Positions 1 through 64,000 of a stretch of 64,000 nt of DNA are shown here, piece by piece. Every line of letters starts with the position of its first letter. Within the stretch, counting starts at the first letter, position 1. The position numbers were made by a program, and so were the translations under genes. The stretch covers positions 46,500,001 to 46,564,000 of the forward strand of contig OX597831.1 in the NCBI GenBank assembly GCA_951406725.2, in the 5' to 3' direction. The notes below the pieces were generated by a model. That model had not been told where the DNA came from, ran no database searches, and saw nothing but the letters and a program-made list of their open reading frames with translations. Source of the stretch: Octopus vulgaris (taxonomy: Eukaryota).

Positions 1-250
1 CTTTAAGTGAACATTTTTCTGGTTGAAATACACCGAAAAATGGTGACACAGCAGCCAAAAAAATCGTAAAAAATAGGGATTTTCATAGAAAAAAAGCACC
101 TTTTTGATGTAAATAACTTTTGGTCTTAACATGGTCTGATTTGAATTTTGTCTTCTACGGAATGAAGAACAAACCTTCTTCTATCATACTTTCAATTTTG
201 GTCAACTTTTGTCGCAGGGTCTCGTGTGTGTGTATATATATATATAATAC

Positions 251-482
251 ACAAGCTGTAACCATCGTCGAAACATATGTCGAAAGTAAAAGAATTTTAA
301 TAACATCTTCGTTCAACTCCATTTATTTACTTATACAACACAAATCACTGCACATTAACCCGGAGTTTCTACCTTTGAATAGGTCGCTTCATCCGTGTTA
401 CTTGCGTGAATTTTGCTACCCTGGTAACTGTTTATTGAATTTTCCATGTTAACGGTAAACAAAGGATAATTCATTCATCCAT
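251..482 (+). mobile_element. Penelope-like pLTR fragment carrying the 3' half of a hammerhead (GAAACATATGTC)
   Basis: Similar to 5167-5390 (gaaacatatgtcga...tcgttcaactccatt...gtgaattt(t)gctacc); embedded between (TA)n tracts; no upstream CTGATGA. Confidence 0.55.
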
Positions 483-483
483 T

Positions 484-484
<1 letters not shown>

Positions 485-557
<73 letters not shown>

Positions 558-875
558 GTGCATATGTATGTATATATATATATGTATATATATGTGTGTG
601 TATAACAGAAGCAACAAAGTGACTCAAGTGGGCCAGTTTTCCATTGCTTCTGCTAAATATTAATAAGATATATACTCATGTTTAGAGTTCAGTTTTTCTT
701 GTTTGCTTCACCACACACACACATACACACACATATGCACGCGCACACTCACAGACACACACACACAAGGTACACACATACACGTACACACAAGCATTTA
801 AACACATATACACACGCACGCACACGTATTTTATGTATATATGTATTCATGTATAAACATGTAGGGATATACGTT

Positions 876-913
<38 letters not shown>

Positions 914-1168
914 TCTATATTTATCGTATATACATACACATATGCGCGTGCATACATATGTACATGTCTATACCTTTATATGTATGCATATGTACGTAAA
1001 TGCACATGTATATATGTACATATGTATGTGTGCATACACATATTTATGTATGTATATGTATATATATGCATATATATATATACACACACACACTCACGCA
1101 CACACATATATACACACGCGCACACACATAACTATATATGTAAACATATACACACACATACACACATG
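485..1168. repeat. Compound (TA)n/(CA)n/(TG)n microsatellite region
   Basis: Direct inspection. Confidence 0.9.
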
Positions 1169-1735
1169 GCAATGAGTGAGAGAATTGAAGTGTGGAGATA
1201 CATGTTTAATTTATGTATTGCTTGTCCTTCCAAGTATTGTTTTAGATGTGATTAAAGCAATTTTCTGCAAGGTACAATTTTTTTAATCAAAACTTATTAA
1301 ATTCGGAGAAATTCTGACACCTGCTGTAATTAGAATATTTTTTTCAATATTTCCACTATGTTTTGTTCGCCAAATAAACCAGACATGTTATTTAGTTCGT
1401 GAAGGAGAGATAGTGCTTGTGTTCTTTGCAAGCTGTGTCTGATTGGTTAAACGGTGTATTTTGAGCGTTCAGCTTACATTTATATAGATTAGTAACTATA
1501 ATGTTAGTAGCGAGAGAATTCCAGTGATAATCTGTGTTTCTGGAACTAGAATGAGCTATTGTGTTGTCAAATAAATTCGTTGGTTTCTACTTTCCTATTG
1601 TTTTAAGCCATTTATTTTCTCTTTTACTTATATTTTTTATCAGCAATTTTCAGAAATAACTCAAACATATTTCGTTTTGGGATTTGATTTGCAAGATTCT
1701 TTATATGAGTTCGTGTGTTGAAGCATATTCTGTTG

Positions 1736-1951
1736 TGTCTGGGGAGAGTCATTTTCTTTTTGTGCCTTATAATTTAACACACTCACCGGTAAAATTTCCA
1801 CATTTCTTATTTTTATTTTCCTAAAATTTTCCTAAAAGGTTGCAAGACGCAACGAAAATTTTAGGAAAATAAAAATAAGAAATAAGTGGAAATTTTACCG
1901 GTGAATGTGTTAAATTACAAGGCACAAAAAGAAAATGACTCTCCCCAGACA
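1736..1951. repeat. Inverted repeat with ~95 bp arms (1736-1830 / 1855-1951), probable inverted Penelope-like pLTR
   Basis: tgtctggggagagtcattttc...cctaaaatttt is the reverse complement of aaaattttagg...gaaaatgactctccccagaca with few mismatches. Confidence 0.85.
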
Positions 1952-4656
1952 GCTCAAAAATATATTTTCTTTCATTGTTCACGGCTTCTTGACAACGTTC
2001 CACAAGTTTGTCAATACCTTGACAGTAGAAATCAACCGTCTAGACTTCGAGAATTCACCGAGTCACGTTTTTAGTTTCGTGGCGTTATTGAAAGAGACGC
2101 TTCATAGACTGTTGGAAAGTGACAGAAAAGGTGATAATTTCATGAATCTGTATCAAGAGAATACAGTGGGTGTGGTAGAATCCTCTAACCAAGCACTTGT
2201 ATAGTATACACAGTCAAATTAGCAACTTGGGGGCGAGTGTTGCTGTATTGAAGCACGCTATGTCGTCAGTGTCTGATCGTTTCAGCTGGATTGGCTTATT
2301 GAGCAGGTGCATTTGCTGAACGCAAAGCTCTACATTGACCATGTAATTATTTTGAAGCATTTCGTAGTAGATTAGCCCCTCTCAATCCCACCAAACGCAG
2401 ATCATTGGCTTTTGCGGATGCAGCTCCGACTTTGCTCGAGGTATTGCTTTCTTATAGGGGCAACCATTCTTTCCTCTGATTCATACTGACGGAAAATCAC
2501 TAATTTTCATCGCTCAGCAAAGAAATCTCTGTTTGTGTTCACAAGTAGCCTGGCCTTGAGCGAATAAAATGGTGCCGATAGAGGAGCGTGTGACTCTCAT
2601 GCACCGAGGTTTTGGACTTTACCCATCAAGTAAATGTTACGATCAACGGCATTATAAGAGAATCTCATCTACTGCGCCAGTTTCCTCGTAGATTGGCACG
2701 GACCCTCGTGAATGAATTCGATCAATCGACCCTCATTGAACTAAACAAGTCGTCTGGAATGCAGAGTCTTTGAGGTCGAATTTCTCATTCTTTAAGAGTG
2801 AAAATCATTTCTGAGTAGTTTTTTTCAGTAACAACGCCTTCTTCATACAAAGCACAAATATCTCGAGCGGCTTTGCAGCTCTGGAAACATGATTGAGAGC
2901 AAAGAGAAGCAGGTGTTGAAAATGTTCATTGTTTTCTATATAACACTCTATAATCATGTCTGAAAAGAAGTAAAATTTAATCAAATTTCAAAAATGATAA
3001 ACAAAAGTTGAAGAGGAAGAACATAGCTACAAAAACAAAAACAAAACACTACCACAAAAATATTTTTCGTGCTAATTCAAACATCAGAAAGAAACAAACG
3101 AATTTTTCTGCCAACCAAAAGTATATGTTTGGCCATGGGAGGAAAGGTGGATGCACCACGCAGGATTCAATATTTTTTATTAAGTAAAATTTAATTAGAG
3201 GACAGAAGCCGTGTTATTAGTAGTAGAAAAGATAGCGAGGAGAAGAACCACAAGTGTGTATAGGAGAAGTGGTAGCATGATGGTGAGTGAATTATTGTAA
3301 TACAGCTAAATAGCTTTCTTTTGTATGCGATTTAGGAGATTTATTAGTAGGAACAGCAATGCCGAAGATATGGGAATAATACTCTACTGTAAATTATTCT
3401 TGTGCTTTGCAAAACGTCAGCAACTAATGAGGGATCAGAGCTGATGCAATTTCCAGAAGAGCAGGTTTTAATTTTGTAATGCGGTTTTGGCAATGCTGTG
3501 TATATACGTAAACTTACTAAGCGAGATGGTCAGAGATTGCTGCGTCAAGTACTCATTGCATCTTTATATGTCTTAAAATTATGCATTATTCTTATAAAGA
3601 GAGAGTAATGGGGAATTAAACTGTGATGTTATGACTTCATTTGAATTGTTTTTAAATCTCTATTCGTTGAAACAATGAGAATTTCGTATCTATTAATATT
3701 ATGCCATAAGTCTCCTTTTCTCTGTTTGTCCGTCTTCAAAGAGAGATAACTGACCTTATTGAGTTTACCTCCCTTGGTTACTATATATTAAAATAGAGTT
3801 ACCTGTTATATGACAGCTGAAGTTGGAAAGTCTACTACGCATATAGGCCGTCCCCAATGGTCTTCCATTCAAGACCATCCCGACATCCTAGAAGAAATCT
3901 TGAATTACACTACTTAATTTGATCTTTCCGTATTAAGGCGGTAGGCTGTGATCTGTTGTTGCAGTCTTGTTGTTTTCAATAAGTCAAGTAACCATATACT
4001 GGAGATTAGCAATTGTCGAAAATGCAATCAGTAGGAAAGTCCAAGTTCATTCACTTTGAGGGGTGTGTAGGTTAAAGTTTTTCGCCGAGCGTGAGAAAAG
4101 AGGAAACTGTGCTGTTGTTACTTTTGTGAGAGGCTAATATGGATTTCAACTCAACTACTGCATCCTATTCAAAACGAGATGCCTTAAATTTCTACTTATA
4201 TTTTATGAATATTTTAAGTGTGTCAACTTGCTGGAGACAGATTGTTGTATAATCGAATGCTGACTTCCGACAGGAAAATGCATTATGACGATAAATAATC
4301 AGCTGCTAAGTGCTGTGAGCACACTACCGCATTTCACCCATTTTAACGGATATTAACATAAGAAAGAAACAAGAGAATCTCTATAAATGTTGTTCAAACT
4401 GTTAGAAATAGCTCTCAAATCTCTATCAAGTAACATCCATTTATCCTTAAAAGGTGTAAAAGAATGTCTGTGACAATGTGGACTTAAAAATTTAGAAAGC
4501 TCATAGTCGGAATGTTTATGATCACAAATTCTCCCCATCAAAGTCACCCTGACCCACAAAGCAACAACAGTATATATAAACACTCTGCATAATAAACATA
4601 CATAACGGCGGTGCATCAGCATGGCCGCAACTCTGAGCTGAAAAAAAAGTACATAA

Positions 4657-4818
4657 GCGCAGGCGTGGCTGTGTGGTAAGAATCTTTCTTCTCAATCACA
4701 TGGTTCCAAGTTTAGTCTCACTGCGTGGCACCTTGGGAAAGTGGATTCTATTGTAGTCTCGAGCTGACAAAAGCCTTGTGAGTCGATTTGATAGACGGAA
4801 ACTGAAAGAAGCCCGTCG
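4657..4818 (+). mobile_element. tRNA-derived SINE family B (CORE-like), 5' part
   Basis: ggcgtggctgtgtggtaag head and tggcaccttgggaaagtg core; matches copies at 35458 and 59089. Confidence 0.85.
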
Positions 4819-4881
4819 TATATATATATATATATATATAAATATATGAAAGAATGGAGTTGAACGACTAGTTAACAAATA

Positions 4882-4978
4882 TCCTTTATTCTCGACATAT
4901 GTTTCGAAGGCTGTATATTCCTAATTCCGAAGGAATAAGGAGTACATTATGCAGATTTCTCATCAGGAAAATCAAGGA
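4882..4978 (-). ncRNA. Type I hammerhead ribozyme, mirror copy in the left palindrome arm
   Basis: Exact reverse complement of 5094-5190. Confidence 0.8.
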
Positions 4979-5093
4979 ACTTATATCGACATCAAAATGC
5001 ACAAAAACTTTTAGCTGACCGCTCTCAAGGAGCCATGGCTCCTTGAGAGCGGTCAGCTAAAAGTTTTTTGTGCATTTTGATGTCGATATAAGT

Positions 5094-5190
5094 TCCTTGA
5101 TTTTCCTGATGAGAAATCTGCATAATGTACTCCTTATTCCTTCGGAATTAGGAATATACAGCCTTCGAAACATATGTCGAGAATAAAGGA
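5094..5190 (+). ncRNA. Type I hammerhead ribozyme (minimal palindromic stem III, long stem II)
   Basis: Stem I tccttgattttc/gagaataaagga; CTGATGA 5106-5112; stem II gaa...attcc-ttc-ggaat...ttc; GAAAC-ATAT-GTC; predicted cut after 5178. Confidence 0.8.
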
Positions 5191-5390
5191 TATTTGTTAA
5201 CTAGTCGTTCAACTCCATTCTTTCATATACTTATAATTTTAAAATAAACATACAAATTTCCGCACGAAAACACGTAGTCTATGCCCTAGGGACGTAGCTT
5301 CAACCGTGTTCTTTCTGATGTGAATTTGCTACCCAGGTATCGGTTATCTTTCGAATTATTCTTAATAAGATAATTCATTCAATTACTCAA

Positions 5391-5814
<424 letters not shown>

Positions 5815-5817
<3 letters not shown>

Positions 5818-6200
5818 AAACTGAGAATATGTGTCTGTCTGTGTGAATCCCTAAAACTTGAGAACTACACTACCAATTTCATATAAATTTTACACATGCC
5901 TTACTTAGGGTCCATGTAGTGTCATGGGCAAAAACATTTCTAACTTCTTGCCTAGCAATATCATATCTTCTCCACTATTTCAGTATTACGTGTTAAAAGT
6001 GAAACAGAAACATCTCTCTATTGTAATGTCAGATACTTTCACTTTAATACTGAAACTATTAAAGTCAAACTATTATATAAGAGGGATGAACCATTAACAG
6101 TGGACATCCATTTTGCTAGAAGAAGGTCTGCTATGGTCTTATATGAACAGCACTGATTTTCAATTCATATTAATCAAATTAATATTCAATTTCTCACCCT
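5815..6200 (+). mobile_element. Helitron-like non-autonomous fragment
   Basis: 5' motif aaaa...tgtctgtctgtgtg...ccaatttcatataaatttt resembles the 5' ends of other Helitrons in the window. Confidence 0.35.
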
Positions 6201-6223
6201 TATTATTTTAATTTAAAATTTAA

Positions 6224-6280
6224 ACCCTGGACCATGTGTTTTGGAACGATGTTTGTTACCACACAGCCATACTTTCACCT
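6224..6280 (-). mobile_element. Inverted duplicate of the head of the neighbouring family B SINE
   Basis: Reverse complement of ~6468-6525, sharing the variant ttccaaaacacatggtcc. Confidence 0.75.
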
Positions 6281-6469
6281 ATGTATGTGTGTATGTGTGT
6301 ACAGCTGTATATGTATACATTTATTTCTATACATATAGATGTATATGTATACATGTATATGTGTAGATGTATATATATATAGATGTACATATAATATGTA
6401 CACATATATATTCACATATATACATGCATACATATATACACCCATACACACATATACACACACATGCAT

Positions 6470-6790
6470 AGGTACAGGTGTGGCTGTGTGGTAACAAACT
6501 TCGTTCCAAAACACATGGTCCTGGGTTCAGTCCCACTGTGTGGTGACTTGGCATGTGTCTTCTGCTATAGCCTCAGACCAACCAAAGCCTTGTCAGTGGA
6601 GTTTGTAGACATAAACTGAAAGAAATCAATCGTATATATATATGTATGTATATATATTTAAGTGTATGTGTGTGACATTGTTTCTGTGTTTCACCCTCAT
6701 CACTGCTTCACAACTGCTGTTCGTTTATTTACATCCCCATAACTTATTGGTTTCACATGAAGAAACTAATAGAATAAGTACCACGCTTAT
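6470..6790 (+). mobile_element. SINE family B, diverged
   Basis: gtggctgtgtggtaa head; gggttcagtcccactg; tagaataagtacc in the 3' part. Confidence 0.8.
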
Positions 6791-6884
6791 CAACATAAAA
6801 AAAGCACTACGCTGTGTCTCATATTTTGTTTGCCCACTCAGTTGTATCTATCAATTTATCTTTGTGTATATATATATATATACA

Positions 6885-6930
<46 letters not shown>

Positions 6931-6957
6931 TACTCACACAAACGCACACACACACAC

Positions 6958-7011
<54 letters not shown>

Positions 7012-7029
7012 ATATGTGTACATTCATTT

Positions 7030-8268
7030 TTATAATATCAAAGACGATGTCTTTATGTGTTCGTGTATTACTTATACATTCGAAAACTGCTGCACCGATC
7101 ATAATGAAATTTGGGACACAAAATCGAAGCCTAGGGAGAAGGGTAATGCTGTGTGTTTTATACAATATTATACAAAATTACTGAATCGATCCTTATGATA
7201 TTTGAAACTTAGATTCAATGCATAAGGGCGGGTATAATGCAATATGTTTGGTTTGAATTTCAGATGGCTTAAAGGGAGCAGAACCACCCATGAAAATTCA
7301 TAAATTTTCGATGTTGATGAAATTTCAACCATGGGTAATTGACACACATCAAGAAGTATTCTCAAAGTTTCCACTTCACATGAGGATTCTAATACGCCCT
7401 AATGGGGGCCTTAACTCCCAAATTTTAGTCATTTCTTTTATGATCCTAAACTAAGTCAAAAGTACTGAATGGATCTTTACGAAATTTGGAAATTATATTC
7501 TATGCATAAGGGCCACAACTCCCATGACAATTCATATATTTATGCTTTTGATGAAATTTTATCCATAGATATTAGATACAAATGAAGTAATATTTATAAA
7601 ATTTCATCTTCTTACAAGTTAGAAAGACCCCTTCATGGGGACTTAACACCCACAATTTTGTCATTTTATCTAAGCAAAGACGAATAGTTGTACGCTTGGA
7701 AGCTGTGGGGTCATCCGAGCATAGAAGATGAGCATTATTTGTAATTCAATGGCACAACAGTGTAAGAGTTTACTTTGACATACACTTAGATTGTAATTTC
7801 TGCAATGTGCTGCATAAATTGTCAAGTAAATGAGAGGCATCTTGACCTCCACTGATTCAGTTGCAAAGTGTTGAGTAAAGTTATTTGATTGCAGACCTCC
7901 TTTCAGTCTTTTTATTATCACTCGGTCACACATAGTCCCCAGATGGTAACATTGATTTCAAGGCATTCCAAGATGAGTGACTGGTTATTCAAAGACATTT
8001 ATAGATTTTAAATTCATTCTGTCCAGTTACGTACCAGTATAGTGGTCATTTGCAAACTCCAACTTTCATTTCTCCTTAGCCCTTACGTCACACAGTTATT
8101 AATGTTGATTTCAGTTGGGTCACGCCCTTCCAATTGCTATAGATTCATAATGCATCTTACGGTTGTGCCTGTCACCCGGATGGTGAGGAATCCTTCATTG
8201 GGAGTGGTAACGACTAGGGTAGGGTTACTGACTGCTTATTGTGATCATTCATCTTTTGGTTTCCTGTA
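7030..8268 (+). mobile_element. Non-autonomous Helitron-like element; 7399-8268 is homologous (inverted) to 17776-18617
   Basis: Long high-identity match, including near-identical short ORFs 7670-7933(-) and 18119-18388(+); Helitron-type 5' region. Confidence 0.7.
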
Positions 8269-8289
8269 GCTTTGCTCTCTTTTACAAAC

Positions 8290-8509
8290 CCAGTGAACAT
8301 ATATTTCCTATTTCAAAGAAGTAGGAAGAAAGAGTGAGAGAAAGTTGTGGTGAAAGAGTACAGCGGGGATCACCCCCACGCCGCCGGAGCCTCGTGGAGC
8401 TTAGGTGTTTTTGCTCAATAAACGCTCACAAATGCCCGGTCTGAGAATCGAAACCGCGTTCTTACGATCGCTAGTCCGCTGCCTTAACCAAAGGGCCATT
8501 GCGCTTCCA
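8290..8509 (-). mobile_element. SINE family C
   Basis: Reverse complement of the tggaagcgcaatggccc head and aaaaacacctaagctccacgagg body. Confidence 0.85.
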
Positions 8510-8689
8510 CTTGGCTGCTGTTTCAACCTGTGCAGCTTTATTGAGTTAAGTCTCTTGCTGATTCGTTGAAGAGATATACTGTATATTTGGTCAGCTGTAG
8601 CAATATCACTTAATGTTAAGATATTTGCTATTTGTAATATGGGATATTCCAATACATCACATCAGATAGAAAGATATTTCTTCTGATTA

Positions 8690-8921
8690 TATTTCTTTAT
8701 TGCCCACAAGGGGCTAAACATAGAGGGGACAAACAAGGACAGACAAAGGGATTAAGTCGATTATATCGACCTCAGTGCGTTACTGGTACTTTATTTATCG
8801 ACCTCGAAAGGATGAAAGGCATAGTCAACCTCGGCGGAATTGGAACTCAGAACCTAACGGCAGACGTAATACGAATAAGCATTTCGCCCGGCGCGCTAAC
8901 GTTTCTGCCAGCTCGACGCTT
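8690..8921 (-). mobile_element. tRNA-derived SINE family A (Deu/Nin-domain-like)
   Basis: gcctttcatcctttcg-ggtcgataaa central domain; imperfect TSD gaaagat(a)ttcttctg. Confidence 0.9.
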
Positions 8922-9429
8922 TATGGAAAGATTTCTTCTGTTGTTTAATATAGATCACGTTCCATTGGATCGAATCTGCAAACGTGATTTTTGTTTTCTT
9001 TTCTTCTTTTGTTAAGTGAACGGATTAAAAAGATGAGGTTACATGGCATGACTGCGTATTTGTATTATTCTGTACAGTCATTGAGGTCAACAGACAAAGC
9101 TAATATTAGAACATTCTCGAATAGTCCATTTTCTCTTTATGATTTGACCCAATAGTTTTCAGTAATGCAAATAGCATTAAAGATACTTTGAGCGTTGCGT
9201 CAAGTGTTACACAGAAATATTGTACGTTAAACTACGTAGATTTAACAAATATACTTTCAAGTAAAGCAAGGCGGCGAACAGACAGAAACATTAGAGTTGT
9301 AAAAATGCTTTGCGGTATTTTTTTCGGCTCCTTACAATTTGAGATAAAATTTTGCTCTTCATCTCTCCAGGGTCGATAAAATAGTTTAGTATTGGGTTGA
9401 TGGCTTTGATTAATCCCCCTCTCTCTCTT

Positions 9430-9462
<33 letters not shown>

Positions 9463-10007
9463 TCCTCTCTCTCTTTCTCTCTCATTAAAAGCTACTGAAC
9501 TTATGCCTAAATTAGAAGCAGTATCGTTAGAATGCCGCACAAAAAATCACCAGTATTTGATCTGAATCTTCATGCCAGTGTTAAGAACATTTATTTTAAG
9601 TGAAGAGGTCGATAGAAAAGGATAAGATGGAAATATTTTAAAACAAAGTCCAGCAATATAAAATTACACACTACAAGTTTCAAGAGAGCCCCTAGGTGCT
9701 AGGTTTGCCAATTAGAAATTGTAGCTGAGTCTCCCTCATGTCTTATCTTCAATTAAAAAGAAGGAAAGACACATTAGATGATTCACCACTTCTAGATATA
9801 CAAAAAGAGGTATGATCATAACGCGAATAACTAATCAAAATGCGTGAGGAGAAATATGTTCTCAGGTTATTAACATCACACCCTGGAGTAATGAATAAAA
9901 TGACAGGAGAATTTCATCAAATTTACACAAAACTGTTTGTTTAAATATTCTTCTTTCTCCTTTCTTTTCTTTTTCCTTTTCTTTTTCTCTCTTTTTCTTT
10001 TTGTCAG

Positions 10008-10080
10008 TTGTAAAATTGAACTTTGAAGACCGGTTCCATCAACGCATCGACGCTGGTTGCTTTCCTTCATATTTAGGATT
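10008..10080 (+). other. Possible host exon (unverified)
   Basis: ~60 nt polypyrimidine tract then tcag; open frame VKLNFEDRFHQRIDAGCFPSYLG; weak gtaatt donor; no recognisable homology. Confidence 0.25.
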
Positions 10081-10244
10081 GTAATTTCTATAATTTTGAA
10101 TTTTTAACAATTTTTCATTTTGAACTCGACAATGACAGGCTTGCTGTAGAAATATTGTTCAACCAAAAAAACATCTGTTCCAATCGCATCATGCTTTTCG
10201 TATTGTGTATTTACCTTTGTGAAGAATTACGTCAGATCTTTTGA

Positions 10245-10289
<45 letters not shown>

Positions 10290-10292
<3 letters not shown>

Positions 10293-11086
10293 TAGTTTTA
10301 TTTTTATATCGTGCTTTCACTTCACTACCGAGCGCAGCTCTGTGTGCCTTGGGTATGTGTTGTGGTTTGTTGTGATGCTCTTATGGCTACTGTATTGAAA
10401 GTGTTTTGCGTAGGATGTGTGTAGTGCCCAGTAACGCAATTTTCTGTATGTTATATATATTTGTAAGTCCTGGTGTTTTTGTTATGTATTTGTCTGAATA
10501 TTTTTTAAATCATACCTAATGCGCCTACTATGATAGGAATTGTTTCTGTTTTTAGATTCCACATTCGAGTTACCTCTATTTCCAGGTCTTTGTATTTTGA
10601 AAGTTTCTCCATTTCTTATAGAGCAACGTTGTCATCTGCTGGTATTGATACATCAATTAGAAAGCATTTTTCTCTTCATGATCTCTGACAACTATATCTG
10701 GCCTATTGGCCTTAATTTCTCTATCTGTGTGTATTAGCATAACCCAGAGTATGGGTGCCATCTCGTTTTCTGTGTCCTTTTCTGGCGTGTGCCTATACCA
10801 TCTCTTTTCTGTTGTTATTCCATAGTGTTGGCATAGCTTCCAGTGTATGTAAGTCCCAACTCTATCGTGTCTGTGAATGTATTCCTTCTTATCCAGGATT
10901 GGGCAGCCAGAGATAATATGATTTATTGTTTCTTGTCCATATCCACATATTCTGCAGTTACTAGTTATGTTTCTTTTCATTACATGTTTTTGGTAATTTC
11001 TGGTGGTGGTGGTGGTGGTGGGAGGCTTTAGTCTTGTGCTGCAATTAAAAATCTTCCAGTCTCTGCTTTGAGTCCTGAGCTTCTCA
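10290..11086 (-). mobile_element. R4/Dong-like RLE non-LTR retrotransposon 3' fragment within (TAA)n
   Basis: CRICG..ETINHIISGC, RHDRVG..IHWKLC and RPDIVV.D (CCHC plus restriction-like endonuclease); (TTA)n on both sides. Confidence 0.85.
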
Positions 11087-11102
11087 ATTATTATTATTGT
11101 TG

Positions 11103-11182
<80 letters not shown>

Positions 11183-11344
11183 TATTCTTATTCTGCAAGT
11201 TTGTTACAATCACTTGCCGAGACACACCTAGCGTCTTAGGGCGAGTGAAGGATAAGAGATGTTACAGTATGACTGAAAGCTTGGGGTGGGAGGAGTGGCA
11301 GAGTCTGTTGCGAAATATATTCATGTAATACAGCACATACATTT

Positions 11345-11715
11345 AAATTGATAAGGTTCTTCAAAGGATGTGGGCAGTACTTGTCAGCACAATCTTTTGG
11401 ATTTCTCTGAGATATGGTTCTCCTGGGATGTTATCTGTTTCTGACAGTCTTTTTTATCATACCTAGGGCACTTACAATAACAGGAGGAGTTCTCGCTTTA
11501 AGATACCACATCTTTTGTGTTTCAATTTTCAGGTCCTTACATTTACTTAATTTGTCAAATTCCTTAGATATATTTTTATCAGTGGGAACACTTACAAGTA
11601 ATAGTCTGCAAGTATTTTCCTCCCGGTTTTTAATAATTATGCCTGGTCGATAAACCTGGATTTTTCTGTCGGTTTTAACTGGAAAATCCCAGAGAGTGAT
11701 ATTTTTAACTTCAAC
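11345..11715 (-). mobile_element. Second R4/Dong-like RLE 3' fragment
   Basis: LWDFPVKTDRKIQVYRPGII...KLSKCKDLKIE...PVIVSALGMI; abuts (TTA)n at 11720-11785. Confidence 0.8.
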
Positions 11716-11718
11716 GAC

Positions 11719-11773
<55 letters not shown>

Positions 11774-12176
11774 ATTATTATTATAGTGGTTGTTGTTGTT
11801 GATAGTCGCAATGACACCTCTATGTGATTAGATGAATGTTTTTATAATGGAACGCCTTAATATTTTTTACATGTGTGAAATATATTTTACACGAGAAGCA
11901 AACTTTATTAAATTGTCTTACAAGAAAACGGAAGAAAAAAACCTGAATTTTATTTAAATCTTTAACCGTTGAGTTGTTCGAACTGATTCGTTATGGCTTT
12001 AAGTGAACCGAGTAACACCCAGACGTAAGAAAAGAAACTTTAATTTGCGTAGACACAAAGCAAGAAACATAAACTAGTTTATATTCCAACGAAGCATGTT
12101 TTTCGGGCATGAGAATATCTGTTTTTAGGAAAGAATGACATAGGGAGTGGGTTCTTATTGGTCGTTCAGTAACAAC

Positions 12177-12177
12177 T

Positions 12178-12235
<58 letters not shown>

Positions 12236-12236
12236 G

Positions 12237-12312
<76 letters not shown>
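12177..12312. repeat. (CAG)n/(CAA)n trinucleotide repeat
   Basis: Direct inspection. Confidence 0.95.
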
Positions 12313-12963
12313 ATAATGTTGACAAAATTATCGACGAAGGAGAAATGCTTAAATGGAAACATATAGTTTTGCCCGAATTCCTTCGAACATTCTGTCTCTG
12401 ACTGTGGAAGAGGCTCGGGCTAAAATGGACAATGCGTTCAGAAGCACTGCATTATCTCACTCGAATAATACATTCAGAAACGGTTACAATGAAAGCTAAT
12501 CTACTTCTGTGTCATGAAAAGGAAAGTTTTGACATATGCCTAGGTTAGTATCTTATACATAATAAAGACCAAAGACGACGTTCAATGACGGGCAAATTTT
12601 TTTTGCGAAATTACCGCTCATGAGTTTATGGGGCAGCGTAATTCAAATGTGAGTTAGAGACATAACATGTGATATTGTTCTCTGACTCATTGTCGCCTTT
12701 GTAAAGTACTGGATATGTTATGAGTTCACAAGTAGCCAAAAAAATGATATGCGATCTGTAAAAGTCAGCATGGAAAATGTAGGTTATTTTCTTCTTTTCG
12801 CTGGCCTTTGGGCTGGGTCATCCTAGCTGGAACCTATTCAGTATACAAAATTCCTATTTGCTTTCGATCTTTCAGCAAAATATACTATACAAAGAGTGGT
12901 GGTTACAGAAGTTTAGTTTTTTGAGATTTATGTTTTTGCTCAATGTCGTACGTGTATCATATT

Positions 12964-13176
12964 TGTTGTATCGCACGTTCAACGTACGATATGACGGGAT
13001 AATAAATAACGTCCTCGCAAATCATTCTCCTCAAGATACACAATACTTGTAATTATACTCGACAATACGCAACTCTCGGCTTTACACAGTTCACCGACAC
13101 TCTCACATGTTCTTTTATATTGTGGCACAGTCCATTAGGAGCCAACCAAATAGGGGTGTTCAACTTTCACACAACA
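12964..13176 (-). repeat. 3' LTR of Gypsy element (213 bp)
   Basis: TGTTGT...ACAACA termini; polypurine tract aaaagggggagg immediately upstream on minus (13177-13188); TATAAAAG on minus near 13112-13119. Confidence 0.8.
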
Positions 13177-15495
13177 CCTCCCCCTTTTGAGATTGGTTTT
13201 GTCCTTTTATTTATTCATTTATTTATTCTTTAATTTTTATCAAAATTTTATTTCCTTGGTGAGAAACTGGCTTACTCTTTCTCTTGGCGTTAATTTCCAT
13301 AATTTCTGTATGTTTTCTGTTCCTGTTCGACCTACGTCTCGGTTCTGCTTTCACTTGTGGTTCTGGGACCTCGAACATGTCATACCATATATCCATTGGC
13401 TCATCTCGCCTTTCTTGATTTTTGGTATATATTTTCTTTAATTGATTAAAATGCCTTTTATGTTCATATTTTGGTCCTTTGACCATGTACATCACATTAC
13501 TCAAACATCCTGTTATATTACATTGTTCCCAGTCCTGTTTTCCGTTTTTATACATTTTAAAATACACTTCGTCACTTGTGTTAAAATATGTCGTTCTACA
13601 TCCTGAATTTTGTATTTTCCGTTTCCTATTCAGCAACAATTTGTTAAACACAGAACGAATCTTTCTGGAGAACATCAAATCTTAGGGTGACCTACCCGAC
13701 TCTGTATTTGGATTCAGTGTTATTCTGTACACCTGTAAGAACTTTGTCATATTTCTATCTTCAAAAGGTTCCCGTCTGGTCTTTCTTAAGGCTGTCTTGA
13801 ATATGTCGTCGAATCTTTCCGCTAACCCATTTGAGCTTGGATGGCATGGCGGAGTTAACACATGCTTCATCTGGATTGACTTACAGATTTTAAAAAAATC
13901 CCTCGCCATGAATTGTGTGCCATTATCTGACACGATCGTATCTGATACTCCATAACGAGCAAACAATTCCCCCGAGAAGTCAATAGTCACATTTGTGGTT
14001 GGCCTTGAACATTTACACACTTCAGGCCATTTCGAATCGCTATCCACCACGATGATATAATAAAAGCCATTTATTGATCCTGCAAAATCCACATGCTGTC
14101 TAGACCATGCTGAATCCATTTTTGGCCACAGCTGTATCTGCACTGGGGGTGCCATACCAGTCTCTCAATTTGCTTGTCCGTATTCGGCCAATACACGTAA
14201 CTCCTTATGAGGCTTTTCATCCGGGCAATCACCGGATGTCCTACATGGAAGCCTTTCAATATTCTATTTTGCAGTACTTCAGGTACTACCACCCTTTGTG
14301 ATAATACATCATCACATACTGAATAATGCTTTGAACCTGCGTTCCACTAATTTTTCGTATTATTTCCCAACAGTATTTTTAAATCTTGTTTATGGACATA
14401 TATTTTCCCGATTTTAACTTAATTTCTTTTAGCGTTACAGGCAGATCACATACTACATTGCACAAAATGTTCTTCAGTTCCATTTCTAGTTTTAACGATG
14501 CAAACACCGTGTCTTCAAAAGGTTCTTTATATTTTGGAATTAGCCTAGACAACCCGTCTGCGTGTCCCATTTTCTTTAATGGCAAAAACTTCATCTAAAA
14601 ATCATAGCTGAACAGGGTAGTCCCCCAGCGCTCTAAACGGTTTGCTGAATGCGTGGGGATACCCCTTTTCGAACCGAAAATAGATAGTAACGGTCGGTGA
14701 TCAGTCTGCAGTGTAAACGTCCTATCTTGTAGGAATTTAGGGAATTTCTTTACTGCGAAAATTAATAATAAAGCCTCCTTTTCGATCTTGCTGTAGTTTT
14801 TTCTGCTACTAGGATGACTCTTGATGCATGTGCAATAGCTTCGATTTTACCATAATTAAATTTATGCAATATCACAGCTCCTATACCATATTCACTGGCA
14901 TCCGATGCCACTATTATTTTCAGGTTTGGGTCGAAATGAATTAACGATAACTGAGGTTAACGTCTGTTTTAATTCCTCGAATGCTTTCTGACATTCATTT
15001 GTCCAGTCCCATTCCGTGTCTTTCTTTAACAAATTGTAATGTTTTTTTGTTAGTGGGAGCAGGCATATTTTTTATCGCATCATCCGTTTTTATCGATCAT
15101 CTGTCGCAAGTACTTTATTTTTGTTTAAAAAATCGCATTTATTTACGCTTACTTTAAATCAATAGTCGCTTATTCTTTTAAAAACATTTTTTATATGTTC
15201 AGTATACTGGTCCCTCGATTCACTTTTGATCAATATGTCATCCAAGTATGGGACCGCAAACTTACAGTCTGCTAGTAAAGTGTCCATCACTTGCTGAAAT
15301 ATTACTGGTGTGACATTAACCCCAAATGGCAGTCATAAAACGGTACAGACCTTGATGAGTATTAATTGTTAATAATTTAGCACATTCCTAATCTACACGT
15401 AATTGGAGGCAGGCTTCTGACAAATCCAGCTTGGAAAAACTTTTTGCCACCATTGCACTTAGCAAATATTTCTTCTGGCCTTGGAAGCGGATGTT
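12964..15495 (-). mobile_element. Ty3/Gypsy LTR retrotransposon, 5'-truncated with decayed pol (RT-RNaseH-integrase)
   Basis: LPFGV and YLDD (~15240); DASEYGIGAV, TDHRPL and HADGLSRL; integrase HVGHP, HVDFAG, IVSDNGTQF, SNGLAERF; multiple stops and frameshifts. Confidence 0.95.
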
Positions 15496-15921
15496 TTAAA
15501 AACTGACCCAGTAGGCCGTATACTTTCCAAAATGTTCAATAACGGGTCAATAACACAGACCAAGATTTTGAGCGAAATGAACTATTTCAAGGAGAGTAGA
15601 GAAGCCTCTCTGAGTCTCGTTAGATTGAAACCCTCTTGGAAATAGGAACTTTGAAATAAATTGTTCTTTGAAATATTATTTCAAAAGTTAACCAGAGAAA
15701 GTAATTGACAAAATATGATTAAATTTCTGGAGAGAAGATTACTAACAAAATAAGCTGAAGGATGTGAGTAAAATGGTTGATCAAGTCGGATAAATTAAGA
15801 TCAGGAAGTGGCTTGGAAAAATAAAAGGGAAAATAAATGGATTAAAATAAACGGGAAGAAGAAACGAATGAATTTATTCGACAACTCAATAGCTCACTTC
15901 AGTTCCAGAAACACAGTATAT

Positions 15922-16320
15922 CCTTTTCTACTCTAGGCACAAGGCCCGAAATTTTGGGGGAGAGGGCCAGTCGATTAGATCGACCGCAGTACGTAACTGG
16001 TACTTAATTTACCGACCCCGAAACGATGAAAGGTAAAGTCGACCTCGGCGGAAATTGAACGCAGAACGTAAAGACAGACGAAATACCTATTTCTTTACTC
16101 CCCACAAGGGGCTAAACACAGAGGGGACAAACAAGGACAGACAAACGGATTAAGTCGATTACATCGACCCCAGTGCGTAACTGGTACTTAATTTATCGAC
16201 CCCGAAAGGATGAAAGGCAAAGTCGACCTCGGCGGAATTTGAACTCAGAACGTAACGGCAGACGAAATACGGCTAAGCATTTCGCCCGGCATGCTAACGA
16301 TTCTGCCAGCTCGTCGCCTT
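15922..16320 (-). mobile_element. Dimeric SINE family A with 15 bp TSD
   Basis: Two tandem bodies; TSD agaaacacagtatat at 15907-15921 and 16321-16335. Confidence 0.92.
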
Positions 16321-16649
16321 AGAAACACAGTATATTGCTGGAATTCTCTCGCTACTAACATTACTCTGTGTAGACAATAACCTATATAAATTTAAATTGA
16401 ATACTCAAATACATCGTTTTAACCAGTCAGACACAGTTTGCAAAGAACACAAGCACTGTCTCTCCTCACGAACTAAATAATATGTCTGTAGTATATTTGG
16501 CGAAGAAATATTGGATATGAAAAATGGATTTATCCAAACCACAGAGACCTACAGTGTCACTCCAGAGCCATACAAAGAGATCAGCCCGGAGATATAATTG
16601 CTCTCCATGGCAGAATTCTAGAAGTGATACTTCTTGAAAAAGGAAAGGA

Positions 16650-16840
16650 TTGTCACTATTGAGGTCATGAGATAGAGGAAAATTGAAATCAGTTATTTGG
16701 AAGCTGAATGAAGTGCTTCTCAGAATTCAAAATAAAAGAACCATAGAATTGAATTCTTTGATATATGCCGCTGCATACGTCATTACCGAAAGAATGCGAA
16801 TGTTCCGAGAAAAGAGAGAAAAGAGAAACGAAGAAACAAC
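16650..16840 (+). mobile_element. Probable R4-like retrotransposon N-terminal ORF remnant
   Basis: Translates KLNEVLLRIQ..TIELNSLIYAAAYVITERM, resembling the pre-RT region of R4-clade ORFs. Confidence 0.4.
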
Positions 16841-17611
16841 TTTCTTCTAGATTGTTCTCTATATTATGGCTACATTTCCCAAGGAAGAGTCCAATCTAGC
16901 ATGAAATAAAATCAGAGACATGTTAACCAGTGAAACTGTATTAATTAAACATGCAAATATATACATGTACATTTCCATGAACATATAAACATACTTACAC
17001 AGACTCGTGTATACAAACGTAGTTTAATGAATTATTTCGGTGCACCGGTACGCATGTACTTTTCTATAGACACTAAAGCATGATGTAAATATGTATGTAT
17101 ACCTTAGTTAATACATACGCATCTCAGTATGTGTATAACAGACACTCAAGGCTAATTATAGATTGTATGGGTGCGTAGAGATTTGTAAGTGTTCACAGCA
17201 ACTGTGCATTCAAACATGATCAACTTGAAATGCCTAGCATTTCCATTAATCTAATGTTAGAATAACCGCGTTGGGGGAACGAAGCAGATGAAAGAAGTAA
17301 TTGATGTGTTCATATTATTGCTGTATATTTTCCCAGATAGTTTTAAAACAATAGTGGCCACTGGTCATTTGATAACCTTCAAGAAAAATCTCCTTTTATT
17401 AATGGTCATCGATTAGATGCCATCGATAGCAATCGATATATATGTGCATACGCACACACATGCTCACATAATACTGGTAAAAAAGCTATACATATATACA
17501 CACACATATACATGTACACATACACACGTACACATAAAAACACTAGTATACACATCTAGAAATATTCATACATACATACATACATATATATATATGTATA
17601 TATATGATATA

Positions 17612-18621
17612 CTAGCAGAGATACCCGGCGTTGCCCGGTTACATTCAATTAAAGAATTAGACTTTTCTCTTATATTTTCTGAATGAACTGGAATATCTAT
17701 GTTTCGAATTTCATCAAAATTGCAGATGAGGGTTATTTCCCTCTTTACACACCCTAAAAAAATTGTAATCGTGCCACATGGAAACCAAAAGACGAATGAT
17801 CACTATAAGCAGTCAGTTAACCTACCCTAGTCGTAACCACTCCCAATGTAGGATTCCTCACCATCCAGGTGACAGGCACAGCCGTAAGATGCATTACGAA
17901 TATATAGCAATTGGAAGGGCGTGACCCAACTGAAATCAACATTAACAACTGTGTTATGTGAGGGCTTAGGAGAAATTAAAGTGTCACCTCTGGAGTTTGC
18001 AAATGACCACTATACTGATACGTAACTGGACAGAATGAATTTAAAATCTAAAAATGTCTTTGAATAACCAGTCACTCATCTGGGAAGGCCTTGTAATCAA
18101 TGTTACCATCTGGGGACTATGTGTGACCGAGTGATAATAAAAAGACTGAAAGGAGGTCTGCAATCAAATAACTTTACTCAACACTTTGCAACTGAACCAG
18201 TGGAGACAAAGATGCCTCTCATTTACTTAACAATTTATGCAGCACATTGCAGAAATCACAATGTAAGTGTATGTCAAAGTAAACTCTTACACTGTTGTAC
18301 CATTGAATTAGAAATAATGCCCAACTTTTATGCTCGGGTAACCCTACAGCTTCCAAGAGCACAACTGTATTCGTTTTTGCTTAGATAAAATGACAAAATT
18401 GTGGGTGTTAAGTCCCCATGAAGGGGTCTTTCTAACTTTGTAAGAAGATCAAATTTTATAAATATTACTTCCTTTGTGTCTAATATCTATGGTTAAAATT
18501 TCATCAACAGCAAAAATATATGAATTGTCATGGGGGTTATGGCCCTTATGCTTAGACTATAATTTCCAAATTTCATAAAGATCCATTCAGTACTTTTGAG
18601 TTAAGGCTCCCATTAGTGTTA

Positions 18622-18637
<16 letters not shown>
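17612..18637 (-). mobile_element. Non-autonomous Helitron
   Basis: Minus-strand 5' TC and 3' gcaacgccgggtatctctgCTAG|T; same 3' end as 44400-46420. Confidence 0.8.
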
Positions 18638-18652
<15 letters not shown>

Positions 18653-18749
18653 AGATGCACACACTCACACACACACACAAAGATAAATTGATAGATACAA
18701 CTGAGTGGGCAAACAAAAATATGAGACATAGCCTAGCGCTTTTTTATGT

Positions 18750-18938
18750 TGATAAGCCTAGTACTTATTCTATTAGTTTGTTCTTGTGAAACCAGTAAGT
18801 TTTGTGGATATAAATAAATGAACAGCAGTTGTGAAGCAGTGATGAGGGCGAAACACAGAGACAAAGACACACACACATACACTTACATATATACATCTAT
18901 ATACGATTGATTTGTTTCAGTTCCTGTCTACGAAATCC
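18750..18938 (-). mobile_element. Diverged SINE family B, target of the RTE insertion
   Basis: aagcctagtacttattcta...tttcagttcc-gtctac-aaatcc matches family B on minus. Confidence 0.65.
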
Positions 18939-21236
18939 TTATATATTGTTGTTGGCATCCTTTTTGTCTAGGAGACAATGGAGTTGCGCATAAAATAATT
19001 TAGTCCGGCTTTTTCATTTCATGTCCTAATACATCTCCTGCTATGGCTGTGTAGTTCTATCTTGGACAAACACTCCCTCTGGCAGGTGCCGCAAATGTAG
19101 CGAAGACTTTGCCTGGCTGGTTGTAATGTCATACTTTCTTGTTGACGTCTTTTCTTGTCTTTCCATTTCTCCTCTCCATCTATATCACTCCTTTGTGTTC
19201 CCTCTTTTACGGTACGTCGCCAATCTCCACGGTTGCTGGCAACTGCTTCCCAGTTGGAAATATTGATGTTGCAGGCATTCATGTCCCTTTTGCAAACATC
19301 CTTGTATCGTAAGAACGGTCTTCCCACAGACCTAGTGCCCCTAGCAAGCTCTCCGTTGAGTATGTCCTTGGGGATTCTGCCATCTTCCATACGGCTAACA
19401 TGTCCAAGCCATCTCATACGTCTTTGTGTGAGGAGTGTAAACATGCTCGGTATTCCTGCTTGCTTGAGGACATCTTTGTTGGGGACATGATTCTGCCATT
19501 TGATGCGAAGGATTTTCCGGAGGCAAATAGCATCTCCTTGATCAGGACGCTTCTGATTTTGGTCTTGGCACGCAGACGCGAGAGATTGAACAGTTTCCCA
19601 TCACTTCTACTGTGCAGAAACACTCCATCATTTGATGTCACAAAGGCATGTGACAGCAGCAGCGAGAAGAAGATGCCAAATAATGTAGGAGCAAGGACAT
19701 AACCTTGCTTTACCCCATTTTTCATTTGGAAGGTGGCTGATGTTGAACTATTGTGCTGTATGGTGCCTTGCATATCATCATGGAAAGATTCGATGATCTT
19801 CAGCTTTGGTGGACATCCGAGTTTTTGGAGCAGGATGAAGAGGCCTTTTCTACTTACCAAGTCAAAGGCCTTTGTCAGATCAATGAAGGCCATATATAAT
19901 GGCATTTTCTGCTCTCTGGACTTCTGAAGTTGGCGTATGGAGAATATCATGTCAATAGTTGATCTGTTTCTTCTAAAGCCACACTGCGATTCTGGATAAA
20001 TTCGAGAAGCAAGCAGTTGCAGCCTGGACAGGATAATGCGAGCAGAGGCATTTCCAACAGTGCTTAGAAGAGATAGTGCACGGTAATTGTTACAATCACC
20101 AGGGTTACCTTTGTTTTTGTAAAGCGTAATAATGTTAGCATCCCGCATATCCCGAGGGACTCTACCCGCTTCCCAGCATAGACACAGAAGCTCATGAATG
20201 TGCCGAAGCAGGATGGTGTTTTTGCCGGTTTTGATGATCTCTAAGGGGATGCCGTCTTTTCCCGGAGCCTTGTTACTTGCTAGGGAGTCAATAGCCTTGG
20301 TGAGCTCTGCTATAGATGGCAGACTGTCAAGTTCACACATGACTGGCAAGATCTTGACACCCTCGATTGCAGCCTCAGCTACCATGGTCTCTCGTGAGTA
20401 GAGATCCTGGTAGTACTCCACCCATCTATCCATTTGCTTGCTTTGGTCCTTGATGAGATCCCTAGTAGTTGATTTCAGAGGGGCTGACTTGGTTGCGGAT
20501 GGACCGAGGGCCTTCTTCAAACCGGCATACATCCCACGGGTGTCGCCACTGTCAACAGCTGACTGGATACTCTGACAGATTTCCTGCCAATACCTATTTG
20601 GACAGCGTCTGGCAGTCAGTTGGGTTTTATTTCTTGCCTTTCTGAGTTCTTCGAGTGACTTTATAGAAGAATCACTCTTGTATTACATCAGAGCTGCACG
20701 CTTTGTTTCGATAACTGTTTCCAGCTCTGAGGGCCCAGCAATGAACAAAATCTGGGTTTTGCCTTTCTCTCATGCCGAAAGTATCTACTGATGTGGTATA
20801 CAAAGCTTCCATGATATAATTCCACCTACTTTCAGCAGTGATGGTTGGGCAGCTACTGAGGGAAACTTTGATAGAAACAGCAAAACATTGTCCCAGTGTA
20901 GGGTCGGAGGTTCAGGCAGTGTTAATGCGTGGTCGGCCCATTTTCTTGGAGTGATGGACTTTTTAGGCAGAATCCACACCCTGCTTCTTATTAGTGAATG
21001 ATCTGTGTCACAATCCACGCTGTGGTAACTACGAGTCAGTTGAACAGACTTCAGAAACGGTATTCGTGTAATGATGAGATCCAGCTGATGCCAGTGGTGA
21101 GATCTTGGCTGTCTCCAAGATGCCTTGTGGGATGTCTTGTTGGCAAAAAATGTGTTAGTGATGCACAGGTTATGGTATGGGCAAAATTCAAGTAGTCTCT
21201 GGCCATTGTCATTCATGTTGTCAATACCAAAACACG
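18939..21236 (-). mobile_element. RTE-clade (BovB-like) LINE, 5'-truncated, internally deleted, ~60 bp TSD
   Basis: APE C-terminus (NDNGQRLL, WHQLD, DTDH); RT (PESQCGFR, FIDLTKAFD, GVKQG); C-terminal RWLGHVSRM..RIPK and C2H2-like motif; (CAA)n tail; TSD 18878-18938 / 21237-21301. Confidence 0.95.
19414..20532 (-). pseudogene. RTE reverse transcriptase ORF fragment lacking the catalytic DD
   Basis: 372 aa ORF with RT motifs up to EMLFA, then an out-of-frame fusion to C-terminal sequence. Confidence 0.9.
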
Positions 21237-21300
21237 TACACTTACATATATACATACATATATATACGATCGATTTGTTTCAGTTCCTGTCTACGAAATC

Positions 21301-21364
<64 letters not shown>

Positions 21365-21440
21365 TGCATACACACACATACATTTCAATTTAGGTTTTTA
21401 TTTTTCATGTTTATATTCGTATTTCATTGTTATGTTTATA

Positions 21441-22003
21441 TTGGGTTGTCCGGAAAGTTCGTTCCGATTTTTAAAGGCAAGTAAAGGTCACTAAATACTT
21501 GCCGTTACATTTTTAATGAACCAAATCTGAACCATTTCGTTGCACAATACGTCTCCGTCTTTCCTTTACCTTGAAAATATCCCCTTCCCAGAATTGGGGT
21601 GGTTTCAAGGCAAAGAATTCGTCAAGGTATCTTCTTACGTCATCTAAGGAATTGAAATTTTTACCATTAAGACTTTTCTGCAGAGACCTGAATAAGTGGA
21701 AATCCGAAGGAGCAATATCTGGGGAATAGGGAGGGTGGGGGTAACACATCCCAGCCGAGCTGCAGCAATTTTTGTCTGGTTCCCAAAGCATCAAGTGCCG
21801 AAAATGAACTTTCTCATCTTTTATTTTCAAGGGTTACAGAATTAACACAGGTTATAGGAACATAAACCTTCTTCCACGAAAAGATAGCTTAAACCGAGCT
21901 CTTAATGGTGTAGTCAAATCCTATTTTATGAACTCAAACATGTTCTAAAATAAGTCGAAAGATAAGCTACTATAAATCGGCACGAACTTTCGAGACAACC
22001 CAA
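21441..22003 (-). mobile_element. Mariner deletion derivative with both TIRs and TA TSD
   Basis: TIRs ttgggttgtccggaaagttcgttccgattt / aaatcggcacgaactttcgagacaacccaa; HPPYSPDIAPSDFHLF. Confidence 0.95.
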
Positions 22004-22303
22004 TATTTCTATATTTTTATCATGAAACTCTTAACATAAATATGTGTATATTGGTATGGAATAATACCTCATGTGCTACATCTGAATTTTCTTGTCTGAA
22101 TGTTTTAATACAAATATCCGAAATTTTTATTGTATACTACATCTTATTAATACTTAGCTCATATACGGAGACAAAAATGTTGTACTATATACTGCAGGTT
22201 ATCTCCATTAACATTCTCGTATTATATACATTATATATATATAATATACACACTAGCGAAAATAAATTTTCGTATTATATACATTATATATATATAACAT
22301 ACA

Positions 22304-23023
22304 CACTGGCGAAAATAAATTCAAGACCGATGATAAAAGTTCTATTTCTTACAAAATATTCTGTTACTAGTCCTTTGCCGATCTTTATATTGTCCAGTCT
22401 CCTAGTATAACTTCCACGCTTGCATGCAAGCCGGTTTACTGCACTTTAGTTGCTTGCTGATGTTCGAAAAGGAAACTTTTTGCTGTAATATACGATTTTT
22501 GCTCTCGTGACTGGACTAAGGCTACGTTGTTTTCCCATTATTAATAAATTGTATAATAACATTAAATTATAACTTTATATGGTGCATTTAGGCTCGTTGT
22601 GTGACCACCCATTTTGGCCAAAAAATTGCATACATATTACATGGTCTAATTTTGCCGGTAAATTTGAAACGTTTATATTACGTTCTGAGTTCAAGTTCCG
22701 CCGAGGTCGACTTTGCCTTTCATCCTTTCGGGGTCGATAAATTAAGTACTAGTTACGCACTGGGGTCGATGTAATCGACTTAATCCGTTTGTCTGTCCTC
22801 GTTTGTCCCCTCTATGTTTAGCCCCTTGTGGACAGTAAAAAAATATATATTAATTTAGCATTAGAATTCTTCAAGTTGTATAAAAATTGTTTGCATTATT
22901 CGAAAGAGAAATAAATTTTGCATAAGGTGTAAAAAATATAAATAATTTATATGGTGTTAGTAACAAAATATTTTGTAAGAAATAGAACTTTTATCGTCGG
23001 TCTTAAATATATTTTTGCCGGTG
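22304..23023. mobile_element. Tc1/mariner-type MITE with ~66 bp TIRs, containing a nested SINE
   Basis: cactggcgaaaata...aagaccgatgataaaagttctatttcttacaaaatat is inverted at ~22957-23023. Confidence 0.7.
22678..22845 (+). mobile_element. SINE family A, 5'-truncated
   Basis: gagttcaagttccgccgaggtcgactttgcctttcatcc. Confidence 0.9.
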
Positions 23024-23032
23024 TATATATCT

Positions 23033-23578
23033 CAGGTCATCCCATAAGTTCTGTCCGAATTTTAGATAAAGAATCCAAGTGATCAAATGTTATATTTAAT
23101 TGAAAGTTAATCATCAATGTACTTTCCCTGATTATCTATGACTTACTTCCATCTATTTACAAGCTTTTTAATCCCATCAATGTAAAACTCTTTTGGTTCC
23201 AAAGCGTAGAACTCTGAAATGTCAGGTTCGACCTCCTCCTGGCTTGCGAAAGTTGTGTCCCCCTAATAATTCTGTAAAGTATGAAACAAATGGTATCCTG
23301 AAGGAATAAGGTCGGGAGAATAAGTTGGATGAAGAAATTTTTCCAAACCAACCTCTTCGATCTTCTGCGATGTGATCTTTGCAGTGTGGGGTGCGCATTG
23401 TCCTGATGAAACATCACTTGTTTTCGACTCACTAAAGCGGCTCTTTTTTCCTTCAAAGCTTGGTTCAAACGCTCTAATTGCTGACAGTAGACTTGAGCAT
23501 CGATTGTTGCATTAGGTGGTAACAATATAAAGTGAATTACGCCTTTGCAATAGCACCAGATAGAGTAGAACCTTTTTC
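23033..23578 (-). mobile_element. Mariner transposase 3' fragment with one TIR
   Basis: YCQQLERL, FHQDNAHP and a frameshifted SPDL.PS.YHLF; TIR-like tcaggtcatcccataagttctgtccgaattt. Confidence 0.9.
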
Positions 23579-23579
23579 T

Positions 23580-23662
23580 CATGGTGCCACGCAGTGGGAC
23601 TGAACCCGGAAGCATGTGGTTGGTAAGCAGGCTACTTACCACACAGCCATTCCTACGCCTAT
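23580..23662 (-). mobile_element. SINE family B head
   Basis: Reverse complement of ggaatggctgtgtggtaagtagc...gggttcagtcccactgcgtggcacc. Confidence 0.85.
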
Positions 23663-23769
23663 ACCACGCCTATATGTGAGTGCGTGTATGTGTGGGTGTG
23701 TGTATGTATGTATGTACACACATATATATATATATATGCATGTATAATTGCATGCCTTTATATTTGTAT

Positions 23770-23809
<40 letters not shown>

Positions 23810-24389
23810 GTATATACACATACATATACATATTTATATATAGATAGATATACATATATACATGTGTGTGTATGTGGCATGTGTGTTAGGCGTACCACAT
23901 AGCCATTCCTACGCCTATACCACATAGCCATTCCTACGCCTATACACAGCCACTCCTACGCCTATGTAGGATATATAGAAAAAATAGAAATTTAACTTAA
24001 AACCGAATAATAGTATACTTTAATATATAAGAAAAACTATCAAAGACATTTCCAAAGCATGCTGTTAAGGTGGTCATGATAAAACCATTCTACAAAAATA
24101 ACTGAAATAAAATATCATCTGAGTAGGAGTACATAGAATATATGAAAGCAATAACAATGACTATTTTCTTCATTACGGGTGGATATGTATAAGATATCAA
24201 AAATATGGAATCGAATATAGGGGGTAATTGAATTTGAGGTATATTAATGTATAAGGGAGTACAAGCGGCAACAATAGCTAAATCAATTTGGGTATGTAAA
24301 CGTTTAATGAACCTTTTTTGCTTAAAAAATATACTAAAATAAAGGTTTCAATATCAGGTAATTTTTATAATTCCCTCCCGCTTGTAAAG

Positions 24390-24723
24390 AATTACATCGA
24401 CCCCAATACGCGACTGGAACTTAATTTATCGACCCCGAAAGGATGAAAGGTAAAGTCGACATCGGCGGAATTTGAACTCAGAACGTAGCGGCTGACGAAA
24501 TACCTTATTTCTTTACTACCCACAAGAAGACAAACAAGGACAGAAAAACGGATTAATGTGATTACATCGACCCCAGTGTGTAACTGGTACTTAATTTATC
24601 GGCCCCGAAAGGATGAAAGACAAGGTCGACCTCGGCGGAATTTGAACTCAGGACGTAACGGCAGACGAAATACGGCTACGCATTTCGGCCGGCGTGCTAA
24701 CGTTTCTGCCAGCTCGCCGCCTT
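24390..24723 (-). mobile_element. Dimeric SINE family A, partial
   Basis: Two tandem atcgaccccgaaaggatgaaagg bodies ending ccagctcgccgcctt. Confidence 0.9.
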
Positions 24724-24922
24724 AAGGCAACCAATAATAATGAAGATGTATCTGCAGCGCTGTGTTCAAACAGAGATTATTATAAACAAAGAAGAAAAAA
24801 AGAATTCATTTCTTACATGGAAGTTACCTTATCTAGAGAAATCTAGTTGTGTTGTATAAAATCGAATATAGCTTCATTAAGAATAATTCAAAGTTACTCT
24901 TCAACAAAGCCAATGCTAGCTG

Positions 24923-24976
<54 letters not shown>

Positions 24977-25182
24977 CAATAAGAAAATGAAGGGGATCAA
25001 TAGTTGGTATTCATCAACTTTTAGACATTATATTATGTCAATTTATTTATTTATTTACTAAAATGACAATTACAACAATATACATACATGTATAACATAT
25101 TCATGCTTTACATATATATAATATAATGATTGGATAGATATTATCCCTTAGTTGGTTGGATTCACAACCTCTAACTTCCTTG

Positions 25183-25257
<75 letters not shown>

Positions 25258-25615
25258 TACACATATATATATGTATATCTATATACATACATATATATAT
25301 ATGTATATCTATATCTATATGCATATATACACATAAATATATAATATATACATACATATATGTGAGTGCGGGTATGTGTGGGTGTGTGTATGTATGTATG
25401 TGCATATATATATATATATGCATGTATGATTGTATGCCTTTATATGTGTATGTATATCTATATATATGTATATATATAGATATATGTATATACACATACA
25501 TATACATATTTATATATAGATAGATATACATATATACATGTGTGTGTATGTGGCATGTGTGTTAAGCGTACATATGTACGTATATTTATACATTATGTAT
25601 ATATATTCATGTACG

Positions 25616-25657
<42 letters not shown>

Positions 25658-25671
25658 TATATAAACACACA

Positions 25672-25707
<36 letters not shown>

Positions 25708-25982
25708 TATATACTTAGATCATTGTGCGTGAACGTGTACGTGGTTGTAGATGTTCCCCTTACAAGTGATGCTATACTCAATCAGAGACACATCGCCCAG
25801 GTTTAGAAGCCACCATCAATTCAGCTGTACGTTACAAAGATGGCATGCACTTACGAGACCCGTACTTTACTCAATAGTTACTGTTTCAAATATCGATTTA
25901 TCGATAACATGATCTTTAAAAAAGAAGTTCATGTGATAGCATCAGACAAACAGCAGCACCATTGCAAACAAACTACTACAAG

Positions 25983-25985
<3 letters not shown>

Positions 25986-26058
<73 letters not shown>

Positions 26059-26070
26059 GCTATTATTATT
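25986..26070. repeat. (TTA)n microsatellite
   Basis: Direct inspection. Confidence 0.95.
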
Positions 26071-27229
26071 TATTTATTTTAATTTATTTATTTGTTTATA
26101 ATTCGATAGTTTTTTCTGCACTTTTCGTTCTCATACTGTTTAGTATGTCGGGTACATTTTGAAAGTCATGCATAAAAAAATGTTCAAGGTGAACAAATGA
26201 TCTGCCAGAATGCTGCAAAATTTCTTTTCCATACTTTACTGTCGCTGCATGCTACTTGTTATGTTACTACTGTGTCTCTTTGCTGAATGATAATATTTTT
26301 CCATGTTTTCCCATGGCTAATTATCTGCTATTTTTCTAAAGGGGTTATGGATTAATTTCTTATACGCTATATAAAATTCAATTCATTTATAGGATCTTTA
26401 CCTTTTGACCTACAGATTTAAAAAAATAATTTTTTGTAACTAAACACTTTCAAACTTCGGACACTGGTAGAATGCGTCATACAAAACATCTTTTACTCTT
26501 AGCATTTTTTAGAAAAACTTATATTTACGAAGTTATTTCACTTTAATGTTCTCGTATTTCGGTAATTTCAACCAATCAATGACGTGTATTCAGCTGAATA
26601 AAATTACTGCCGTTGTTTGTCAACAAGAACTTCCGGCGGTGTGTATTTCGTTTGTCACTGTTATTTATGACATCGTTGGTATGTTTGTACAGGTTTTAAG
26701 GTTTTAGGGTTGTAAAGATCTCATTTAAATTAAAATTTAAAATTAGAATTCAATACCGTATCTTAGTTTTCTAGTATATACGCATTATTTAAAAACTATT
26801 GCCATTTTCTTTATAGAATCTCATGTTATTTTTATCAAGTGTTAAATACTCACCTGACAATGCGAAAGCTTAACATAACTAGTAGTAATGCGTCACACAG
26901 AGCAACTTGTGGTTTTGTTCGGTTACTTAACGCTCTGAGTTCAAATCATGCCGAGGTTAGCTTGGCATTTCACACTTCTGAGGCCAAATAAATAACACAA
27001 GAGATGAGTTTCAGGTTAATTCTAACCTCGCCGCTGAAATTTAAGGCTTTGTGCCTAGGTAAGGATATGAAGCTTGGGAGGAAGGTGGACTTAAATATAT
27101 CACTAGAGCAGAAGACATTACTTTACATTTTTGCTTTCCGTCCTTCAACAGTTGATAACAAAAGGTACCAGTCAAGAACTGTTGTCGATCTAATGGCCAA
27201 CACATCTTTATCCACCATACTTGGCCTTG

Positions 27230-27650
27230 TGAAAATATTGGTTTCAAATTTCGGTACAAGACCAGCACTTTCGGAAGAGAGGCCAAGTCGATTACATCGA
27301 CCCCAGTGCTCAACTAGTACTCATTTTATCGACACCAAAGAGATAAAAGGTAAAGTCGACCATGGCGGAATTTGAACACCGAACGTAAGTGGTATTTCGT
27401 CTGCCGCTACGTTCTGAGTTCAAATTCCGCCGATGTCGACTTTGCCTTTCATCCTTTCGGGGTCGATTAAATAAGTACCAGTTACACACTGGGGTCGATA
27501 TAATCGACTTAATCCGTTTGTCTGTCCTTGTTTATCCTCTTTGTGTTTAGTCCCTTGTGGGTAGTAAAGAAATAAGGACGTAAGGACAGACGAAATTCCA
27601 CGAAACATTTTGCCCGGCGTGCCAACGATTTTGCAAGCTCACCACCTTGG
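27230..27650 (-). mobile_element. SINE family A (minus) interrupted by a plus-strand family A copy at 27390-27575
   Basis: Outer body split at gaacgtaag / ggacgtaag (9 bp TSD-like). Confidence 0.85.
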
Positions 27651-27821
27651 CCTTATGACAAGATTAAAAGGTAATATTTAAGATAGTGAGTAGGGCATAC
27701 TTAAGCGCAGCAGTATAGCACGGGTAAAAATTGTGGCAGATTTAGTTGTCTCTGCCTTCTAATTTTAAATACTAACAGCGTTGACTTCGCATTTAATATT
27801 TGCAGCAATATATATAGATTA

Positions 27822-28100
27822 GTGGAGGCACGTGGCCTAGTGTTTTGAGCAGCGGACTCGCGGTCGAGGGATCGCGGGTTCGAATCTCAGACCGGGTGAT
27901 GTGTGTGTTTATGAGCGAAACACCTAAGTTCTACGCAGATCCGTCTTTCGCCACAACTTTCTCTCACTCTAACCTCCTGTATCTTGCAGCTCACCTGCGA
28001 CGGACCGGCGTCCCATCCAGGTGGGGAACCTATACGCCAAGGAAACCGGGAAAACCGGTCCTATGAGCCAGGCGTGGCTCGAGAAGAAACAAACAACAAT
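27822..28100 (+). mobile_element. SINE family C variant
   Basis: tggaggcacgtggcctagtg head; gggttcgaatctc B box; close to 60197-60465. Confidence 0.88.
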
Positions 28101-28935
28101 ATATTGAATAAGTGCCGGTCACTATGGTAGATTATATTACCTCTACTTCTCTACATATATGGTCTTCTATTCTTCTTAGATTCGTTATAAGTGAATGTTG
28201 GTAAAACTAATGTATTTCATCTTTTAATTGAAACTTAATACCTACGCATACACTATTTGTTTCCATGCTATAGAAGCATCTATGTTAACATAAGATGCAT
28301 CAATGCATCTTTGTTGACATAAGAAGCATCTATGATGACATAAAAATAGCTAGAAACAGCAGTCATATTTGCTTCAAATCATTCCCCTATTTCTTGAAAA
28401 AGAAAACACACATTCGACAATGTAGTCCTAGGAAAGCAATGTTTGCGGGATTATCAGGGTAGAAATGAATTACTTTGATCATCTGGATAGTCAAGACTAA
28501 TGTGATACCAAACAATAACGACTATGAAATTAATTAGAAATCGGAACATGTCGATAAATTACAGAAAAAATGTTTTTGGGAACTGGGACCAATGTTGACG
28601 TTTTTATCTTGTCACATCTTAAGATATGCAAATATGCCTCTCTGGATGTATTTTCCATTGTTTTCCTATTTTTGGCCAAAAGATCTTTTTTTTCAAGTTC
28701 ACAAATGAAATGCATCTATATTCAAATATGACATTCATGTCACAGAAGTGTTTAGTCATGTAGTTACATATATTATTATAGTTATGCATTATAATAAGTA
28801 AATTTACTATTTCTATTGACGCCCAACTTTAGCTAGAATCACGCAAGCATATCGTGATCATTTAACCGATCTTTTGTGTTGGACACTATTTTCTTTTCTG
28901 CAGAAATTGTGTGTGTGTATGTGTATGTGCGTATG

Positions 28936-29009
<74 letters not shown>

Positions 29010-29529
29010 GTGTGTGTGTGTGTGTGTGTGTGTCTGTGTATTAATCCATTAAAAATTTCCTACCAGCTTTTTCTTTGAGTTCCTTTATTATTTTATTCTT
29101 CCACTGGTTTCACTCAGTCGTTTGTGGTCATACTGAGGTATGTCCACAACTGGTATAACCAGTCATATTAATCCTTGTATTTTAGCTTGGTACCTCTTTT
29201 ATTGTGCTCTATTTGGCGAATTGCTAAGCTCACAGAACATAAAATAACAATATAATCAACATTATCAGTTTCAAGTCGTTTATAAGTTAATAAAAAAAAG
29301 ATACGTGCACACATACACCTAGAAATACATGTGAGTGCGTGTTGTGTGTATGTGTGTGTCTTTCGCGTACTAGACACAGATGAACCTTACAAGGCACACT
29401 TTAATTGATCTAACCGTATCTTTCATTCACAACGGATATTCCATAAATACTTTCAAACTAGTTGGGGTAAAATAATTCAATGGAATAACTGACACTCGAA
29501 TATAACCATATAAAGGAAATATGCGCGCG

Positions 29530-29598
<69 letters not shown>

Positions 29599-29626
29599 AC
29601 ATGTTCATAGCATTATTTGATTGCCT

Positions 29627-29786
29627 TGATAACTGACGAGATGCCGGAGCAGATTTTCGCCCCGACATCCCAAACTTGGAGTTTTATTATGGCAACCGAA
29701 TAATTGTCATATTACATTACAAATAAATTCCTCTATTTTCATAATATTGAGGTCTCATTCATTCTTTTTCTGTCATACCCTTACTA

Positions 29787-29790
<4 letters not shown>
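29627..29790 (+). mobile_element. Penelope-like pLTR fragment with degenerate hammerhead
   Basis: CTGACGA (29633-29639) gatgcc...ggcaacc GAAT AATT GTC (29706-29708), then AATAAA; ends at (TA)n. Confidence 0.45.
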
Positions 29791-29830
<40 letters not shown>

Positions 29831-29837
<7 letters not shown>

Positions 29838-30186
29838 AAATCCATTCTGTCTGTCTGTGTGTCTTCTACGATCTTGGGCATCCTCCATCCGATTGCGCTC
29901 AAAGTTGATATGTAGATACCGGCGGTATCAGGGCGTGTATAAGTCTTGAAAAAATTACAAAAATCGATTCCAGGTGAGAATGCGATCTATAATGCCGTGA
30001 GAACGTGCATTTGTACGCGCAAGTACATCAGTCGAAATCCGTCTTTTGCTTGTGTCTCAAATTTAGGTTAAATCAGCGTTTCTCAAAGGGGAGGCCTATG
30101 GGACGGTCGGACAACTGCTTTGAGAAAATTTAGTTTAAATGTTTGACAACTCAGCACCGTCCATTGGACCAGGGGCGTTTTGCTCG
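29831..30186 (+). mobile_element. Short Helitron-like element, same family as 51278-51735
   Basis: High identity between the two copies; 3' end tgCTCG|T; 5' end similar to the 44400 Helitron. Confidence 0.7.
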
Positions 30187-31649
30187 TATATATATATATA
30201 TATATATATGAGCGATATGAAATCCAGGCAGCTACTAAATTTCTCTGAGTAAAATGCCATGACTAGTTCCTTCCGATGGTGCGTTTTGTTTTGGTAATCT
30301 ACCTTCAGCTTTCATCTGATGTTCCAATTTAATTCTTGGCTACTTAGATTGTAAATTACAATATTTTCAATATCATACTATATATATATATACATATATA
30401 TATTTACATATATACATATATATATATTATACATACATACATATATGTATATACATGTGTGCGTGTGTGTGTATTTGTATGCATGTTTGTATTCATGTAG
30501 ATATACATGTAAGTTTATGCGTGCGTTTTGATATTTAAACGTTTCATAAGCTAAACGAAGTATCAAACTTTGGTTAGATACTTTTTGGAACGCCACCATT
30601 TCACTCTTTCTACTTCTGTCTATTTTTTCCCTTTCTCTCTCTAATTTTCTCATTCTTTTTTATTTCCTTTTCTTCTTTCCTCCTTTTTTCTTTCTCCACC
30701 CCCACTTGATATTCTCTGATTTTTTCCATTTCCTTCTTTCGCATGTAACAACTAACTTATATAATTATACACCAAGAGATTTTGTGCGCGTGCGTATGTG
30801 TGCGTGCATACATATATATGCATTTGTAAATATTTGAAGTTTTGCCTATATATGTCTGTATATATATGTGGCCATGTATCTACGTCTGTATGTTTAGTGT
30901 ATATACGTATAATACAGATTGTTTGGTATGTGTATATATTGCTAAATGTATATGCAATCTAGCTTGAAAATTTTTTTAAGGGATATATCTTTTAATTTAT
31001 TAATTTATTATTATTTTTACAGCTAAATATTTACCCCTGGGTATTCATGCCTTTTCCCTTCTTTATAAGATAATTTTGATTTAAGGTTTTCTTCGATTTT
31101 TATATGATTTTAAACCGCAATTTGTTATTTCATGCAACCGGTTATTGAAAAGACTGTTAGTCAAACGGACCAATGAAACAAAACCATTTTAAAATGTGCA
31201 TCTATCAAAGTAATTGTTTTTCTACCTATAACTTTATCTCGCTCCCTTCTAAACAAAACTATCCGACGAACGAGAACGTGAAACTCCGAGTAATATTTTT
31301 TGTGATATTTTTGCTGCTTTTTTTAATAAAGCATATTACTCAAGTTCTGGTATTCGAGCACTATTTTTTTCCACCTTGTTTCACATTTATGTACTTACTC
31401 TTGTATATATATTATATATAATAATGGTATTTTTATATAAGCTTAAAGTTTATGGTAATTACCGTGCAATGACTAAGGAAAATAGCCTAATAAACAAGCT
31501 AAAGCAATTTAACAAGCTAAAGGCTAAACTATAGACGTCACTAAAGTGACAGAGGGTGCTAAGTAGTACCAGCATTGCTAGAAATAGCCACAGATAGCAC
31601 CATTTTAAAGACTGACAAGGGAGACAAACTCCCTACAACAGCGGATATA

Positions 31650-31881
31650 TATTTCTTTACTGCCCTCAAGGGGCTAAACATAGAGGGGACAAACAAGGGC
31701 AGACAAAGGGATTAAGTCGATTACATCGACCCAGTGCGAAACTGGTACTTTATTTATCGACCCCGAAAGGATGAAAGGCAAAGTCGACCTCGGCGGAATT
31801 TGAACTCAGAACGTAACGGCAGACGAAATACGGCTACGCATTTCGCCCGGCATACTAACGATTCTGCCAGCTCGCCGCCTT
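31650..31881 (-). mobile_element. SINE family A with 10 bp TSD agcggatata
   Basis: Full body; TSD 31640-31649 / 31882-31891. Confidence 0.93.
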
Positions 31882-31882
31882 A

Positions 31883-31959
31883 GCGGATATAGCCAGATCA
31901 CCGATGATTTCGAATTTTGATGTTAGAGCATCTCACTTCTCATCGGTGGCTCTTACCGC
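31883..31959 (-). ncRNA. Type I hammerhead ribozyme candidate (U4C core variant, AUC cleavage triplet)
   Basis: Minus strand: gcgg-taag-agcca CCGATGA gaa..gatg-ctctaa-catc..ttc GAA-ATCA-tcgg-TGAT-C tggct-atat-ccgc; stems I, II and III all pair. Confidence 0.7.
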
Positions 31960-34900
31960 GCCTAGGGTTTAAGTCAATTCACCTTGTCAGTTTATAAGAT
32001 AACCGTTGAACTCATACGCTTATTTCAAAAACGGTAAAAAGATAAATATTCTGATATTATATCGTTTTCTCATTCGGAGTCAAGTTTTACTTATTTTCTT
32101 TCGAAGAGAAGGTAATATTACTAAATGAAAAGATCATCTTCTGTGGTATTTAGTATACCTTTAAACGCCATTGCTGTCCAAACTCATAACACTTCCAAGT
32201 TATTACTTTCAGCTCAATTATACAAAATATCAAAGTTTGTAATCATCCTCTACACTTTTTGTATTGAAGCTTTAGCTTGATTTAATTTTGGGCGATTAAT
32301 TTACCAATGTTTCCTATTTAGGAAGAAATATGTGTCCAAAATATTTTCTTTAATGGCATATCAATTCTAGAAAATTCTTGGTTCTTGAGATTATATCCCG
32401 TTCGTAGTTACATATTGATGATTATAATAAATGAAAATAAAAGATGCACTTGTAAATAGATGATGGTCATTGCCTCCTACAATGGCTATTTAGATTCTTT
32501 CATACGTATTTTCACCAATCCTCATTCCAATAAGTCTTAAATTAGTGGCGGTAGACAAAACGATTCTGTTAAAGGAGTACAAACACTTGTGGTTTTTAAA
32601 TGCAATCGTTAAAAAATATATAGTTGATAAATAACGTTGTACGTTTAGTTGTCTTTGTTCGATAAAACAACAGCACCCTCAAGAACAGCAAATATAAGGG
32701 CATTACTGCATCTACTCCTATTCATCCACCCCTAAATCACCACACGGGTTTCGAAGAGTAGACATGTATCCTTTACTTTAAGGATATAAAATCGTACTGC
32801 TTCGTCCTTTACCATCACTAAGAAACAAACTGAATTGTTTTAAAAAAAGGACGAAATATTGACTTTGGACAATGCTCACTTTATTTTGGTGATTTCACGA
32901 AAATTTAGAAACTTGAGGACGTTTAAACTGGTAGAAAGGTTTATGTAATTTCAAGTATTTAGCAGATTTCGACAACAGTATGGAGCATTTCTCAGTTCCA
33001 CTGATATTCGTAAGTAAATTGTCAGCGATAGCAAAACACAAGACATTCATCTTCGAATTCGAATGATCACTCTGCATTGCTAATATATAGGCACGAGATT
33101 GCTGATTATAATTTAATAACAAACAGTCAAATCTAATTCACATAGAAACAATATCCTACTCTTGTAGCAAAATTCAACTTGAAAGCTGCTCTCTGTTCAG
33201 AATTGTATATTCTCTTGAAGTCATATCATTCACCCAAAACAATTAGAATTCCTCTTAACTTAGGAGAGGATACAGTTTGCTAGATGTCTTGCAAACAACT
33301 TGCACATGCAAATGCTACCAGTCAAGAACTCCGCATAACGGAAGTCAGCAAGTGTATGAGATCATCAGGAGAGAATGTGCGCCGTTTCGGGGCCTACCTC
33401 TCGACGTCATCAATGCGCACCGGCTCCCCTCACTGAAATGAGGCCCCGCTTGCTAGATGAACTGATTATTAAATAAAGCTCTCTATTTCTTTAGCCATAT
33501 GAGAATGCCAAGAGAGAAGGCAATGACATGCCTTTGTAGTAGGGTAATTCAAACCACATTCATGTAATAGTAAAGAGGTTCGTTTTCAGATATGTTTATT
33601 TGATAAATCAGTATTGTTTATTTTTTGCATGTGTGTATTATCGAAATAATACATTTTGTTCGTAATAATCACACACACGCACACACACACGTGCGCGCAA
33701 TACGTATCAGTCGTATTTCTTGAGATAATTTATTTTGTATTTAAATTTAAAAGTTCACTCCACTTTGTTTCTACATGTTCACCTCTAGGTTGTATATTGT
33801 CTCAGCATATTTTGTGAGCGATAATCAATAATCACATATATTGCGTTGAATAAGTTTCAGTTGCATAATCATACACTATCTTAAATGTAGTATTGAGTGA
33901 CTCTATTTACCAAGAAAGAAAGGAGGCTGCGATTTGTTATATGTAGTTTTAAAAAAGCTATATTATTCATAGTTGAAAGACTGTCATCTGCTGTTAGTAA
34001 CATCGAAGTTACTGTGAAGACTTCAATAGAAAGAATGGCAGGGCAATTAACTGGGAAGAGAAAGGATGACAAGGTCAATTCATATAACAAACCAAGGAAG
34101 TTGAAGTGAAAACTGCGAGTTGCAGCTGAGATATGGAAACCTGGAATGAAAAACTGAATTACTAATTATAGACGATTAGAACAAGCAATTAGAATGAAAT
34201 TGATACAACTCAGTCACTCAGCAAACGTAGAATCTATGGAAAAGTAACGAAAGTACGAACAGTCTCTAAGCAAGTGAAGTATGCTAGCACAAGAAGAAAG
34301 ATAAACGTATAAGCGTAAACATGATTATGTTAGTAAAAAAGCGCGTTGGCGTTTCTGAATTTGAACTGAGAGAAAAGTAATATGAACGTAAACTAGAAAT
34401 GATCATACTAAATTACATTTACGGGATTTTGGGGGCTCTTTCCATGGATTATTGAAGAAATTAAATCAAACACGATCGTTGAAGACAGAAGGAACAATAT
34501 CATAAGATCACAGATATCACAATCACATATAGAATTCAAGGGTATAAATAGAAACCGAAAAAATTGAGAAAAATCTGGACCTTACCAGAGAGACAAGAGA
34601 TTGTGGAGCATAAGTGTGAAAAGTAACCCATGAAAATGGGTGCCCTTAGCACAATAGCCAGACTGTTTCTAAAAAGGCTGAAGGATATTGAAATTGAGAC
34701 AAGTATGGCCAACCAACAAAAAACTGCTACGACGTACTCTGCAAGAATCCTAAATGTGATACAATTTAAGGAAACGTTTGTCACTAAACCTGAAGATAAC
34801 CAGTTTGCTAATTATAATGATAAAACAAATCAGTTTGGCGATTTCACCTGGGAGTAGGCAAGTGTTCGGGTCTAGGGAAAACCTTGACTGTAATAATATA

Positions 34901-35457
34901 AATCTGGAAATTGAACGTTTGGATGTTCATGACTTCAGGATAACAGGAAGCATCTCGTTCTACACACCAGAAGATAATATCTAATTAGATATGGTAGACT
35001 TCAGCCATCCAAGTGTTTGAATGTGCAGTGAGTTACACTTGAGAAGAGAAAGATTGTGCCTCTTTTGGTTAATTCAGATTGTGTTGTTCATGTGTCGAGG
35101 TAACGACCATTTTTCAGGACGTTGATATCAGATCGGTAAGCCTTTATGTTAGTTGCAGAGAAGCTGATATCGTATGCCTTAGTGGCATCCAATTCCTCGT
35201 GGGATTAGGACGGCCGAATTTCTTCAAGTACCAGGAGATCTTTCTGAGAACATCTACTCATTACTACTTGGCGGCGATTAGAATGGTAGTTTAGATATAC
35301 ACTGGAATTGGATGGAAATAGTGAACAGGAGGGAAAAGAGTCCCTTAATGCAGATCAGTTGTTTCTGTCAGATGGATATCGACCAGATTTTCAAAATACA
35401 CAAACATGGACTAGAGAAATTCACAGCAGATCGACCTGGCTGAATTTAAGAATTTTA

Positions 35458-35860
35458 TGCAGGAGTGGCTGTGTGGTAAGTAGCTTGCTAAACAACCACA
35501 TGGTTCCGGGTTCAGTCCCACTGCGTGGCATCTTGGGCAAGTGTCTTCTGCTATAGCCCCGGGCCGACCAATGCCTTGTGAGTGGATTTGGTAGATGGAA
35601 ACTGAAAGAAGCCTGTCGTATATATGTATATATATATATATGTGTGTGTGTTTGTGTGTCTGTGTTTGTCCCCCTAGCATTGCATGACAACCGATGCTGG
35701 TGTGTTTACGTCCCCGTAACTTAGCGGTTCGGCAAAAGAGACTGATAGAATAAGTACTGGGCTTACAAAGAATAAGTCCCGGGGTCGATTTGCTCGACTA
35801 AAGGCGGTGCTCCAGCATGGTCGCAGTCAAATGACTGAAACAAGTAAAAGAGTAAAGAGT
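35458..35860 (+). mobile_element. SINE family B, full length
   Basis: tRNA-like head, core, internal TA/TG tract, 3' aaatgactgaaacaagtaaaag. Confidence 0.93.
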
Positions 35861-36830
35861 AATGAATGGGGTTTAAACCATGGTCGAAAGCTGTCCACTT
35901 TTCAGAATGTTTGCTATACAAAACAAATCAGTTTGCTGATTTCACATGTAGTAGACAAGTGCCCCGAGTACAAGGTGGTCAGCAATAGGCTTATCCTAAT
36001 CCTCCATAAGTATAGATTCCCTTTATGGCTGGCTCTGTATTATTTAATTTTGTTTATTTGTTTCTCATATTGTATTACGTTTTTAGACCTCCATGAATTT
36101 CACATGTACACACCAACATGATTGCTTGTAAACATTTTATCTAAAATTTGTAAGTATTTGTGATAGTTTTCACCAGCGTTTTTGTATTATGTTCAGCATT
36201 AAGTTTATTCTATGTAGTCAGTATTTGCTTTATTCGTACCTCTTTTGAAACACTAGTTTATTGCAGTGCTTATTTTCTTCTGATTTTTTTTCCAAATCTT
36301 AATCTGTAGGTTTTAGTTTACTCATGTAACCCTACAATTCGGTATCCATTTTAAGGTTTGCTCGTTAGAGTCTTTTAACGTGTACTTTTGGACAATTATT
36401 TGAGTGTTTAAGTCTTTAGTATTGCGGTCATCATCTAATTTATTATGATATTTTCTAAGTCTACAACTTAGTTTTGGAGTAGCTAATTTATTCAGAACCA
36501 TTAAATTGTTCGTAACATTCAGTTTTCTGTTAATTTCTATTTTATTACACCTACATTATTCTTATCTAATATATTTCGTTCCTGATTGTTGTATCATGTT
36601 TTGCTCCACTAACCTTTGTTTTCTCTCGTTCTAGTAGCATATTTTATGATTACAACATTCTATATTTATAACAAACGTTCTATGCCAACGATATTCAATA
36701 TCACAAATATTCTATTTCTATAATATAATATGACTAACATAGTGTACACTTACACATTTCGTCTTTTATTTCTGAATTATGCATCCTTTTGTATCATGAT
36801 ATAGTTTTGTTATCTCATGTTCAAACATTT

Positions 36831-36870
<40 letters not shown>

Positions 36871-37184
36871 TCTAAAAATATATAGCAAAATGTATAACCT
36901 TATCTAAAAAGTATAGCTATATAAAGCTTTCATCTTCTCAGAAAATTCCATTCATGTTAGCTTCTTCCATTTTTATACAATCAGCCGTACCAATTCGTAG
37001 CTTTACATACAATAAGGTTTCGAGGTTATTTATTATAATTTCCATAAACGTCTAAATCGCCTGCATGTAAAACGTAGTTTTCTATCATCATGTGTGGTTT
37101 GTATTCACAGACGAGTTGATTAGTACAATACACTACCAGAACTAAGCAAAAGACAGAAGAAACAATAAAAGGGTATCGCTTTCT

Positions 37185-37272
37185 CTCCTCCTCCTCCGCC
37201 TCCTCCTATGCCTCCTCCTCCTCCTCCTCCTCCTCCTCCTCCTCCTCCTCCTCCTCCTCCTCCTCCTCCTCC
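37185..37272. repeat. (CCT)n repeat
   Basis: Direct inspection. Confidence 0.95.
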
Positions 37273-37291
37273 AACAGCAACCACAGCACAT

Positions 37292-37482
37292 GTGGAGGCG
37301 CAATGGCCCAGTGGTTAGGCCAGCTGACTAGCGGTCGTAAGAACGCTGTTTCGATTCCCAGACCGGGCATTGTGAGTGTTTATTGAGCAAAAACACCTAA
37401 AAGCTCCACGAGGCTCCGGCGGCGTGGGGGTGGGGTGAACCCCGCTGTACTCTTTCACCACACCATTCTCTCATTCTTTCTT
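37292..37482 (+). mobile_element. SINE family C, 3'-truncated
   Basis: tggaggcgcaatggcccagtggttagg head. Confidence 0.85.
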
Positions 37483-37799
37483 GCTACGTCTGCCACAAAG
37501 CAGAGGAACCATGGTGTAACCCACTATGGTGTGGTAAACTTTCAGACCCTAGTCTAGATTGCGAATCCTCTGTACTCCAGGATAGTTCAGCTCTCCACCC
37601 GTTAAAAGCCACCGTTTACGGTATGAAGATAACAACGTAGCTTTCGCGCCCGTGCAACCGTCAGTCTATCGCGTGTGGTGGGTGGATCTTCAAATTGCCA
37701 CACGCATTCTTAGTAGCTTAGAGTAGGCTCGAATTAGAGATTATTCTTTGTGGCTAATGGCGTGAGTCCTGATTGGAAGAAGAAGAAGAAGACAACAGC

Positions 37800-37893
37800 A
37801 CCTTGGCAGAATTTGAACTCAGAACGTAAAGACGGACGAAATGCTGCTAAGCATTTAGCCCGGCTTACTAATGATTCTGCCAGCTCGCTACCC
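37800..37893 (-). mobile_element. SINE family A head
   Basis: gaatttgaactcagaacgtaaagacggacgaaatgc...ctgccagctcgc. Confidence 0.85.
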
Positions 37894-37895
37894 TA

Positions 37896-37931
<36 letters not shown>

Positions 37932-37939
37932 CCAATAAT

Positions 37940-38262
37940 AAAAACAGAGCAAGTATTAAGATTTTGAAATAGAAATTGGTAAACTGTGGAATCTCAAAGA
38001 CTAAAACAATACCTTTCGTCATAGGTGCCCAAGGAATGATAGTAAAAGGGGCTGATTCCTACCTAGCTCAGATACCAAGAAAAACCCAAACAGGCAGTAA
38101 TATGCAAAAGATAGTGCTCATGAGAACTGCCCATATCCTACGTAAAATACTGTCTATATAATCTCAAATTTTAAAACAAGCACACAATTTTCTTATGTTT
38201 TCTTAAACATTCTCTAGAACAATACTATGTGCAAAACCAAATATATGACACCCTAGGCATAA
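37940..38262 (+). mobile_element. R4/Dong-like RLE extreme 3' fragment following (TAA)n
   Basis: DFEIEIGKLWNLKTKTIPFVIGAQGMI...MQKIVLMRTAHILRKILS (frameshifted); preceded by (TAA)n at 37897-37930. Confidence 0.75.
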
Positions 38263-39209
38263 AAAGAAAATACACACATGTAGAGGTCAGACATTCTCCT
38301 AATTAGATCAAATATAGCACAATTTAGTCAAATGAGGCATCATATCAGCCGTGCAGAATTATTAGTCAACACAAAGTGTGTGTTTAATTTTGCAGATAAC
38401 CGTCATGAAGCTACGAAAAGTATGGTTAATTCTAATTCGTATATTTGGATTACAATTCACTATTCTTCTTAGACGGCACATGCAGTTCTGATTATTATTA
38501 AGGTGTTACAAATATAGCTTCTGGCCTGTTTCTCTTATATTACCTGACAGTGAGTCATACAATTTCCATAGGTAGGTCGTCGCTTTATTTTGTCATCAAC
38601 ACAGGTGTATGATTAAATTAGCATTTAACTGACCGCTGAGCCAATGCAATTTCATTAACATCAAGAATAATAGGCCTCAGCCATTGTTAAATTTTCCATC
38701 GTGATAGTTGAGTTATGTCTTTAAATCAGATAATCGGCACTCACATGACTGCGAGCCTATTTGTCGTATGAGGAACATTTTTTAATATTATATTGAATAT
38801 AGAAAAATAGAAAAGGGTTTTTACTGAAAAATAAATTACCGCATTGCATATAAATCTAATTTAGGTTTTGTTAAAATTAGTTCACTTTCCTTTTCACAGG
38901 AGTTGTAAAAAGTACCAGTCATATTCGGGAGTCGGTAAAATAAACTATTGTACATCGCCAAATATATGACCAAAATTTATGCCAAAATTTGAAACCAATA
39001 TTCACTAACGTTATCGAGTACCGCTGTTGGTAACACTATTGGAAACTATTAAAAGCACTCAATGGGACAAAACTGCAAAGAGGTTTATATTCTCACTTGT
39101 ATGACTGTTAATGCACTTGAGAAAGAAATGAGCGCTAGGTACCAATATTTACATAAATCCAACAACTAGACCTAAAGTATCGATCAACTACGCGGATAGG
39201 TTTAAGTTC

Positions 39210-39430
39210 AGGGCAGTGAGTTGGTAGCCTTAGGTGAGCGGCGGATACCGTGCTTTCTGGTATTTAGATATGTTTTTCCGACTTCTGAATTCAATTTCTC
39301 CCGGTCGACTTGCAATTTCATCCTTTCGGAGTTAATAAAATACAGCACCAATTAAATACCGGTGGCAATATAATCGACCATACTCATTTTCGTGGAGGTT
39401 GTGGCCTAACTTTCATGCTGGAGACCAATA
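39210..39430 (+). mobile_element. Old diverged SINE family A
   Basis: ggtcgacttgcaatttcatcctttcggagttaataaaat. Confidence 0.65.
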
Positions 39431-39652
39431 TTTATCGAAAATGTTGTGAATTAACAAAATGCTTTTAATGCTGAGTCTCGTGAGAAAGTCATGACTGTTA
39501 CATCTTAGTCTTCGGACTTTGAAAGTCTTCTATAAATACGGTTTATGACAAATAAGCCAAAAATCTGAAGCAGCGCAAAACAATACTCTGTTAAAAGGAT
39601 GGAAAGAAATGAAAAGCATAGCTCTTTTATGTATAAGTATTCACTAATGTTA

Positions 39653-39870
39653 AAGCAGTGAGCTGGAAGAATCGTTAGCACGACGAGCAAAATGCTTAGC
39701 GGCATTTCGTCCGTCTTTACGCACTGAGTTCAAATTCCGCTGACGTCGACTTTGTCTTTCATCCTCTCAGGGTCGATAAAATAAGTACCAGTTGAGAACA
39801 GGATGCGATGTAATCAACATGCTCCATCACCCGAACTTGCTGGCTTTGTGCCAAAATTCGAAACCAATAT
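39653..39870 (+). mobile_element. SINE family A
   Basis: gcagtgagctggaagaatcgttagca...gagttcaaattccgc; TSD-like tattcactaatgtta / tattcattaacatta. Confidence 0.88.
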
Positions 39871-41043
39871 TCATTAACATTATCGTGTACCGCTGTTGGT
39901 AACACTATGGAATACTACTAAAAGCACTCTATGGGACAAAACTGCAAAGAGGTTTATATTCTCGCTTGTATGACTGTTAATGCACCTGAGAAAGAAATGA
40001 GCGCTAGACACTTTTACATCTCATTTCCTCTATACTGAGGAGGTCTTTAATATGCATAGAATTTCAATATTTGTCATAGATAATAGGTTAGAGGTGTACG
40101 ACAAGGTAGAATGCAGGATTAAACGTATAATTTCAGAAGCAGCAGAGTACCATCCTAAATGCCTTGCAGGATTTAGTTACATTTTCTTATGTTCTAGCTG
40201 TTTGAATACGTCTCAGTTTGACACTTCTATTGATTCGTCCGATGTCAATAAAACAATGACCAGCAACGCAGTGGAGGCGACCTAGCACACTGAAACCCAT
40301 CCCTTCAAAAGTGTGACAAATATATCAAAGTCGGAAATCAATATTTACTATAGAATTCGTTTCCACTAACAGTCAAACTTTCTGCCATTTCTAACTGCAA
40401 TAACTCTCTTGTCAAAAAGGTTAAATTTCTTCATTTTATTACATATATAACAGGTGATACATACATAATACAAAAACACATTAAAGTATTAATGGAAAAC
40501 CGAAGGAAACACAAACATGAGCGAAGAAAGAAGAAAAATGAGGTTAAAGGGGAAAAAGAAAGAAAACAAAATGTGTTTCATTCGGGTTTGGATTTGTGTT
40601 TTAATGTGATTTTGCATTATATATGTATTATATTCATAGTGTTATATATGTAATAAAATAAAGAATAAACTGAAACCTAAAAAAAATATATGTTAAACTA
40701 GCTTTATTTGGATGATATAAAAATAATAATAGAAAAACAAAATAGAGGATAACAAAGGTCAAGAGATGGGTGTAGAACTAAACGAAGAAAGTAGAATAAA
40801 AAATAACCATAACAACGACCAAATCCAATATCAACACGAACAACGAAAATAATACACACACACACACACATACACACACGCACGCACAAAATAAAACGAA
40901 TATATTTCAAAATAAAAATAAAAAGGAAGCTATTTTCTGATTTTCTTCTCTAACGGTGAAGAGCTTTCAAATTTACTACCAACTTCTGTTGTTTAATCTG
41001 TCGTCTGCTCGTTTGATTTGAAAATAACACACACAAAAAAATA

Positions 41044-41173
<130 letters not shown>

Positions 41174-41829
41174 GAGGTTGTGAAAAAATGAGCCTTGCGG
41201 AATATTGGCAAAACATGTAGCGAAGTCATTAGAAAATATATTAAAAATGTTTCCGGGAGGCATGTCGGTTGAGTATCTCATTATTGGAAAAAGGAAAATA
41301 AATGAATATGAACAAAAATGAAAAAAAATGGCGGTAGTAAATGTAGGCCAACCATAGAGAGAAGTGGAAAATGAAGAACGTTATCTAATTGTTGGGAGGC
41401 TGGCATTTATCGTATTATCTTCAAAGCTTATATAGTGGATAGATATCAAACTTCCACAAAAGTAATACGCCGAGAAACACCCGCGCAACACACACAGACA
41501 CATGCAGACACATACATGCATGCATACACACACATACATACACGCGCGCACGCACACACATCTACGCACACACACACACACACACACAGAAACATAGACA
41601 GAGAGTGAAAGGTAGACGTATTTGTGTGTATTACGAACAAACTCACCTGTTTTGTTTTGTGTGTGTGTGTGTGTGTGTGTGCGTGCGTGTGTGCGCGTGC
41701 GTGTGTGCGCGTGCGTGTGCGCGCGTGTGTGCGTGTGTGTGTGTGTGTATTTAAATAACTATTTTTTGTTGCTTGTGTCCTGTATATTAATTTGATGGAT
41801 AAAACAGATAAATAGATCGAACGATCGAT

Positions 41830-41876
41830 TGATAGATAGGTTAGATAGAAAGAAAGAAAGATAGACAAAAAGAAAT

Positions 41877-41913
<37 letters not shown>

Positions 41914-42155
41914 AAGAGAGATAGAAAGAGAGATAGATAAATAGCTACATAAATAGATAGATAGTTAGATAGATATATACATAGACAGACAGATAGATAG
42001 ATAGATAGAAAGAGAGATAGATAAATAGCTAGATAAATAGATAGTTAGATAGATAGATATATACATAGACAGACAGATAGATAGATAGATAGAAAGAGAG
42101 ATAGATAAATAGCTAGATAAATAGATAGTTAGATAGATAGATATATACATAGACA

Positions 42156-42193
<38 letters not shown>

Positions 42194-42270
42194 TAGATAG
42201 ATAGAAAGAGAGATACATAAATAGCTAGATAAATAGATAGATAGTTAGATAGATAGATATATACATAGAC

Positions 42271-42322
<52 letters not shown>

Positions 42323-42331
42323 CGATCGATC

Positions 42332-42372
<41 letters not shown>
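41830..42372. repeat. (TAGA)n array with ~84 bp higher-order repeat
   Basis: Unit agaaagagagatagataaatagctagataaatagatagttagatag... recurs near 41923, 42007, 42091 and 42203. Confidence 0.85.
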
Positions 42373-42909
42373 CTTATTGCGTTAATAATAGCAATGCTGA
42401 TACTGCAATCTGTTTGAAACTGGTGTTAAGAGTTAATTGTCTAGCTCTCACACATGCGAAGTCCAATGCTAATATAGTTTTAAATATGTGTGTCTGTGTA
42501 TACAGACATAGATACACACAGACGCACACACACACACACATGTATGTTATGTGGGGTGTGTGTGTGTGCATGCGTGTCTGTTTCGAAGTTAAGAAATGAA
42601 CTAAGGAAATTAACTTAGTGGGCGAGTGATATGGATTTGCGAGGTCTTGTTATTCAACGGGGTACGCCAAAAACCTAATTTGACTTAATTTCTCTCCAAG
42701 CTGGCGAAAGAAAACAAAACTCTAATGGTATTTGTTATTAACTCATAAAAATGAAAGTAGTGATAATTTCAAAAAAAAAAAAAAAATTATGATTAATATT
42801 ATCAAATTAATCTACATGGAAAATCTTATACTTGTTCGGAGCTGACGCTAAAAGTTAAATATTCCTTTTATATACATGTGTAGAAATGAAACAAACGATC
42901 TTAATACAT

Positions 42910-43120
42910 CTGCTCGATTAGTAAGGCGTACCAGAGAAAATGCTTAACGGCATTTCTTCTGTCTTTACGTTGTGAGTTCAAGTTCTGCTGTGGTCGGCTT
43001 TGTCATTTATCCTTTTGGGGTCGATAAAATAAGTACCAGTTGAGTACTGGGATCGATTTCATCGACTCAATTCCCACTCCTCCAGACTGCTAACTTTCTG
43101 CCAAAATTTGAAACCGATAC
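42910..43120 (+). mobile_element. Diverged SINE family A
   Basis: gagttcaagttctgc...ttttggggtcgataaaataagtaccagttgag. Confidence 0.75.
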
Positions 43121-44399
43121 TATTGGTCTTGTGCCAACTTTAGACGGAAATATATTTAAATATTTTTATGGACTGCTATAAACCAAGGCGTTGTGTATTT
43201 TCAATACTTCCAAAAAAATTTCCTCTGATGGCTTACTCTTTCTATAGTCCACTGTGTGTATGAACTAAGTAACTTTTTATAACTAAAACTATCCTGCGTA
43301 TAGTAAGAAAATACTATGGAAGTCATTTGACAACATGGATTAATTACAGAAAGGCATTCGATGTTATCCCTCATTCGTGATTGCTGGATTCACTGCTTTA
43401 CTTGTTGCCTTTTGAATGGTTAACAAAACCCTAGTCAATAATACTTGCACATATAATTGCAAGTCGGACGATTGTCTCCGTTGTTATAAATCTTACAAAA
43501 GAAATATTCGTTTGAGATAATATGTGTGTTCTGTTTAATTTGCTTCTCAACGCATAGTAATTTTGTTTACAAAAACCTAGCAATTATATTTTAAGGTTTA
43601 CACTGGCAAGATACATAATCGTAACCCGTAACTTCATTGTAGAAAATCTAAGGAACTACAGTAGAATTCTTCACAATGCTGAGGAAGAGCTTGAATTTAG
43701 TTACATTTTCCATGGATAGAGGAAAGGAATTCGTCCAAGAAAATTGTCAAATTTGAGAGATAAAGAGAAAACCCAAAGCATTACTTCTGGTTCACACAAT
43801 GTAGGCGATATATACTAAGGTATTGATGTTTATTTGTATCATACAAAGGATTTTGTGAACAAAGTGTAACCAATGAATATAATGCCTGACTTAGAAATTC
43901 GGGGCGTACTTCTTACAATATCTATCAATACAATTGTACTAGTACAAATATTTTGGATACTAGGCTACACTATAGAGAAAACTCACTCACTAGATATTAA
44001 AAGAAATTTCCTCTCTTTTAAAACCTGCATGATCATAACATCAACGGTAAGTTTCTACAGAAGTTATATACACAAGTTTTGTCTCGGAAGAAAAGAGGAA
44101 GTAAGAGGCTAAAAATAAAATCAAGTAGCCCTTAAATATTGGATGAAATGATATCACACTGTCAGCTTCTAGATAACAACAGCAAAGATAAATACATCGA
44201 TTAAGAGCTCAGAAGGGAAAAGAACATATTTGTACTAGTACAATTGTATTGTTAGAATGCTCTCTTTATGATGACGATCTATACTTGACCAGAATAGAAT
44301 TACTATACGACTAGCGTACCTCATAAAAGACCTGGAAAACAAATATTCTGCACACTAAAAGAAAAAGGGCCCACTTTGATGTACCTATATATTTATATA

Positions 44400-45205
44400 T
44401 CTTAATATATAAAATCCATTTCGTCTGTCTATCTGTTTGTGCTCTTATAACTCGAGTATTGTTCATTCGATCGCGCTGAAATTTTAAACATGGATACATG
44501 AGAGAGCTGGGCGTTCCGTAATCTAAAACGATTTTCAAAATCGTTAGTTTCAAAGTGAGAATCGCTATTTTTGTAATCTTTAATGTCCTGTTTGTTACAC
44601 CATTAAAACAATCAGTTGCTCACACAACCGGCATATACCATTTCGCTAGCAACAAGGAAAGTACAGGATGACAGTCAGTCAAAACCGTCGCTATGCTGTC
44701 CCTCTTCTTTCCTCTCTCTGTGGGGTTAATAATCTTAATCTTTAGTTAAAGTTTCTCATTCAAACAACCTAATAGGCAGAATTGTCGGATTAAGACAGTA
44801 GGGTGTTTTGAGGGAGATTTTACAGTTATTTCTACCAGGTCTAGCTACCATATAGAGGTCGGCCTCATTGATATTATATATCCCTTATGCATTCCAAAAC
44901 CGAGTTACAGATTTTGACGTATGGGGTATCAAAAGATTCAGTACTATTTTGGCTACAAATTAAACTTAATTTTCATTCACATATTTGCATTTCAAAAGTT
45001 TAACATAATCTTTTCCATAAATTAACTATCGTAAAAATTTTATACGATTACGTCACATATTCTATATGTGTGTGTACCTTAAAATACGTCAATCATCGCG
45101 ACACACCCCTTCACTCATTCACTATCTCTCTTTCTCACCCTCTTTCTCTCGCACATACACACGCGCAAGCACGCACGCACCACATACACACGCACACTCA
45201 CACGT

Positions 45206-45271
<66 letters not shown>

Positions 45272-46420
45272 ACACACACACACGTCCATTTCATATAGAC
45301 GTACATACATCTTTCACTTTCTTTCTCTGTTCTTTTCGCTTTATCTTCTTTCAATTTCTGCTCTCTTGAAATAAAATTTTTACGGATACAACTGATTATA
45401 AAAATAGGGATTAATGTATAATTTCTTTCTATGTTCATAATGTTTTGTTTACAATATTGGGAAAAATATGCTACTAAAGAAAAGACGTAATCTCTCCAGA
45501 AACAAGTATAAAGCAAGGAGGATTGTAGAAAACCGAAGGCGAGAGTCTGAAGAGAGAAGCTAGATGAGATTTTCTCAACATCGGCAAATGCATGTTGCAG
45601 CACTTAATGCTGGATCATTAAATCAATGTTTTAATGATTAGGCAGATGTCCAATAGGATAGCTCTCAGAAACAGACTACGTACGAATTCTTTCTTCACAA
45701 CTCCTGAAGCTGTTTTCAGATATGATCCATCCCATTCTTATAAAAGTAATAACTCTGTCCAAATTAGTGTGCTAAACACAAATTGTCTTTTCTGTAGAGC
45801 TTTAACATTTTCGAATGAAACAAATGGTATGTGCTGCTCAGACGGTCAGGTAACATAGCCAGAACTACCAGCTCCTTCTCAACCTCTTATGGATCTTCTA
45901 GAAGGCATTTCCATCCAGTCAAAGGATTTTCTGAATAATATCAGACAATACAACCCTGAAAATGACATCGTTTGGTGCGTCTAAGAAGATAGATAAACAT
46001 GAATATACGACGACGCCAAAGTTCAAGGGCAAGTCTGTCACTTCATTGGTTCTCTGTTACCCACAAATAAACAACCATAGTTCCTCCAAATTTACTTTAT
46101 GAGTGATGTAGGACAGCAAACATGAAGGAAATGTCAACATTTCAGATGATAGGTCGCGTTAGACAGCGCGCCGACTGCTGTATATCTACTGACAGCTTCT
46201 CGGTGCGTTCAAATATCACATAACTCCCACAGGTTAGGGTCTGAAATACTCCAAACAGACACATAGCATGTTGCTTAGTCGAATTAGTCCATCATTTGCT
46301 CTACAAATGTTTTGTTGTCAATGCTGCACTTTCCCATATCGCCTATTTCAACATAACTGTAAAATATTATATACAAAATATGCCATTTTTATTCTGAGCA
46401 ACGCCGGGTGTCTCTGCTAG
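44400..46420 (+). mobile_element. Helitron deletion derivative
   Basis: A|TC 5' end and CTAG|T 3' end; internal RepHel remnant. Confidence 0.85.
45700..46105 (+). pseudogene. Helitron RepHel N-terminal fragment
   Basis: CLFCRAL..NETNGMCCSDGQV*PEL...FLNNIRQYN..MTSFGA..KVQGQVCHFIGSLLP..FLQIYF with stops and frameshifts. Confidence 0.85.
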
Positions 46421-46422
46421 TA

Positions 46423-46515
<93 letters not shown>

Positions 46516-46560
46516 CTCCCTCTCTCTCTATATATATACACATACATACATACATATATA

Positions 46561-46934
46561 CAGGGTGATACGAAAGTCGCCATACATAGGAACAATTTAT
46601 CTTTTTATAAGAAACAGTTTATAAGAAAAGGTTGTTTTTTTTTATCTTATAGGCTTTGTATGGTTACCATTGTTTTGAATACACGTTGCAATACGGTAAC
46701 CCCACTCATTGTGAACTCGTAATAGCACAACTGGTGATACGTATGCAAATGAGTTGGTGATGCGTTCATTCAAATGGTTTATGTCTTTTATCTTTCCGCG
46801 ATACACCATGCCTTTCAAATGCCCCTAAAGTTAGAAATCAAGAGGGGTCAGCTCAGGGTATCTAGGGGATCATATAAACTGATTCCCATAAAAAATATAT
46901 TTTTCCTATGTATGGAGACTTTTTAATCACCCTG
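46561..46934 (-). mobile_element. Tc1/mariner deletion derivative with TIRs and TA TSD
   Basis: TIRs cagggtgatacgaaagtcgccatacatagg / cctatgtatggagactttttaatcaccctg; PRYPELTPLDF*L*GHLKGMVY. Confidence 0.9.
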
Positions 46935-46947
46935 TATATATATATAA

Positions 46948-47140
46948 AATTTTGGCTCAAGGCCAGCAATATCAAGGAAGAGATAAGTCGATTATATTGA
47001 CCCCTAGTGCTCAACTGGTACTTATTTTATCACCTTGAAATGATAAATAGTAAAGTCGACCCCGGCAGAATTGAACTCAGATGAAATGTTGTTAAGCATT
47101 TTGTCCGTCGGGTTAACGATTATGCAAGCTCCTCGCCTTA
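46948..47140 (-). mobile_element. Diverged SINE family A
   Basis: caactggtacttattttatc...aaagtcgacc-cggcagaattgaactcag. Confidence 0.8.
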
Positions 47141-48647
47141 TATGTAAATATAAACAGTAACAAGCCATAAAATAAATTTTTATTTTTCAAAATGAAATAA
47201 AGTTAACAGGAAGATGGAAAATAAATAATGGTTTAGTTTTATACACTTCCATTTTATTTATATTTCAAAAGTTTTCTACTTTTTTTATAATTGCAAAGTC
47301 TTTGATCTAATATTCACTATTACGGCATGGACACTTCAAAATTATATAAATAACTTCGAATATTATTTTAGCAAGTTTAAAGCGATTTTTTTTTGTACCG
47401 TGAATCATTTATCATTGCTGTGGTGTGCCCCTTCCCTTGATGCCCTCAGCATTTGCTTATTTTGCTTAATGGTTAATCCAGAGTGTGCATGGGTATACTT
47501 CCTGAAAACTTGAGAACAAAGGCAATATCGACGGGAAATTTAACTTCTGTTGTATAAGAGGCGTTACAACGAAACAGCAGAACATTTGGACGGTTACTCT
47601 TTTGAAATTTCAGAGAAGATAGCTGCAAAGAGGTTAAAAAGCGACGAGGAATTCATTGAATCCCTTAACGTAACCAAAAATATCCATTATGTCACAGTTT
47701 GTAAATCAGCAGCAACCCCAAAATATCACTATGGTAGTATTTTTCGAAGCAGCATGGTGTTGAAAATGCAATACACAATATATACCACAAAAGCTGAAAG
47801 CTCTGGGGGTAAATATTGCAAATACTTCTATTTTTGAGTACATACGTGTGATTCGACACACGAAATATTAGCAAAAGAACTTCCTCAAAACATCTCCCAT
47901 ATCTAATATAACAGGTTGAGGTATTGTTTGATGCAGATATGAAGAACTATGAACAGCCATAGAGCTCAGCTACGCTGAATAGGTTAATATTTCTTTGTAA
48001 AATAGAATAACTACGGACAATTGCTTCGAAACTCACAACCTCTCTATCAAGATTATAAATTCACTTCTATACCTGGAAATATTGATTTTCAGGTAAAAGA
48101 AGAGGATATTGAAAATTCGCTTTTTCGAATACTAACCCCAAAGCGGAAAAGAAAATATAACTTTTTCTCGATTCAACGTATAACGCTCAACCGTCGCGTT
48201 TGAATTTCAGCAATGGAGTGTTCTTTCTTTGTTAAAAAGCAGCCCCTACTTTAAAGAAAAATTCAAATGGTAAAAAGGAATCATACATACATACATACAT
48301 ACATACATACATACATACATACATGCATACATACATACATACATACATACATACATACATACATACATACATACATAAATACATTCATAACTACATACAT
48401 GCACACATAAATAAATACATACATGCGTACAAATACATACATACATACATACATACATGCATAAATACATGCATATATACTGTACTTCTACACACATATA
48501 TACATACATACATCCATACATACATACACGCATCCATACATGCATACACACATACATTTATACATACATACACACATATAGAAATACACACATACATACA
48601 TCCATACATACATACATACATAATACATACTTACATACATATATACA

Positions 48648-48685
<38 letters not shown>

Positions 48686-48754
48686 CACACACATGCTAAA
48701 AAATATACATGCGTGTACAATGAAGAATTAAAATCCCACGTCATATCTATATTT

Positions 48755-49170
48755 TTTACTTGCTTCAGTCATTTGACTGCAGCCATGCAGGGGCACCGCC
48801 TTGAAGGGTTTTAGTCGAACAAACCGACCCTAGGATTTATTTTTTAAAAGCCTACTACTCATCTTATCGATCTCTTTGGCCGAATTGCCAAGTTACGGGA
48901 ACGTAAACACATCAACACCGATTTTCAAGTGTTGGTGGGGGACAAACATAGACACAAAGACACACACACATAGATATATACACATATTTGTAAACGACAG
49001 GCTTCTCTCAGTTTCCTTCGACCAAATCCACTCACAAGGCTTTGGTTGGCCCGAGGCTATAGTAGAAGACACCTTCCCAAGGTGCCACGCAGTGAGACCG
49101 AAACCGGGACCATTCGGATGTGAAACCAGGACCATTTGGATGTGAAACAAGCTTCTTACCACACAACCAC
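48755..49170 (-). mobile_element. SINE family B, near full length
   Basis: Reverse complement of the family B body; small internal duplication gaaacc-ggaccatt-ggatgt. Confidence 0.9.
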
Positions 49171-49242
49171 AATATATAATACAGTCACAATATGTATCTG
49201 TATTCTTTGATTCCGAGTATGTTTATCTATATAGATTCTGTT

Positions 49243-49940
49243 ATTATCTCCGCATTAGCGAAGGCGGAGTTTGTTTTCAGTCATGTTTGTTTGTTTGTTT
49301 GCCCGTGGACAAACTATCTCAAGAACCGCGGTATAGATTCGGATGAAACATTCAGGGATGTTTGGTCCCGTTACTGACACGAACTGATTAGAGTTTGGGA
49401 TCGATCCGGTACCGGACAAGGATTCTGGATTATTTATCCTGCTTCTTTTACTTAATTTTTGAGAGCAGTCGGGTTCATTTTTAGTATTCTCTTTTGTGAG
49501 AGCAGTCGAGTTTATTTCAGATATTCTCATTTTTAAAATCATCTCCGGCTGATCGTTGAGAGGACATTGGTGTTGTCGTTAGCGTTGTATTTGAGTCAGT
49601 TGAGCTTGAAGTGTATACGCTCCATATGAGTACTGTTATTGTTAAAGAGTTATTTACTGAATTGTTGGATTATTGTTACCTGAAATTGTCGAACATGTTG
49701 TTACCGTTTTTTAAAATTTTCTTCCCCATTAATGGGTGAAGTTGCGAACAATATCGTTATGGAAGGTACACCACCAGTGCGAGCGGGTAGTTATGCTGCG
49801 GTGACTGGCAAAAGCCTGTCAGCAGAGGTACTGCAAGTTGGAGAAATTTACATTTCTCTATTGAGGCCTTGTGCCTAATTAAAGAAATAAGGACGTTGGT
49901 GTTGCCTTGGCAGGGGTTTGCGATCTCTGAGTGTTCTTGT
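49243..49940 (+). mobile_element. Helentron/HINE-like non-autonomous element with nested insert
   Basis: 5' ctccgcattagcgaaggcggag hairpin and (TTTG)n; 3' gccttggcaggggtttgcgatctctgagtgttcttgt. Confidence 0.6.
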
Positions 49941-50222
49941 TATAATTTGATTCTGTCTTTTATCTATATATTCTTTATTTGTCAACCATCTTGTATCGGT
50001 ATATTTTCTTTTCTTTTTTGTATTTTCTGACTATAAGTGTATCTTGATCCCAGCTGCGACTGAGAACTACAGGAATGCAAAGTGAAACTGCGAGTGGATA
50101 AAGCGAGGAACATGTTTAAAATGTTTAAAAATATCTTACCTATGAGCTACAGGTGTGAGAATGAGTCAGAATAATTGCAGTGCTATACAATTTATTGCAC
50201 AATATCTTACCTATGAGCTACA

Positions 50223-50295
<73 letters not shown>

Positions 50296-50344
50296 GCCTG
50301 TCTATTTGTCTGTCTGGCTGTCTATCACCTACCTAATTATCTAT

Positions 50345-50436
<92 letters not shown>

Positions 50437-50688
50437 ACATACATACATACATACATACATACATACACTTAGGGGTGGATAAGTAGTCAGCTAATCAGTT
50501 TATTAATTAGCTAGTTATATATATATATCTGTAGAAGCTCCTTCTATAAAATAAATTAATTTACTCTGCTATGTATTGAGTACCTTATTTACTGTGGTTA
50601 ACCCCGACTCAACCCGGGACCTACATATATATATATATATATATAGGTGAGAAAGTTGGTGTGTGAAAGCACGTGGTTGAATATATAG

Positions 50689-50918
50689 AAAATAGTAAAA
50701 AGTGAAAAAACTACAGAAGGCTTGTTTTAAAAGGTTAAAAAATATATATTTGAGTCATTATGTCAGAAGAATGTTATAAATTTTTTTCTTACACTGACAT
50801 AGTTTTTGATGTCACTGTATGAAAAAATTTATAACATTCTTCTGACATAATGACTCAAATATATATTTTTTAACCTTTTAAAACAAGCCTTCTGTAGTTT
50901 TTTCACTTTTTACTATTT

Positions 50919-50919
<1 letters not shown>
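50689..50919. repeat. Inverted repeat with ~99 bp near-perfect arms, probable inverted pLTR
   Basis: 50689-50787 is the reverse complement of 50822-50919; imperfect symmetry continues into the spacer. Confidence 0.92.
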
Positions 50920-51002
<83 letters not shown>

Positions 51003-51277
51003 GTGAGTAAGTTTTGAGAGATAAATCATTTGCAGCACAAGTACCTGACTGGATAACAGAAAATTAGATAGACACGCAGGCCACAAAGTTATAATGGGAT
51101 ATGAGAAAATGAAACGTACACAAGAAGAACAGACGAACATAAATATCTACGGGTGTCCGCTCGACTTGTAGGCGCGCATACAATATGACTAAAGCTAAAG
51201 CGAAAAGGCAAAAACGTGTATGTATGTGTGTGTGTGTGTATGTGTGCGCACGCGCGTGGATACTTGTAAAATATATA

Positions 51278-51735
51278 TCTGTTATATAAAATCCGTTCTG
51301 CCTGTCTTTGTGTGTGTGTCTTCTAGGATCTCGGACATCTTCCATTCGATTGCGCTCAAATTTGATATGTAGATACCGACTGTATCAGGGCGTATATAAG
51401 ACTTGAAAAAATTACAAAAATCGATTCCAAGTGAGAATGCGATCGATAAAGCCGTGGGAATGTGCATTTGTACGTGCAAGTACATCAGCTGTTGCGATGT
51501 ACTTACTGGTACTTTAAACTCTTCGGTTGCATATTTGTGTGAATAAAATAGTTTTTCTTTGGAATACAAAAAAAGTCTATCTTTATTTCTTCTTTTGCTG
51601 GTGTCTCAAATTTAGGTTAAATCAGTGTTTCTCAAAGGGGAGGCCTATGGTACGGTCGGACAAGTTGTTTTGAGAGAATTTGGCTTAAATGTTTCACAAC
51701 TCAGCACCGTCCATTGGACGGAAGGCGTTTGCTCG
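51278..51735 (+). mobile_element. Short Helitron-like element
   Basis: A|TC...CTCG|T ends; homologous to 29831-30186. Confidence 0.72.
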
Positions 51736-52569
51736 TATGTATGTATAACTTTATATAGTTATATACATAAAGATATATATTTATATATACTTTTTGTATT
51801 CTCATACATGCGAGAATGCATATATGAGAATGACATTCTACTCGATATATCTTGTACATAGAGAAGTTAGAACGTATGCTTATATGTGTGTTCCAATATA
51901 AATGTTATGAGTAGGCATTATTGTGTGTGTCTGTATATACAGTTTTGGATAGTGTAGGCACTTTAATACAAACTTGAATATATGTATGTGCAGTTGTATG
52001 AATCAAGGTATTTGACAGACAGAAATGGTCTTCTAAGACTCGTCGGCGATTGTTAGGCCGAACAGGTTTGCCAAAAAGCTGGAACTTCTCTTGTGACACA
52101 ATCTAACTTGACTACACTGTTGTGTCCATTTTTAACATTTCACCTCTTCATCATGCGTTACTTTCCTTCCCAGATGAGGATATAATTTGGTTTTTATACT
52201 GTATATACAGTCACTAGTTGTGAACAGATTCAGTCACTACTGAAGCTAAATTAACATTGTAAACTCGTTAACAAGAAAATAATATATACATATACAAATA
52301 AGACCAACCATTTTTTCCAATCTCCCGTTTTCGCACATACATACATACACACATGCATACATATATATACATATATACATACATACATACATACATACAT
52401 ACATACATACATACATACAAGTATGCATATCTATGTATGCATATATATATGTGTGGGTGTGTGTATAACCATATATATATATATATATATATATACAGAA
52501 AGAGAGAAAAAGATATATATATATATAAGATGTATATATATATAGATGTAGATACATACAAACATATGC

Positions 52570-52629
<60 letters not shown>

Positions 52630-52646
52630 CTCTCTATCTATCTATC

Positions 52647-52677
<31 letters not shown>

Positions 52678-53199
52678 CTATCTAGATAAATATACCGAAT
52701 AAAAGAAAATGTATTTGAAAAATACAATGAAAATGATAAAGAAGATGAAAACAAAAAGATGATTAATGGCAAATATATAACAGATGAAAGAGAAGACAAA
52801 ATAAGTTTAAGAAAGAAGAAAATAAAAAAAAATCAAATGTAATAAAAAAACAATAGAAAGAAAAGCGCACAAACACCATTTTGTGAGATAATCCTACCCC
52901 TCATTGCATCACTTATTTCTAATTTTATATTGATGTGAAACATAGTGTCTCAACTGATTCAATTTAAAAAAAAAATTGTCACATTTATCATTGGTTGATT
53001 TAACCGTTGTTCAACAATGATTCCCTCTCCTTGATAAATGTATTTGTAGGCATTTCAATGATATGTAGGAAAATTGATAGTGCAGAGCTGTTAAACCTAC
53101 GCCTACAACCTCTTCCCTGCCTAACCGGGTTTGGGACCGGCTATACTGGATTGTTAGCAAATACATAGTCTTAATTTAAAGTCACCGTGTTTGTACCCC

Positions 53200-53360
53200 A
53201 CCTCCTTGGACTATCGTGGTGGGACTACATCAACAATGATGAGGTCATGCGGCTAGACAACCTATCAGATATCATCAAGAAGCGAAGATTGCGATTGATC
53301 GAACATATAATACGACTACCGGAACACAGGCTGTCACACACTGCAGTGACACGGAGACCG
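53200..53360 (+). mobile_element. RTE LINE C-terminal fragment
   Basis: LLGLSWWDYINNDEVM...IIKKRRLRLIEHIIRLPEHR. Confidence 0.75.
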
Positions 53361-53371
53361 GCTGTCACACT

Positions 53372-53620
53372 CTGGTGGCTTAGTGGTTAGGGTGTCAGCA
53401 TCATGATCGTAAGATTGTGGTTTCGATTCATGGACCGGGCGACGCGTTGTGTTCTTGAGCAAAACACTTAATTTCCCGTTGCTCCAGTCCACTCAGCTGG
53501 CAAAAATGAGTAACGCTGCGATGGACTGGCGTCCCGTCCAACTGGGGAACACATACGCCATTGAAACCGGGAAACCAGGCCCATGAGCCTGGCTAGGCTT
53601 TAAAAGGGCGCATTTATTTT
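53372..53620 (+). mobile_element. tRNA-derived SINE family D (related to C)
   Basis: tggcttagtggttaggg A box and gtttcgattc B box; gttcttgagcaaaacactt; 3' ggactggcgtcccgtcca shared with 60390-60410. Confidence 0.8.
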
Positions 53621-54132
53621 CTATTTATTACTTCAAACATGGACGTTGATAATCTGTATGCTACACTGACTGGACTACTTTGTGAAATCTTTTGAATATA
53701 GAAGACTAATGTGATTCCAGTACATTACAGGGTCTAACTGCCGAACTGAGAAGCCCAAAAGGTAATATCAGTTCATGCGAATATATAACTAAACACCACA
53801 AGGTATTTTACTATTTCTACCCTCCATCACATTTAATGAGATTCCTTATTGAGAACATAAATATTCATACGCGTAGGGCGGTTGAGTATATAGACATATA
53901 CATATTATGTGTGTGCATGCACGTGTGTTCATATATGTATGTATATGCATATGTCATTATTCAGTTTATTTGAAGATTTCTTGCCAATAGAGAAAGAATC
54001 TGTTTCTAACCTGAATCCAAGGCTCCTTCATTGGAATTTCAACATCAACAACAGGGTATTTGTGTATGTATGTATGTATGTATGTATGTATGTATGTATG
54101 CATGTATGTATGTATGTATGTATGTATGTATA

Positions 54133-54688
54133 TGTCAGGTCACTTTCAAGTGCTACTGGTAACATGTAACCCAGTACAACCTGTTGCATGGTCGGGTCGT
54201 CGGCGACTAAACCGGCAACCCTACCAAGCTTGCTTGGTGAGAAAGGTGTTTATTGGACACCCTGCGGGATGAAAAACAAAACCCGTCAAAGGTCGGAGGA
54301 ACTCTTGAGAGTCAACGGCCATCCAATAAATGTCTTAAGGCTGTATCATGCGCGGGGACATAGAAATAATCGGACTGAATACCCGATCGCGCGGTTAAAC
54401 AATTGGGAGTGAAGGACTCCTAGGCTTTGTTAGGGCATCCTTCTAGGAGAAGGTAACTCAGGTAACTGGGATAACTCGGACATAAAACCTACGGCTCAGT
54501 GGTTACTGATGATGTTGACTTGTTCTTCTTTTCGGATTATGGCTGCTGTTGCTTAGTGAGTGGGATTGACTCAGTGCACAGCCTTTCCTCACTTTAAAAA
54601 AAATCTTCTTGCACAGGCATTGCACGATAACAAAATTGATTAAGCTTCGTGCAATGGCCATACTCGATAACGAAGGGGCAGCCACCAT
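54133..54688 (+). mobile_element. Unclassified GC-richer insertion in (TATG)n, possibly derived from an RTE 5'UTR
   Basis: Sharp composition change; (TATG)n on both sides; ctaggagaaggtaactc motif. Confidence 0.4.
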
Positions 54689-55069
54689 GTATGTATGTAT
54701 GTTCTCTTTCTCTTTTTAATCTCGAACAAATTTTGATAGGCCGCCTACTTGCTAGCAATGTTGTGAAGGAGATCGTTTTGTTTTGTTCATCATCCTTTAA
54801 ATCTTAAAAGGGTTTTGCAGATTTTTGTAGTCCCCGATATCGCAGTCATTTATAGCGTATGAATTAAGGATTTGTATTCTCTCTTCTAGAGCCCAAATTT
54901 AGTTATACAGACAGGTTGGTATGTATTGAAGAACGTGCTTTAGGTCTTTTCGTCAAGCCTTCCGTGGTTAACATGGAAATATTTAATGTATTATCAAAAG
55001 AGACATGTTCATGGATAACACACCTGAATTTGGGGAAGATTCTGCTAGCAATGAGCCTTTTAAATTTTA

Positions 55070-55990
55070 GTAAGACCCATGACCTAGATGGAATTTCATA
55101 GAACTCTTAAGAGCAGGAGGCAACACTGTGACCTCTGCAACACATAGGAAGGAACTCTGATTTCACAGAACAAGATTGATGGCGAACTGTGTTTATCCAT
55201 AAAGATAAAAGTACCTAAGTGTGTATGCGATACTTTTCGTGGTAGAATCTATAGGTAAAGTCTTCTCGAGAGTAATGTTAAAACACTGTTCGATGAGTGA
55301 AATCTGAAACGCAATTTGACTTCCGAGTAGGCAGAGGAACAATGGAAATGATTATCTCGGCTTTGCGACTTCAGAAATACGTTGTACACCAATCACCATT
55401 ATAGTGGATATTTGTTTACCTTACTAAAGTCTTTGATACGGTCAAAAGAGAAGCTTTTGACCGCAATATAAACGCCAATGTTGTATTTAATGGAAAACTT
55501 TTAGAAGAGAGTGCCTCGAACAATGGAGTAAAACAGAGTGATATTTATCACCAACATTTTTTTCAATATATTTCACGGCACCGTTATCTGGTGCTTTTCA
55601 AAACTACAATTAAAAATGTTAACATAAGATTTCGAACTTCGGAAATAATATTGAGGAAATTTCAATAGTAAATCAAAGACTTTTTACTTTTGGCTTTAAT
55701 TAGAGAACTTTTGTATGCAGAGGATGCTGACTTTGTAGCACATACAAGAGAGAATATGTAGGTCATAATGGAGAGATTTTCTGCTGCACGCAATATCTTG
55801 GGTTTAACTGTAAGCTGAAAAAGAAAACAAACAAACAAAAAAACAAAACAAAGTTATAGTTATGCCGGCAACTGGCGAACATTAAGTGGATCTTAATATT
55901 TATGTGAAAAATGCAAGATTAGAAGTGGTGGGTGCATTTACATACTTGGAAAGTGTTCTATTTAGAAATCAGATACGGAAATATTTTCGA
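55070..55990 (+). mobile_element. Old decayed RTE LINE RT region
   Basis: SETQFDFRVGRGTMEMI, FVYLTKVFDTVKRE, NGVKQS, IRELLYAEDADFVAHT, FTYLESVL with many stops. Confidence 0.85.
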
Positions 55991-56124
55991 GAGCTTACTG
56001 TGTGTTTATTGAATTGTACTTAGTACGCAATCGAATGCGATTGAGAGTGGACCTTGTATGTGAGATGGAAGATCGCTTAAGCAGTTTTCATATAGGGAGT
56101 TACAATTTAGGAAACGACCTCAGT

Positions 56125-56503
56125 CGTCGGTGTGTGGTAAGAAGCTTGTTTCCCAGTCACGTCGTTACGGGTTTAGTCGCGCTGCATGGCACCTTAAGCC
56201 TCGGGCCGAGCAAAGCCATGTGAGTGGATTTGGTAGACGGAAACCGAAAGAAGCCAGTCGTATGTATATATGTAAGTGAATATCTATGTGTGTATGTCTT
56301 TGTGTGTGTGTTTCTTCCCTACCACCGCTTGACAACCGGTGTTGGTATGTTTACGTCCCAGTAAATTAGCGGTTCGGCCAAAGAGACTGTTAGAATAAGT
56401 ACCAGGCTTAGAAAATAAGCCCCGGGGTGGATTTGTACAGGTAAAATCCTTGAAGGCAGTGCCCCAGCATGGCCGCAGTCAAATGACTGAAGCATGTAAA
56501 AGA
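56125..56503 (+). mobile_element. SINE family B, diverged
   Basis: tgtgtggtaagaagcttg...gagtggatttggtagacggaaac...ccagcatggccgcagtcaaatgactgaa. Confidence 0.85.
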
Positions 56504-56706
56504 TGAAAAAATATAGATACGCGAATGAAACATTCACTGCAGCTTAGTGGAATTGAAACCAGATATTCATATCTGGAAAGAGAAAGTAACAGATAGAAAT
56601 GGATGGAGGCCTATGGTGAAAGAAAAATCTTGCCAGCTTTAAGATTGCCAGAATGCTAGCTCAATGTAACCACCAACACAAATAACAGCATTACTATGCT
56701 ATCATA

Positions 56707-56920
56707 AGGCGGCGAGCTGGCAGAATCGTTAGCACTTTGGGCAAAATGCTTAGCAGCATTTCGTCCGTCTTTACATTCTGAGTTCAAATCCCGCCGAGGT
56801 CGACTTAGCCTTTCATCATTTCGAATTCGATAAATCAAGTACCAGTGAAACATTGGGGTCGTTGTAATCGACTATACCCCTCCCCCAAAATGTCAAGCCT
56901 TGTGCCTATATTAGAAAAGA
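56707..56920 (+). mobile_element. SINE family A
   Basis: ggcggcgagctggcagaatcgttagca head; TSD-like attactatgctat / attattatgctat. Confidence 0.9.
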
Positions 56921-57449
56921 TTATTATGCTATGAGTACCACCAGAATCTCTATCATTAAGTCGCTATTATCACCACTTCCAGCTCTACTATTACGAAATG
57001 AAGACCACCAGAACCGCATTCACTGCCACTGCTACCCCAATTACAAAAGCCCAGCCCAGCCGCTGCCCCAATCCTACCGTAAAACCATACCACCATAAAC
57101 AACCATCAATTCTGCCATTATACCCCACCGTCGTCACTGCAACCAACACTACCATCACCGCCATTATCATCACCACATAAGAATCACCTCCATTACCACC
57201 GCCAATATAGCCATTATCATCGCTTTCAAAAACCGATACTATCACCATCATCACCGCCAAAACCTTCACCCCCTCACGGCCTACCACAGCCATCTCCCGC
57301 CATTTCTAGTACTAGTCCTCACTTAGTCCTCATGTAGGAAATTCTAAAATATGTTATTTTGTAGCGACAATTATTTTTGTTGATGGTATTTCTATAACAT
57401 CAGTTTGAATGATGTTATTTACCATAAATGTCAGCAGATACTTTAGAAG

Positions 57450-57978
57450 GAAGATGAGAGAAAAGGAGGTGAAGTGAGAGGAAGAGGGAGAGAGAGAGAG
57501 AGAGGATGAGAGGGGTAAGTTTCAGAAAGAGAGGGATGAACAATGAGAGATGAATGTGGGGAAATATAAAGAAACGATAAGAGTGGTAGAGAAAGAGAGA
57601 GAGGAGGAGAGAGAGGCACTGAATGAGATATGGATATATGAATAGGAATGTGGAAAGATACATGGACACTGAGAGAAAGAGAGAGAGAAGGAGAGACAGA
57701 GAGAAGGAGAGACAGAGAGAAAGAGAACGAGAGAGAAAGGATATAGAGAGACTCTATGAGAGCTTGAGAAAGAGAGAGAAAGACAGAGACGAAGATAGAA
57801 CAAAAGGAAAAGACAAAGAGAGGGAGGGAGAGAGAGAGAGAATAAGGGAAAACAAAGGCAAAAAGCAAAAGAGAGGAGAGAAGGTGAGAAATTTTGATAA
57901 ATGAAGGATATGGTGAGATATAAAGACAACGAGAGAGAGGGAGAGAGAAATAATATGGAGAGATAGATACAATGAAAG

Positions 57979-58053
<75 letters not shown>

Positions 58054-58192
58054 AAGAGAGAGAAAGAGAGAGCGTTGCAAGAGGGAAATATATAAATCTA
58101 GCGTGGGATATCTATGGATGGAAAACCACAGTGGGACAGACAACAGACTGACAGATTGATAGAAAGACATACGGCTTGACAAAAATTGTATA

Positions 58193-58284
<92 letters not shown>
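57450..58284. repeat. Purine-rich (GA)n tract
   Basis: Direct inspection. Confidence 0.9.
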
Positions 58285-58285
<1 letters not shown>

Positions 58286-58712
58286 ACCATTTTAAAAACT
58301 GCGTGGTTAAATAAACAGAATGCAGAAAGAATTTACTTTTGTTGTTGTTTGTTGTTATTGTTAATTGGCAATGCAGATTGGCTAAATTAAGCCGCCAGAT
58401 CTGAGCAGACAGACCGATCGCTTGTACTCCTTTATTAGTATGGTGCATTATGTATGCCGACAATCGAAATACAGCTCTCAGATGATCGACTCTACCTCGC
58501 TGTTAGAAAGAAGACAAGACTTTCTTTTGTCCGGCTGTTTCTTCTCTATGCCTCTTTGACCGGTCGCCTCAACAACTTCTGCTCTTCACGACTATCTGCT
58601 TACTATATCTGTCAAGAGTCACTGAACTAACTCTCCTCTCCTTGACATACTATCATTGGGAAATTTGAAATTTGATCAAATATCTTTGCTTTGACATACA
58701 GAAAATATATAT

Positions 58713-58944
58713 ATTTCTTTACTACCCACAAGGGGCTAAACGCAGAGGGGATAAATATAGGACATATATAGGTATTAAGTCGATTACATCGACCCCAGTG
58801 CGTAACTGGTACTTAATTTATCGACCCCGAAAGGATGAAAGGCAAAGTCGACCTCGGCGGAATTTGAACTCACAACGTAACGCAGACGAAATACCGCTAA
58901 GCATTTCGCCCGGCGTGCTAACGTTTCAGCCAGCTCGCCGCCTT
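58713..58944 (-). mobile_element. SINE family A flanked by a 131 bp direct repeat
   Basis: Full body; flanks 58582-58712 and 58947-59078 differ by about two substitutions and one indel. Confidence 0.93.
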
Positions 58945-59088
58945 ATCTCTTCACGACTATCTGCTTACTATATCTGTCAAGAGCCACTGAACTAACTCTC
59001 CTCTCCTTGACATACTGTCATTGGGAAATTTTGAAATTTGATCAAATATCTTTGCTTTGACATACAGAAAATATATATGTTTACAATC

Positions 59089-59254
59089 AGGCGCAGGAGT
59101 GGCTGTATGGTAAGTAGCTTGCTTACCAGCCACATTGTTCCGTGTTCATTCCCACTGCGTGGCACCTTGGGCAAGTATCTTCTACTATAGCCTCGGGCCG
59201 ACCAAAGCCTTGTGAGTAGATTTGGTAGACGGAAACTGAAAGAAGCCCATCGTA

Positions 59255-59314
<60 letters not shown>

Positions 59315-59402
59315 CACACATATATACGATGGGCTTCTAATATATAATAATATTAGGGAGTATATCCAAACTTACATGAAAAAATAGATTTCTAATTTAA
59401 TT

Positions 59403-59435
<33 letters not shown>

Positions 59436-59650
59436 GCATGTGTGCGTATATATTTGTGTGTCTGTGTTTGTCCCCCCAACAACGCTTGATAACCGATGCT
59501 GATGTGTTTAATCTCCGTAACTTAGCGGTTCGGCAAAAGAGACCGATATAATAAGTACTAGGCTTCCAAAGAATAAATCCTAGGGTCGATTTGCTCGACT
59601 AAAGGCGTTGCTCCAGCATGGCTGCAGTTAAATGACTGAAACAAGTAAGA
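59089..59650 (+). mobile_element. SINE family B, full length, with expanded and interrupted internal microsatellite
   Basis: aggcgcaggagtggctgtatggtaag...aaatgactgaaacaagtaag. Confidence 0.92.
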
Positions 59651-60196
59651 GAGAAAAGATAAGAGAGAAAAAAGCAATAATAATCTCTGAGCGAGATGTA
59701 AACAGCAGCAGCACGACATCGTGAAGTATATTTGCCACCTAAATGTGGCTAATCCATGTGAGACGATGCTTCTGTTGTTTATAGCCCCAGGAAGAGATTT
59801 CCTCCGGCTGGCTAACGACACACTGTCCGTGTACGATCAGTATTTGCGAAGGGAAATCATCGTTCCCACCTCTAGCTTTACATTATACACACGAATCCAG
59901 GTTTCTGGGTAGTAACCCAACATCAGCGTGTGACAATCACCAGCTAAGGATGAGAACTGATTCCAAACGCAAAATGCTATATGCTTTTACCAGTGACAAA
60001 CCGTCTAAAATTTATAGTCCTGATAGAATAACTACAGAAATCTCATTAGTTCGGCAGATATGTTTTCCTATACTTCGATATTTAGCATGATGCTGGCATT
60101 TATAATGCAATTCGTTTAAAATAGGGTGCATTTGTATGTATGTATGTATGTATGTATGTATGTATGTATGTATGTATGTATGTATGTATGTATGTG

Positions 60197-60465
60197 TGGA
60201 GGCACATGGCCTAGTGGTTAGAGCAGCGGGGATCGCCGGTTCGAATCTCAGACCGGGCAATGTGTGTGTTTATGAGCGAAACACCTAAGCTCCACACGTC
60301 TCCGGCAGAAGGTAATGGCAAACTTCTGCTGACTCTTTCGCCACAACTTTCTCTCACTCTTTCCCCCTGCATCTTGCAGCTCACCTGCGACGGACTGGCG
60401 TCCCGTCCAGGTGGGGAATCTATACGCCAAGGAAACTGGCCAGGTGTGGCTCGAGAAGGAACAAA
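60197..60465 (+). mobile_element. SINE family C variant in (TATG)n
   Basis: tggaggcacatggcctagtggttagagcagcgg; ggttcgaatctc. Confidence 0.88.
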
Positions 60466-60571
60466 CATGTATGTATGTATGTATGTATGTATGTATGTAT
60501 GTATGTATGTATGTATGTATGTATGTATGTATGTATGCGTGCATGTATGTATGTATGTATGTATGTATGTA

Positions 60572-60786
60572 CGAGGGGGTGCTGAAAAGTTCATAGCTTT
60601 AAGGGTGTCGCGAAAGGCCTGGTTGGAGGCCCACTTTCCTAGTTCTTTTGCAGGGCTTAGAAAAACTGAAGGACTGCTGCAAAAATCGTGTTAATCTGAG
60701 AGCGAATATGTTGAAAAAATCGTAATTAACTGATCCTCCTTTATTTTCTTTAATCCAAAGCCAAGAACTTTTTCAGCATTCTTTCA
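60572..60786. mobile_element. Mariner-derived MITE, with an extra right-end copy at 60891-60922
   Basis: TA|cgagggggtgctgaaaagttc ... gaactttttcagcattctttca|TA. Confidence 0.75.
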
Positions 60787-61058
60787 TATGTATGAATGTA
60801 TGTATGTATGTATGTATGTATGTATGTATGTATGTATGTATGTATGTATGTATGTATGTATGTATGCATGCATGCATGTATGAATGTTGTCCAAAGCCAA
60901 GAATTTTTTCAGCACCCTATCATATGCATGAATGTATGTATGTATGCATATATGTATGTATGCATGTATGTATGTTGCATGTATGTATGCATGCATACAT
61001 GTATGTATGCATGTATGTATGTATGTCTGTATGTATGCATGTATGTATGCATGCATAC

Positions 61059-61091
<33 letters not shown>

Positions 61092-62785
61092 TGGATGGAT
61101 GGATGGATGGATGGATGTACGGATGGATGGATGGATGGATGGATGGATGGTTGGATGTACGGAAAAGAAAAAGGAAAATAAGAATGCTTCTAAGAATGCA
61201 GAAAGTTTTTCAAAGACCGTTATATATAAGACGCAATTACACCGATTCCGTTGTGTAACTGGACATTTCCCAGACTGCTTTCTTCTGAAGATGGGCCTTT
61301 GTAACAGGTATTTGTAAAAGGTAAAAAGGTATTTGTAAAATCTTCTTCATTATTACGAATGAATGAATTGAATGCAGCAAATTATGTATAACGTGTATAA
61401 TCTTGTATAATCTCGTGTGGGAGTGATGTATGTATGTAAGCGTGTGTATGCGTATGCCTGTGTTTGTGCAGAGATCTCATGTGGATACATCATCCGAGAA
61501 GTCAAGTTTAAGTATTGACTTAATTATTTCAATAGTGAAAAGAAGAGCATGAAGATGAGGAGGAGGTAGAATGGAACGTAAAATCAGCTGTATGATTTCT
61601 CGTGGAATCAAACTGTGAAATTCATAACTTATTTGGCATACGTTGTTTGAAGTCCAACCATAATTGAATAATAGCCAATGCCAATTATGGAAAAATTCTG
61701 TAGTGTATGTCATCTAGAATCTAACCTCTCTGACCCAGTAAACCACAACCTATCACTCTCTCACTTTCGTCATCTCAAACGCAATAAATGAAATTCTCAA
61801 CATATTTCATTTACCCCCCCCTCTCTCTCGTCTCTCCCTCCCCCTCCCCTCTACCTCAGTTGTCTCTACTAGGAATTCCTTACTGTTAGGTTCACGCAGA
61901 CAAACATAACTTGTTGAGTCACATATCACTCACCAACGATCGCTGTCCTTTAGAACACTGGTGGAAATATACTTGATGCATTTGATATAAACAAAGCTTC
62001 ATAACCTGTCTGCCACGATAATCTTCGAACTGAAACTACGAATCAAAAGTCTACACCCGTCTTTTCTTTCTTCAATCGTAACGCTTCTGACTTCACACAA
62101 TTGCAGCACGTACCGGTTGAAATGCTATTCATATTTGTTTACTCCAATCTCTGTCTCCACTTATATATCTATTAGATTTAACATAATCGTATTAACTACA
62201 TCACTTTCTGTCACTAGTTATTGTCCCTCGCGTGGCACATTACAAGATGAATATTAATTATTCAGATTTTTATCTTTCTGTACTTCCATCTGATGTTTGT
62301 TCTCCATTCAGTTTCATGCTACAATTGTTAGATCTGATCCCGATATACAATCGCCTAACACGTTTGTTCGTATCTGCAGGACTCGTTGACGTCACGTATC
62401 GGACACTTTTGCAGCGCGTTGATGACACTACAATAAAAGTCTTCTTGATTAAACACGAGTTCTCTCATCAGATTAAACGACAACGTTACCTCATTCTGAC
62501 TAACTTATAATGTTTTCTTGGCAGAAATATTAGGGTGGTTTGCCATTGCTTTCCCTAACTGGATAGCCATTGGCACACAAAGAGCTCATCCGACCTTCGA
62601 CAGATCTTGTTTTAATCTTGTTGGGTGGACCAGACACCCTCTTCATAAGAATAAGCAAGCTATCCAAGTGGAGGAACCAGTTTAGTTGCCGACTGCTCAA
62701 CCATGGAACATGGTACCAGTAGCAGCTCTCAGCCTGTGATGAGATCACTGACCAGAAGTCAATCTACTGAACTAGATGCATTATG

Positions 62786-62847
<62 letters not shown>

Positions 62848-62852
<5 letters not shown>

Positions 62853-63234
62853 ATTTAGGGATGGTCATGTTGTCAGTTTAGCCAATAAAAACACACACTA
62901 TATATTTGGTGTTAATTTGCTTCAGCCTTATTTTATTTTTTACATTAATCGTATTACGGCCAGAGTTCTTTCGCCACACTTGTGTGACGAAAGAACTGGT
63001 CCTTCGCTTTCTTCTTTCTTATTTGTGAGTCTTTCCTTACTAACGATCAACCATTTTGTATTTTGTATTCCTATTGTATGACATACAAAGGACCACAGAA
63101 GTGTGACGAAAGAACTCTGGCCGAAATACGATTAATGTAAAAAATAAAATAAAGTTGAAGCAAATTAACACCAAATATATAGTGCGTGTGTTTTTATTGG
63201 CTAAACTAGCAACATGACCATCCCTAAATACAAT
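62848..63234. repeat. Inverted repeat with ~133 bp arms (62848-62979 / 63099-63234), probable inverted pLTR
   Basis: attgtatttagggatggtcatgttg...agttctttcgccacactt versus aagtgtgacgaaagaactc...catgaccatccctaaatacaat; the left arm abuts (TA)n and another (TA)n tract starts ~60 bp after the right arm. Confidence 0.9.
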
Positions 63235-63292
63235 ATCTTTTTCAACACACGATTTCACTTCAAGAATCTTGCAAAACGAATATACAAACGTA

Positions 63293-63360
<68 letters not shown>

Positions 63361-63371
63361 CGCGCGCGCGC

Positions 63372-63456
<85 letters not shown>

Positions 63457-64000
63457 CACACACACATATTTATGACGGAAACGGCATAGAAGCTCCTCAG
63501 ACAGATGGAACCTATAATTGGAAGGTACTTTCTTGTCACACACTGTGATTCTGCCTGAGAATTTATCTTAATATCTGTTCATCGCCGATGCAAAGAGGAA
63601 ATTCAGTTAACTGAAACCGACGGTGATCCGGGAGCGGAATACTTTCTCTTTCTGATTGATTTTCCAGACTTAAATCTTTCTAACTAGTCGCTTGTTTATT
63701 ACCAAAACTGAACAGAGAGAAAGGAGAGACCATCTTGTGCCTTCTAACCATGTTTAAGAAGTCCTTGCCTACATTTATTGGACAAGATATTGTAATTATT
63801 TTTAGTATGTGAATAATATTCTCGTTATTTGAGAACTACGCTTTTTTCTCTCTCCAATAATTCAAGTTCAGCTCTGCTTTGATCTTGCTGTATTTTTATT
63901 CATATCCTGTTATTCCAGTAAAAACAGTCATAGTATTGGAAATGTATTTTGGGTATTGACTAATGTACTCTCGCTCTTCTTCTTCTTCAGTAATATTCAT

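Follow-up and report, generated by a model that had tools for sequence, protein, structure and literature searches.

A loop-less, hammerhead-bearing palindrome in Octopus vulgaris DNA is probably a head-to-head pair of truncated Penelope-like element ends

INTRODUCTION

Insertions of endonuclease-bearing Penelope-like elements have a recognizable form, in which an inverted, 5'-truncated copy is combined with a one-sided tail, as described in sections of PMC8557442 and PMC3846280. The inverted junctions are palindromic and mostly in head-to-head order, and self-priming on an antisense template is the favored source of the inverted copies (sections of PMC3846280). According to the portion of PMC11167929 available to us, a Penelope-like protein nicks and extends both target strands in vitro, and two internal RT start sites define the tail. 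The hammerhead of that element needs the protein for cleavage and is dispensable for insertion in vitro; inverted insertions are not discussed in that portion.

Hammerhead motifs have been cataloged in several of these elements. In the available part of the supplement of PMC8557442, Penelope-13_HM carries the motif on both strands and uses (TA)n targets, and Hydra-clade elements have a palindromic stem III; a Hydra family from Octopus bimaculoides is listed in the same study. Dual hammerheads 100 to 700 bp apart on opposite strands are described for Schistosoma in the accessible sections of PMC4209133, and dimer cleavage of PLE hammerheads is reported as cited in an excerpt of PMC6765202. The literature that we searched on Penelope-like elements, hammerheads, and octopus held no description of the family reported here and no two-primer model for Penelope inversions; the family may already be cataloged in a repeat library such as Repbase or Dfam.

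Here, we analyzed a palindrome within a 64,000-nucleotide stretch of Octopus vulgaris DNA, referred to as the window. There is a strong probability that the locus is a dead, head-to-head pair of 5'-truncated ends of an abundant Penelope-like retroelement, lying in (TA)n. The hammerhead motifs are probably passengers, and the palindrome was likely made in one insertion and is likely inert at this site.

RESULTS

A loop-less palindrome with a one-sided tail lies in (TA)n.

The palindrome spans 4837 to 5235 with its center at 5035|5036, and in the window sequence its arms differ by one indel and one substitution. Thirty-three perfect pairs extend outward from the center and are followed by the indel (T5 in the left arm, T6 in the right arm). 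Beyond this point the arms are identical to 4843/5229, mismatched at 4842/5230, and paired again to 4837/5235, and the blastn self-match of 4837 to 5235 has 99% identity over 400 columns. The preliminary description of this DNA had claimed a spacerless palindrome with arms differing by one indel, which is confirmed here with the correction that pairing reaches 4837/5235, past the mismatch. It had overlooked the tail, the (TA)n ends, and an old copy at about 264 to 477. The element is thus larger than first described, with a tail on the right side only, to about 5392, and (TA)n bordering the insertion on both sides (Table 1). No target-site duplication was readable inside the (TA)n. The repeat that flanks the left (TA)n has relatives at 59091-59279, at 35459-35640, and elsewhere in the window, "SINE-like" being a label only.

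TABLE 1 Features of the locus and of its relative in the window
Feature	Positions	Strand	Basis or comment
(TA)n target, left side	4819-4836		Sequence; lies in the microsatellite of a dispersed repeat labeled SINE-like (about 4650-4840)
Inverted, 5'-truncated copy of the element end	4837-5035	-	Its 3' end is family position 5235
Left type I hammerhead motif	4882-4978	-	Core 4966-4960; predicted cut after 4894
Self-complementary 8-mer GCCATGGC, native to the element	5032-5039		Position at the center and upstream letters of other copies
Direct, 5'-truncated copy of the element end (right arm)	5036-5235	+	Self-comparison; family contigs
Right type I hammerhead motif	5094-5190	+	Core 5106-5112 and 5167-5178; predicted cut after 5178
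One-sided tail, about 157 nt, belonging to the element	5236-5392	+	Old-copy homology; family contigs; recurrent end 5392
(TA)n target, right side, then (TG)n	5394-5479		Sequence
Old diverged family copy	264-477	+	69% identity; (TA)n on both sides

The inversion point coincides with the self-complementary 8-base word GCCATGGC; only 3 of 349 other 8-mers in 5037 to 5392 are self-complementary. At 5087 and 5158, both arms carry letters that are rare in public sequencing runs, as expected if they came from a single template or source locus or were converted later. At 5230 the arms differ; either letter is frequent there in the family (T makes up 47 to 69% of depth), and this difference may be target-derived or may reflect a second template or a later change. 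The insertion had been called young. The 99% identity of the arms is compatible with that age, but gene conversion from arm to arm could mimic such identity. A 49-codon open frame at 4889-5035 (-) crosses the left-arm hammerhead, and its right-arm version is broken by the T5/T6 indel. No homologue of this frame was found, and it is probably due to chance.

Each arm contains a type I hammerhead motif.

In the right motif, the 5' strand of stem I (5094 to 5105) is followed by CUGAUGA (5106 to 5112), a 54-nt stem II region (5113 to 5166), GAAA (5167 to 5170), C-AUAU-G (5171 to 5176), and UC, and the 3' strand of stem I occupies 5179 to 5190. Stem I is paired at 11 of its 12 positions, including one G-U, with the mismatch at 5099/5185. 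The mirror motif reads from 4978 to 4882, and the two motifs read away from the center on opposite strands. With the core CUGANGA, GAAA, and NUH in type I order and stem I nearly complete, the earlier claim of a type I hammerhead in each arm holds for the motif. The claim of a palindromic, dimer-type stem III holds as well, since the segment is self-complementary over 8 nt with a predicted self-duplex of -7.0 kcal/mol.

Our own type I descriptor returned two matches in the 64-kb window, which are these two motifs, and none in 100 first-order-Markov controls of 64 kb, with both strands scanned. Rfam did not recognize the motif: a search of 5040 to 5400 with E values up to 10 gave no hammerhead family and a single match, to a snoRNA at E 6.6, and no hammerhead family was present among the 150 of 191 whole-window matches listed. 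The Rfam matches listed consisted of microsatellite and hairpin noise below the gathering scores, for example mir-561 on the palindrome center. The long stem II probably explains the Rfam miss.

Three helices can form in the motif: stem I, stem II with a 3-bp base followed by mismatches, and stem III either as 2 bp or as an 8-bp dimer duplex. Stem II is only partly paired, with 3 bp, mismatches at 5116/5117, another 3 bp, a mismatch at 5121/5158, and a distal hairpin. Compared with shuffled sequences, the 99-nt motif has only a moderate folding advantage (z of -1.79; 9 of 200 shuffles were as good), and imposing the ribozyme fold on 5094 to 5192 costs 4.2 kcal/mol relative to the free ensemble.

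Read-through RNA is predicted to mask the ribozyme.

RNA read through the locus from either side is predicted to form a hairpin of about 200 bp at -343 kcal/mol. The predicted cost of adopting the ribozyme fold is about 6 to 7 kcal/mol for RNA starting at 4990 or later and 44 to 142 kcal/mol for RNA starting at 4950 or earlier; the latter prediction supports the earlier proposal that read-through RNA masks the ribozyme. In any RNA that crosses the locus, the antisense arm would be transcribed before the ribozyme, which the hairpin would then bury. According to these predictions, the ribozyme should be foldable only in RNA that starts within about 50 nt upstream of the center or inside the arm, and such RNA probably needs a dimer partner or a protein. 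A dimer in cis between the two motifs was considered and rejected because of their placement on opposite strands. Any one transcript contains a single ribozyme together with its antisense, so the motifs cannot help each other.

The locus resembles Penelope-like insertions more closely than retrozymes in its arrangement.

The closest likeness is to the insertion units of endonuclease-bearing Penelope-like elements, as set out in sections of PMC3846280 and PMC8557442: truncated copies placed head to head, a palindrome where they join, a tail confined to one side, and insertion at a microsatellite. The locus differs from those units in that it has no coding sequence and no readable target-site duplication, and its tail is about 157 nt, whereas the published tails are 30 to 40 nt. 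It shares with Hydra-clade elements insertion into (TA)n and a hammerhead with a palindromic stem III, located about 100 to 200 nt from the 3' end in those elements and 214 nt from cut to end here (PMC8557442, in part). The Hydra motifs listed in that source have a short stem II and a stem I of 4 to 9 bp, in contrast to the 54-nt stem II and 12-position stem I found here. The sequence of the Hydra-1_Obim motif given there differs from this locus, which offers no protein for clade assignment.

Metazoan pLTR hammerheads, as presented in the available sections of PMC4209133, have the type I topology, an intact core, a palindromic stem III suited to dimers, and opposite-strand pairs in common with this locus. 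Those motifs are minimal or variant forms; this one is not minimal and has a 12-position stem I, a 54-nt stem II region, and a closed C-AUAU-G stem III. Unlike pLTR hammerheads as described in that source, it needs no extra nucleotide between the core and stem II. Metazoan non-LTR retrozymes are similar in being noncoding, in carrying a type I hammerhead, and in their proposed Penelope ancestry (PMC7229834 and bioRxiv 10.64898/2026.07.22.740005, both in part). Retrozymes form head-to-tail tandem repeats that yield circular RNAs (PMC7229834, same sections), whereas this locus is a single head-to-head insertion with motifs on opposite strands.

The element belongs to a large, dispersed family.

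Parts of 4843 to 5390 were present in 20 of the 24 sequencing runs listed, representing nine studies and four organisms; the best run held a fraction of 0.67 of 36 words from this segment, and none of the runs listed is recorded as RNA. In organisms A and B the family is highly abundant, and words from it also occur in runs of organisms C and D. We used 4996 to 5394 as the reference for contigs of four public runs (X1, X2, X3, and X9), with a likeness threshold of 80%. The numbers of contigs placed were 1,789, 1,971, 1,263, and 176 in the four runs, which is not a copy number. The three DNA runs, with 1,263 to 1,971 contigs each, indicate a large, varied, and dispersed family. The RNA nature of run X9 (176 contigs) is only a guess, and its contigs are no evidence of transcription.

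The family contigs define recurrent ends. Among the 24 of 259 loose ends listed, those of X2 include copies that run into (TA)n at 5235 (19 contigs) or at 5392 (14 contigs). This locus has the same two ends, and the tail between them was covered by family contigs in all four runs. In the loose ends listed for X1, X3, and X9, where up to 30 letters are visible, copies continue upstream of 5037 with different sequence. Because other copies run on in this way, the palindrome is a truncation product. The letters before 5037 are those of the center in X3 (10 contigs) and X9 (1 contig), and the X1 consensus (8 contigs) differs at one. Since the X3 and X9 upstream sequences end in the same letters as the center, GCCATGGC is the element's own word.

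Other inverted joins of the family were also detected. One X3 contig has an opposite-strand joint at 5036/5217, which we read as a candidate for another head-to-head insertion with its break at this word. In one X1 contig, inverted pieces with different breakpoints are joined through a short TA spacer; two separate insertions could also explain this contig. Among the 32 of 5,235 pieces listed from the four runs, none spanned the exact center of this palindrome.

The old copy at about 264 to 477 in the window matches the element at E 2.5e-11 by blastn and E 9.3e-14 by nhmmer. A (TA)n tract precedes its start, which falls within stem II, and no inverted partner accompanies it. Of the hammerhead core it retains the 3' half and lacks the CUGAUGA half, and its tail is complete. 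The local score of the tail against this copy was 101.5, whereas none of 1,942 randomly chosen segments of the window scored above 54.5. Family matches in the 64-kb window numbered only three, and no tandem array of the element was found there.

The variable positions listed lie outside the ribozyme core.

At least 38 places vary among the copies (40 rows are listed), and 13 of these lie inside the 97-nt motif. None of the 13 falls in the 19 core and stem III positions, for which the hypergeometric P value is 0.047, or 0.10 over the whole element, and this comparison is weak and is biased by recruitment at 80% identity to this sequence. Stem I and proximal stem II contain 10 alternative letters (unphased), of which 6 form or preserve a pair, 1 can pair only together with another variant, and 3 break a pair; 2 of the 3 pair-breaking letters adjoin the existing stem I mismatch. 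Ribozyme features may thus have been selected in the family. Positions 5116, 5117, and 5158 are mismatched in this copy and have the pairing letter in other copies, and at 5158 the other letter accounts for more than 99% of depth in all four runs. This copy's hammerhead therefore looks weakened, as judged from unphased alleles.

Searches for a coding partner and for kin.

Protein searches limited to longer proteins, with the 49-amino-acid left-arm frame and a 61-amino-acid frame of the old copy, scored 0 of 5 and 0 of 3 candidates, respectively. No Pfam match to GIY-YIG was found in 102 of the 223 complexity-filtered window frames, the arm frame included, and no tRNA gene was found. The PMC8557442 supplement contained none of eight short motifs taken from the element, and a motif search of the PMC4209133 supplement, covering all but one file, was blank. 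A spaced core pattern gave three metagenome matches and seven viral-contig matches, which were dropped as chance because they had no blastn similarity to the element. Three of these 10 matches, L001 to L003, lie antisense within a LINE-like RT frame (a label taken from translations), and no inverted repeat surrounds the pattern in them. A tighter core pattern had no matches in genome contigs or viral contigs.

DISCUSSION

The features found at this locus and in its family are those of endonuclease-bearing Penelope-like elements. Copies are dispersed, lack their 5' parts, and have fixed 3' ends; an inverted copy is joined head to head, with a palindrome at the junction; a tail lies between two recurrent 3' ends (atypical at about 157 nt); and the terminal repeat region contains a hammerhead motif. 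The truncated inverted copy, the one-sided tail, the recurrent ends, and the (TA)n support the Penelope-like origin with an inverted end-repeat that the preliminary description had suggested. Membership in this class is likely on structural grounds; the protein and window-frame searches linked no RT and GIY-YIG frame to the family. The same description had also proposed that the palindrome is a nonautonomous or retrozyme-like element in its own right. This part was not supported: the window contains no tandem array, no go-back joint is present among the two joints listed, and the family ends run into (TA)n. The locus looks instead like one truncated insertion of a longer element.

We infer that priming on two strands and at two start sites is the most likely route of formation. 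The RT and GIY-YIG protein of a full-length copy elsewhere would nick both strands of a (TA)n target. One strand would prime cDNA at the outer start site (about 5392), and the other strand would prime at the inner start site (5235). Both cDNAs would stop near 5032 to 5039 and anneal via the self-complementary 8-mer, and fill-in would then complete a palindrome that has no loop and is tailed only at one end. By an alternative route, a single cDNA would snap back at the 8-mer and give the same product. The hammerhead would be copied twice as a passenger because it lies between the truncation point and the start sites. With its ends on two recurrent family ends and its fold on a native palindrome, the locus suggests that a census of breakpoints and arms could separate two-strand priming from snap-back.

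As a single locus, this is expected debris of a known retroelement class, and the pattern has already been described; its value is as a clean example for asking how Penelope-like elements make inverted insertions. The hammerhead with a large stem II is missed by Rfam models and would be a candidate for ribozyme catalogs if it cleaves.

A less likely interpretation is that the whole family is a nonautonomous, Penelope-dependent ribozyme element without a coding partner in cis, for which folding back at GCCATGGC is regular and the product is possibly remobilized. We consider this doubtful. Nonautonomous PLE derivatives have been described (PMC8557442 and bioRxiv 10.64898/2026.07.22.740005, in the sections available), and neither the protein searches nor Pfam on window frames found a link to an open reading frame. 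The great abundance in organisms A and B, the words in organisms C and D, and the second joint at 5036 in one X3 contig also agree with it. However, with 30 letters at most visible upstream of 5037, the absence of an open reading frame is not established; the exact junction is unrepeated among the contigs listed, the other inverted joins have different breakpoints, and the old copy in the window has no inverted partner. There is a correspondingly small chance that the locus represents an undescribed, very abundant Penelope-dependent family with a large hammerhead (54-nt stem II and long stem I), a tail of about 157 nt, and a fold-back hotspot at the 8-mer. If so, its thousands of copies would preserve traces of in vivo priming on two strands and at two start sites, and the palindrome may be remobilized or may supply long double-stranded RNA to editing or silencing pathways.

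Fold-back chimeras arise at short self-complementary sites, and the exact center was not seen in the pieces listed from four independent runs, as would fit a palindrome created during assembly or library preparation. We regard such an artefact as very improbable. The mirror stops at a recurrent family end (5235 followed by (TA)n) and adjoins an unrelated flank, and the tail and right flank are not mirrored. The arms differ at two places, one of which (5230) has both letters common in the family. Inverted joins of the family occur in other samples, and the window contains two other palindromes of unrelated sequence.

It is most improbable of all that the locus is a stray unit of a tandem non-LTR retrozyme of the circular-RNA type: the type I hammerhead with a closed stem III and a long stem I would suit one, and mussel retrozymes have been reported, but retrozymes are defined by head-to-tail repeats of 150 to 450 bp (PMC7229834, in the sections available), and here the window lacks tandem copies, neither of the two joints listed is a go-back joint, and the ends run into (TA)n.

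We prefer the reading of the locus as a pair of truncated Penelope-like ends, and it sits in a window that is AT-rich and dense in microsatellites and repeat debris. Broken LTR-retrotransposon integrase and RNase H frames, a LINE reverse transcriptase remnant, and a mariner-type transposase piece were identified by Pfam at 13226-14846 (-), 19022-21279 (-), and 23160-23669 (-). Long inverted repeat pieces that are 87 to 94% alike lie about 10 kb apart at 6639-8264 and 17780-18903, with LINE-like and LTR-retrotransposon fragments between them. Short inverted SINE-like pairs occur at 59241-59338, 6223-6527, and 27285-27510, two of the three around microsatellite tracts. A 216-bp inverted repeat at 1736-1951, with arms of about 100 bp and a spacer of about 20 nt, is not TA-flanked and is possibly another fold-back insertion or a MITE. 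A second, nearly loop-less palindrome of unrelated sequence lies at 50681-50927 between (TA)n tracts (50647-50927); no hammerhead core was found in it by a relaxed scan, and its one-sided left extension of about 35 nt is the textbook length of a Penelope-type tail.

Follow-up and report, generated by a model that had tools for sequence, protein, structure and literature searches.

A type I hammerhead in a dispersed octopus repeat whose catalytic core is predicted to be sealed by its own helix III

Introduction

A hammerhead ribozyme motif had been proposed on the minus strand at positions 31883-31959 of a 64,000-nt stretch of Octopus vulgaris DNA (contig OX597831.1; hereafter the window), which raises the question of whether such a motif is able to cut itself and to what kind of element it belongs. 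The window is eukaryotic and AT-rich, and is rich in microsatellites and SINE copies. The reading that we prefer, and to which we give a chance just short of even, sees here a dispersed repeat with a type I hammerhead that would be off as a monomer and would likely need two tandem copies in order to cut; the repeat itself is likely a non-LTR retrozyme that descends from the terminal repeat of a Penelope-like element.

Layout of the motif and its chance expectation

The motif is made up of the following parts (window coordinates).

31883..31959, minus strand: whole hammerhead motif, with distal stem I GCGG/CCGC beyond a 4x4 internal loop (sequence and folding)
31959-31956, minus strand: distal stem I 5' strand GCGG, followed by a 4-nt loop strand (read directly)
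31947..31951, minus strand: stem I 5' strand AGCCA (sequence and descriptor)
31940..31946, minus strand: catalytic core C3-A9, CCGAUGA, with the U4C variant at 31945 (sequence; no family substitution among those listed)
31912..31939, minus strand: helix II, with a GAA..UUC base, a GAUG/CAUC top, and a CUCUAA loop (read directly)
31909..31911, minus strand: G12-A13-A14, GAA (sequence)
31897..31908, minus strand: helix III AUCA/UGAU with its UCGG loop (31904-31901), a 12-nt quasi-palindrome (sequence and folding)
31895..31896, minus strand: predicted cleavage site, after C17 (31896) of the AUC triplet (hammerhead numbering)
31891..31895, minus strand: stem I 3' strand UGGCU (sequence)
3' of UGGCU, minus strand: AUAU loop strand, then distal stem I CCGC at 31886-31883 (read directly)

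On the minus strand the full layout of a type I hammerhead is confirmed, its activity being a matter of prediction: all stems named in the original prediction pair as it had described them, and the type I consensus (core, G12 A13 A14, A15.1-U16.1, H17) is found at every point except U4C. The three helices are all present, with helix I open, and comprise 5(+4), 3(+4), and 4 bp for I, II, and III, respectively. When searched with a strict descriptor (core CYGANGA, stem I of at least 5, stem II of at least 3, and stem III of at least 4), the real window gave one match and 300 block-wise dinucleotide shuffles gave none; looser descriptors did hit shuffles (9/300 with a relaxed core and 54/300 with loose stems). 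Rfam returned no hammerhead match at the gathering score over the whole window, or at E<=10 within 31400-32200, and the other hammerhead of the window (4.9/5.1 kb) is likewise below the gathering score. Two further candidates were discarded, namely an Rfam match to TEG147 (E 0.075, 22.9 versus 56.1 bits), which is a look-alike hairpin, and a hammerhead on the plus strand, where CCGAUGA stems from the pairing described in the next section, neither GAAA nor a helix III follows, and the descriptors find nothing.

Predicted folding of single and tandem copies

The original prediction did not include the complementarity between the core and helix III, in which CACCGAUGA (31948-31940) pairs with UCAUCGGUG (31907-31899) through 9 Watson-Crick bp and C3-A9 is buried. 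The minimum-energy fold is a rod with the core paired to helix III and the UCGG loop, not a hammerhead, and the active fold lies 9.9, 7.3, 5.8, and 6.6 kcal/mol above this core-sequestered (locked) fold in four energy sets at 37 C, values that are nearest-neighbour predictions with tertiary contacts, coaxial stacking, and Mg outside the model. The gap becomes larger at 15-20 C, is unaffected by the majority letters of the repeat family, and compares with 1.6 kcal/mol for the other hammerhead of the window. UCGG gives the largest gap among 256 tetraloops (the median is 0.7 kcal/mol, and 160 of the 256 give 1 or less), and having C4 instead of U4 adds 2.2 kcal/mol to the lock. In folds of the growing chain, the lock is present by nucleotide 55-61, ahead of stem I closure. 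By computation, the active fold is not predicted to be accessible in the monomer, and one copy on its own would be expected to adopt an off state in which the core is sealed by its own helix III. The U4C change is a known natural variant of a viroid, for which lowered activity in vitro is reported in PMC3088659.

The 12 nt of helix III are also self-complementary over their whole length, with a two-copy duplex of -14.3 kcal/mol. Under Turner 2004 parameters, an equally strong self-duplex occurs in 18 of the 256 loops and, with C4 in place, only 3 of the 256 combine such a duplex with a gap of at least 5 kcal/mol; the same parameters make the dimer less favoured with C4 than with U4 (4.7 versus 0.3 kcal/mol in total). 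If a tandem unit is folded with the cores kept free, helix III forms between the copies. In energy per ribozyme, the resulting double hammerhead exceeds two locked monomers by 0.3-2.7 kcal/mol, the best two-molecule fold by 4.3-5.9 kcal/mol, and the best tandem fold by 4.4-7.8 kcal/mol. In these models dimerisation would close most of the gap to the locked monomers, yet without a clear win over the best dimer fold, so that cutting would have to be helped by kinetics, by tertiary contacts, or by a chaperone.

The repeat family and its variation

Four sequencing runs of 24 were compared with 31883-33560 (the side free of the SINE described below) at 80% likeness, and the evidence for a family comes from the contigs of the DNA-type runs X1 and X6 (in the raw-read DNA run X21, one read matched). 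Over 31883-32050, summed contig depth is 2966-4013 in X1 and 265-489 in X6, compared with 88-206 and about 9, respectively, on the flank; overall, the repeat (31883 to about 32031) is about 14-54 times as deep as the flank. Depth is lower near the edge of the compared stretch, and family depth stops near 32030-32037, with single-copy DNA beyond. The majority letter at 31970 is carried by 45 contigs in X1 and 49 contigs in X6. The family consists of dozens of copies at least, depth not being equal to copy number. Depth in X1 and X6 and the contig counts thus reveal a multi-copy family with a type I hammerhead, which is one criterion for non-LTR retrozymes. It had been proposed that this is a second ribozyme-bearing family unrelated to the 5.1 kb one, and repeat depth and alignment both support its distinctness: its motif aligns locally with the 4.9/5.1 kb hammerhead over 8 nt at best.

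None of the 16 substitutions listed for 31883-32031 hits the 39 positions of core, stem I, basal helix II, and helix III (hypergeometric P 0.006), nor does any of the five listed within the 77-nt motif (P 0.025), counts that rest on 40 of 63 substitution records, seven of the 23 others being G>A in X1, which would bring back U4. In one run or another, every listed substitution attains a share of about 27% or more, and no two-sided compensatory stem changes are found among those listed. The contigs suggest that C4 is the family majority letter. Because orthologous contigs differ at about 0.5%, the X1 and X6 runs carry no deep conservation signal. At 31923, 31934, and 31936 the copy at 31883-31959 has letters other than those of the family majority, which makes its helix II weaker by 5.1 kcal/mol; helix II with the majority letters has 10 bp plus an internal loop, and the strengthening by these three letters is matched by 5 of 400 random trios. 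Loop II (CUCUAA) varies within the family, with a substitution at 31923 and 1-nt deletions at 31923-31925. Three upstream majority letters were also considered as covariation within the rod and were rejected, since they give no gain across the SINE (107 of 400 random trios were as good).

Traces of tandem arrangement appear in a few contigs: one X6 contig jumps from 32030 back to 31884, with a spacer whose length the contig does not give, and 31888-31955 occurs twice, 6 letters apart, in one contig of X1 and in one of X6 (a 74-nt tandem). Within the 64-kb window there is one unit only, and no head-to-tail copies of it were found. The motif is covered by X11, a possibly-RNA run, in which its ratio to the neighbouring high-copy repeat resembles that in the DNA runs, so expression cannot be inferred from this run. 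The exact family pattern had no match in metagenome contigs. Three looser scans for the core plus its antisense in phage and metagenome contigs, one of them covering 27 of 64 parts, yielded 137 loci (95 distinct), none of which has stems II>=3, I>=4, and III>=4.

SINE insertion and extent of the unit

The motif is flanked by a SINE and by further parts of the repeat unit.

31650..31881, minus strand: SINE, 90-95% identical to other window copies by self-BLAST, outside the ribozyme family
31882..31891, strand not assigned: first copy of the SINE target-site duplication, TATATCCGCT, 10 bp, which copies the distal stem I strand
31640..31649, strand not assigned: second copy of the target-site duplication, TATATCCGCT, 10 bp
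31960..32031, minus strand: upstream arm of the repeat unit (depth bins; a contig piece ending at 32031 and a joint at 32030)
31590..31639, minus strand: downstream arm, with which stem I becomes a long rod if the SINE is taken out (inverted repeat I6)
31430..31589, minus strand: probable remainder of the unit, with an inferred far end (pairing of 32001-32037 with 31400-31459)

That a SINE had inserted just downstream and duplicated the distal stem I strand was also part of the original prediction, and it holds: the element is 95% identical to another copy in the window, is bounded by a 10-bp target-site duplication, and lies 14 nt past the predicted cut. By eye it has what we take to be tRNA-type A and B boxes, and it resembles the SINEs of octopuses; ARAGORN found no tRNA gene. 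With the SINE removed in silico, 31620-31611 pairs perfectly with 31991-31982 over 10 bp within the rod, and in pairing with the upstream arm, the downstream arm (31640-31590) outdoes 997 of 1000 shuffled arms. Farther out, 32001-32037 pairs with 31400-31459 (at about 31430-31445) and beats 300 of 300 shuffles, this being one of five windows tried and AT-rich. The family had been expected to extend to ~31420; its continuation past the SINE is supported by this pairing of the arms, and the weaker end-to-end pairing takes it to about 31430, whereas the upstream extension to about 32031 was missing from that prediction. If the inferred far end holds, the unit is about 360 nt long, with a GC content of 0.36-0.41. 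We could not detect a convincing target-site duplication flanking the unit, and no Pfam match to RT or GIY-YIG was found in 35 flanking ORFs or 15 read-through frames, a search that a heavily decayed ORF could escape. This copy is probably an inactive solo unit, decayed and interrupted by the SINE, because its helix II is weakened and the SINE adjoins the cut site.

Comparison with known hammerhead systems and a possible mechanism

The octopus unit is similar to the metazoan non-LTR retrozymes of coral, Mytilus, and axolotl in that a type I hammerhead lies in what would be a non-coding, low-GC, self-paired repeat of ~360 nt; PMC7229834 gives about 170-400 nt and GC <45% for non-LTR retrozymes, and 350-390 bp for the units of mussels. 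Dispersed solo retrozyme copies are known as well, according to 10.64898/2026.07.22.740005. Most metazoan retrozyme circles, some mussel circles excepted, are predicted in PMC7229834 to leave their hammerhead free, whereas the octopus hammerhead is blocked by its own helix III and has a U4C core. In addition, tandem arrays and circular RNA belong to metazoan retrozymes, whereas the octopus family is known from a DNA motif and contigs.

Blocks of hammerhead activity in other systems differ from that in the octopus motif, where the blocking sequence is itself part of the motif and is synthesised ahead of the cut site. Viroids and plant retrozymes have their blocker outside the ribozyme, so that they can cut while being transcribed, and the block in satRPV is a loop-loop pseudoknot. 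The satRPV/sBYDV satellite RNA reportedly has an alternative structure that attenuates self-cleavage, as worded in a reference title. What the hammerheads of viroids and plant LTR retrozymes share with the octopus motif is a block by complementary sequence (PMC7229834). Double hammerheads (newt satellite 2, ASBVd, and the pLTRs of Penelope-like elements) are alike in that palindromic helix III/loop III segments pair between tandem copies and the monomer is poor (PMC4209133, PMC6466107, PMC6765202, and PMC6155905), and satRPV is listed as requiring a double hammerhead in PMC6466107. In newt satellite 2, ASBVd, and the pLTR motifs, however, the monomer is off since helix III has 0-2 bp, whereas the octopus motif has 4 bp and is predicted to be off through core pairing. 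Natural U4C hammerheads, such as the viroid variant in PMC3088659, have C4 in common with the octopus motif, in which C4 also perfects the loop III pair. The features of a Penelope-like pLTR were not found locally, as there is no Pfam match to an adjoining RT plus GIY-YIG ORF, no extra base after A9, and a helix III of 4 bp.

Under the preferred reading of a retrozyme that is off as a monomer, the folding models suggest that the lock would form as helix III is transcribed and would dominate in the monomer, and that the helix III segments of two copies joined head to tail may pair with each other in one transcript, which would free both cores as a double hammerhead. By analogy with retrozyme biology, tandem loci might be transcribed, cutting after C17 might release units of about 360 nt, these units might be ligated to circles that remain locked, and such circles might be reverse-transcribed in trans by a Penelope-like element. 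A more specific version, which we consider possible but rather unlikely, is that of a natural copy-counting ribozyme, in which the 12-nt segment would serve both as antisense lock and as dimer helix, co-adapted with U4C, so that monomers and circles would be sealed and tandem transcripts would be cut.

Alternative explanations

It is also conceivable, if on the unlikely side, that this is a hammerhead-derived family that no longer cuts and has spread as a passive hairpin, its core having been kept by base-pairing or by young age. The active fold is never the lowest in energy, in monomer or dimer, and it is the lack of a clear energetic win in the dimer that lets such a family keep its weight as an explanation; the lower in vitro activity of U4C (PMC3088659) and the similarity of X11, possibly RNA, to the DNA runs point the same way, and we infer that the perfect match between core and helix III could have come from template switching. 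On the other hand, the unpaired letters of the rod (G12-A13-A14-A15.1, and A-U-C at the cut) are unchanged among the substitutions listed, a weak argument based on few positions; helix III remains self-complementary, which is needless for a plain hairpin, again a weak point; and variation in helix II and the flanks argues against a uniformly young family. The opposite view, advanced in the original prediction, is that of a type I hammerhead that is efficient as a monomer thanks to a stabilising contact between the stem I internal loop and loop II. The three helices and the 4x4 internal loop are indeed present, the family variant at 31954 yields a bulge strand containing UGA, similar to the Schistosoma bulge, and the energy models leave out tertiary contacts, coaxial stacking, and Mg. 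However, a gap of 5.8-9.9 kcal/mol, compared with 1.6 for the other window hammerhead and at most 1 in 160 of 256 control loops, the U4C change, the early appearance of the lock in growing-chain folds, and a loop II that is both variable and distant make this improbable, and the claim of an efficient monomer is not supported.

Whether the carrier is a retrozyme at all has to be weighed separately, as it may instead be an orphan pLTR of a Penelope-like element, in which the ribozyme logic could be the same. Most metazoan hammerheads of Penelope-like elements are single dispersed motifs with a long helix II and a palindromic helix III (PMC4209133), retrozymes and pLTRs are related (10.64898/2026.07.22.740005), and the window has one unit only. 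Nevertheless, the lack of an RT or GIY-YIG Pfam match in the 35 ORFs and 15 read-through frames, the end of family depth at about 32031 with single-copy DNA after it, and a helix III of full 4 bp with G10.1 directly after A9, unlike the minimal motifs of Penelope-like elements, leave an orphan pLTR with only a slight chance. Least probable by far is that an ordinary hairpin fits the hammerhead descriptor by chance: stems I and II come with any rod, the core is complementary to the arm facing it, and Rfam has no hammerhead match, yet chance would still have to supply CNGANGA, GAAA, a helix III of 4 bp that includes U16.1, and a single base ahead of stem I, and neither the 300 shuffles nor the 95 distinct core-plus-antisense matches complete the three stems.

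Significance

The bare motif is ordinary, since hammerheads are common in animal repeats; the lock is not. No cephalopod hammerhead was found by title in the literature, where the supplements of hammerhead surveys may list such motifs; a search for a CCGAUGA hammerhead core gave nothing related, and none of the titles found describes a helix III sealing its own core. The main text of an Octopus repeat annotation (PMC13282606) mentions no ribozyme, hammerhead, or retrozyme. What stops free metazoan retrozyme circles from cutting is left open in PMC7229834. If true, the copy-counting lock would be a built-in answer to how animal retrozyme circles avoid self-cutting and possibly a natural monomer/multimer switch, and the family offers a 77-nt system in which this question could be probed by point changes in loop III. 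For motif scans, the lesson is that a perfect descriptor match may be thermodynamically shut.

Surroundings of the locus

Several other repeats and coding remnants are present in the window. At 4837-5235, a 400-bp inverted duplication (99% perfect) carries two type I hammerheads on opposite strands (4972-4888 and 5100-5184), with a canonical core and a palindromic 8-nt helix III, as in inverted Penelope terminal repeats; no ORF was seen in the translations of its flanks. On the other side of the locus, words resembling a decayed GIY-YIG tail by eye at 32850-33150 (plus strand) were rejected as a nearby Penelope ORF, having no Pfam match and single-copy depth. A very high-copy repeat with subfamilies and hairpins occupies 33283-33500 (depth up to 362,000 versus 88 on the flank in X1), its copy in the window being diverged at many positions; a suspected minimal hammerhead at about 33370-33425 (minus strand) was discarded, as the family majority letter at 33407 breaks its core. 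A patch of raised depth at 32331-32442 (2195 in X1 and 302 in X6) amid single-copy DNA is a fragment of another repeat. Broken LINE-type ORFs lie at 18700-21300 (minus strand), with a match to RVT_1 (E 5e-21) at 19414-20679 and a weak one to an endonuclease at 20788-21279, and an integrase core fragment with an interrupting stop lies at 13226-14164 (minus strand; rve, E 1e-10). Finally, 7452-8264 and 17780-18603 form an 820-bp inverted pair (92% identical), and near-perfect palindromes are found at 50681-50927 and 1736-1951 (94% and 90%, respectively).
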